From: Dimorphilus gyrociliatus
Lineage: Eukaryota; Animalia; Annelida
Reading direction: 5' to 3'
Length of the DNA stretch: 64,000 bases
Assembly (NCBI GenBank): GCA_904063045.1
Contig: CAJFCJ010000018.1
Location: 744,001-808,000, forward strand
The notes beneath the pieces were generated by a model, which worked only from the letters and a program-made list of their open reading frames with translations, was not told where the DNA came from and searched no databases. This document shows, piece after piece, positions 1-64,000 of this stretch (its first letter is position 1; every line of letters begins with the position of its first letter). A program made the position numbers and the translations under genes.

Positions 1-1813
1 ATGAAGTTTTTATCCAACGCCATCTGTTACATAATCGAATTTCGTTGGTCGATACATTTTGTTGTACTCGTTCAAAAAATTTAATTATTATGTATTGAAT
101 TTACCTCTTCTCAACCTCTGCCCTCTTACTTCAGATCTTGCAAGATAAAAGAATATTGGTTTAAAAAAATGCATTTAACTTTTAGCATGAAATTCTATGT
201 CATTTTTTTTTATTTTAAAAATTCTGCTTTAAATTGATTGTTTGCTCTCCTCTCAATCCCTCTCCCCTCCCTCATCCTCCTCATCCTCCTAAGTATTCGT
301 AAACTGTTGCAATGCTCTTATTACTCTCACTCTGTCTACTATCGTACCTGATAGTAATATTTCTAATATGAACCAGCATTATTCAGACGTTTTATTGAGT
401 GAAATTGTTTTGAAATTTTTTTTAAATAAAATTTTGTTAACTATTGAATGTCGTAAAGAGTCCTTTAAAGAAAACAACAATAATAACGATGATCTAATTG
501 AACAATTCATTCGGTCAAACTATCATACAGTTTTATTACGAATTCAAACGGCGTCTCAAGTTGTTACCGATTGACGTCGATTACGTCTTTTACGCTTGAT
601 GCTACCACATGTCGTTTAACAAGCAAGGGTGTTCACATTACCTGCAAGAGTTTTATTATTCGAATGAAACGCTTTAGAAAGTTTTCTATCAAAAGAATTA
701 GGGATTCTTACCTTTGGTATAAAAATAGATGAAAGTGAAATAATTAGCAATCATTAGGTTCCAATTCAACAAAAAGATTCTTGTTCACTGTTCGAGTATC
801 ATTCTCGAAACAAAAAGTCTTTATACAAATAAAACATTTTCCTACAGATTGGTTTGGGAAATCGTTTATTTATAAAATTACGTAATTTTTTTAGCCAAAG
901 AAAAAAAATGGTGTGAAGGAGTTATTTCGTTTCTTTTGATTTATTCTAATACCAGCTAAAAATAGAATGACCTCTAATTATGTTCTTTGTTGAACTACCG
1001 CACACCACGAGAACGGTAACTTCAAAGCTAATCTAAATGCAGATTCTGAAGCAAAATAGATCTTTCTTTTGTCACTATTTTCTTTGTTTATTTATGAATG
1101 TTAGCTTAGCTGCATTTTCAAGATAGATCAGATAATTAGCAAGCTAACGATTAGGTCATTATCCTATTTACTTGAAAAAAGTCATGAAACGTGGATGCTT
1201 TAACTTATTTTCGTGAAAGGAAATGTTTCAAGAAAATTCTGATTAGTTAAATATTTCAAAAATACGCTTTTTATACTTTGAACAGACCGACGTGTCTTTG
1301 TGTCATCATTCAAATTTTTTATTTAACTGGTTAATCTGTGATTAGCATGGATCCCTGTCGATGTTCAGATATTCATAGTCATATAAGTGTGTTAGAATCG
1401 ATACCAGTTTTTATAGTGAAAAATATTACTGTTAGTTCGAGAAAATTCGGCATATACATCTTCAAATAAACAAAAAAAAAAAGATTAATATTACCGGTAT
1501 TGTCTGTAAACTACAAATAAAATTGATACAAGAACGTAAAGCTTCCGAAATTTGAAGACTGACTTTTAATATACTTCATTCAGTATATAGGCATCAAGGT
1601 TGTTTTATATCTTTTAAATCCTATTACACTTATACCACAGATATGATATTAAACGAAAATGTTAAGGATTTAATCATCTTTTTAAAATGTCTGCAAATAT
1701 TGAGAAAAGAGGATATTATTTCTTTTAAATATTATATTTTCCTAGGTTTTAATTAGATCAGTTTTTGTAATTACAAAATTTATAAAAAAAACAACTGTAA
1801 ATTTTATTTTAGC

Positions 1814-3032
1814 ATGGAAAATATGGAAAATAAATCAAATGGAGAAGATCAATCAAATGAAGTGAAATCTTCAAATTCAAATACTGAAATCAACGAGGAA
1901 CCAGAATATGGGGACGACTGGTTAGACGTTCTTGGTAGTGGAGCATTAATGAAAAAGGTTTGTTAAATATTCATTTGATTACAAAGTTTTAAAACTATAT
2001 ATTAATCGGATAGATTCACAAAGAGGGTTCCGGTGAAAAACCTAATAAAGGCGACGCTGTTGTTCTGTCTGTCAAGACTTATTTAAAAGAAGGTGATACT
2101 TTAGTCGATGACAATAAAAAATTAGAATTTGTATTAGGAGATGGAGATGTCATACGGGCTTTAGAATTAACTGTGTCTCTAATGCTTGTGGGTGAGGAAT
2201 GCGAAATAATACTACAATCTAAACTTGGCTATAAGGAGTTTGGATTGAAGCCAAATATTCCTCCAAATGCAGACCTGAAAATTTTCATTCATTTCATTTC
2301 GAACGATGGACCACTTGACTATGAAAAAATGTCGGCTAAAGACAAAAGTAGTATATGCAATGCAAAAAGAGATAATGGAAACTCTCTATATAGTAGAGGA
2401 GACTATAGCGATGCCATTCAGTGCTACACCAAAGCGTTAACCATACTCGACACTTCAGGAGAAGCTATAAATGATAGTCAGGAAGACTTGCAAGAGTTAC
2501 TAGAAATTAAAGTCAAATGTCATACAAATCTGGCTGCTGCTCAATTGAAAGTGGGAGCGTATGATGCTGCAGAGCAATCATGCTCTTTGGCTCTTGCAAT
2601 TCAACCTGACAATGTTAAGGCTTTATTCAGAAAAGCTAAAGCCTTAATCAATAAAGGTTTGGTTATAATTAACATTCCGCTAAACATCTCTAAAATCTCT
2701 ACAATTAGGTGAACTCGAACAAGCATCGGAGTTAATGAAAAAAGCTCTCAGTATAGATCCTTCGGAGAGAGCAATACATTATGAACAAGCTAAACTTCTC
2801 TCACGAATTAGAGAACAAAACAATTCTCAAAAGAAAATTTATCAAAGAATGTTTGGAGGACCACACAATCCTAGTAATTCGGATGCTCCGGCAAGCAAAC
2901 AGGTATTTTAGTTTTATAAATAGTTTTGTTGCTCAAAGATATTCTTTGCAGTTGCGTCGTAAACTTTGGATAGCAGGAACAGCTTTAGCTACGGCAATTA
3001 TTTCAATAGTAATCTATTTATTAATCAATTAA
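1814..3032 (+). CDS. FKBP8: FKBP8/FKBP38 (FKBP domain, TPRs, C-terminal membrane anchor), 4 exons
   Basis: Exons 1814-1957, 2014-2656, 2709-2902, 2952-3032, all GT-AG. Motifs WLDVLGSGALMKK, TPR KCHTNLAAAQLK...NVKALFRK, IYQRMFG. Hydrophobic tail LWIAGTALATAIISIVIYLLIN. Confidence 0.93.
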
Positions 3033-3212
3033 TTAATCTTTGAATTATTAACTGGGAAAATTTAATTTGCAATACTAATTGTTCATAAAAAACTATAAAC
3101 TATAAAAAACCATAAAAATTTGTATAAACATTATTGTATTATTCAACAACATCGCCCCATTTTTATGATTTGCATTTATACGGCGATTGGCGAATTTGTA
3201 GTACAATTTTAA

Positions 3213-5861
<2,649 letters not shown>

Positions 5862-6134
5862 TTTGTACTTATATCTGAGTGTTTCTTTCACAGATGTTGT
5901 TTCATACTGCCGAGATAAAGTAACTATCTAAAATGTTGTGATCAAACATAATTTCTTACCTGTTATGTAATTATCTCCCTTATAGCACAATCAAGAATGA
6001 TAATATGGGTCTTATGACAAGGAACAACGTGTTATATATCAAAAAAGGTTCAAAAATATACGTATATTTTGATAGCAGACGATAAGCAGTTGAATGTGTC
6101 CAATACTCTAATTCGTCAACATAAGTAAACGAAT

Positions 6135-6146
6135 CATTTCCGGTTT
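6135..6146 (-). promoter_or_regulatory. ETS-type CCGGAAAT site upstream of SEL1L
   Basis: The minus strand reads AAACCGGAAATG in the SEL1L/UBE2E divergent intergenic region. Confidence 0.45.
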
Positions 6147-6370
6147 ATGAAGCCACCAATCACAAACCATGTCTATAAATTCTATTACAATGCTCAGTTG
6201 GATTTACGTTGAAAATCGACAAAAAAGTTACATAAAAGTTACTTCCTTATATAGTTAATATAAACAATGAGCCTTTAAAAGACACTTTTTATAAATTAAA
6301 AGCATAGTGCTTCTATTTTAGCAGCGACACCTACATTTCTTAAAACGGGGAGACTGTTTGTAATTCTAAA

Positions 6371-6383
6371 ACCGGAAACGGAA
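6371..6383 (+). promoter_or_regulatory. Tandem ETS-like motif ACCGGAAACGGAA
   Basis: The same 13-mer recurs at 16151, and related tandem GGAA motifs occur at 11465 and 58365. All four lie in divergent promoters. Confidence 0.55.
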
Positions 6384-6550
6384 TTCCCCAGACGTTTTCC
6401 TCTTTGTTGATCAAACGGTTTGTTACACGGGCTTTAGACTTTCTTCTATTAATAAAACCTGGTTAGTAATTCGGCTTCGTATCAAGCCGAATTTATAAAA
6501 TATATGTTTTGTTCATTCTTTGCAGAACAAATAAAGGAAAAAGTTGAAAG

Positions 6551-7488
<938 letters not shown>

Positions 7489-7754
7489 TATCTTAAACTT
7501 TTCATAACTATTTCTATGTACTCGTATTACATGTTGTAACGCAGTTGTCTTTTTCAAAATCGATATAATCGTCTACATCCTTGTTTTCGAGATTGAACTG
7601 ATTTCAAGTAGGAACACCTACAGTTAACTAAATATGAACACATTTTAAAGGAACGATTTTTATTTAATTCATAAATATATTCAAAAGACTTTAGTTCCTC
7701 AAGAAGTAAAAACCTAAACCTCACCCTGACCATATGGTGTTGTTTCATCTAAGT

Positions 7755-10700
7755 TCATCGAATAACATTTAATATAGCATTCTCATCCTCCTCTTGTTTC
7801 ATATCTTGCAAAGCATGAACCATTCTTGTCCAATCATCATTCTTTGGCGTAGCAACATTCTGTTTATTTGGATAATATAAATTACTTAGTCTAAATGAAT
7901 GTTTAAAATTTTTTACCTCGCTAACGTCCAATAAATGAACTCTTCCAACATCGTCACCAACTGCAATCATTTGACCGTTCTGATGCCAGCGACATTCATT
8001 GAGAGCGCTATCAATCGTTTCAGTAGCAAATGGCACTTCAACATCACTATTGATGTTCCATAAATCGAGTCTACCCGATGCATCTACAGCAGCAAATAAG
8101 GCTGGATGTATAGGAGACCAAGAAACATCCATAACGTAGTCATTATTGTCATCAAATGAGTGCAAGCATTTTTGTTCTTTCACACTCCATAACTTGATTG
8201 TCCAATCAAAGGAAGAAGTAAGGAAGTAGTGAGACATGTCCACAGGACCTGTCACATGATTAGAATGGATACCTGTAACAGGTCCTCCATGGGAATCAGA
8301 CAAAGAGTCGGTTATGCCTGCCTTTGAACCATGTCTGCATGCAGTATAAACCGAACCATCTTCACTTCCAAGCACCAAATTGTTAACATCGTTTGACAAA
8401 AAGGACATACTTGTTGCAGCAACACATTTAGACTGTTTATGTGTCAATTCCAGTGATTCTTGGGGTTGTGAAAGCATTTCCAGTGACCAGGAACACATCT
8501 TTCCATCCGTTGATATCGATATTAAGTTGTTTGCATTTGGTGTTCCAACTACTGTAACGCAGTATACCGGATGGGTATGAGTAGATGCTGATAGCTGCGT
8601 CTTTTGCACTGGAGTTCTTCTGGAACTGCGGTTATCCCATAAAACTATTTTTCCAGAATATGTACCACCAACGACCAAATTTGGATGAAAAGTTGCGAAA
8701 CATACAGAAGTAACAGCTGATTGACAATGAAATATATATTCTGGTGTATTTTTTTTGTACTTAGCATTCCAGATGAGGACAACCCCATCAGGCTCATGTG
8801 GAGCGTCCTCTTTTTGGTTATAAGAAGCAGCTAAAAGTTCCGGGTATTGGGTTGACCAATCCAGACAAGTAACTGTTCTACCCATTGTCCATCGTTCATC
8901 TGTAAAGGATCTCTGAAACTTGATTCGTTCCCCAATATCACTTTGCATGAGTTTACCACCGTCGCCTCCAGTATAGTCAGTGAAAATATCAACAGAACTT
9001 TCATTTAACTGCCTCTCAACTATACGAGATGTTCTATCAAAAAAGTTAATAAATTCATCTGATAACATGATCTGCCTTTGCTCTTCCTCGCTCAGCTCTC
9101 TAGGAACAGGAGGAGCAGCATTTAATTCCTTTTCTGTTTGTTGCGGGAGGTGTTGGGTATGGTGATCAGTTTTAGTAGCAGGAGGGGTATCAATTCCGAC
9201 TACTAGGGAATCGGTATCCGCATCATCCAAATCGACATATGTTAAAGCTGTAATAGATTAAAGATTGAACTTTATGACAATTGTAGTAGGACTGTTTAAA
9301 ACTTATTGAAAAACGACATTATTTACTAAAATAGCTATTGAGTGCTATGCTAACATTCAAGAGAAACTTGTCTGTTCAGCCTCAAACAAGCAAGTTAGAA
9401 CATCGATCCATTGTGGAGCATGCTTGTCACAATTTCGGAGAAAACAAAAATAAAAATATAAAAGTTTTAGCAAGAAAATCAAAAAAAAAATCCCACTCCC
9501 GTTTTTCATTACTATTTCTTTATAAGTAAAAAAAAATAGATGTTGAATATGAGGGATAGTCGTGCAGTTGCAACTCGGCTGCTCGAACAACAGTTTTTTT
9601 TCATGCCTTGAAATAAAAAAGCTAGCACAGTGACAGATTCTTTATAGATAAAAAATATCTTATGATATTATTTTTCCAAAGAGGATTTAATAAATTTTTA
9701 GTTTATGGATCTGTGTGTGTGGCATTAAGGCTATGACATAATACAATAACAACATGTATATATATATATATTCATATGATAGTATTTATAAACATATTTA
9801 TATATACATATATGTGATAAAAACATGCCACACATTCACGAAAATTCTTAACTAGGGTGTGAAGTTGATTAATTAAAAAAAATAAATGATTGGAATTCAT
9901 ACGAACGACAATAAGTCAATGAAAGAAAATAGACATGGTGAGTCAAAGATTCTTTTAAAAAAATAATTAGAAAACAAACGTCATGCACTCTAATTTTCCA
10001 TCTAAACAGCATCATCTTTAGTTTTGAATACCTGCGTGCTGAGAGTACTGGCTAAACTCGTCATCCCACTCGAGGTGGGTAGAAACAAATGGAGAATCGA
10101 GACTGATACGTGGAGAGCCTTAAACCAACACACAGATTATTACTGCAGTTTTTCCATTGAAAAGAATCGCAACAACAATTATTTTTAAGGATTAAAGAAA
10201 AACACATGTGAACATGCTCAGGAGTGTTCCTTGATGAAATCGGAAAAATTAATAATTCGAATATTTATGGCGATGTAGAACACACCCTCTTATTACTTTC
10301 ATAAAATGCAATTTAAGCGTTCTTTTTAATTTTCGCATTTAAAAATTAATGAATGATAACGACTTTGGAGGAGTGAAATTAGAAATCAACATAGATGTCT
10401 GCGTGCAGCATTCGTTCACTCTTTAGGAAATAAAAAAGTTGAAGATAACGTAAATACGACAAAACTCCGAAGACTAATGTCTAGAAAGGCTAATCTAAAC
10501 CAACACAAGTTACCATAAATTATATGAATATTCACCGTAATAATCCCAACCATGACGAGCAGCTAGTTACAACAACAACTATTAGTAAAACTTTTCAAGA
10601 ACATATTGCTTATTTAGGGAATTAAATATAAAAGATAATTAAAAATAAAATGATTTAAACCTTCTGGGGGTTCTGTGTTGGTTGTTTGAACTTCTTTACT

Positions 10701-11279
10701 GTATACAACGACTTCTCGAGGGGGTATACTTGTCTGTGTAACTTTCGAAACACTCAGAGAAACAGGCTTTAAGTTTCTATTTAAAAAGAGAATAATAAGA
10801 GATTGATGAAAAATATAAGCGGGTACTATTTACATTGGGGGTCCAGACTGCTGCGTTATAGGAATAGGAGAAGATGTATTGGAAGTTACATCGGATCTTT
10901 GAGGACTAACATTTGGCTCTGAAAAGGGAGTGGTTTATTTATTTTTAAATATTTCATTAAAAGAAATCAATTGTAATTGATTAAATAAGCCTATTATTCA
11001 AATAGAAAAAGAAGAGTTATCATAATCAAGCATACCAATTGAACTTCTACTAATTCCCAAGCCTTCTAAAAGTTTATTCGCTTCAATATCACCAATACCA
11101 AAAGATGGTTCGGCTGGCGTCTACACAAGAGAAAATAGATCATAAATTTTTCAACTTCACCTCTTTTTTTTTACCTTGCCAAGTTGCTTTCGTTTTTCCT
11201 CCTCCTTTTTTCTCTTTTCGGCCCGCATCGCCTCAAGCTTTGCCTTCTTTCTTTCTAATTCAAGTTTCCTGTCCGACAT
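7755..11279 (-). CDS. DYNC1I: Cytoplasmic dynein 1 intermediate chain
   Basis: The N-terminal helix [28 protein letters not shown] (11279-11175) is missing from the ORF track. Other exons: 11120-11036, 10918-10834, 10776-10661 (KEVQT LC8-type site), 9247-7917 (WD40 repeats) and 7859-7755. Candidate cassette exons at 10562-10536 and 10118-10032. Confidence 0.95.
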
Positions 11280-11464
11280 TATGAAGACAGTTGAATTCTA
11301 GCCATATAAAAAGGAAATAATATAATCTTATGATGCTCTAATAAACCGGAAGCATCATATATAATAAGCTGTATGGTGCTGAATCACAATCAAATTTCCT
11401 ATCAAAACACTCGAATGCGAATTGAAACCATACTACCGACACGTGGGCCACGTTGGAAACAGGC

Positions 11465-11476
11465 TCCGTTTCCGTT
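11465..11476 (-). promoter_or_regulatory. Tandem CGGAAACGGA motif in the DYNC1I/SEC61B divergent promoter
   Basis: The minus strand reads AACGGAAACGGA. A single ACCGGAAG lies at 11345-11352. Confidence 0.45.
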
Positions 11477-11558
11477 GTATTTTTTTGAGCCTGTTAAACC
11501 AGTCTGGAACGATATATCTCACTATTGACGAAGTTACTGTGAAAGCCACGTCGAAAAA

Positions 11559-12122
<564 letters not shown>

Positions 12123-12547
12123 AAACTATTACGAAAAATTTGAGAAAGTTGTTTATATCTTTAGAAATTTTTATGTTGTGAAAAGGTTACGATTAAATAA
12201 AATCGCTGACAAAAATCTTTTCATTAGTTAAACTTAGTCGTTGTCTTTTTCCTAAGCTTTATTGAGCATTCAACAAAAAATTTTAGGTTGTATTTGGATT
12301 AATTAGAAAATTGATAAAAATCATTAAACGGATTTATTCCGTCAACACATATGATCGTAGTCCAAGTATCTTTAGTTATTATTGTGATAATTATCTTCTG
12401 CTAAAAAAATTTTGAAAGATAATAATTATCTTTCATAGGCTGAAATTAGCAGACGGTGTGCAGCGAAGCACATTATTCTTCCTTTGTAAGTTAGAAATTA
12501 TTCGTCTTACTGTCATTTGAGTCAATTCAGGATCACTGGAATAAAAT

Positions 12548-14087
12548 ATGTCCTTTGCCTGTCAAAAAGACAGTTATTTAACTCACGTAAATATTAGACA
12601 TCTTACAATCGTTTTGCTAAGAGCGATAATAAGTAATTTGTATTAACAGTTGGATTCGGTTGTAAAATCATGCACTCCGAGCAAGATAATTACTCTAAAG
12701 GAAGGCAAGAAAATTAAGCTTGAAGGTTTTGATGTAATTTTGGAGGACACTGTCTTGTTTCCTGAAGGAGGAGGACAGCCTGATGACCATGGAAAAGTTG
12801 GTTTAATATAAACAAAAATGATGCAATAGTAAAAATATTAATGATTCAATGACTTGCAGATAAATGGTATTGAAGTACACCAAGTGATTAGAAAGGGAAG
12901 TGAAGCAATACACTTTCTTAAGGAACCTCTGAAAGAAGGAGAAAAGGTTGACATCCAAGTTGATTGGAAAAGACGATGGGACAACATGCAGCAGCATTCG
13001 GGCCAACATTTAATTACTGCCATCGCTGATAAGATCTACGGTTTCAAAACCACCTCATGGTTAGTTGAGAAGTAACACTTCATTTTTCGTTTATAGCATC
13101 TGCGTACTTATCATTTTCATAGGAGTATGGGAGAGAAAATTTCTTTTATCGAACTTGATGTTCCCAAAATAAAAGAAGAAGAATTAAAAATTATAGAAGA
13201 AGAAACAAATAGCTGCATTCGAAAAGGCTTAAAAATGTTTCCTACATGGTATGAAAGTATAAATGATCCTAAATTTCAAGAAGTTAGGACTAGAGGTTTG
13301 CCCGATGACCATAAAGGAAGTATACGAGTAGTTACGATCGAAGGGATTGATAATAACACATGCTGCGGTACTCATGTTAGCAATTTATCACATCTTCAAG
13401 CTATTAAATTACTATCAACCACTAAGGGTAAGAAAGGCAAAACAAACGTTTATTTCCTAGTGGGTCAACGCGTGTTGGATTTTGTCGAATTCTCATATAG
13501 CCAACAGGAAAAATTTAAATCTTACTTGAAAGGAAGTCCTGAACAGCACGTTGAACTGTTAGAAGTCTTACAGAAAAACTATGTTACAGCTAGTAAAGAG
13601 AATAGTAATCTTCTTAAGGATATTGCCAAGTTAGAGGCAGATAAGTGGAAAAGAGAGCCATGCAAATTTTTATCTTTACATAGGACAGAGGGTCAGTTAG
13701 ATTTTATGAATACTCTCCTAAGAGAAATTGATGATGAGGTAGATATTTCAGCTAAGAATCAAATTTGCTTTCATTCATAAATGACTTTAATACCTAGAAT
13801 TTGATTGCTTTTCTAACAACTGGAAATGAGAATGGCCAAGGAAGTTATATGATCGTTGGCCCTGAAAGTTTTTTGAAAGACGTTGCTCCAAGGTAAAATT
13901 AAATTTGAGATTTTTTTCTGTAGTTTTAACAAATATTTAACGGGAATCTATTTTAAAAAATGACCATAGCATGTCATCTCTAATTGAAGGCAAAGGCTTT
14001 CTGAAAAACAACCGCTTTCAGGGAAAAGCCAATAAACTATCAAAACGTAAGGAAGCCGAAGATGTATTAAGAGAGAAATTAAAATGA
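12548..14087 (+). CDS. AARSD1: AlaX-type alanyl-tRNA editing protein
   Basis: MSFACQKDSY start, LEDTVLFPEGGGQPDD, zinc motifs QQHSGQH and CCGTH, C-terminal RFQGKANKLSKR. Confidence 0.93.
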
Positions 14088-14374
14088 AAACAAAAATTTC
14101 TTTATTGGAATAAACGATTCTTATCTTGAAAGCAATGACTCATTAATACCATACTTTAAATAGCAATAACTTAACTTTCCTCTTTTTAAATTAATGTTGC
14201 CAAGGTAATTCACACCTAATTAAAAATTTCCTAAGAACTCAAAAGCCCATTATATTTACAAACTTTTAAAATACTGCGATCGTATTTTAAAATTGGATAT
14301 GTATAGATATTTACAAGGATTATATACGCAATGCAAGTTAATTTAATGTATGTTAATCTCATAAAGGTTTCTCT

Positions 14375-15919
14375 TTATATAATCTGACTAGCCGCACTCT
14401 GACTTATGTATATGATAGAGCCAGTAATATTTACAACTGCCGCTAGGACGAATACAGGAAACCATCTTTTGTTCGACTTGACGACCAACTCTGCAGTTAA
14501 AGGTCCGCAAGTGATACCAGGGATAGTGGCCAAAGTGTTGCTGACGGCGAAAGTAATACCAGCATGATTTGGTGCGATATCTGCATGATTGCTCAAATGT
14601 CCTGAAGCATTGCAAGCACTAAGACCCATAGAAACAGAAATAAGTCTGTCGAATAAATAGAGTAAAGAATTATGATTGTTTGTAGAAAAGGGGAACTTAC
14701 ATAACTGCCATAACGAAATTATTAGCAGCACTAAACAGAAGGATAAATAAGGCTGGTCCAATTAAACCAATAGTTGTCATTAGGCGACGAACTGATAAAA
14801 CAGTCCATTTATGTGAGATTAAGGCATCTGCAAAGTGTCCTGAAGTCATTCCAACAAGTGAATTCATAACATATGGAACGGCTGTAAACATAATTTCTTC
14901 TCTTTTGGCTTCAAGGCCTCTGGCAAAGTAAGTTGGTAACCATTGCATTATTATATAATTCGACCAATTCATACTAAAATGGGCGATGTATGTGGACCAT
15001 AAGGGCCAATGGCGAATGAACTCTGTCCAATGAACGTTTGTACTATTTAATTTTGGTGGTTGAACAAACTCCTCTTCAATTGGTCCCCGAATTTCTTTGT
15101 ATAATATCACCCATAAAAGTACCCACATGAAACCCATTAAACCAAAAAGGTAGAAACTTGCTCGCCAAGGCAAGTTAGGGCAAATCTGTTAAGAAAAGAA
15201 AAGAATCTCAATGAATAATTAGTCTCGAAAGTAGTTTATATACATTTAAGTATAATCTAACACTAATCTTTATAAAAAATGTTTAAGTCTTTAGATATTC
15301 TCTGATAGTTAAAAAGTATACTACCAAAAACTTGCATCTTATGTATAAAAAAATATGATACTTCGCACAATCTAAAATTTCGATAAAGCTAAGGTTTTAA
15401 GCACTAAAATATAAAGATCATTAATTTGTAGTCAAACAGCTAATTTAATACGCTTTGAAAACCAACCAATGCAGTTAACGTTTGCCCAATTGAACCGAAA
15501 CCAATGAGATAGCTAAATGCACGCGATCTTTCTTCAATTGGTATTGTGTGTGCAAATATATGAAAAATTGTAGGCAAACCAAAACCTTCGCCAATTCCAA
15601 GCAAAACTCTCAAAGTTATCAAGCAGTAAATCGAATTGGAAAATAATGGAGTAACAAACGTGGATAAGGACCACATGGTAACAGCTAATGTTAGAAACTT
15701 CTTTCCTCCATGACGTTTAACCAGACTTCCAGCTAAAAGCTGACTTGTCATATATCCTATTGCAAATGAGCTTAGAATCCATCCTTGTCCATGCAGATCC
15801 CATTCATGCTCATCAGACATAGGTATGATTGCTATTGGCATGAGTACCCTGTCAGCTGCTAGTATTAAGTTGGCCAAAGAGCATAGAGAAACAATTGTTT
15901 TTGTCTTTGTATATGACAT
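14375..15919 (-). CDS. SLC17-family MFS anion transporter (SLC17A9/VNUT-like), 3 exons
   Basis: Exons 15919-15467, 15185-14701, 14645-14375. GWILSSFAIGY, LRVLLGIGEG, HADIAPNHAGITFAVSNT. The orthologue within SLC17 is uncertain. Confidence 0.82.
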
Positions 15920-16150
15920 CTTGATAACTCTTCTATCTCATAATCTATTTTCGAATTAGTATTTGTAGATGATTTACGATGTCATATTTTCAACTTTTCG
16001 CTCTTCATGTGAGCCTTGTTTTACGTGGACGTGGTTTTCGTAAACGCAAAAATTATTTTGACTAAAAATTTTTCATAAAAATAAATTTAGGATATCATAT
16101 TTGAAGAAAATTAATTTATTATTAATTTACGAAAAGATCTTTATTTGTTA

Positions 16151-16165
16151 ACCGGAAACGGAAAT
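16151..16165 (+). promoter_or_regulatory. Tandem ETS-like motif ACCGGAAACGGAAAT in the SLC17/CCDC153 divergent promoter
   Basis: Shares the 13-mer ACCGGAAACGGAA with position 6371. Confidence 0.55.
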
Positions 16166-16253
16166 TTCCAATGTATACATCTCCATGTTAGTTTATAGTA
16201 ACGGAGGGCTTGTTGAAAGTTTTTTAAAAAGTAAAAAAAAAAGAAGATAAACT

Positions 16254-17359
16254 ATGCCTCCTAAGAAGAAAGGTGGGAAAAAAAAGAAAAAAAAGACAGC
16301 AGGTATTATTTAAACCTTAGGTTAATTTCTCAGACTAACGAAATTTTTATTTAGATGGGGAACTGACTGTTGAGGATAAATACAAGAAAACTGTAGAAGA
16401 AATTGAAGCGCTTAAAGATCAGCTAGGTAAAACAATTAATGTTATTTAACATGAAAGAACCTACTTTAGCCTAAAAAATAGAAATTTATTATGTAAAACT
16501 AGTACTGACATAATAATATTTCAGTCGTTAGAAGAGAAATAACACGAAAATCGTTAAACCAAAATGAATTCATGAGAAGCAAGGTAAAAGATGTTGAGGA
16601 GCGCTTAGAAAAGACTGAAATAGACCAACGAATGGCTAGTCAAGGTAAATATTGAGTTTATTACACTAGATGTCTCTCAGATCAAAAGCTGGAAACTTAA
16701 ATATATTCAAATCTAATTTCCGCTCCGTTAATTGATGGAGCAAAGCTTGCAAATGGGAAGAGTGCCCTTGTCCACATTCAAGCAAATGTTTATTATTGCC
16801 TTTGAAACCCTAATTAAACCGGAAATGTTCCTTATTGCGATAAAAGCAAGGTTTCTTTTAATGGAATAATAGTTTGAAATATTTTCAGATATGACAAGGA
16901 TGTATAAAACTATGCATAAGGAAATGTCAATACAAATAGATGAATTGGGAGCAGAATTAATCAGTAAACAAGCCGTACTTGGTACTCTCGAAATATATAT
17001 TTATTGTTTATTATTTTATGTGTTAATAATTGCTTTCTATCGAAGAAACTACTCAGCAAGAATTGGAACAAGTGAAGAAAGATAAGGATGAAATGGAAAG
17101 GAAAAAAGATGATGAAATAGCAAGGTTGAATAGAGCTCTTGAAAATATGGATAGGCAATATCGAGATATCTTATCGGTATTTAAGTCAGATTTTCATATT
17201 TGATGTCCTTTAATTTTCTAATAATTGTAGGATGCTTTTCACTCACTTAAAGTAAGAATCGATGATGCCAATTCACAGTGGAAAGACAAGGAAATAGATA
17301 TGCAATCTGAAAATAAACGTATGCTTATGGATTTAGGATTATATCCATTAAAAATCTAA
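16254..17359 (+). CDS. CCDC153: Coiled-coil protein CCDC153/DRC12-like (ciliary)
   Basis: Starts MPPKKKGGKKKKKK. Spliced product continues ...EIEALKDQL...DMTRMYKTM...KDDEIARL...MLMDLGLYPLKI*. Six exons with GT-AG introns. Confidence 0.8.
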
Positions 17360-17519
17360 GAATTTGTCTCTGTCCACAGAAATTTTCATGTTTCCTTTGT
17401 GTATATAAAATATATTTGTTCTTTTTATTCACCATTTGAAATCGTAGTATGTACATACTCAGAAGATAAAGCTAAGAGAAATATATATACAGTGTAATAT
17501 AAAGTTTTGAACAAATTGA

Positions 17520-18300
17520 TTATGGAGTCTGATGTCTTCCCGAAGAAGTCAAGGAAGATGATCTAGGTCTCCTTGCAGATTGATTAGTAGCTCTAAACCT
17601 ATGATTATATTCAGTGGATACATTAATAGCTATTGATAACAATTTGCACGTACCTGCTGTCTGACATATCGACAGTTTGAGTTCTGGATAGCCTGGAAGA
17701 CTGGTTCTTCACAGAAATTGCATTTAATTGCTGCATGTAGAATATAGCATCCTTCATCAAGTGTTTTGTGTTGCCTAGATGTGGACTTCCATATTTTATT
17801 CTGTCAGTCTCTGTAATTGCATATTCCATATCGTAACATGCTCCACTCACTTCTTTACGCTTTTCCTCCATTCCATGCTGTTTTGGGTCAAATCGGATTT
17901 TTATTTGCTAACTAGTTACAGAAGTAGACTCACTTACTTTGTGGTGAACTAGTAATGGAACATTCTTTCGAACATGTTCCTCAATTCGAAAGAAAGCTAA
18001 CGAAGGCTCGTTAGCAATAGTATGAACAGTATCGGTTAAATTATCACTTGTCTTCTTAACAGTTCTGTCTAATTCGGGATTATTATCGATAGTCCGTAAA
18101 AGATTAGCTCCTAAGATTAGAAAGCAGCATTCATGAGAAGCATAAAATTAAGCTCAAATTGTTGCAAATGATGTATTTTATAGCATCTTTTTTACTAAGA
18201 ATTAAATATATTCATTCATGGAAAATGTTACAAACTTACCTTTATTATATGTTGTTTGATACAACTTATGTAAAATGTCGGACTTTTCTAGCCCTTGCAT
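17520..18300 (-). CDS. BORCS8: BLOC-1-related complex subunit 8 (MEF2BNB), 4 exons
   Basis: Exon 2 reads KKTSDNLTDTVHTIANEPSLAFFRIEEHVRKNVP. Exon 3 reads GACYDMEYAI. Both match the BORCS8 ANEPS/EHVR signature. Confidence 0.88.
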
Positions 18301-18678
18301 ATCGAATCTTCAAGTCTGAATGAAGAATTTGGCTATTTCACTATTTCAACCGTTTATTTAAGCGAAGGGCTGCGATTTTAATACATATTATTATTTATTG
18401 ACAGTATGTTGGTACTCCATGGAACCATACCAGTATTTTGGCCTTAAAAAATTCTTGAAAAATCGAATTTTCGATATAATATTTCTAAAAAAATTATAGC
18501 ATTATGTAATGATTTTCTCGATAAAGTTATTGTAAATACGAAAACTTCACTCAATGTCAAGGTTGCACATGAGCGGACTCACAGATTAAAGGTGAAGAAT
18601 TATCGTTTTTACTCTGAATCGTGTCTATTCATTTGTTAGTTGAAGTCATAAATAGAAAACAAAAAAATAGGAAAAAGG

Positions 18679-19323
18679 ATGGCGAACTTACAACCAACTG
18701 ATCATGCCAACTGTTCCGACTTAATAATAGCTATTTGTAAGCAACATGAAGCGGTGAGACGTGATCTGAACCGGCTAACTGTGACACTACAAGAATTTGA
18801 TGTCTCGATTGAATTTAAAGCATCAGAAGGATCATTACAAGACGAACAGGTACTCGACTTTTACTTTACAGTTAATAGCTCAACTGATGTTTTAAGAATA
18901 TCGGTTTGTTCCCAATAGATTAAATTGCAGAAAATTGTTGACATAGCAACGCTTCGTGAACGCTTGAAGAATGCAATTTCTTTGCATGATTCCGCTAAAG
19001 ATTTGCTTGATATTGACTCAGTAGATAAAAGAAGATGGTTAAAACATATTATTAGCTATGCCGTTTTAGGTGCCACAATTGGGGGTTTGGTAATAAGAAG
19101 TGTTATGGCCTCTGGAAAATGGCTTCCTTTTGTTATCAGCGTCTTCAGTGCCCTGGCAGCAATCAACCGATGGCAAGAAGTCAGTAACAATAGAAAACTT
19201 CTATCTGCCTTAAAAGAAGATCAAAGTGATTTAGAGCGTCACGTTTCAGAATTAAACGATCATTTGAATACTGTAACAGAAAAAGTTAGGCGTATCGTTC
19301 GACCTGAAGCATTTGATTTTTAG
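18679..19323 (+). CDS. Unknown ~190-aa protein, coiled coil / 2 TM / coiled coil
   Basis: Exon 18679-18849, then a GT intron to an AG at 18918 or 18930 (both in frame), then an exon to 19323. Two hydrophobic segments, IISYAVLGATIGGLVI and WLPFVISVFSALAAI. I recognise no family. Confidence 0.65.
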
Positions 19324-19641
19324 CTGCTCAGTTAATTCTTGAAGTTACTTGTGGTTTTTTCAAGTTTCTAAACTTTCTTATTTACAAGTATACTAAAAAT
19401 ATACGGAAAATAAGTAATTAACAAAACCTCTTTGCTGAATGAATAATCATTGTAAATTATCTACAAAAACCGAGAAAAATACATTTTACACTACTCTAAA
19501 ATTTCATTTTATCATCATTCACTAGCACCAAAAATTAAACTTCTTTTCCGCAATGAGGCGCCACCGTTAAATTCATTATTTCGTTCTTACTGAATCGCAA
19601 CTTATTTAAATGCCTTAAAACGCAGAAGTTACTTTAAGTTA

Positions 19642-21201
<1,560 letters not shown>

Positions 21202-21282
21202 AGAAATGATTTTATTTGTTTATTGATTTTTCAATTTAATACAAAAAATTTAATACAAAAAACAATGTTCTAAAGTCGTTAT

Positions 21283-21935
21283 TCATTGCTCATTATTTTC
21301 ATGCCTTCTGTATTCTGTTCGCCACGGAGTTAACTGAAAAAAAAAAGATGTAGCTTGCATGGTTTGTCACATGTGGTCAATGCTAGCTAGTAGCTGCACA
21401 GGTTATGGCATATACAAGCATGTGCCTCACGAAGAGTCACTGATAACTCTACGATGTTGTAGTAGCGAGTCAACCCGAAAGGGTCTCGCGTGACTACTAC
21501 AATAGTTTCTTGGGTCAGTCATAATGAGAGACGCGCAAGAAGCAGACATCGATGATTTAATAATAAAGTTCAGCACACTACTTACTTGTGAGAAAACGGC
21601 GACACGAAAAGCACGTGGAATTTGCCTTCCAAAATTTTCCCATCTTTCGGCTAAGGATTTCTTTCTAAAATTTCATAATTACTTGTAAATGAAAGATATA
21701 TAATATTAGTAATAAGTCTTACCTTTCCAATTTCCAATACTTTCTCTTACTGATGGAAGCATGGTCCGGCCATGTTCCGCTAATTTTTACAAAAGACTCA
21801 GCTGATGACTTTATAGAGCTGAAAGTCCTTTTGGACTATTAGATGACTTAGATTATTAGGATTCATCTTAGATAGAAAATATATAGTTAATTTTAAACGA
21901 GATATTTCACGATTCATCAAAGCTCTGGTTCGCAT
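21283..21935 (-). other. Spliced snoRNA host transcript; coding potential uncertain
   Basis: Canonical donors at 21722 (AG|GTAAGA) and 21585 (AA|GTAAGT), with acceptors near 21665 and at 21334. The last three exons join in one open frame (..KYWKLERKKSLAERWENFGRQIPRAFRVAVFSQLTPWRTEYRRHENNEQ*). I found no convincing start codon. Confidence 0.5.
21346..21551 (-). ncRNA. SNORA73: U17/snR30 (SNORA73)-like H/ACA snoRNA, intronic
   Basis: GC-rich, structured 206-nt block inside intron 21334-21585. The 3' end GACAAACCATGCAAGCT-ACA-TCT carries the m2 motif AAACCAT and an ACA box. An m1-like ATATGCCATA sits on the opposite side of the pocket. Lower stem GCTTGTAT/ATGCAAGC. The 5' domain is closed by CGATGT/ACATCG and encloses two hairpins. 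The H box is not clearly canonical. Confidence 0.82.
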
Positions 21936-22018
21936 GAGGCGCGGGATGCAAATGACGAAGCTGGTAAACTGGGCGAAATATTCCTTTTCTACAGACCCAT
22001 TTCCGTAGAAAAATCAAA

Positions 22019-25000
22019 ATGGCGACGAACGTATCTGAAGAGATAGAAGAAAATGAAAATGATCTTTACCATAAAGCGACTCTTCAAGATGATGAAGAGT
22101 CCATATCAAGCGCCCGAAAAAAATACAGAATGCTCAAAGAAAAACGAAAAGAAATGTATGCATATCATATATTCTCAATAATGCTGTAAAACGCTCAATT
22201 TCAATAGGTTCCATTTAAAATTTTTGTTCGATCCCAATTCCTTACTTTACTTACAAACTTTGAAATCATTTAATTATCTAAAATTCAAGCACTACTTTTC
22301 ATACGTTAAATATATTTCAATTCATTAAAAATTCATATTTGGCTAATTTTTTAACATTTGTAAAACTAAAAATATAAAAAGGATATTAAATAATATTGCT
22401 TGTAAACATAAAATTAATTTCACTTCTAGTAAAAAAGAATGGAAACTGATTTTAAAAAGAGAACGTCAAAAGAAAAGAAAACAACTCAAGGCCAAGGAAC
22501 TGGGAGTACCAGGTAATTTAATAATTTCATGCTGCTAAATACTGTATCTCAAATTTATTTAATCTAGAGTATGAAATAACCGATGATCAGATTCCAGATG
22601 AAGATAGTGATAATTATGATTATACAGAAGAGGAAAAGAAATTAAAGTAATACGGTCTTTTAATTCAATGTTTACTGTTAAACTTACTAGCTGTTGCCTA
22701 TAGAGAAAGAGAATACAAAATTATGATGGAAAGAGAACGAATTGCCCATCTGGAATGGGCGGGCAATAGAGAAAGGGAGGAATATGAGAAAAAGCGAAGA
22801 GAGGAAATAGAGGTAATGCAATCTGTAGTTAATGCTTAAAATTCCTTTCTACAACATTTTTGATGTAAGAAACTTAAGTGGCCTAACTTCCAACCTTTAG
22901 AGACGCATAAGATTGGAATATGAGGAAAAAGAAAAATTAAAGTCTGTAAAGAAGAGAATAAAAACGAATAAGAGATCTGATGAAGAAAATGATAGCGCTC
23001 ACGAAGAAGAGGTATGGTTATTCATTTTTGGTTGTATTTTTACCAACAATAGTAATCTGTGTGATTTCAGTCAACGGATACTTTTGAGAGACCAAAGAAA
23101 AAAGTTATTCAAAAGCATAATAACATGCCTGTAAGTCTTAAGTTCTAATCAGCTTTATAACCTGCTTTACCATTTTGAACATAGCCACCAGTATACACAA
23201 ATTCTTTGGATGCCGATTGGAGGAACCCAACCTCTCATGAAATGTCTTATAGTAGTCAATCAATGACTGATAGACTACAATTAGAAGCCAATAAATGTAA
23301 TTATTATTGGAAAACTGGAGTGTGCAGATTTGGGAATAGGTAATTGATAGACTATAATTATTAATAGCTCCTAATGGTTAAATAAATGTTTAGATGCTCG
23401 AGATTCCATCCTAGAGTGGAGCATAGCAATACTCTGATATTTCACAACATGTACTATCATTTTGAACTAGAACAAGGATTATATGATGACGATTACAATA
23501 CAGGTGTTGAATATTATAAAATGAAAATGAAAACAGTGTTTATCAATAGTTTTATTGCAGATCTTACTTTGGAATATGAATATTCTGCTATTTATAAACA
23601 TTTTATGGAGTTTTATCAAGATTCACTACCAGAGTTTAAACTTTGTGGTCGAGTTCTACAATTCAAAGTGTGTTGTAATTACGAACCGCATCTACGCGGC
23701 AATGTATATGTTCAATATGATAGGTTCTTATCCTATAAAATTGCTATGCAAATTATTAAATTAGGTACATTTCTAGGTTAGAGGACGCTATTACAGCCTA
23801 TAAGAGGTTTAATGGTAGATGGTATGCAGGCAGGCAGCTTAGTTGTGAATTCTCCCACGTTTGTCGTTGGAGATATGCCATTTGCTGTAAATATTTTAAA
23901 AAACATTATTTTCATGAGTTATATTCGAAATTATAACAGCTGGGTTCCAAAGAGGTGAATGCTTAAGAGGCAAACGTTGTAATTATCTCCATCCTTTTCG
24001 TAACCCGAACGAAGAGTTTCGTGAAGCTGACAAAGATTTTATGCTTACTCCACCAAGACCGAAGCCTTATCGATCTCCTATACCAGTTGAGAGGGAGTCA
24101 AGATCTCGAAGTCGATCTTCAAGCTCCGGACGACGATCACGAAGTAAACGGCGTTCATACAGTAGGAGACGATCTCGTAGTAGAAGACGTTCGCATAGTA
24201 GTAGGCGACGCTCTTACAGTAGGAGACGTTCTTACAGTAGGAGACGCTCTTACAGCAGGAGGAGATCTTATAGTAGAAGTCGTTCGCCTAGCCGAAGAAA
24301 ATCACGTCATAGGTACACTTATATACCCTATCAGAATTTTATAATTTAATTTTCGTGACAAATAACAGATCCTATTCAAAGTCCAGAAGATCAAGATCCA
24401 GATCTTATTCATCATACGAGAGGTCTAGATCTAACTCCAGATCCAGGCGTCGTAGTCGTTATCGTTCTTTATCCCGTTCTAGCTCAAAACATAGTAGGGT
24501 CTCAAGATATAATTCTCGTTCTAAGTCAAGATCTAAGGAAAAAGAGAAGCTAAAAGAGATATCAGATTCTGAATCAAAATCTAAAACTCTTGACGAACAA
24601 AATTCAGCTTATAAGTTACAAGAAGAAAATCAGAGAATTAACAAAGACCCAAATTTAGGTATAAGTACAAGCCAATCTCCTTCAAATAAAAATGATGAGT
24701 CACCCTATTCTCCTAGTCGATCTTCATCTGTTTCTCGACTTATAACTAGCAGACCAGATGAGAACCCAGAGTCTATGACTGAAAATGAAAAAGAGAGCAA
24801 AACGTCAGATGGTGAGACTGAAGCAAATAATTCAATTAATTGTCAAAGTCCTAAAAATATTGATGAAAATACTATTGAAGTCAGAGCTATTAGTGACAGT
24901 ATTAATAATGAAAAGGGTGATTTGCAGACGAATAAGGAAAACCTCAAAACAACCGATTATAATACAGAAGAGATAAAAAAAGAAGGTAGGTCATCGAAAT

Positions 25001-25815
25001 CGAACTCACCTGCATATAGTGATTATGAAGAATGGATTAGAAATAGAAAATCCAGATCTAGATCGGGTTCGAAAAAACGATACTCCAGATCAAGGTCAGG
25101 TTCGTCTGACAGATCTTACTATCGATATTCTCGATCAGCCAGGAGAAGTGACAGACGCAGTTCAAGGTCATCATCTCACAGATCAAGTAATAGAAGTAGA
25201 TCTCGTAAGCACTGGCCCCATGACAAGTACAACGAAGTAAGAGAAATGGAGAAGGAAAAAGGTAGGAAAGAGTGGAGATATCAACAAATAAGAGCAGAAG
25301 AGAGGAAGAAAAGAGATGAAGAAGAAGCTAGAAAGGAAAAATTATACCTTCGTTCAAGTGGTTGGGAAATGAAAGTGCCCCCTCCAAGTATGCAACCAAG
25401 TGAACAAAAGCGACGTTATAATGATGATTTAAGGTGGCCATCACGCCCTAGAGATCCTCCGCCTTATTATTTGGAAGAACATAACTCAAAACCTTATGGC
25501 TCAACAAGATCAACAAGTCGCAATTCACGTAACAGAAATGTTTCTAGAAGGGCAGAATTTGAACCAGAGTCATCGAGAAGAAATTCAAGCGAGGAAAGAG
25601 AACGAGTTGAACGTCTGGTTCGAGAACAGCTTCAGAAATATGGGATATCCGTTAAAAAGGAAGCTGAAAGTGACGATAGTGAAAAGGAGACTGTTGTAGT
25701 CCAATACTCTCAAGAAACAAAAACTAGGAAAACAACTAGAAGGACTCATTCAAATAAGAAGGGGAAAAAATCAACAGAGCCTACCGAAGTAATCGAAATT
25801 CTGGATTCAGATTAA
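22019..25815 (+). CDS. ZRSR2: ZRSR2/Urp splicing factor (CCCH, UHM, CCCH, very long RS tail), about 11 exons
   Basis: CNYYWKTGVCRFGNRCSRFH, FKVCCNYEPHLRGNVYVQY, FNGRWYAGRQL, CLRGKRCNYLHPFRNP. Final exon 24369-25815. Confidence 0.93.
24143..24289 (+). repeat. Degenerate 18-bp coding tandem repeat (SRRRSY units)
   Basis: Units such as AGTAGGAGACGTTCTTAC, AGTAGGAGACGCTCTTAC and AGCAGGAGGAGATCTTAT in the ZRSR2 RS domain. Confidence 0.85.
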
Positions 25816-25980
25816 TTAACTATTAGAAGTCTTAATCATATAAGCGAGAAAACTAAATATTGTATAAATAAATCCCCGTAAAATATATGAAATTAATAAA
25901 TTTTGAATAATGAATAAAAGTAAAATATACACAAATGTCTAATTTGTTTCATATTTTATTACAAAGGCTAAATTTACATT

Positions 25981-28080
25981 CTAATGGTGAAACAATCTTA
26001 ATTTTGTGAAAATCATAGCCATGTTATGCTCGTTACAGGCGTCTACAACCACCTGGTCATTTTGACTACCACTTGGAGATGCAATAAATTCAACTCCCAT
26101 CCTCTTTGCTCTATCTATGTTGTCTCTGAATGGAAAGAATGCGTCGGAGCATAAGACGACTTGATCCAATTTTTCCATCCACTTATCTTTTTCTTCTTCT
26201 GTAAGTAGAGGCGGGGTTTCCTTAAACGCTTTGCTCCACGTGTTTATGTCAATATCTTTACCAATCATGCCAGACACATATAAATCAATTGCGTTTGAAA
26301 TTTCAGCCCGCTTGACATTATCTTTAAATGCCATATCCAAGACTCTGGGGTGATGACGTAGCCACCAGTTTGAAGCTTTTTCAGCAGCGAGCCTAGTACA
26401 GTGTATTCTAGACTGTTGGCCAGCTCCCACACCAATAACCTGGCCATTTCTAGTATAGCATACCGAATTACTTTGGGTATATTTAAGGGTTATCGAGGCA
26501 ACTATCATGTCCCGAATGGCATCTTCAGGTATTTCCTTTCTCTTTGTTGCTATATTCTGAAAGAGACTTGAATCAATTGTAGCATCGTTGCGCTTTTGTT
26601 CCATAGTCAAACCAAAAACTTGTCTCCGTTCAAGTTCGCTTGGTTTGTAGGTTTCGTCAATTTTCAACACGCAATAATTTCCACCTTTTTTTCGAGAAAG
26701 TATCTTCAGGGCATCTTCTTCGTAGTTAGGAGCAATAACACCATCTGAGACTTCTCTAGACAGAATTTGAGCTGTAGCAACATCGCAACAATCGGATAGA
26801 GCAACGAAATCGCCGAAGCTTGACATCCTATCGGCACACCTAGCTCTAGCGTATGCTGTTGCTAAAGGAGTCAAACGTTCAAACATATCTCCAACCATGC
26901 AAACTTTAGCCTCATCCGGAGTAAGGGGAACACCTACGGCTGCTCCAGCTGGCGATACGTGCTTAAAACTAGCCGCAGCAGGCAAATTAACTGCCTTTTT
27001 CAGCTCAGCAACCAGTTGCCAAGCGTTCAAAGCGTCCAAAAGGTTTATAAAACCTGGGGATCCATTTAGAACATCTAAAGGTAACTTTTGCTCAGTGTTG
27101 AATATTTGAGCTGGTTTCTGATGTGGATTCATACCGTAACGAAGTGGCATTTGGGAAACACCACTAGAATAGCTCTTTCTGAAAAAATCAGAAATAGCAT
27201 CATCGTATTGGGCTGTATGTTGAAATGCTTTTAAGGCTAGTTGACGTCGAGTATCCACAGATGTATCATGATTGTCGTTTTTATGCATTTCATTTATGAT
27301 ACTGAAATATTGGATGGTGTTTAAGTATTTTCGTAAATTATTGGAGATTAAATTTACAGTACCTTGTATAGTCATCTGGATCACTTACAACAGTCACTCT
27401 TGCGTGATTTTTGGCTGCAGCTCTCAGTAGAGTTACACCTCCAATGTCGATATTTTCGATAGCGTCGTCAATTGTGACTCCTTCTTTCTCAATGGTTTCA
27501 ACAAAAGGATATAAATTACAAGCAACAACTTTTATAAGTCGATAATCTTGCTTCTTCATATCGTTCAAATCTCCATCAGTTAATCTGGACAATATTCCAG
27601 CATGAACTGCTGGGTGAAGAGTTTTCACCCTACCTCCAAGCATTTCTGGCGCTCCTGTGATATCCGCAACATCTCTGAAAAAATTGCATAACCTTAAATC
27701 TCAAGAGTACTGCTTTGCGTACCCGAGTTATCTTTTATCTTCGGAGAACAGAGATAAAGGAACTTGCAAAACACTTTATTGGGCTATCAAAGTACCCTTT
27801 TTTTTAATGTTGTACAAGTATATACAGCATGTACATCTAATATATTATTTCTACGAACCTGACAGGTAAGCCAGCATTCCTTATTGCTTTAGCTGTTCCT
27901 CCACTGGCGACTAATTGCATTCCCAACTTGTGTAAGCTCTCAGCGAATTCAATTAGATTTCTCTTGTTGGAAACGCTAAGTAAAGCTATTTGTTAAAGGG
28001 AATTTCATTCAATTAATTATCGTTGTAATTAAATATTCAATTGCATATGATGAAAACTTGCCTAATTCTCCACTTGCCAT
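25981..28080 (-). CDS. ATIC: Bifunctional AICAR transformylase/IMP cyclohydrolase, 4 exons
   Basis: Exons 28080-28062, 27985-27859, 27674-27363, 27301-25981. [45 protein letters not shown]-terminal RLFHH. Confidence 0.97.
27986..28061 (-). other. Non-canonical GC-AG intron (ATIC intron 1, 76 nt)
   Basis: ATG GCA AGT GGA GAA TTA G|GCAAGT...AATAG|CT TTA CTT AGC restores MASGELALLSVS. Confidence 0.85.
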
Positions 28081-28755
28081 TTTCTCAGGTACACTCTGGA
28101 ATCAGGAATGAAAATGAAGAAACTATAGAGATTTTGAGAAATAAGTATTGAAAGTTGAAATGAACTCAGTACATTCGTTATAGGACTAAAAGCAATATAG
28201 TCTATGATTGGTTGGTGGATCTTGAATTGGGTGGAGTCTAATTCAATTATAGGATGACAATTGCAATACAAAATTACTAACAAATGTGCCAATAAAATAT
28301 ACCGTTTAAATTTATAAATATAAGAATATAGTACGAAGTATTGTAATTTTTACCGTGTATACCAATTTCACGATCTTAAGATCTTTAAATTATTTATATA
28401 AATATATTAAAATCGACGATTTGAAAAAGAGTATATACCTCTGCAACTGTTTAACAATGATATTGTAGATTTTTACCTATAAGTCCTTTGGCCTAGTCAA
28501 CTTTTGGACCTTTGATCTTTCCAAATTTCGCTTTTGTTTTAGTACAAATTGAATCCTTGTGAAAATCGGATAAGTTACTATTTTAATGCTTATCTATGGC
28601 TTCACTTGTGCCTTTTCCAATTGTCACTATACGAAGTACTCTCATCTTCCTCCTGTGGAAAATTATTATCCTTATATTTCATCTTGATAGTGTTTTCTAA
28701 AAGATGCTATATAATAATAAGCTAACCCAAGAAAATTTTTAAATGTATTGGTATT

Positions 28756-28775
28756 TATATATATATATATATATA
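28756..28775. repeat. (TA)10 microsatellite
   Basis: Direct reading. Confidence 0.9.
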
Positions 28776-28953
28776 CTGTGTATATATAATTTCCATACAT
28801 AATATAAAACTAATAATATATAATTTAACTCTTGCAAAGATAAAATTATTTAGTATTATCACATGAGATATAATTTAAACTAGTTCCAGATTTTTTATGT
28901 TAAAACAGGAAAACTATGAAATATAGAATATTTTCAATGTGAAAAATGTTTGT

Positions 28954-31900
28954 TTAGATTTTATTGAATGTGAAGGAATTTAATTTATCGAAGCCAGATT
29001 TCTTTTCAGGCTTTTTATTATCTTCACTCGTGGTCTTTTGTTTAATTCTCTCTGCATAAATTTGTCTTTCTTCTTTTGGCAATGCTTTAAAACGTTTTGC
29101 GGCAAGTACCGCCATATCTTCAGAGGAAACATCTGGGTTTTCCTCTTCCAAACTTTCCTTATTTTCTTCTAACCATAATCCGAAAGCTGTCGGAATATTT
29201 TCTTTTTTCTTTTTAGAACTTGACGGTGTAAGGGTAGTCTGAGTGGTGCTCTTTCTTTTCACTGCTTTTTGAGGTTCATCTCCTTTTAGCTTCTCTCTTG
29301 AAGTCGGCTTCAAATCGTCAAAGACACTGCTTCCTCTCCTTAAAATGGGCGTCGAGTTTCCACTGTCGTTTGCCTTAAAAAAAGGATTAGATGAAAAAAA
29401 AATCTGTTAATTGAACTCACTCACTTTGAAAGGGTTTTGCCAGTTTTGGCTTTGAGGCGTTGAAGGTAGGCTATCCACAGATGGAGATTCCGATCGAAAT
29501 AATAAAGGCGTTGACGTAGGCTTAGGCTTAATCATTACCTCATCGTCATCTCTTTGGCTACTGTCGTCAAGAGTTTTTCTTTGAGAGTTATCTTCAACAG
29601 GCTGTTCTTTTGCGGCCAAGAAATTTAACTCCTCTTCCTCACTTTTCTCTCGAATAACATCATTCAAGCGTTCGGCAAGCGACATCAGTCCCAGTTTAGC
29701 GGCATATTTACTGGTCAAAGCGGCATTATGCGAATTTTTAGTCATTCTCGCTATTTCAATAGCCCTATATTCACGATCTTGTTTGCAAGCCATCTGAATT
29801 GATTTAAAAGTTCTAATAATGGAAAATTAACCAATATTAATAGATATTTACCGCAAACATTCTGATGAGTACTTCTTGCTCTCTAATATCTAATTGCCTC
29901 TTTTTGTCTTCATCATCGAACGCTTCTAACCAATCTTTGAGTACAACAGTTCGCCAGAGTTTTTCCTACAGTAACATGTGTGATTTACACTAATAATCAC
30001 AACAACGTAACACTTATCTTTTACCTCAAGTTTTGTCTTATCTTCTTCTGAATTCGCAAAAGGTAGGCGAATTGAGAGGGTAGTAATTACAGGCCATGGT
30101 AATGTTGGCGGATAAGTTGAACCTTTACAGAAAATGCATCGTATCTGTTCCGATTCTTCGCAGATACCGACCACAAAATACCCATCACTTTTACCCTTAG
30201 TCTATAAATCACATATTCGTATTTTAAAGACAAAACAAATAGCAATCAATTAAAGCTTACATGATCTTTTAAATTTGAAATTGGTACCCAACTATTTCCA
30301 AAAGACTTAACAAGCATACGCACAATTCCCCGGCTATCTACTGTACATGGAGATCCTTGTTGTGTAAATCTGTAAATATTCCAGTTCAGATTTCTACTAA
30401 GTGACAGTGATTTAATTATCTTACCCTATCCATGAAAGGCTAGACGCTGGAGACAAGCATAGTTGCTCTACGTATTCGCATTTAAAAGTCTTCGCTATTT
30501 TCATAATTTTTATTGCTAAGGAACTCTGGCAGTCATAAGGTATTCCCTTATGATATACAATCATCAATTGATCCTGGAAAGCCGACATACAAACAATTTT
30601 ACCTGGACTGCAAAAAACTTGCAGCTGAACACCACTTATACTTATAAGTCTAATAAAGTTTAAGTCTGTTGCAAGGGCAATCCACTTCTCACCAATACAC
30701 AAGGCTTCTACTTTTTCTGAATTTTCCAAGTTAAGTATCCATCTCTTGTTTGAATCCCAGCTGGCAAAGTGTTCACACATTACAGAACTTTGGTTGTCAT
30801 CATCACCTATCGATCCCAGGACGAAACATTTTTTACTGACATCACCCATGATATAATTAGCATCGTTGTGAATATGTACGGCGTGATGTGTTGCTTTGTC
30901 ATGAAAAGTTATGTCAATTGAATTTTCATCTTCCGTTTGATAATGGCGAATTACGCCTACCATATTCCACATCATAAACCGATGAGGCAGATGGAGAGGA
31001 GTAGAGCCTGGCTGAAAAGCTTTCTGGGGTTCTTTCGGTTTCCAGGTGTCAATAGGAACATGTTTAATAATTTCTTTAATTTTAGTCTTGCTTTCCATTT
31101 CAGAATTTTCATCATCAATTATTTGAGTACCACCAGCTTTGCATCAATAATAGATTATTAAAAAAGTCTATTAAATAAAAATGATAGAGTATACTTGCTA
31201 AGTCCTCCTCATCTTCAAATCCAAATGCTGATAATGTCTTTTTCTTTATAGCTGAAATATCAACATCACTATCCCTATCGTCAAACAAATCGTTTAAATT
31301 TTCTTCACTCTCTTCTTTGGCGGACTCTTTATAATTTTCGTCTAATTTCAATTCTTCAGTTAAACAAAGTTGACCCTGTTTATCTGTGAAGATAAGTTGT
31401 TCTTTTGATGGATTCCATGAGAGAGATGTAATAGTTCGCTTATGAGGATGTCTCTCCGAAAATATTAATTCCTTTGATTTCAAATTCCACATAAAAATAT
31501 GACCGTCTACAGTTGCTGCACTCAGATTTTTTCCAGTTGAAGAGAAACAAACAACATTTATGAACTATGAAATATAAGTTTATTAGAAACTTCTCAATTT
31601 GGTTGTTTAAGTTTGTTACCTCATGATTTTCTATATTGGTTTTCAAAGAAAAGTTACAAGCCCATAGTTCATCTTCAAATAGTATATCAACAGTTTTCTC
31701 ATTTGGTACAGCCAGGTGCTAAAAAATTTTTTAATTTCTCAATATTAAACGAAACACTGAAATTGAAATATACCTCGCCATTTGGTGAAAAGGCTAACTT
31801 ACACAAGGTTTTTGCATAGCTGTAACAACAAAGTAACATTTATTCATGGCATATTTATGAAAAATGAAATTTTGCTAACTGAAAGTCATTCCCAATTGGT

Positions 31901-32636
31901 ATACACTTGTGTTTTTCCATGCATAATCCAGTTTGATCCCAAATTTTAACATATCCATCTAAACTGGCTGTAGCCTATAATAATAGAAGTTAAAAATAGC
32001 AAATGGGAAAATATATTTAAAAAAATACTACCAATGTTTGACCAGATGATTGCAGGTCTACTGCTAAAATTGGAGCCTCGTGTTGAGAAATATTCAATAA
32101 AATCTTGAAATTTGAGATTTTCACAAGTTTTGCGGTAAAATCACTAAAAAAATTCAACTTTTTATAATTTTTCATCGTATTAATGGATATAATTACCTTG
32201 AAGCGGAAAATAAAAAATCTCTTTTAACTTTTACTGAAGTTACAGTTCCAGTGAATCTAACTACAGTTCCGTCATCTACAGCGTCAGGATATGTATATTT
32301 CCTTACCACATTTTCTACACCAACGAAAAAAGCATTCTCCTGTTTTTAACAGTTTATAATATAATTATCGAGTTGAGAGAATTAACATGTATCAAAATAC
32401 CGAGAAATCAATGGCTGTTATGCATTCTCCAACTGAAATAGTTTTTGGATCTTTATCTTCATTTACATCCCAGATTTTTACATCTCCTTCCCGACCGCAA
32501 GAAAGAATTTGACTATAAGTATGAAAAGTTTGTAATACTGAGCGATAAAATATATATTAACAGACGGCTACCTTCCATCACTTGAAAAGGTAAAATCACT
32601 ATGACCTTCAGTGTGGGCTACCTTTACTTCTATCAT
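28954..32636 (-). CDS. WDHD1: AND-1/Ctf4 (WD40, SepB, HMG box)
   Basis: Starts MIEVKVAHTEGHSDF. SepB region KAFQPGSTP...RFMMWNMVG. HMG box AFGLWLEENK...RFKALPKEERQIY. Confidence 0.94.
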
Positions 32637-32716
32637 CTTTCGGATTCCTTCGTGTAGACTCAATCTTCTAGAGAATAAGAATGATGTAGTAGAAGTGTTA
32701 GTGCGATAGTAATAGG

Positions 32717-32738
32717 TTTTGGCGGGAAGTCAGCCAAT
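32717..32738. promoter_or_regulatory. E2F-type site TTTTGGCGGGAA plus CCAAT box
   Basis: TTTTGGCGGGAA at 32717-32728 and CCAAT at 32734-32738, about 80-100 nt upstream of the WDHD1 ATG in the WDHD1/TOP3A divergent region. Confidence 0.6.
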
Positions 32739-33282
32739 GAGGTCTGCTCTGAACAGTATGGAACACATACCACACTTTTCAGAAAGTTTAAATCGTCGTT
32801 TCAATATTATTATGTGATCCTTGGTAATATCATATTTCCACATTTTTCTTATTCTTAATGTTTGTTCGAAGATAGACAAACAATATATTGTAATTATTTA
32901 GATTTTTAAGTTTTATTATTTAATTTTTTTGGGGAATTATATTCAGGCATTTAAACTCATATTTTACCATATGACATGGCTGTATTTTAGCTTGTAAAAA
33001 ATATTTCTTTATTTTTCATGACAAATTTAAAAGAAGTTCTTTATAATAAGATAACTGGTAAAATATAGCTCGGCCTAGATCCGGTCGCGCCACTTTTGTA
33101 ATATCGCTCATTACAAACCTTTCTTCCAATGTTTAGTTTAGCTCAAATTTATTGATGAAGTTCCTTTCTCAGAATAAATTCTCTTACATTAAATCTGAAT
33201 TTGATATGAATTCATTTAATCTTAAAAGGGATCAATTCTTAGAGGGATTTATTGCGAAATAAACTATTTTTTCGTTTCTCGA

Positions 33283-36200
33283 ATGTTGATTCGTTTCATC
33301 ACTTGTTTGCGTTCGTATTCATCAGCTGCTTATGGGAAAATGCCGAGAGTCCTAAATGTGGCAGAGAAAAATGATGCGGCCAAGTCGTTGGCAGCAATGT
33401 TGTCTAAAGGACACTGCAGGAGAGTATGTTAATTCAAATTATTTGTATTCTTTCACTCATGATCTAAAGAGATTGTAAACAAGCGGAGATAAGAAAAGTT
33501 TAATTAATAAAACAGCAATTCGAAGAAAAAAAATGTTAATATGGTATTTTTTTTTTTAGAGAGACGGGCTATCAAAATACAACAAAATATATGAGTTTGA
33601 GTATAATTTGTTCAATACTCCAAGCACAATGATTATGACTTCTGTATCTGGTCATCTATTAACTTGGGAATTTACTCCTCAGTTCACAAACTGGCGTTCT
33701 TGTAATCCGGTTCAACTTTTCACTGCTCCTGTTTATAAAAAATGTCCTCCAGATTTTGAAGGAATTAAGAAAACACTTGAACGAGAAGTAAGAAATTGTG
33801 ATAAATTAGTCGTCTGGACCGATTGCGATAGAGAGGGAGAAAATATAGGGTTTGAAGTCATAGAAGTTTGTAAAAAAGGTATTAAATCAATTTATCATGC
33901 AAATTTGTTAATATTAATAACTCTTTGTAATCTTTTAGTAAAGCCTAATATTCCAGTGTACCGAGCTAAATTTTCAGAGATTACTGCAGGGTTTGTGATT
34001 ATAGTACATTTAGTAAAATTATGGATTATCACTTTTCGTTAATAGAGCCGTTCATCGGGCCATTAACAACCTAATAGCGCCTGACGAATTCACAAATGCA
34101 GCAGTTGATGTACGATCAGAGCTAGACCTTCGAATTGGTGCCGCTTTTACTAGATTCCAAACTCTTCGACTTCAGAGTGCTTTTCCTCAAAGTTTGGGAG
34201 GCGATAATAATCAATTAATTTCTTACGGATCCTGTCAATTTCCAACTTTGGGATTTGTTGTGGAGAGGTATAAGCAAGTTGAAGATTTTGTTCCGGAACC
34301 GTTTTGGAAAATAAGAGGTAAACAATTGATAGAAAACAAAGCTTTAGGAGTCAGTATAAATTTATTTTTAAAAAGTGACCCATGAGAACGACGGATCTAG
34401 CGTTGATTTTAGTTGGAAAAGGTTGGGAATCAAACACTCAAATTTCACTAAAATAGTTCATTTAATACTTTTTCAGAAATCGTCTGTTTGATTACGATTT
34501 ATGTTTGGCTCTATATGAACAATGTATTGAAGTAAGTGAATTAATATATCAAATTTAAGAAAATTAATAGTCAAAATCCACAGGTTCCCATAGCTAATGT
34601 TACTGACGTTAGAACTCGCCCTAAATCTAAATGGCGTCCAGTAGCATTAGATACTGTCGTAAGTTGAAGAATTTTTATCACTTTCTGATATCTACTTATT
34701 TTAATATTTATTAAAGGAACTTGAGAAATTAGCTTCAAGAAAGCTTAGAATTAATGCTAAAGAGACAATGAAAATTGCTGAAAAATTATATACTAAGGGT
34801 TTTATATCTTATCCCAGAACGGAAACCAATATCTTTCCTAAAGATCTCAAATTCAATGACTTGATACAACAACAAACTAGAAATCCAAACTGGGGAGGTT
34901 ACTTTGTATATGCCTCATTAATTTTTATAAATTTCATATTATTTTAACAGAGTTTGCTTCTCGTCTTTTAATGGATGGTGCTAACCCAAGAAATGGGCGA
35001 AAAACTGATCAGGCTCATCCTCCTATTCATCCAACAAAGTATGCTGATTCTTTACAAGGAAACGAAGCTCGAGTGTATGAATTTGTGGTGAGGCGGTTTC
35101 TGGCGTGTTGTTCAAAAGATGCTCAAGGTTTTGAGACCACTGTGGACATTGAGGTCAATAAAGAACTTTTCACGGCTCAAGGACTAATGATAACAGAGAG
35201 GAATTACTTAGAAGTTTATCCATATGACAATTGGAGTGATAAAACCTTGCCGGTGTATAATGTCAATGTAACACATTTCTATTCGGTTTATTTATTAATT
35301 TATCATGAATTTACGTCGGTGACAAATATTTTGCAGGATAGTTTTGAGCCCAAGTCGATAGACTTGGTAGATGGATCAACGACAGCACCGCCTCTCTTGA
35401 CCGAGGCGGATCTGATTGCTCTTATGGAAAAACATGGTATAGGAACTGATGCAACTCACGCTGAACACATAGAAACAATTAAGTCAAGATTATATGTTGG
35501 ATTACGTGAAAACAAATTTGTACCTGGAGAACTTGGTATGGGGTTGGTAGAAGGCTATGATTCAATGGGTTTTGAAATGTCAAAACCACACCTAAGATCA
35601 GAACTAGAAGCAGACCTGAAAGCAATTTGCGAAAGGAGAAAGAATAAAGATGGTTAAATATTTTTAATTCATTTTCAGCATTAAATAATAAAAAAATTTT
35701 CTTGTCAAAACTTGTAGAAGTACTTCAAGAACAAATAACAAAATATAAATCTGTCTTTGAGGAAGCGTTTAGACAAGCTTCAAAATTAGACAATGCACTA
35801 GCTTGCTATTTTGGTTCGGCTCAAGAAGTTCGTGAACAAGGTATATATATGCTACTTGAAAGACTTCCCCCAAAATTAAACTTTATCCCAACAACAGATT
35901 ATATACCAGAAGTTGTGGAGAAAATTTTAACTTGTCCGGCGTGTTCAAGTGATATGGTTTTGAAGAAAAAAAAGGATAATAAAGGCTGGTTTATAAGTTG
36001 TGTTGCTTTTCCAAACTGTAAAACAGTTTGTTGGTTACCGTCATCTGTTTTGGAAGCCAAAGTAACGAATGATATTTGTGACAGGGTAACAGAAGTTATA
36101 TTTAAATAATTTTAGATAATCTTCCTTGTATTTTGTAGTGCCATTCAACAAAATTGATGCAGTTTAAATTTCGACAAGGAACCGCTCCAATGCATATGCA

Positions 36201-37210
36201 ACCAATTTATAATGGCTGTGTTGTCTGTGATAATGAACTAAAAGATACTTTAAATTTTCGATTATCTGAATCAACTGTAATCTCCCCTCCAAACGCTAGA
36301 AACATAGCTACTCCAGTTCAATCTGTTCGTAGTAGTCAACAGTCTAGAGGCAGTTCATCAACAACTGATAGAACTAGAACCGTATATCCGAAAACTGATT
36401 TAAAGAGCGAACGATCACATGGAATGAGAAGTTTTTTAGGTGCTCAAAATGCCTCTCAAAATTTCGGTAACGTTAGTGATACTGTCGTTTGCAATTGTGA
36501 AACAGACGCAAAGTTAGTTGAAGTAAAAAAAGAGGGCCCAAATAAAGGGCGAAAATTTTATACTTGCTCAACATCAAATTGTCGATTCTTTCTTTGGGCC
36601 GATGAACCAAAGTCATCGACTCAAAATGATCAAGTGAAGTGTAAATGTCCTGCAATTGCTAAAAAACTAACATGCAAAAATGGTCAAAATAAAGGACGAC
36701 CTTTCGCCGCGTGTCCTAACGATAAATGCGGATTCTTCGAATGGCAAGACACTGATTCTAGTCAAAGCCATAATCAACCTTCCAGTCAAGGTTTTCAGAG
36801 CCAAAGTTTTCAGAGCCAAACACAATCGAGAAAACCGTCTATGATTGGTAGATCTAAGAAAAACTATTCTGGTAATACCACTCAGATTCAGCAATCGTCC
36901 GGAGAAGACAGGAGATGCGCTTGCGGGGAAGTGGCCATTCTGTAAGTTGTCTCAATTTATGATGATTCTAAACATTTGAGCTAAATAAATTTATTTTCTC
37001 AGAAAAGTCGTATCAAAGAACAATGCAAACAAGGGACGGCAGTTTTATAGTTGCCCTAAGCGAAGTTGTAACTTTTTCGAGTGGATTGATGAAAAAGGCG
37101 ATAATGATAACAACCTGGATGATTCAGTAACAAGATCTGCTAAAAAGCGAAAGTGTGGCTATTGTAATGAGCAAGGACACGATAGAAGAAATTGCCCACG
37201 TAAAACTTGA
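33283..37210 (+). CDS. TOP3A: DNA topoisomerase III alpha, with two in-frame starts (33283, 33340)
   Basis: Toprim VLNVAEKNDAAK, WTDCDREGENIG, catalytic GFISYPRTETN (Tyr codon 34810-34812), GTDATHAEHI, C4 zinc finger, GRF fingers, and a terminal CGYCNEQGHDRRNC. Confidence 0.97.
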
Positions 37211-37902
37211 TAAGAAAAAACAATATAACTGTCAATAAAATAGAGCAAATGTCTTTGTAAATTATATATTCCAATTCGCTATTTCTGTATGATATAACTG
37301 TCGGATTAACGTAAATAAATCTATAAATGGTGTTTTCTTGGTTAAGAACTGAAAAAATACAAGACATTAAAGTGTATATAAGTTTGAAAAAGAGAATTGA
37401 ACATTTAGTATACAATGAGTTATATAGGGAAACGATATTAGAAACTATTGGATTAATCATGCCTTTCTGGTGTAGAATATCTTTATATTAGCTGAACTAT
37501 AAAATATATGTAGAAATGGCCAATTTAGTCTCCAATAATCAGATAAGTCTAGTGTAGAGAAGTATATATTTATTCTAAAACAGGATAAATTACTTATAAG
37601 TTTATAGCGGGATAGTTTAAATTTTCAGAGCTTTCAGTAAAAACTGGTCAATACCTACATATATATGTATATATATATATATTCTTCTTGGCATCCCCTC
37701 AATAAATGATATTTTGCCAAACATGTTGTGAGCGTGCTCAAATTTTTCAGTCATTTCTATCTATAGCTCAAGGCTTATAGAAATAATTATTATATATCAA
37801 TTATTTAATAAAGTTGCAGTAATTTGCGTTTAATTTACAAAGCTGTTTTAGCATACATTTTGATTTTTCTGATAATTTACCGTATATACTGAGTGATATT
37901 AG

Positions 37903-40900
37903 ATGAAAATGCTAGTAAATCTCCGCCGGGTCACAGTAAACTCTTCGAATATTAACATTAGCCGAAGTATATCTAAGCTAGAAGAAAAGAAATTGAGGAA
38001 GGAAAAGAGGAAACTTGAAAGATTGGAAAATCAAAGGAAAAAGTTGGAAAAAAGAGATGCTAAAGAGAAAGTTGATGATAGTTACTATGATAGAACTTTA
38101 AAAGCTGGTGATAAGAAGAATGTAACATTAGGTCTGCCATCGAAATATAATAGCCAATTTGTTGAGTCAACTTGGTACGATTGGTGGGCTAAAGAGGGTT
38201 TTTTTACGCCTAAAGCAGAGGTAATAATATTTATAAAATTCTTCATTTATCTGACTTTGACATTGAATCTGAAATTAATCGTTTAGAAAGATAAGAATTC
38301 TTTTACGATCTGTCTTCCACCTCCAAATGTAACGGGAACCTTACATTTAGGACATGCTTTAGGAGTTGTAATTGAGGATAGTATAATAAGGTATCATAGA
38401 ATGAATGGTAAAAATGCATTATATATTCCTGGCTGCGATCACGCTGGTATTGCCACCCAAGTTATAGTTGAGAAATATTTAGCTAAGCAAGGAAAAACTA
38501 GGAATGATATGGAGAGAGAAGAATTTATTGCTCAAGCTCAAATTTGGAAGAATGAGTATGTTTCTTAAAGAACAAAGTGATAAAAAGTTTATTTTGTTTT
38601 TTCAAAAAAAAACAACAGAAAAACTGCAGAAATAAGTCAACAGTTAAAAAAACTTGGTGCTTCAGTTGATTGGAATAAGTTTTGTTTTACTATGGACGAC
38701 GTTAGGAATAATTCTTATATAAAGACTTATACGTTAATTGGTATTAAAAGAATGTTTTTCTCTATAGAACATGAATCAAGCAGTGCACGAAGCATTTTTA
38801 AAACTATTCCATAAAGGACTCATTTACAGAGCAAACAAACTAATTAATCATTGTTGTACTTTAAATTCTACGATATCGGATATCGAGGTGAAAATTAATT
38901 CTTTCCCTTTATAGCTTTTGTAACAATTTATCTCTTTCAGATTGAAAATGTAGAGATAAAAACACCAACAAAACTAAAAATTCCTGGCTACGATGAAAAA
39001 CTAGAATTCGGAAAAATTGTAGAATTTTCTTATCCAATATTCGATTCTAGTAAGACTTTAACTATTTAGCAATCGTTACTTTCATCTAATTAACATACTC
39101 TTAAAAATTTTATTTTGTAGAAAATGAAGAAATTGTTGTAGCAACAACTCGCTTAGAAACTATGCTTGGAGATGTTGCTATTGCTGTTAATCCTCGTGAC
39201 AATCGTTATTCATCATTGCATAATAAAAAAGTTATTCATCCCATCACGAAAAGACTCTTGCCCATTATCTGTGATGAAAGTGTTGATATGGAATTTGGAA
39301 CAGGTGACCTCAATAGAAAATATCATTAATCTCTAATTAACTTTGCCAAATAATTAGGTGCAGTTAAAATTACCCCAGCTCATGATTTTTCTGATATGGC
39401 TATGGCCGAGAGGCATAACTTAAGAAAGGATATTACTGTTATTGACGACAAGGGATATATGATTAATTGTCCATTTCCGTTTTCTGTAATTAAGCTTGTA
39501 ATGTACACTTGAAATGTATTCCTAAGAAAATCTTTCCAATTTCTAGGGTCTACCAAGATTTATAGCTAGAATGGCGGTTAAAGACTCGTTAAAATCATTT
39601 GGATATTATAAGGGGGAAAAAGAGCATTCAATGTCTCTACCTATTTGCAGGTAGAATAAAGAATCACTAAATTGGTTAATACTGTAGATTAATATATTTT
39701 AATTTTATTCAAGTCGATCAGGAGATGTAATTGAACCCAGAGTTAAAGCTCAATGGTTTATTAATTCAAAGGAAATGGCTAATAGAGCTATAGAGGTTAT
39801 ATAATACAAATGTTAAAATCAATTATTTGTTATTCACTGAATTCATTATTTATCAGGTGGTACAGAATGGTAAATTGAAATTTAAACCGGCTTATTTTGA
39901 AAATATTTGGAATAATTGGCTAGAAAATATTCAGTAAGACACTTCTATTTTTTATGAATAAGATTTATTGATTGTTTATTATTTGCTTTTATGAATAAGA
40001 TTTATTGGTTGTTTATAATTTGCTTTTTTTTAAAAAGAGATTGGTGTATTTCACGACAACTATGGTGGGGGCATAGAATACCTGCTTACAATGTGTTAGG
40101 TGTAAACGACGACTCTGTATGGATAGCGGCGAGAAATTTTGAAGATGCGAAAAGAATAACTAGGGAGAAATTTGGCATAGATGATACGGAATTTAGTCTA
40201 AAACAGGGTACGAATTTCACATTATTTCTTTTCCTAGTCCTATAAAAGAGACTCATTTTTTTTTCTTAAATTCAGATGATGATGTCTTAGATACGTGGTT
40301 TTCCTCGTCACTTTATCCTTTATCTTCATTGGGCTGGCCACAAAATGTTTGTTTTTATAAAAAAAATACAATAGTAATCAAAAGACTAGTAAAATTCTTT
40401 CAGACAAGAGACTTTAGAAACTTTTTTCCTACCAACGTTTTAGACACTGGAAGCGATATTTTATTTTTTTGGGTGGCTAGAATGGTTATGATGTCTTTAG
40501 AATTAACTAATCAACTTCCTTTCGATACCGTACTTTTCAAAAATAAATTAGTGTTATTTATTGTAGTCTAAGGGGGGAATTTTTGAAATAATACAGGTTT
40601 TACTTCACTCAGTTATCAGAGATGGAAATGGTAGAAAAATGAGCAAATCCTTAGGTAATGTTATCGATCCAATGGACGTTATTAACGGTACTTCCCTAGA
40701 GGTATTAACAGATTGATTTACATAATTTTCATTTGGAAATATCTTTCATTATTTATTAGAGTTTAAAGAACCGATTAGACGATAGTAATTTATCAACAAC
40801 TGAAATAAAAACAGCTAAAGAATGTCAGGAAAAAGATTTTCCATTTGGTATTGAATCCTGCGGAAGTGATGCTTTACGTTTTGCACTTGCATCTTATAAT

Positions 40901-41998
40901 TTTTATGGTAAAAATTATTTGAATATTCGTTATTTTCTTTGTAAATATATAGCAAATTTTTTATAGAACCTCACGTAAACATCAACATCAATCACATCGT
41001 TACAAGTAAACGGTTTTGCAATAAAATATGGAATACTTTTAAATTTATTCAAAATAGACCTTCAACTAAGCAGAATATCAATTTAGTATGACTTTAAGTA
41101 TTCGTAGTAATAGTAATTTTATCATTTATACTTTTAATATATTAAAGAAAGAAGAATTAAATATTATGTCTTCAACTGATAAATGGATTTTGAGTAGATT
41201 ATATAATGTTATCAAAGATGAAGATTTTAAAAGTTACGAATTATATAGAATATGCGATAAATTGGAAAGTTTTTGGAAGAATGATTTTTCCGATATTTAC
41301 TTGGTTTGTATTGGGAAAAAAAGAGATTTAAATTTATTGACTTACGATATCTTTTATAAAAAAGGAATACGCAAAAAATGAATTGGATAATGAATTGATT
41401 ACAAATATTTTAAACGTTGTTCTAGAGACATTAATCAAGGCTTTACATCCTTTTATGCCATTTATAACTGAAGAATTATATCAAAGAATGCGAATCCGTG
41501 GGAAAAGAGAGAGTATTTGTATTACTCCTTATCCGAAATCAGAGGATTTTGTTTGTTTACTTATAACTTAATATCTATTCTCTATTCTCCATTCTTATGC
41601 ATATCTTTTCCTTTTTTCTTTTCTCAAATAGGAGGCTTTCAAAAACGAAGCCCTTGAAAATAATATGCAGTATGCAAGAAATATAGTATCAGCGATACGT
41701 TCAAAGAGAACCCAATTAAAGTTAACAACAGAAAAACAAAATGGTTAAGTATTAATTAAAAAATACCCAAAAAAAACGCTCATTTATTAAAATATATAAC
41801 AATTACTCTTCTTTAATATCAGTTTATATATCCACGACGTGTGCCGAGAAATTAAACATCGTTGAGTCTTTTTCTACAGTTATCAAACTTCTCTCGAAAT
41901 CTGCAACTGTTGAAACGTTTACCAAATACGATAAATTAGATAAGAATTGGCAAGAATGTTCTACTATAGATGATTGTAAAATATTTATCAAGTATTAG
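37903..41998 (+). CDS. VARS2: Valyl-tRNA synthetase, mitochondrial type
   Basis: Basic presequence-like N-terminus, [13 protein letters not shown], editing domain [39 protein letters not shown], and KMSKS. The 3' end is uncertain (41998, or an alternative last exon ending near 42187). Confidence 0.88.
39950..40023. repeat. 37-bp direct tandem duplication inside a VARS2 intron
   Basis: ATGAATAAGATTTATTGATTGTTTATTATTTGC at 39954 and ATGAATAAGATTTATTGGTTGTTTATAATTTGC at 39991, with 2 mismatches. Confidence 0.9.
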
Positions 41999-42720
41999 AA
42001 TTTCAGTATCAAACGCCTTTTACACTTAAGAATCAATTCTCCCATGAGAATTTGAAAAACATGCTAATATTTGTCTTTTGAGTACAAATACAAATAAGCT
42101 TATAAAATGATTATTTTTTAATTCTTTATTAGGTAAACAAACTAGACGAGAATCTCAAGAAGATTTTGATGTTGTTTTAAAGTTATAAACATGCGAAATG
42201 TTGATTTGTACCGTCAACATTATGCACACGGGGCAAGAATTACCCATTCAAAACATAGAAATTAGGTTAAGGAGAAGTTTAAATGTAGTTATGTCTGGGG
42301 GAAAGAATGGTTCAAAATATACTATATATTGTTTATTTCTTCAGTAAATTTTATGAATGCAGTATGCAGGCTGATGAACTTTTTTTTTTACTGTGATAAT
42401 AGAAAATAAAGCTTTAAAAGTTTTTCGAAACTTTATTGACCTGGAGAAAACATGTAAGACAAATCATAAGACCGATATGTAATTAAACAAACTTATAATA
42501 TTAAATCGATAGGTGGCTCTGTTAATGATTGTTCAAGCAATTTTGGAAGACAGTTATTCTGATATGAATAAATCGTCTTATTACAAAAGTAATTTTTTTA
42601 AAGAGTAAAGTATTGTGGGAAAAAAAAAAGCTTAACTGAGTAAAAGAGCTAACACATATATCAGTTAACAATAGATCTCTTTTTTAAGGTAGTGCAGGAA
42701 AGCTAGTTGAAATCTTATTT

Positions 42721-42744
42721 CTCTCTCTCTCTCTCTCTCTCTCT
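42721..42744. repeat. (CT)12 microsatellite
   Basis: Direct reading. It lies upstream of the RTP-like gene. Confidence 0.9.
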
Positions 42745-43498
42745 GTTTATCTGAACCTCCGTCTCTCCGTATCTTTCCCTCTCTCTCTCTCTTCCACCAT
42801 CATCCTTTCATATTTGCATCTGTCTCTGCTTGAATCTGTCTCTCAATCATAGACCGTTAAAATCTGAGCTAAAACAACCAGCAGATGTTGGTCAATGTAA
42901 AAATATTCTTTAAGGCTTTTGATTAACGATCTTCAAAGAAAAATGTTTACATCAAAAAACTGTGATTAAGTTTTTTTTAGCAGGATTCCAATTCTTGTTT
43001 GTAAGTATAGGACTAAGCTCAACGACTTTACAGTAGTTTCCGGTTTACTTTTTGTGATTAATACGTCGTGATATCCGACATAGGTCTAAGAAGTTGCACG
43101 ATCATTGTAAACTTTTTATTAGTAAGGCAGATGAACTTAGTTCTTGAAATGATTTTTTCCGTGATTACTAGTAAAAGAGGTATTTTGCATTTTTTTTATC
43201 TTTATTACAGAAGATTAATAATATCTCGTGAGTGTTTTAGTCATATTCTTATAGTCCATATATATATTAGTATATATATATATATTTGTATTATTATTAT
43301 TGTTATGAAAGCTAGCTATTTAATATTCATAAATGTCCTGCGTTTTAAAAGGCCTATATATTATATAACATAAACGTTATTAGGAGCATTCGTCGGTTGG
43401 ACGCGTTTTATGCCATTTGAAATATTGCGATCGTTTTACACTATAGAAAAAAAGAAAAAGTTTTCAAAGAAATTTGTCGATCTCCAGGAGATATATAT

Positions 43499-43504
<6 letters not shown>

Positions 43505-43532
<28 letters not shown>
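43505..43532. repeat. (TA)14 microsatellite
   Basis: Direct reading. Confidence 0.9.
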
Positions 43533-43535
<3 letters not shown>

Positions 43536-43736
43536 TATATATTACTATACGCTTTCGTATAAATACTTTAATTGATTAATTAATTAATTAATTGCTTTTT
43601 TTTTTAAATCAACAAAAGTGAAATAGATATTTTCTATATTCTGTTTTGCTTTACGATAAATAAAAGATAAATATTTTTTTTATAAAAAAAAATAATAACA
43701 AAATAATATTAAAGTTAATTAAAGTAGATACGATAG

Positions 43737-43820
43737 TATATATATATATAAACATATATATATATACTTATATATATATATATATATATATGTGTGTATA
43801 TTTATATTTATATATACACA
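43737..43820. repeat. Compound TA/TG microsatellite
   Basis: Direct reading. Confidence 0.85.
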
Positions 43821-43929
43821 TGTATATTAATAATTTACGCGAAAAAAAGGAAGGTAACAGTGGTTTTTTTTCTTTATAAAAACAATAATTTATATTCTTA
43901 TTGTATCTTTTATTTTTCTCTTAAATAGA

Positions 43930-46265
43930 ATGGAAGTTGTCTGGCATTGCTCTTTCAATAATCTCTTTAATGAATTTTGGTACAACTATTACCATCAATG
44001 GCACCTAAAGCCAACAAGAAATCCGGTTGATATTAATAAAAATCCAGAATGGAATATGTTCAGGGACAGCGCAAAAGTAAGGTTTAATTGTCAACGATGT
44101 GGCCATGGTTGGACTAGTATGAAGGGACGAGTTGTTTTTTGGTTCTGGCTCGATCCAAATGACTATCAGCCATTAGATTGCTATGGTAGAGCATTTCATT
44201 CGGGTATTGTTTACTTTAAACTATACGGACAAAAATGCCAAAACTGTATGGATGGAAAGAGGTTCGAGGCCGCTATGTGGTATCCAGAGGAGGTTCAAAA
44301 GGTTCGTAGACCCATGTTTTTAAAATCTCCTTCAAGTGCCTGTCAGCATGTTAAATTTATACCTAAATCAAACAGTAAACTAAGAGTAACAGGTTGATCT
44401 GTCTTAATAACAATCTTTCGTTAAAACCAACTTGTGCGGTTAACATCAAAGGCTTATGCCTTTAGAATGTTGATATAAATGTTTCTAAATATATTTAAAA
44501 AGAGTGTTGTTTGCTCGTCGCTATATAGAAAGAAGGGTTAAAAATTTTTAACGTCCCTAAATTATTAGCATGTTTGTCTTTTCTTCGATTTAGTTACATT
44601 AATTATATCAATTACGAAGAAGACGACACCAAATTGCAAATGTTACGCAATGTTTCATGATAAATTTAGAGATTAGATAATTCTTTTTAGTTTGATACTT
44701 CTCTTCCACTGTTGGTGTTTTTATATCAAAGAGGGAGAGAGAGAGAGAGAGAGTGAAAGAGATAGCAGTTATAGAAGGCCATTTTCAAATAAAAGACGAG
44801 GACTTTCTCTACGGTTTATTATAACAAGGGAAAACTTAAAATACGCGACTAGGATAATAGAAAAGGTTTGTTGTAAGGTCAACATTAAATTTTAGACGAA
44901 AATAAATGTTGTTTTGAATAGTAAAAGAAGAGAATGAAATAAATATTGAGTATCTTTAAAGGGAAAAGATTTGTATGATAGAGAAAATAACAAATAATTC
45001 TTTAAAAAGAAGTTTCACGGAAATACGTATAAGAGTAAACAAGAAATAGCTGTTATAAGAGTAAATAATAGGATTGTAGATCATACAAGTCGATTTAGAT
45101 AGGATAGATAATTTCTTTATTCTTTCTGTTAGATGAATGATAAATAGCTCTTCTAAATGATTTTCTTTATTCCCTGTTTGTTGGATGAGTTAGAGATTAG
45201 ACTATAATCACTAGATTATTTCTTGTTTTTACTTAACTGTAGAAAGGTGACAGAGAGGAGAAAAGAAGATATTACGACATAAAAAGTGAATAAAAGAATA
45301 GGCTGATTTAATGACAGTTTTTATTTGAGAATGAGATTTGGACGGTTGTTTTAAGAGAGTGGAATTATTAACTTTTTTAAATTTTGTGATGAGAATCTCA
45401 TACGTTTCAGTCGTTTGTTTACTTTGAGATATTGACTGGGATAGAAAGGGTGGGCGTTCTTTTTGAAGGTCAGGCGGGGGTGCACACCGTTGAACACCTA
45501 TAGCGTATCCTATTGTAGATACGTTTAGTATTAAAGATTCTTTAACGTGTAGTTTTATGTGAAAACATTTCCGTCTTCGATTCGTATTGTGTGAAATTAA
45601 TAATAATGCAGTTTGTTATCGCCTCTCCGCAGAAAGCATATTGAGTTGTATAGGATTAAATACCTAAAGAAAAGATAAAAGAATTTATTGTTCCTTTTTG
45701 AATCATAATAATATAAATTAGTATAGGGATCAGAATAATTCTCAGACGATGAACCTAAATATTTGCAGGGTCATTTTATCAGTGTTTAAGGATTTATTTG
45801 AACGATGTCATAGTTGCTTTTATATACTGTCTTAATGTGATTTTTATTGCTATTCAATATTTGACTTTTCTTATCGAAACAAACTTTCTATTAAATAAAT
45901 CTAAGCATCTAACTTTTTGTAATATAAGTTTGAATTGAATGATAAAAGAAATATTTTGACTTCCATACCTATTGATAAGCCCTAAGGGACATAGTTGAAT
46001 ATTCACTGAATAATTCATTTTTAGCAAGCTTTAAATAATCCCCTCCCTAAGCCTATTACAAGGTATTCAAACGATAAATACTAAATGTCTATATCCGTTA
46101 CAGGTGCTTCAGAATATTCATCAACGGGTCGGTCAAATATATTATGGTTTTACCCAATCAATCTTAAGATTGGACAGACGAGCTGGAAAACCGAGACAGC
46201 AACACAATTCCAGCCTTTGCCAAGCTTGTCAAGAAGGAGGAATTTGTTACGAAGGAACAAATTGA
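43930..46265 (+). CDS. 3CxxC zinc-finger protein (receptor-transporting protein/RTP-like), 2 coding exons
   Basis: Exon 43930-44301 has FRDSAKVRFNCQRCGHGWTS and KLYGQKCQNC. After a 1.8-kb intron, exon 46104-46265 (absent in this frame from the ORF track) reads VLQNIHQRVGQIYYG...QHNSSLCQACQEGGIC. Confidence 0.88.
44735..44753. repeat. (GA)9 microsatellite
   Basis: Direct reading, in the RTP-like intron. Confidence 0.85.
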
Positions 46266-46724
46266 TTTAGTTAACATTTTTATTATATTTTTTTTTTAAA
46301 ACATATTTTTGTAAGGTTATTTATAAATACATCTAGAGCTTTGAGTACAGAATGAGATATGTAGACAATTTTTTTAAAAAAAGAAATTAGCCTACATTAT
46401 TAATTATCGCTTTAAGATAGCACCATATGTCGTTGCCAATAAAAATGCTCTTAACAAAATCTATAAAACATTTAAACAAATACAATATACAAAAATTCTT
46501 TCTCTTTTGATATGTACGTTAAAATATAAAAGCATGATATGTTTTTTTTTGTTTCCCCAAATTTTCCTATTTCTTGCAATCACCTTTGCACGATTTCGAT
46601 AATATCTTTAACATTTGATTGCGAAATAATAAAAAACAAAAATCAAAAAAACTTTAACAATTGGTAGTGGTAGAGACGAAATTAGAAGAAGAAAAAAAAT
46701 AACAGAACATGTTAGAACGTTGAT

Positions 46725-49700
46725 TTAGATCAGTCTTTCTTCGGGGGGAGGTTTCAGTACATTATTCATATCAACTCTTGAACCATTAACTTCCTGTTTT
46801 GAAGGGCTATACACGCCTCTGTCTGCTCTTTTCTTACGTGCAATCAGGATCAATATAATAGTCACTGTTAAAAATGAGAAAAACAATTTTTAATATATGT
46901 ATGGTATGCTCAAATCAATACAGTTTTATTTACTATATTTAATACAGACTTTTTAATATGAGATTAATTTACTACTAGGTCGTTAAATATATAAAACAAT
47001 AAAAAAAGCATGATTACCAATTAATAGTATAAGGCACAAAACACCAAAAACTGATCCCAATATTATAGAAATTTTAGGACCATCAGATTTCTGTAGGTAA
47101 ACGTAAGTGTTAATTTTAACTAATATTAACAACTGTTAGCAAAAATTTCAAGGTTTGAACATATGAAGCAAGGAATTCTGAATAATACATGTTAGCACGA
47201 TAGTAAAGCTAGTCTTCTAGTAAAATAGTAAAACATACTGTTTCTTTCCAAAAAGAAACAATTTAAACTCATAAAATATATAAAAATCATACATAGTGCA
47301 ATCAGGCATAGTAGAATAGAAACGACCGACAAGCCTGCGATTAGGCCAACATTTTCATCGGTCGCCTTGGTTGAAACCTCTCGAAGCTGTGCAAGAATTT
47401 TTATAAAATAGATACTTTTTTTTAACTGAAAAACCTTTATGATATTGAAATTAATATCTTAACATAATTAATTTAATATCTAATCTGGACGATAGTTTTG
47501 CTGTTATATTTTTGAGATATTGGGCAATAAGGATAATATTTAATCTACTCACCTTAGTTTGGCATTTATTTCCTTCCCAGCCTGATAAGATAAAGAATTA
47601 TTTTAGTTCTTCTGCTATTTAATCAATAATCTCTGTTCCTTATAAATATATAAATACCTTCAAAACAATTGCATTTAGGAATGGCATCAACAGGTGTACA
47701 GTTTCCATTTCCATTACAATTTTCATCAGCGCAAGGATTCCGTATTTGGCATTTAGGTCCCATATAATCAGCAGTACAGGTACAATTATAACTTCCTATT
47801 ATGTTGCTACATGTTCCTCCATTACTGCAAAACCCACTAGTAAGACATTCATTTACATCTCTAGTGCAATTCTTTCCCATGTAACCAGTTGCAGTACAGT
47901 TACATGTATACTCGTTCAAACCGTCAATACATGTCCCTCCATTTTGACAGGGATTTATTAAGCATTCGTCAATATTTTCGTCGCAGTTTGTGGATGTCCA
48001 TCCTGCAGCGCAATTACATTTATAAGAACCTATTGAATTCACACAAGTCGCTCCATTTTTGCAGATTTCATTCTTGCATTCATCAACATCCTCAGTACAG
48101 TTAACTCCTTGATAAAACTGAGTGCATTGGCAAGAATAGTTACCAGGAAGATTCGTACATGTTCCTGAATTTTCACAAGGGTTTTGTTCGCATTCATTAA
48201 TATCCTCGTCACAATTGAAGCCTTTCCATCCTTCACGACATGAACATTCATAGGCGTTCACTAAGTTATTGCACTTTGCACCATTTTTACATGGATTCGT
48301 TTCACATTCGTCTATATCTTCGTCGCAAAGAGCTGATGTAAATCCAGGAAAGCAGTTGCACGTATAATTGAATGTAGTTTTGTCATTCTCACACGTTCCG
48401 TTCTTACATGGATTGTTATATTTGAGACAATAATCAATTTCCTGATCGCAGTGACGGCCTTCGAAACCATTAGCACATTCACACTTCCATTGAAAGAAAT
48501 CAGTTAATGTCGATGTACAAGTAGATCCATTTCGACATATATCAACTGTATTGCAGTCACTTTTCGGTGAATACTGGCACCTATGGCCAGTTACATTCTC
48601 ATTCGGGCATGTACAATTGAAACCTAGAAGTAGATCGGTGCAAGTTCCATTATTGAGGCAGGCCTTCTCATTCGTATTATTTTTATACAATTCGCAATAG
48701 TCAATGTCATTTTCACACCTGAATTTTGTTAAAAAACAAAACAAAATAAGTAGACATGTTATATCCACAGCCCTTCTAATTGTCATATTTTCAATTTAGA
48801 GTCTAATTGATTGTCATAACAACGAAACCGACACATTTTCATTAACTAAGAGGATCAGAATCTAAATAATCAATTGCCATACCAAAGGCTACTGATAAGG
48901 TAGAGAAAAATTACTAGTTGAAACAGTTCTGTTTTGCGATATACGAACTCTGTTATCGATTAATGTTATAAAGAAAATTACCGATCGATGATATAGGCTA
49001 AAAAAATCTACGCGTATATGAATCATCAGTGCAACGTGAAAAAACTATAGTATCACATTTAGCTGTTTCTAAAAGGGAATAAAATATCAGTATTTTTTTT
49101 TTTTACAAAAAGTAGAATCTCTTATGAGTGAAGTATTTTAGTAACAGAATTTTTTCCTTAATTACTTTTTAGGATAATTAGCCTATTGATATCCTGAAAA
49201 TTTACAACTGCTTTCTTTCATTTAATGTTGATATTAAGGACTCGTATTGTTTTTTTATGGCTAAATATATTTGGATAATAGTGTGTAAAGGTGCTTACCT
49301 CTTTCCAGTATATCCTGGAGAGCAAGTACATTGAAAATTTCCTGGAAGATTTAAACAAGTTGCTCCGTTCTCACAGATATTTGAATTACATTCGTTTTTA
49401 TCTTTCGAACAATTCTGTCCCTCCCAACCATTCTCACATGAGCAGCTATACTGATAAAAATTATCTGAACATTTTCCATAAACGCATGGGGATGGACTAC
49501 ACATATTTGGAGGATTGCAACCCATACTTATTGCTGATGAATCAGCTAATTTATACAGGGAACTTAATCCAGGTTGATTTTGGATCCATGATAATAACTC
49601 ATCGCCTAAATATAATTGACCCATACAGCCTTGATAATTCTCGCCAACAACTATTTCAGCTTCGTCTTTGGCAAGATTATTGAGTATTGTTTCATTTTTG

Positions 49701-52700
49701 ATTCTATCGCAAACTTCTCCTTCATAAGTTATTCCATTATCGCTAAATGTAAGTTTAATTTCTCTCCATTCACCGTCCAATAGAGAACTTTTAAAAGCGC
49801 ACTGAGCGGATTGATAAATTAGAATAATTTCTTCTAAGTTTACCCTTAACTGAAATTCTGTTTGACTGTTAGTCATTTTAAAAAGAGTTGATGGAGTTCG
49901 ACTTCGAAATTCAATTTGTAGAGTATTTTTTAGTTGCGCAAATTGTCTTTGAGTATCATACTTAAAAATCACAGATTTCTCAAGAGTTGTATTAGCTACA
50001 CAATAAAATCCTCCAGAAGATGGCCTGTTTTGGCAAGCAGTATCTGGAATATCTTTACAAGGGTCTTCAAAACAAAAATCATTGATGTTGCAGATTTTTC
50101 CTGTCCAATCTCTTTTGCATGTACAATGGTAGTCATCATAGAATATATTTGTACAATTTAATGTGTTAGTTGAATTGCAAACATTTTGGTCACATTTGTC
50201 TGCTGTTACTTCGCCATATTCAATTTGTCCACTTGAGGTTTCCGGGATGAAAGAGTCATTGAAAAATTTTTGTAATAATGGAGAATCATGAAGTAGAAGT
50301 AGCTTTTCGTTTAGGCGGATATCTTGAATGCTAACTTTGGATTGTGGCCTTATTTTAATCAAGATATTGCTTAATACTCTTCGAGAAATATCTACAGTTG
50401 TAAAGTAACTGTCCACTTTAACATTTAACTTTCCATTGTCGCTTATTGCTATAGTTATGAAATGACTCTTTCCATCTGCAAAGTCTCTTGAAATTAAGCC
50501 TTTCTCATTGAAATTAAGAATTGAACGATTCATATAAAAATTATAATTAAATTGACTTATCTCCAAAGTTATTAGATCTAAGTTTGTTGATCTTGTCCGA
50601 AAATAAAATGAGATTTCTAAGTTTGAAGCCTTAAAATTATCAATACGATATTGAATGGATGTACTATCATAAAAAGTCAGAGCTGATACTTCAAATTCGC
50701 AGTTTCTTCCAACAAAAGGTCTATTACAAATGCATTGAAAGTCAAACCATAAATCCTGACATAAACCTCTACCCAAACACGTATCATTTCTGCATTGAAC
50801 TTTCCGTGGACAAGTTTGAGCACCCTGAGGAGCCTCTATGTATTTCTTTACTCTTTCTGCTTTTTCACTAGGGTAAATATAAACACCACTCATACAACCA
50901 ACGAAGCATTCCGTTGGACATTCCCATGCTCCACCAAAAGTCATATCATTCATTTCAACATTTTTGCTAGGAAAATGTTCCGTTGTTGTTATATTTACTC
51001 CATCAGTTATCAATTGTAGTTCTAAAAAGGACGGTCTAATTTCAAAGGAAATAAAATTTTCTACGCCGTTTGCAATATTTTTGTTGGCATCAATAGAAAT
51101 TGTGACTTCGCCCAATTTTCCAACTAATGAGTAAGAATCATTTAAAAGGAGATTAACTGACAATCCGGATGATAGTGCACCAAATAATGTTCGACCAGTT
51201 ATGGTAGTGCGAAACCAGAATTCTATTTTTACTCCAGAAGCAGGTATTCCCGTTGGTTTTCCTCTACCCTCTGTCCTCCAGGCTGATTCACCATCAAACG
51301 ATACAACAGCTGAACGTTCGCAAATTTGACCAGTTGTTTCCTTGTTACAGTCGCAGTCAAAGGAATCATCAATTCCGCCTCTAAAAGAAGGTAAACATAT
51401 GCCAGATCCGCAGGGATTCCCATTTTTGCATCCAATAAGTTCAGTTGAGCAATTCTTGTCACCAAAATACATATTTAGCTTATTTGGATATGGACAATGG
51501 CAAGTGTAATCGTTTATGCCATCCTCACAAGTTCCGCCGTTCAGACACGGTTCATAGAGTAGGCATTCATTAATATTTTCTTCACAATATCTTCCAGTAA
51601 AACCACTTTTACAAACGCATTCGTAACCGTTTACCTTGTCTACACAAAGACCATTTTCGGAACACATATGATTTATACAGTCGTTGATTTCTTCTTTACA
51701 GAGTGTCCCTGTAAAGCCAGGAAGACAGGAACACGAGAAACCAGCTCGTTCATCTGGTGGACTTTCGGGTGATTTTTGTTGGCATATGGCTTTGTTGAAG
51801 CAGGGATTGCTTTGGCATTCGTCTACATCAATTTCACAGTTCTTTCCATTAAAACCAATTTTGCAAATGCATTTATAATTATTGATTTCATTGATACATT
51901 GTCCCTCATTTTGACAGGGGTTACTCTTGCAATTATCGATTAGCTTTTCGCAATTTTCCCCCTCGTAACCAGTTCCAGAACAATTGCATTCATACCTGTA
52001 CAAAAGAACAAAAAAAAAAAAATATAGTATATTTCGATTAATCTATAAGGATTAAAGCGATGAGAAAAAAATTGAATCTAGGAACAAGACAGATCATCTC
52101 TCGATAATAGATCCGCTTTAATCATGTATTAAAATGGTAACTAATCCCCTAGAAATGTATTCTCAAATAGCTATGACACGTGCATTTAATATGTTATCGA
52201 ATTTCACTCCATTTCTCTATCTCCTTTAGTACGCTATCAAAAATGTTTTTAGGTTGTTTAATCTTAATAATCTATAAAAGCATATATCTTACACATTAAC
52301 ATTTTTTTGTTGCCTTAAAGGAGAAACGAGAAACTTACAAGATTAACAAAAAAACATATTCCTAAACCTCACTAAACGATTATTATCAATATAACAAAAG
52401 CGTTTATTTTAGATGTTATTGCATGTTAAACTTGTTATATCGTTTACCTAGTCCTATTGGTAGTCCGGGTTAAATTCGTTTCTAAAGTTCTGTAAAAAGA
52501 AGGGTTTGAAGCTGGATGTGAAATTTAACATGCAGAGAAAATTGATTTATTTCGAAGGATAGAAATTGCGCAGCATTAGACCAAGTTATTCACAAGATTT
52601 TATATATAACTTACTTGTTAATTAAATTTTTGCAGGTACCATTTAAACAAGGTGATGATGAACATTCATCTATTTCGGAATTGCATAGTCTTCCTGTATA

Positions 52701-53195
52701 TCCCGCTTGACAAATGCAAATAAATTTGTTAGCTAAGTTTTTACATTCTCCGTTCGACGAACATGGACTACTTGAGCATTCATTAATATCGGTTTCACAT
52801 CTGCTACCAGTAAACCCAGAGGGACACGAGCAGACATATCCCCTTTGGTTTTCATCAGTTATATCGACTGACGTACAGTTTCCGCCGTTCTTACAGGCAG
52901 GAAGGTCTTGTTCTGGTAAAGCTGTACAATATGACTGCTTATACTGGCAATGAATTCCAAGGTAAAACTCTCCTGTCCCTCCAATTTGAGGACAGGAACA
53001 TCTATTATTTATACAGGTCCCATTATTTAGGCAATATAAATGGGCTGTGGCCTTTGCGCAGATATTTTCGGTGCACGTGGCTCCCGATCTAGTTACATTG
53101 AATATCTGTCCTCCGTATTTCGTTAGATCGTAGCGCTTTGGTTCACAATCTGCATTAGGAAAGAAAATGAGCTTACATTTAGCACCAGGACGCAT
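46725..53195 (-). CDS. crb: Crumbs (EGF repeats, 3 laminin-G domains, TM, FERM- and PDZ-binding tail); 5' end unresolved
   Basis: The last exon, 46864-46725, encodes [37 protein letters not shown], with the diagnostic GxY and ERLI motifs. Other exons: ~53160-52615, 51995-49299, 48718-47658, 47581-47553, then TM exon A (47386-47293) or TM exon B (47090-47018). Confidence 0.93.
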
Positions 53196-55496
53196 TGTGG
53201 AAATTGCTATTTTATTAAATTTTACGAATTACAAAAAGAACTTTATATATAGCTCTAATATATCAATAAAAATTGCTTTTGACCTCTACTCTATTACTTT
53301 TAATTCATAAAGTATTATATACAATCGAATTACATCATATGGAGATTCAGGTGTGTGACTATCGTTTATTTGTTTATAAAAGAGAAGTAAGTGAAATACT
53401 TACTCTGGTTGAACGTTAATCCTATAAAAAGTTGAAAAACAACGATGAAACAAAGTCGAGAGTCTGTAAGTTAGCAAAAGAAGATTAATTAACAAACTTT
53501 CATATACCTTTGTCCGCCATATTCGCTTAAATTAGTTGAAATAATTTGGCTTTTAGCTCTGTTTAACTCACCTATATTGTAACAAACAACCATTATATAA
53601 TGTCATTAAAGTTAAAAAGCATCCTAAAATCCGTCGCAATTAAAGCTTGTCTATAAAGCACACAAAAATGTTAAAAACAAATACATTCACATCAAACTGT
53701 TTTTACGGAATAGCGAAAATTGTTCCAAAATTAAGTTACCTGTACGGTATCCATATTTACAGGTAAGCATTACAATAGAGCGCAGACACCACCTACAGGC
53801 CTACAACGTGAAAGCAGTCTTAGGTTAAGCTTGTCTGGCTAGTTTAAATGAATGAACAAAGAGTTTTGCGTATTTGAAAGTAGGAAAAAGGATTAAAAAA
53901 TTCAACAGATACTGCAGCAAATAACATAAAAATTGAATAATTAAAATTATTCAAAAGATATTAAACAGTTATAAAATTTAATTATGAAAAAAAAATATGT
54001 CGCCGTTAACTCTAATAAACGACCAAACTGTTTTAAACAGACAAATGTATTCTGTTACTTCTATGCCATATAGATTTTCACAAAGTAAGCCTATATGTAT
54101 GTAATATATACCGCACATATATTATATACATTCAAAAAGGGCAAAAAGAAAAAACAACACCATTTAACCCAAACATACCTACCTGCCATAGAAAATAATG
54201 TAATTTAGACTTCAATAAGGAATCGTATTTCGAAAACTGCATATCTCATTATGATGTACAACTCAGGCAGGAGTTAGACATAAGAATTTTATGAATATTT
54301 ACATATACAATGTAAGTAAGTGTTGTATACAGTAACATCTATAAAGTACTTGTGCAGAAGTTAAATATGTAGTAGTCAATACAATAGTTATGTAACTCAA
54401 TAGTCTTAATAAAGCTATAGTTGATAATCTTTATAAAGTAGTTTTATACAGGCACGTTCCAAAAAAGAACAACTAGACTGTTTACTTATAAAAGTGTATA
54501 TTTATTCTTTCCTTCCCTGTGTTATTTTGTACTTGATCTGAATAGTTTTTAAATATCTTTTTTAAACTGTTAATTAAAATAATAAAAAGATAAGCAAAAC
54601 GTGCAATAGCACCGTTTCAGCGAATATTTTATAGCGTATACTGCACATTTGTATATACTGTATATTAAAAGAGACGAATTAAAGACAAGTAAACTTTGAA
54701 ATCATTAATTATCACGTCGCGAAAGCAGTGTACAGCATATACAGCATACTGTTATATACTAATACATTTATCTATAGATATACAACTTTTTTTTTTACAT
54801 AGTATTCTATATTCAATATAATTTCATATTTATTTACAAATTAATAGTTTATTCGTGTAATTTCATTCACAAAACATATACTTGTAAAGTAGTAAAGAAT
54901 TTTGGTGCAATCTTTATATTAGGTCATAAGCGAAAAATGTTAATAAAAATTGTTAACAATATTTCAAATAGAATAATCTGAACAATCTTCATGATGGACT
55001 AAAATTATTTTTAAAAGAATAATAGAATCGTGATGTAAAAAGTTATTTTTAACTTATTAATTACGTTTCCAATACTATTCTTTGGTAGTGATTCTTTTCT
55101 CTATACCGTTTATTCTAATAACAGTGTTTCAATTCGAAATGTTATTAATTCTAAGAAGTAATATATAATGTACCCTGCATGCTTATACACACTGATATAC
55201 ATACAGTATATTTGTACTAATACATATAAGCAGCTAATTGATTAGAAGCATAATTACTATTTTAGAATGCTTAATTATGGATTTAGGAAATGATATATGG
55301 TTTTTTTACAGCAGTTGTTTCTGTAAAACACAAAAGTAGTCTTTTTTAAGAAACAAATCGATCGATCAAATTTTATTTACACCTTTTTAATTCAAACATT
55401 AACAATCGAACGCTTTTTCTCGACTGTTGTTATAATTGATTAATGGAAGTATGTATTATAAACAAAACTTAATTTCTCTACATTTTCAATACAAAA

Positions 55497-58157
55497 CTAT
55501 TGTTTTTTCATTTTTTTCTTTTTCATAGGTTCTTTTTTACCGTTCATTTCCTTTCTCTTTCTCTTTTCTGGTTTTCGATTTTCAGTGACTTTCTTTTCAG
55601 TCTCATTATCCACTTTTTTTTCTTTAGCTTCGTTCTTAATGATTTTTTTATTACCGTTCTTTCCTGTCTTATTTAATTTCTTCATTTTTCTCTTTCCTGG
55701 TTTTTCAGTGACTTTCTTTTCAGTCTCACTATTCATTTCATCAGTTTCTTCTTTATCTTCATCCTTTACATTTTTATTATTGTTCTTCTCTTCATTACTT
55801 AATTTCTTGAACTTTGCAACAAAGAATCCGTCAAGGTTATTTCGGTGAGGATAGATGCGTCTAGTTAACTTCATGCTAGGCGTGAAACGATGTTGCTTGA
55901 ATTTCTCGAATCCCTCCTCTCCTATCGTCAATCCGGTGTTAACTAATTTTACATGTCTCATTTTTAGGGCATAATCCACAACCCATTCATTTTCCTCTAC
56001 AAGAACTGAGCAAGTTGAATAGACAACATAACCCCCTGTTTTAGACTTAGCATCTACGCAGTCGATAGCTCGTAGAATTAACTCTTTTTGAATATGTGAA
56101 CACCTGAGAAAATAACAAGATATTTAAAATATTATTCTTTATTAATTAAGTTATTCTATAAACCTTTGAATGTCTTTTTCATCCTTATTAGTTTTAGCCG
56201 AAGTATCTTTAGACACAACTCCTGTTCCACTGCAAGGTGCGTCTAAAAGGGCTCTATCAAAAGCGTGGAATATTTTATGCAGTTGACGACCATCGTAATT
56301 ACAGACAACAGTATTAGTTACTCCCATACGATGAATATTAGCAATAAGAGCTTTGCATCGATCTTTGTTGGCATCATTTGCCATAACTAAACCCGTATTA
56401 CGCATTAATTGAGCTGTAAAAATCCCAATATATCAATAGGAATCTTCAAAATATTATAACCAACCTATGTAAGTTGTTTTTCCTCCTGGTGCAGCTGCCA
56501 TATCTAACACTCGTTCATTCTCTTGAGGAGCAAGAGCCATAACTGGCAGTAAACTTGCTCCTCCTTGTAGCATATAATGACCACCTAAATACTCAGGAGT
56601 AGCTCCTATAGGAACGGAAGAGTCAAATATAACTAAACCAACTTTAGACCACTTTCCAATAGGATCTAAGTTAACCCCACGATTAATTAGAGCTTGAGCT
56701 AAATCTCTTCTCCTTGTTTTTAAAGTATTAGTACGAATCGTCACGGGTCGTTCAACTTCGTTAGCTTCCATGAATTCAATAATCTGTTATAATAAAAATA
56801 TTTTGAATATTTTAAACAGATAAGCACAACTTTCGTATTAAACCTCATGAGGAAGAAGTTCATAGAATTTTCCAGCAAGATATTCATTGTAACTATAATA
56901 GAATGCTAAATCTTGTATAAGCTGATCTATGTAATCCCCTCTTGATTTTCCCTCCTCTTTCCTCTCTTTAAAGTTATCCAAAACTCCCAAAATATCTTTT
57001 ATTCTCTGCTTCACTATTGTTAGATCAGGAGATTCTTTTTGTAAGCATTATTAAGGAATAATTATTCAATGTTCTCTAAATAATATACAGAAAAGTTTCA
57101 AAAAAATTCTTTATCTTAAACACTTTTAAAGGATATCTTTTTCAATTTCCTGGCCACTCGGTAAAACAATTTTCTCTGTTGTTGCAATATTAGTTTGTAA
57201 TTCCATTTCTGCATCTTCATCATCCTGCTCTTGCTGCTTTGCAAGTTTTCGGGCGGCTTTTTCTATTGGTAGTTCACTTTCTGAAGCATCCGAATTAATA
57301 TCGAATTCATCATCGACCTAAAAAAACGAATACTACTATTAAAAGATGAGTTTTGGTGCAACAAATACTTACGTCGTCGCTGTCAAGTGAAATATCACTA
57401 TCCATATTTGCCTCGTCAAATTCATCATCCGGTAGATCTGGCGCTTCAGAAAGTTCATCTTCCTCACTCTCCTGAACTAAAATGACAATTAAAAAGTTGG
57501 TATTTTGATATGTTTTGCAATTAATTTCTTAGAGAAGATAAAAAATTAGTCATACTTTTTGGTTTCTTCTTTTCCTTTTTTTTATTTGAATTCTTCAATT
57601 TTTTCTTAGTTTTTGTGAAGGATTTTAAAGGAGCAGGTATGTCATCATCTCCATCTATGCAAATAAAAGTTATTTATTTACTTTGTACTTTATTTGACAA
57701 ATTTTTCTTGATGTTTACTATAATTTTTCTAATTCAACAATTTTGAGAAAAATATTTAGCAACTAAATTAACTCATAATTGCAACTTAAATAAAATAATT
57801 AATCAAGTTTTTCATACGGTCCATGAGATCTTAGGGGATTTAAAGGCAGAAGCAATTTTTTTAGAAAAAAGGGTTTAAAAAAGTTTTACCTGAATTATCA
57901 TCGTCAGGGAATAGCTTCTGAACTATCTTTTTGGATTCAGGTTTTCCTTGCTTTTTCTTAAGCACTTTTTTGCCTCTTCTTTTACTAGCATCTTTCTCGC
58001 CAGGTTCTGAATTGCCATGCTTTTTAAATATAAGTATGTTTCGTTGCTAATCTCTCTTACCTAGTAAATGTCTTGGAATGGTAGGATCTGGTTGCTTCCT
58101 AGCTTTTCTTCCTGGACCAGATTTTGGCCTGTCGGCAAGACTTTTTTTTCTGCCCAT
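55497..58157 (-). CDS. NOP2: NOP2/NSUN1 28S rRNA m5C methyltransferase
   Basis: MGRKK...[67 protein letters not shown]. Confidence 0.97.
57041..57136 (-). other. U12-type (minor spliceosome) AT-AC intron, 96 nt
   Basis: 5' site G|ATATCCTTT, branch site TTCCTTAAT (57058-57050), 3' end ...GCTTAC|. Removing it gives the in-frame [20 protein letters not shown]. Confidence 0.95.
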
Positions 58158-58364
58158 TGATCGTTTAGAGTTCTCAGTAGTCACGTTTTTTTATGGAGCG
58201 ATAATATGTGACTAAAGGACTATTTTATTATTTTCGTATGAATACATATTTACATATATTTATTATTAAAGATTAAAGTTACCACTCTTTATAATTTAAT
58301 TTTTTTTTGGAAATATTATAGCAGCATTAGGTTAGTATTTTTTTTACCTTATTTTGAAAACCGC

Positions 58365-58377
58365 ATTTCCTCTTCCG
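58365..58377 (-). promoter_or_regulatory. Tandem GGAA motif CGGAAGAGGAAAT in the NOP2/septin divergent promoter
   Basis: Same 6-nt GGAA spacing as the motifs at 6371, 11465 and 16151. Confidence 0.45.
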
Positions 58378-58446
58378 CTTTCGAATAAAGACCGACAAAC
58401 GAAAATTTTGATTAGCATAAACTGAGGTTTCACCTAAGTTTTCGGA

Positions 58447-59620
58447 ATGGATGATAAAATCATAAATTCTGATGAACCTGGCATGGTTGGATTTGGCGGC
58501 TTGCCTAACCAAATACAGAGAACTTTATATAAAAAAGGATTTGATTTTACACTAATGGTTGTTGGACAATCGGGGCTTGGTAAATCGACGCTAATTAATA
58601 CTCTTTTTCTCACCGACCTGCCAGCTAAGAAGAAAGGAAATCAAAAATTAAAAATCGAAAGTTCTACTGTGGAGATTGAAGAGAGGGGCGTGAAATTGCG
58701 ATTAAGCGTAGTAGACACTGTCGGATTCGGAGATTCCATCAACAATCAAGAAGGGTTTCAGCCTATTATTAAATACATCGACGATCAATTTGAAAAATAC
58801 TTAAGAGATGAATCTGGTCTTAACCGACGCAATATTCACGATTCAAGAGTGCATTGCCTTCTTTATTTTATTGACCCAAGCGGTCACTGTTTGAAACCTA
58901 TTGATATCCAATTTCTTAAAGAAGTTCATAATAGAGTAAATGTTATTCCTATTATCCCGAAAGCTGATATGCTTACAATAAACGAACGACAAACGATGAA
59001 GAAAATGATCAGACAACAACTCATTGAGAATAAGATTTCCATTTATGATCTACCACCCTGTGAGCCAGATGATGATGATAGCTACAAGAAATTATGCAAA
59101 CGCATAAAGGATGCTGTCCCATTTGCCGTAATAGCATCTATGGATAAGGTACCTATTGCTAGTGCTGCAGGAAAAGGAACAGGATTGGTAAGAGGAAGAA
59201 CTTACCCTTGGGGAACCGTTCTAGTTGACGACGAAAAACATTCAGATTTTGTAATACTAAAAAAGCTAATAATGTATGCAGGTCACAAAAATGGTCATCA
59301 AATTCTAATAACATTTCTCATTTAATAGAACTCATCTTCAAGATCTTCAAGATGTTACTCATACAGTACACTACGAAAATTATCGATCGAAAAAACTGAG
59401 TAATGACCCCAAGAGAGCTATGGCATCATCAGCTAGCGGCTTGTCACAAAAGGAAAGAGACTTGTTACTGAAGGAACAGGAAGTAAGAGAAAGCATACTT
59501 AATATGATACGAATTGTTTTAATTCAATTTATATATTTATAGCTTGAACAAATGAAGAGAAAATTGCAAGAAGAGCAAGAAATGTTAAGGAAACAAAGAG
59601 AAGGGTTTAGAGCAAAGTAA
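58447..59620 (+). CDS. Septin, SEPT2-group-like, 3 exons
   Basis: GFDFTLMVVGQSGLGKS, EERGVKLRL, RGRTYPWG, THLQDLQDVTH, and a C-terminal coiled coil. Confidence 0.93.
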
Positions 59621-60022
59621 AATTTGTTTGATAAATGGAATGTATTTCCAAGTTGTATTTAGTAAACTGATCTGCGCTTCTTTAGTGTTATTCTTTTTAT
59701 TTTATAAGAGTATCTTTTTACTAAATCATGTTTAATGTGTTCACAACTACTTGATTTGACAAAAAGAACACGGTGGCTAAACTTTAAAAGATATCGAATT
59801 ATATTTTTTTTACTCTATTTGTTTTTGTGCTTTTTTTTTGCATACAAGTTAGTCGACAGAATCTGAAAAGTATGAATTTGATACGATATAAATTTTCATT
59901 CAAAATAAAATTAAAAAAGTAATGATTTTGATTTTTTTAATTTATATTTTCACTTCAACCCCTTTACATAGACAATCATATTCACTAACAAATGCATTAT
60001 CCATTATAAATTAGTTATTTCT

Positions 60023-60574
60023 CTAAGTCTCCTGACCTCCGGTTTGTGACAAGTGTCGAACAATATCAACCCAATCGTGCCCTCTTGGAAGTTCTCCTGT
60101 CGTCGAAAGTTTATTATACATTCTTCTTTTTTGAGATTTCGTCAATTGCTCTTTTTTTATTTTGACGTTTTTTGTTTGAATTTCAGTGGGAACGTTCTCT
60201 TCTTTATTTTCCGTAGAACTAGGTATAATATCAGGAATTAATTCATCAATATTTTGTTGTACATGATCAAAAAGAACGAAAGTCATAGGCGATCCCAAGT
60301 AATGTTCTATTTCATTTTCTATTTTTTGCTTTATATGCGATTTGCATTCAGAACTTAAGAAATTATTGTAAAATAAATCCAAATTAATAAGAGGACCTTC
60401 ATCAGGATAGTTTTTAGTCCATTCAATCTGTACCAAAAGGGTCTTTTTTTCATTTATGGTGGAAGTCACCTTACATTGGAATGTAGTATCATTTATAACT
60501 TTAAAATTCTCATCATCATCATACATTGCTTTAATCGCCTCCCTCTCATCGGATTGTTGTTCTTCGATACTCAT
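60023..60574 (-). CDS. RWDD4: RWD domain-containing protein 4, intronless
   Basis: True start is MSIEEQQSDEREAIKAMY at 60574; the ORF track over-extends it. YPDEGP, KEQLTKSQKRR, GELPRGHDWVDIVRHLSQTG. Confidence 0.92.
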   Translation of the reverse strand: MSIEEQQSDEREAIKAMYDDDENFKVINDTTFQCKVTSTINEKKTLLVQIEWTKNYPDEGPLINLDLFYNNFLSSECKSHIKQKIENEIEHYLGSPMTFVLFDHVQQNIDELIPDIIPSSTENKEENVPTEIQTKNVKIKKEQLTKSQKRRMYNKLSTTGELPRGHDWVDIVRHLSQTGGQET

Positions 60575-61010
60575 TCTTCCAACCGATGAGTTTGATTTGG
60601 TCACGTTTCTCTGAGCGATAAACACCCAATCTGAAAGGAAAACTGTTCTAATTCTGAAAGACGTCCAAAGAGTGGTGTTGTTTTTCAAATGAAAGAATGT
60701 CGTTCATTGATAATTTTCCTATATTTCACGAAGTTTTTTTACAGTCATACTTCTATATTAATTTGTATGCCTGTAACTTGTTTTAATTCAGTAAGAACTT
60801 TAAGTTAGATATCTGAACTGGATATATTATATAAAAGATACGAATATGGAAATAGTTTTATTAAGCTTGATTAGTTCATAAAGATAAGCAATTAAGCTGT
60901 TTTTAATATAATACATTCGGTAAATGCACACCTTCTGGCACTTGCCAATCAAAGAATTGTCATTAACATAGTGCAATAAACAAACACACAAATATTCCTA
61001 AAGTTTTCAT

Positions 61011-64000
61011 TTAAGTTTGTAGCAATAAGGCAACACCTCCCAATGTCCATTTTCCAGGTTTTTCCTTAGTTTTCAGATTAAACGTCCAAACGAAAGTTGG
61101 ACCTCTTTGCTTTGTTTTATATACGGGACATTCGTACATATTTCTCAAATCTTGTCTATCAACGGGTATAGCCTTAATAAACATAACTGGCATTGGGGGA
61201 GCTAATTCTTTTAGTCTTGCTTCTTGGATCATGCCTGTCTGCATATCCCATCTTGCTCCTTCCATAAATAATCCATGAACGTATGCGCCTTCTCTTGGTG
61301 GTCCTCCCATATCTTCTCTTGTTTTCTTTGTTACATCACACTGTAGGCACATCCTATCTAGTGGCCATTCGTTCTTACGAGCCATCTGTTGCATAATGGC
61401 TGTGAGGAAAGACTGAGGATTGAAGAAGCCTCCCAGCCAAACTGCAGCCGGAAGTTGGAAATCAGAGACCCAGGTTTCTAGCTCCTTTACTCTTTGAAGG
61501 AGATCAGCATACCATACTGTTAGACCATAGAGAGATGGATAGGCTTTCCTTGACCAACTTTCTGGAACATTATCTAAGAAAAGAGCATTTCCAAGTTCTT
61601 CCATATCTGAGGTAATTGTCAACTCTCCCTTTAAGCCGAGATCTAATTCTTTAAGACTTCTCTTTATTTCGTTGGTCAATGTATTCATTCGTTCACATTC
61701 CTGGAAAGCGACTACAACATACGGAGTTCTTTCATCTGGTGGTACTTTACCCATAATTTCATGCATGTTAAACTCATCCGGTAGTTTTTCGACAATTTCG
61801 TCAAGAGATTGTTTAATTTTTTCTTCCCTGGATACTCCTGCACCTCCTGAAGCTCCTGCGTCTCTTGGTTGCATCTCAAAGACAGTTTTGAATAAATTAT
61901 CGGATGTTGTGTTGAGAAATTCGATTTCAGCATTTGGATGTAATCCGTACAAGTAGGGACTTTCTGGAGGTAAAACTTCGTCAATAAAGCTATGATATCC
62001 CTTGTAATCTGAATTTGGCGGAATTGGGAAACCGGGAGCAAGATAGAGCTCTCCATCTAACATGTCAGGGTGCATGTATGTTTCCAGATATGTTTTACAT
62101 AATCTCCTGTCCCAATCGTCTGTGATATGTCCACCGTACATAATCTCTCCAAAAAGATATCTTAAATCTTCCCACGGAACTTTAGTGTTAGCTTCCAAAT
62201 AGTTGTATAAAACGTTTACTGAAATTGTAAGATCTCCAGTGTTGTATGGATACACTCTATTCCATCCTTGAGGACCAAACTTTCTCCTTTCACAAACGAC
62301 AGCGTGGAAGTAGCAAAGGGCGAAAAGGATGGCTTTAAATTCTGCTTCTCTCGCGCACATTTCCAGTGTGTCTTGATTGAAGTTATCAAACGCCTTGTGT
62401 AGATTGGCGAACATTCCAGTGGGAGGTTCATTTGTAATTTTTATAGCAGACTCTAGGATTCCTTGAGGAATTATGTGAGCATCTTTAGTGGCAGCTGGCT
62501 CAGCAGAAATATATACTCTGTAGTTGGCATGAGAGCTTGCACCCAGCTCTTCTAATTTCTTTTCTAATGTTGGGAGCCATTTAGCAACAAGATGGACGTT
62601 CTGAAGGATAACCCAATGTCCCTCTTTAGCTCCTTCATCCATTGCTTGCTGAGCAACTATTTCTTGACCTTGACCGAGTGAAATATTGTGGAAATTTTTC
62701 TGGTCACTTGTGAAACCCAATTTTTTGCCAAGTGCTTCTACATCCTTTAGGGGATCTACACCAGGAGAAAGAATAAAGAATACTGGAGTGGCTGGATCGG
62801 TTTCTTCGTAACTCTTAGCAAAAGGTACACTTTTGCCTTCAGTATATTTCGCACCCATCTTCTCCTCAATGAAATAAGTTATCGCATATGTCATACGATC
62901 AGGGCGCAAAGCTCTCATCATGCACAATTTTTGAAGTGCATTCTTGTTTTTCCATTCTTGTGGTAGTTTTTCTTTCTCTGGACATTCACTTTCAACAAAC
63001 TTTTTCCATCTTTTAGCTGATCCTTCAATATCTCTGTCTAGATTTCTAAACTCGTCCATATTTGATAAAGCTTTGATACCTCCCCATGATAGATGAGACA
63101 AGAAGTCAACCGGTGAAGTTACATTTGGTACTGCAGGGAATCTTAATAAAAAGTCTAATTCAATAGGATTTATATCTTTCGTCATTAGCAAAATTTGGAA
63201 AGTCATTTGAGCTAAAAATATAAGTTTATCTTTCTCAAAAAGTCCTCTACTTGTGTAAACAGATACTGCAAAAGTAATTGTATCAATGAGGTTTGCTACT
63301 CGCTGTTTTACTTCATCAGAAGACTCTGCTCTATCAATGGCTTTTTCAAAAACTGTTCCAAAGGCCTTCAAAGAGAATTGATACATTGGAGAAATCTTAT
63401 TTAGATCATTCAAAATGAAGTATAAGAGCGAAGCTCTTGCAGCCGCCGGTCTATACATTTCCCTGGCTGTATTGATTTCAACTTCAGTTATCTTAGCTTG
63501 TTGAACTTGAGCTTCTATTTCAGTAGCTGTTCTCTTAGTAGTTTCTAAGTTTTCCACCAATTCATAATCACCCAAGAAGTTTCCTTCTGCTGTTGATAAT
63601 TTAGCCAGAAGTGAATCTTCGAGGCGTTTGAGCGTAATTTTAAATTCATTTTGCTGTCTTGTGAGATCTGATTTTGTTTTTTCTAGATCAGGACGTTCCT
63701 TACTAACTACAGCAGCCAACAGTTGATCTTCTAATCCATCTCTTGTAACGGTAAAATTGATGAGTGTTGTTTGAGCCTGCATTTCTGGCTTGTAATGAGG
63801 ATTAGCTAATTTAGTATGTAAGATCAGTTTAAATGAGGGATTATATTCCACTTCCTTATCTCCCATTTTTATGGCTCTTCCTTTTTTAATAGTATTTCTT
63901 CCCAATAGAGGGTCAAGTACGGGATCCACATTTTCGCCAATATTTTCTATTAACACTACCTCACCGGCTGAAACAGCTTGTTCTATGACGTCCAGATAAC
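61011..64000 (-). CDS. Axonemal outer-arm dynein beta-type heavy chain (DNAH9/DNAH17-like), 3' part
   Basis: AAA5-AAA6 and C-terminal domain: [63 protein letters not shown]. The frame stays open to the window edge. Confidence 0.95.

What the first reader, a model, noticed from the sequence alone, without database searches (positions are those of the whole stretch)
47018..47386. Crumbs has two alternative transmembrane exons that look mutually exclusive
Seen: the 29-nt exon 47581-47553 ([10 protein letters not shown]) ends in phase 0. Two exons follow, each with canonical sites, each phase 0 to phase 1. Exon A, 47386-47293, encodes [31 protein letters not shown]. Exon B, 47090-47018, encodes [24 protein letters not shown]. 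Either one joins the last exon in frame to give a ~27-residue TM helix and the intact ERLI tail. Including both creates T|AA, a stop exactly at the junction. Skipping both shifts the frame. The shared LCLI core suggests exon duplication. Known: Dscam uses mutually exclusive TM exons to set subcellular targeting; I know of no such switch in crumbs. Inference: a new isoform switch that changes the juxtamembrane stalk and TM of the apical determinant, which could affect trafficking, shedding or cilia/photoreceptor targeting. A tail-less A+B form is also possible.
Basis: partly seen in the sequence, partly recalled or inferred. Interest (0 to 1): 0.85.

Follow-up and report, generated by a model that had tools for sequence, protein, structure and literature searches.

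The report
Two alternative transmembrane exons in crumbs
The crumbs polarity gene of the tiny annelid Dimorphilus gyrociliatus has an unannotated second exon for the outer half of its membrane-spanning helix. A related worm keeps this exon under protein-level selection, so the gene very probably makes two versions of Crumbs that differ only in stalk and membrane helix, though no transcript has yet been seen.

Summary
The window is Dimorphilus gyrociliatus, and the minus-strand gene is crumbs (DgyrCDS11193, 1538 aa). The annotated protein uses exon B (47090-47018); exon A (47386-47293) is unannotated.

**Sequence logic.** Both exons have AG/GT sites and run from phase 0 to phase 1. Either one alone joins the ERLI tail exon to give a 27-28 residue helix. 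Including both gives a stop at the junction, and skipping both gives a stop at once.

**Conservation.** A syntenic locus from a related, unidentified species (about 57% protein identity in the large exon) keeps both exons:
- The lengths, phases, splice sites and junction stop are identical, while the introns are essentially unalignable.
- Exon A evolves as coding sequence (dN/dS 0.21, dS 1.25).
- Exon B is unusually conserved even at silent sites (dS 0.19).

**Chance.** Across the whole window, only one other site on either strand passes the same filter, so chance is unlikely.

**Other animals.** Lingula, Dreissena and Tubulanus have a single exon at this position. At least two further unidentified invertebrate lineages have two or three tandem, phase-matched, selected copies.

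**Missing evidence.** I found no transcript containing exon A, and function is untested. The closest analogues are Dscam exon 17 and the Drosophila crb EGF-region exclusive exons. I found no report of a transmembrane switch in crumbs. The scan flagged similar transmembrane exon pairs in other genes of this genome; I did not test those.

The parts
47553..47581 (-). 29-nt micro-exon (end of the last EGF repeat, [10 protein letters not shown]), ending in phase 0
   Evidence: It is present in annotated protein P0001. The orthologous 29-nt exon lies at L001:14238-14266.
47293..47386 (-). Exon A: unannotated alternative exon, 94 nt, phase 0 to 1. It encodes a 12-residue stalk plus the outer 19 residues of the TM helix (GLxxGLS type).
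   Evidence: - Canonical AG/GT sites; 47% GC against 22-26% in the flanking introns.
- The orthologue L001:14431-14524 has the same length, phase and splice sites.
- dN/dS is 0.21 at dS 1.25. Synonymous changes are in excess (16 of 31, binomial p 0.005). Differences by codon position are 9/5/17.
- The proposed frame is one of only two of the six frames (the other is on the opposite strand) that are open in both species.
- It is absent from P0001.
47018..47090 (-). Exon B: annotated alternative exon, 73 nt, phase 0 to 1. It encodes a 6-residue stalk plus the outer 18 residues of the TM helix (canonical IIGxxxG type).
   Evidence: - Used in DgyrCDS11193 (P0001).
- The orthologue is L001:14711-14783, 89% identical in DNA, with dS 0.19.
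- It resembles the single exon of Lingula (z 4.6-6.3).
47091..47142 (-). Conserved intronic stretch just upstream of exon B, containing two CTAAC-like branch-point motifs
   Evidence: It is 75% identical to L001, against about 52% for the rest of the three introns. Its function is not established.
46725..46864 (-). Last coding exon: two bases that complete the split codon, the inner 8 residues of the TM helix, the 37-residue Crumbs tail ending in ERLI, and the stop at 46727-46725
   Evidence: The tail matches the Drosophila Crumbs tail in PDB 4wsi/4yl8, E 7.7e-12. dN/dS against L001 is 0.04.
47656..52006 (-). The two large upstream crumbs exons (EGF and laminin-G ectodomain)
   Evidence: Pfam EGF, hEGF, EGF_CA and Laminin_G_2 hits. 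tblastn of P0001 residues 203-1459 gives 99.7-100% identity.

Best explanation
Exons A and B are a tandem pair of homologous, alternatively used exons of Dimorphilus gyrociliatus crumbs. Each encodes the extracellular juxtamembrane stalk and the outer two thirds of the single transmembrane helix.

Productive mRNAs carry exactly one of them, joined to the constant tail exon. The results are two full-length Crumbs proteins with the same ectodomain and the same FERM/PDZ-binding tail. They differ in stalk length (12 against 6 residues) and in the helix face:
- B carries the canonical IIGxxxG motif.
- A carries a GLxxGLS motif.

Exclusivity is most likely enforced by reading frame. Including both places a stop at the A/B junction, 73 nt upstream of the last exon junction. 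That transcript would be a likely target of nonsense-mediated decay, or would give a tail-less product. Skipping both gives an immediate stop.

Shown: the anatomy, the conservation and selection on both exons, and the use of B in the annotated protein.

Inferred: that A is spliced directly to the tail exon, that the A+B form is degraded, and that the two helices differ in partners, trafficking or processing.
For: - **Anatomy and frames:**
- **Gene identity:** Pfam EGF/LamG hits; the tail matches Drosophila Crumbs; 100% match to DgyrCDS11193, which uses B.
- **Orthologous locus:** the syntenic locus L001 keeps ex0, A, B and the tail exon with the same lengths (29, 94, 73 nt), phases and AG/GT sites, and the same T|AA stop. 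The introns are about 52% identical with indels.
- **Selection on A:** dS 1.25, dN 0.27, ratio 0.21; excess of synonymous changes p 0.005.
- **Chance:** only one chance candidate elsewhere in 128 kb.
- **Homology:** A aligns with B (z 3.0-3.5).
- **Helices:** both composite helices are 27-28 residues with mean hydropathy 2.7-3.1.
- **Ancestral state:** one exon of this kind followed by the same mid-helix phase-1 intron in Lingula, Dreissena and Tubulanus.
- **Independent support:** in unidentified invertebrate contigs L060, L066 and L074, two tandem exons (94 nt, and 91, 91 or 82 nt, all 1 mod 3) both show dN/dS of 0.12-0.42. The downstream exon is in frame only if the upstream one is skipped. 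L006 and L024 show two or three such exons. A-type exons (A, A', E2) and B-type exons (B, B', E1, Lingula) score well within each type (z 3.7-7.4) and poorly across types between lineages (z <= 2.6).
Against: - I could not retrieve any transcript, EST or protein record containing exon A. The only D. gyrociliatus protein found uses B. The search aimed at short transcript fragments returned nothing, probably for technical reasons.
- Because A is the upstream exon, selection on its frame would also be satisfied if A were always followed by B, giving a truncated protein.
- No enforcing mechanism beyond frame was found. The A-B intron is 202 nt, too long for steric exclusion. All sites are GT-AG. 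No conserved docking/selector pairing was seen.
- The order of exon types is reversed relative to the other lineages, so one-to-one orthology of the pairs is uncertain.
Confidence: 0.75

Rival explanations
1. Exon A is a cassette exon that is included upstream of B and never used alone. The A+B mRNA stops at the junction. It then either acts as a regulated unproductive (decay-targeted) isoform, or yields a tail-less Crumbs ectodomain. That product would end in a 19-residue hydrophobic segment preceded by small polar residues, which could act as a short anchor or a GPI-attachment-like signal.
For: - The stop lies exactly at the A/B junction and is kept in both species.
- A is upstream, so it is read in frame whatever follows it.
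- Selection on A's residues is compatible with a translated truncated product.
Against: - A has the same phase and nearly the same hydrophobic length as B, and joins the tail exon to give a normal 28-residue helix.
- A-type exons in other lineages lie downstream of the canonical exon. They are in frame only when used alone, yet they are under purifying selection.
- A pure decay switch would not need conserved residues along the whole exon.
Confidence: 0.13
2. Exon A is a non-functional remnant of an exon duplication, or a chance open frame, that is never spliced into mRNA. The annotated B-only model is then the whole story.
For: - The genome annotation has only B.
- No transcript evidence for A was found here.
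Against: - A is kept at dS > 1 with no indel, the same AG and GT positions, dN/dS of 0.21 and a third-position bias.
- Its GC content is 47% against 22-26% in the introns.
- The chance rate of such frames is about one per 128 kb.
Confidence: 0.05
3. The conservation of exon A or B reflects an RNA-level or DNA-level element, such as a splicing-regulatory structure or an enhancer, rather than alternative protein sequence.
For: - Exon B and the 52 nt upstream of it are far more conserved than silent sites elsewhere.
- The same local fold is predicted in both species.
Against: - The fold is not more stable than shuffled sequence (z -1.5 and -0.1).
- B is certainly coding.
- A shows the opposite pattern, with saturated silent sites and conserved residues.
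- At most, this adds a regulatory layer on top of B. It does not replace the coding reading.
Confidence: 0.07

Closest known systems
Dscam1 exon 17 cluster (17.1/17.2) of insects
   Same: Two tandem, homologous, mutually exclusive exons encode the transmembrane segment of a single-pass cell-surface protein, while the rest of the protein is unchanged (PMC1397879).
   Different: - It is an unrelated gene and protein family.
- Dscam exon 17 encodes the whole TM segment, whereas here only the stalk and the outer part of the helix vary and the inner 8 residues are constant.
- The effect of Dscam's TM choice on dendrite versus axon targeting is from my own knowledge, and nothing comparable is tested here.
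Drosophila crumbs exons 4 and 5 (Crb_C isoform)
   Same: It is the same gene family. These are predicted mutually exclusive internal exons that produce stage- and tissue-specific Crumbs isoforms (PMC5312091).
   Different: - Those exons encode extracellular EGF-like sequence, not the membrane helix.
- According to that paper they are conserved only within Drosophila species.
- They have no positional relation to the exons described here.
Single juxtamembrane/TM-half exon of crumbs in Lingula anatina, Dreissena polymorpha and Tubulanus polymorphus
   Same: The exon sits at the same position, has the same phase (0 to 1), and is followed by the same mid-helix phase-1 intron 8 residues before the basic stop-transfer motif. 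Exon B resembles it in sequence.
   Different: These three genomes show only one such exon between the last EGF exon and the tail exon by my filter. The isoforms annotated for Dreissena and Tubulanus in the clusters I read do not differ in the TM region.
Vertebrate CRB3A/CRB3B and CRB1 isoforms
   Same: Alternative splicing at the 3' end of a crumbs gene changes the membrane-proximal or cytoplasmic part. This rests on my own knowledge and was not checked here.
   Different: Those isoforms change the cytoplasmic tail (ERLI against CLPI) or remove the anchor. Here the tail is constant and only the stalk and helix change.

Membership tests
Crumbs family | Large ectodomain of EGF-like repeats interspersed with laminin-G domains | tested here: met
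   Pfam EGF, hEGF, EGF_CA and Laminin_G_2 hits on the upstream exons. The nearest named relatives are crumbs homologues.
Crumbs family | Single TM helix followed by a short tail with a FERM-binding motif and a C-terminal ERLI PDZ-binding motif | tested here: met
   The tail exon aligns to the Drosophila Crumbs tail from PDB 4wsi/4yl8, E 7.7e-12, and ends in EERLI. The GTY of the FERM motif is GVY here.
Mutually exclusive exon pair | Adjacent internal exons, each with its own canonical acceptor and donor | tested here: met
   Both exons have AG/GT sites and are separated by a 202-nt intron. The sites are conserved in L001.
Mutually exclusive exon pair | Same splice phase and similar length, so that either exon fits the same neighbours | tested here: met
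   Both run from phase 0 to 1. They are 94 and 73 nt, each 1 mod 3, and both read through to ERLI.
Mutually exclusive exon pair | Sequence homology between the alternatives (origin by tandem exon duplication) | tested here: met
   A aligns with B at local z 3.0 (5 of 400 shuffles reach the score), and A' with B at 3.5 (0 of 400). The pattern K..D..I..I.G.SV is shared. The signal is modest because the sequences are short and hydrophobic.
Mutually exclusive exon pair | Mature mRNAs contain one or the other exon, never both or neither | not testable with these tools
   Only the B form is on record (P0001). No read data were reachable. The frame logic makes the both and neither forms non-productive.
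Mutually exclusive exon pair | A known enforcing mechanism: steric hindrance, U2/U12 incompatibility, competing RNA pairing, or frame plus decay | tested here: inconclusive
   - Steric hindrance is excluded, because the intron is 202 nt.
- U12 sites are absent; all sites are GT-AG and the donors are gtatga and gtaatc.
- No conserved docking/selector duplex was found.
- Frame incompatibility is present and conserved.
- Decay itself was not tested.
Dscam exon 17-type TM switch | Homology to Dscam | tested here: not met
   The gene is crumbs. The resemblance is functional and architectural only.

The most novel reading that the evidence does not exclude
Crumbs carries an old, two-type switch of its membrane helix that predates the dinophilids and is shared by several lophotrochozoan lineages. 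One type is the canonical IIGxxxG/A helix, also found as the only form in brachiopod, bivalve and nemertean. The other is a GLxxGLS helix, found as exon A in two dinophilids and as the second tandem exon in at least two other unidentified worm-like lineages. On this reading, the helix of this apical determinant is a regulated interaction surface that selects different membrane partners or trafficking routes, rather than a passive anchor.
Probability: 0.3. Interest if true: 0.8.

Novelty: new variant of a known kind. Interest (0 to 1): 0.62.

Why it matters
Crumbs is a central determinant of apical membrane identity, and its human homologues are retinal-disease genes. Work on it has focused on the ectodomain and the 37-residue tail, with the membrane helix treated as an anchor.

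A conserved, selected alternative exon that changes only the stalk and the helix would imply that this segment carries regulated information. Candidate roles are partner choice within the membrane, sorting, or susceptibility to cleavage.

It would also provide a natural pair of isoforms to test this in a small, tractable annelid.

More practically, the reference annotation of D. gyrociliatus misses a conserved coding exon. The same tandem arrangement can be found in other invertebrate crumbs loci by a simple phase-and-hydrophobicity scan.

Tried and rejected
1. **Transcript evidence for exon A.** A word-indexed search with the C-terminal 99 residues of P0001 found only P0001 for this species. 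An alignment-based search meant to catch short transcript fragments containing A or B returned nothing at E <= 10, not even known crumbs tails. I take that as a profile or length artefact, not as evidence of absence.
2. **Third dinophilid-like species.** A third relative (P0003, run ERR14224706) could not be read, because no DNA was returned.
3. **Competing RNA pairing.**
   - Inverted repeats in the AT-rich introns are numerous and not conserved.
   - Duplex energies between exon B, or its upstream element, and the other segments are within about 1.5 sd of shuffles in at least one species for every pairing.
   - The local fold around exon B is the same in both species but not unusually stable.
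4. **Isoforms in other phyla.** Records for Mizuhopecten, Haliotis, Gordionus, Tubulanus, Dreissena, Diadema and a millipede all have identical TM regions within each cluster.
5. **Other loci with a mid-helix intron.** L011-L015 have too little upstream sequence. L007-L010 have a repetitive, doubtful candidate.
6. **Naming the source organisms.** Literature searches on run and contig accessions did not identify L001, L006 or the metagenome contigs. They showed only that ERR14224706 is cited in a coral microbiome study.
7. **Alternative boundaries of exon A.** The longer exon A ending at donor 47269 is rejected, because the equivalent extension hits a stop in L001.

Full report
**Observation.**
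- A 29-nt micro-exon (47581-47553) ends in phase 0.
- Exon A (47386-47293, 94 nt) and exon B (47090-47018, 73 nt) each have an AG acceptor with a pyrimidine-rich run and a GT donor. Each is open and runs from phase 0 to phase 1.
- The last exon starts at 46864 and ends with ...EERLI and a stop at 46727-46725.
- Joining ex0 to A or to B, and then to the last exon, reads through to ERLI. A+B gives T|AA at the junction. Skipping both makes TGA the first codon.
- Exon A is 47% GC, exon B 29%, and the three introns 20-26%.

**Chance.** I applied a mechanical filter for such exons: AG...GT, length 1 mod 3, open frame, uncharged hydrophobic last 14 residues. Over both strands of the whole window it returns four donor sites. 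Three belong to A and B, and only one lies elsewhere. A chance frame between ex0 and the tail exon is therefore unlikely.

**Gene and organism.**
- The upstream open stretches carry EGF, calcium-binding EGF and laminin-G domains.
- The 45 residues of the last exon align to the Drosophila Crumbs tail crystallised with PALS1 and Moesin (4wsi, 4yl8; E 7.7e-12).
- The large exon is 100% identical to DgyrCDS11193 of Dimorphilus gyrociliatus, 1538 aa.
- That protein's C-terminus contains ex0, then exon B, then the tail. B is therefore the annotated exon and A is unannotated.

**Orthologous locus.**
- The next best hits were two unnamed proteins from public read-run assemblies, 57-59% identical.
- One lies on a 61.7-kb genomic contig with the same neighbours: dynein heavy chain, an RWD protein, a NOP2-type methyltransferase, then crumbs (L001). 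Identical contigs come from sister runs.
- Its 3' end has the same 29-nt ex0, a 94-nt exon A', a 73-nt exon B' and the tail exon. The sites, phases and T|AA at the A'/B' junction are all the same.

**Conservation and selection in that comparison.**
- In the pairwise alignment the three introns are 51-57% identical with many gaps, close to what two AT-rich sequences give. Exon A is 67% identical, exon B 89% and the tail exon 81%, all without a gap.
- Nei-Gojobori counts:

| Exon | dS | dN | dN/dS |
|---|---|---|---|
| A | 1.25 | 0.27 | 0.21 |
| Tail | 1.33 | 0.05 | 0.04 |
| B | 0.19 | 0.10 | 0.51 |

- In exon A, 16 of 31 changes are synonymous where 28% would be expected (p 0.005). Changes fall 9/5/17 on the three codon positions.
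- The proposed frame is one of two of the six frames that are open in both species, for A and for B alike; the other lies on the opposite strand.
- A is therefore a protein-coding exon under purifying selection, not a decaying copy.

**Homology and ancestry.**
- A and B align to each other over stalk and helix.
- A profile of the region, searched against 1.8 billion representative proteins, found 288 crumbs C-termini.
- Many short genomic open frames among these hits start in an intron 8 residues before the basic stop-transfer motif. This shows that a mid-helix intron is widespread.
- In Lingula, Dreissena and Tubulanus, the gene has one exon for the stalk plus the outer helix, phase 0 to 1. 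The same phase-1 intron follows, and then the tail exon. I found no second candidate.
- Exon B resembles this single exon (z 4.6-6.3 against Lingula), whereas A does not resemble it consistently (z 0.7 for A, 3.3 for A'). B is therefore the canonical type and A a diverged paralogue.

**The same arrangement elsewhere.**
- L006, a read-run contig from an unidentified animal, has a 106-nt exon and an 85-nt exon between the last EGF exon and the tail exon. Both run from phase 0 to 1 and both have canonical sites.
  - The first scores with B (z 7.4) and the second with A (z 5.0). The cross pairs score at z 1.5 or below.
- L024, a related metagenome contig, has two clear exons of this kind and one doubtful one.
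- L060, L066 and L074 are metagenome contigs from three related unidentified animals. Each has a 94-nt exon, then a 71-102 nt intron, then a second exon of 91, 91 or 82 nt.
  - Both exons have dN/dS of 0.12-0.42 at dS 0.35-1.6.
  - Length changes are in multiples of three.
  - Joining the two exons runs into a stop.
  - The downstream exon is in frame only when the upstream one is skipped. Its selection is therefore direct evidence that single inclusion happens in that lineage.
- I could not name these organisms. From memory, the JGI contig series look like host reads in gutless-oligochaete symbiont metagenomes, but this is unverified.

**Mechanism.**
- Steric exclusion is not available in D. 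gyrociliatus, because the A-B intron is 202 nt.
- All sites are U2-type GT-AG.
- I found no conserved docking/selector pairing.
- What remains is frame. A+B stops at the junction, 73 nt before the last exon junction. The skip form stops at once (TGA here; Leu then TAA in L001).
- The likely scheme is free or regulated choice of one exon, with removal or truncation of the other combinations. This is inferred, not shown.
- The two composite helices are 28 and 27 residues long, with mean hydropathy of about 3.
- They differ in the register of their small-residue motifs. B-type exons have IIGxxxG/A, as the single exon in Lingula, Dreissena and Tubulanus does. A-type exons have GLxxGLS. The stalk is 12 residues in A and 6 in B.
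- From general knowledge of helix packing motifs, this could change association within the membrane. Nothing here tests that.

**What is unexplained.**
- Exon B has frozen silent sites (Fisher p 0.001 against the other exons). The 52 nt upstream of it are 75% conserved.
  - A stem between the acceptor region and the donor, plus an internal hairpin, is predicted in both species. It is no more stable than shuffled sequence.
  - Dense splicing-regulatory signals on the regulated exon are a plausible reading.
- The order of types is A then B in dinophilids but canonical-first in the other lineages. The pairs may therefore not be strictly orthologous.

**What is known.**
- Drosophila crb has predicted mutually exclusive exons 4 and 5, but these encode EGF-like sequence and are restricted to Drosophila species (PMC5312091).
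- Dscam exon 17, with two variants, corresponds to the TM domain (PMC1397879).
- Full-text searches found no report of alternative TM exons in crumbs.
- First-stage notes of this scan flag similar TM exon pairs in TMX3 and vinculin of the same genome. I did not test them.

**Verdict.**
- The core interpretation is well supported by comparative evidence: two real alternative exons for the stalk and outer helix, of which only one can be used productively.
- It lacks transcript proof for exon A.
- I rate it a new variant of a known kind of splicing switch, of moderate to high interest.

Noticed in passing
window 47018-47142 (minus strand): Exon B and the 52 nt of intron upstream of it are far more conserved in DNA than silent sites elsewhere in the gene (dS 0.19 against 1.0-1.3; upstream element 75% against about 52% for the introns). 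A fold that pairs the acceptor region with the donor is predicted in both species, but it is not unusually stable.
   Followed up: partly
L006:1174-2108; L024:1941-2836; L060:211-494; L066:536-791; L074:492-769: Other unidentified invertebrate crumbs loci carry two or three tandem phase 0-to-1 exons for the outer TM half. In these lineages the canonical type comes first, the reverse of the dinophilid order.
   Followed up: partly
L016:48707-48782; L097 donor at 84569; L098 donor at 18540: Lingula, Dreissena and Tubulanus share with Dimorphilus a phase-1 intron inside the crumbs TM helix, 8 residues before the basic motif. The split helix is therefore old, at least within Lophotrochozoa. Many arthropod-like hits encode the helix and tail in one exon.
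   Followed up: partly
L055, L070, L081, L086, L088 versus L057-L061, L066, L074, L077: The metagenome-derived worm contigs hold two crumbs paralogues with different tails, one ending ...IDFESTLKVPPEERLI and one ending ...[16 protein letters not shown]. The first has two outer-helix exons. For the second, only one (A-like) exon was found in the sequence available.
   Followed up: no
window 46864 and L001:14923: Skipping both exons gives a stop within the first two codons of the tail exon in both species. That would encode a secreted, anchor-less ectodomain. It may be coincidence in AT-rich sequence.
   Followed up: no
window 55500-64000 and L001:1-6800: Gene order upstream of crumbs (dynein heavy chain, an RWD-domain protein, a NOP2-type methyltransferase) is kept between D. 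gyrociliatus and the L001 species, despite about 57% protein identity in crumbs.
   Followed up: no
(tool behaviour): An alignment query made of one long and several short rows returned no hit at E <= 10, although the same region found hundreds of crumbs tails in the representative search. A blank from that kind of query should not be read as absence.
   Followed up: no
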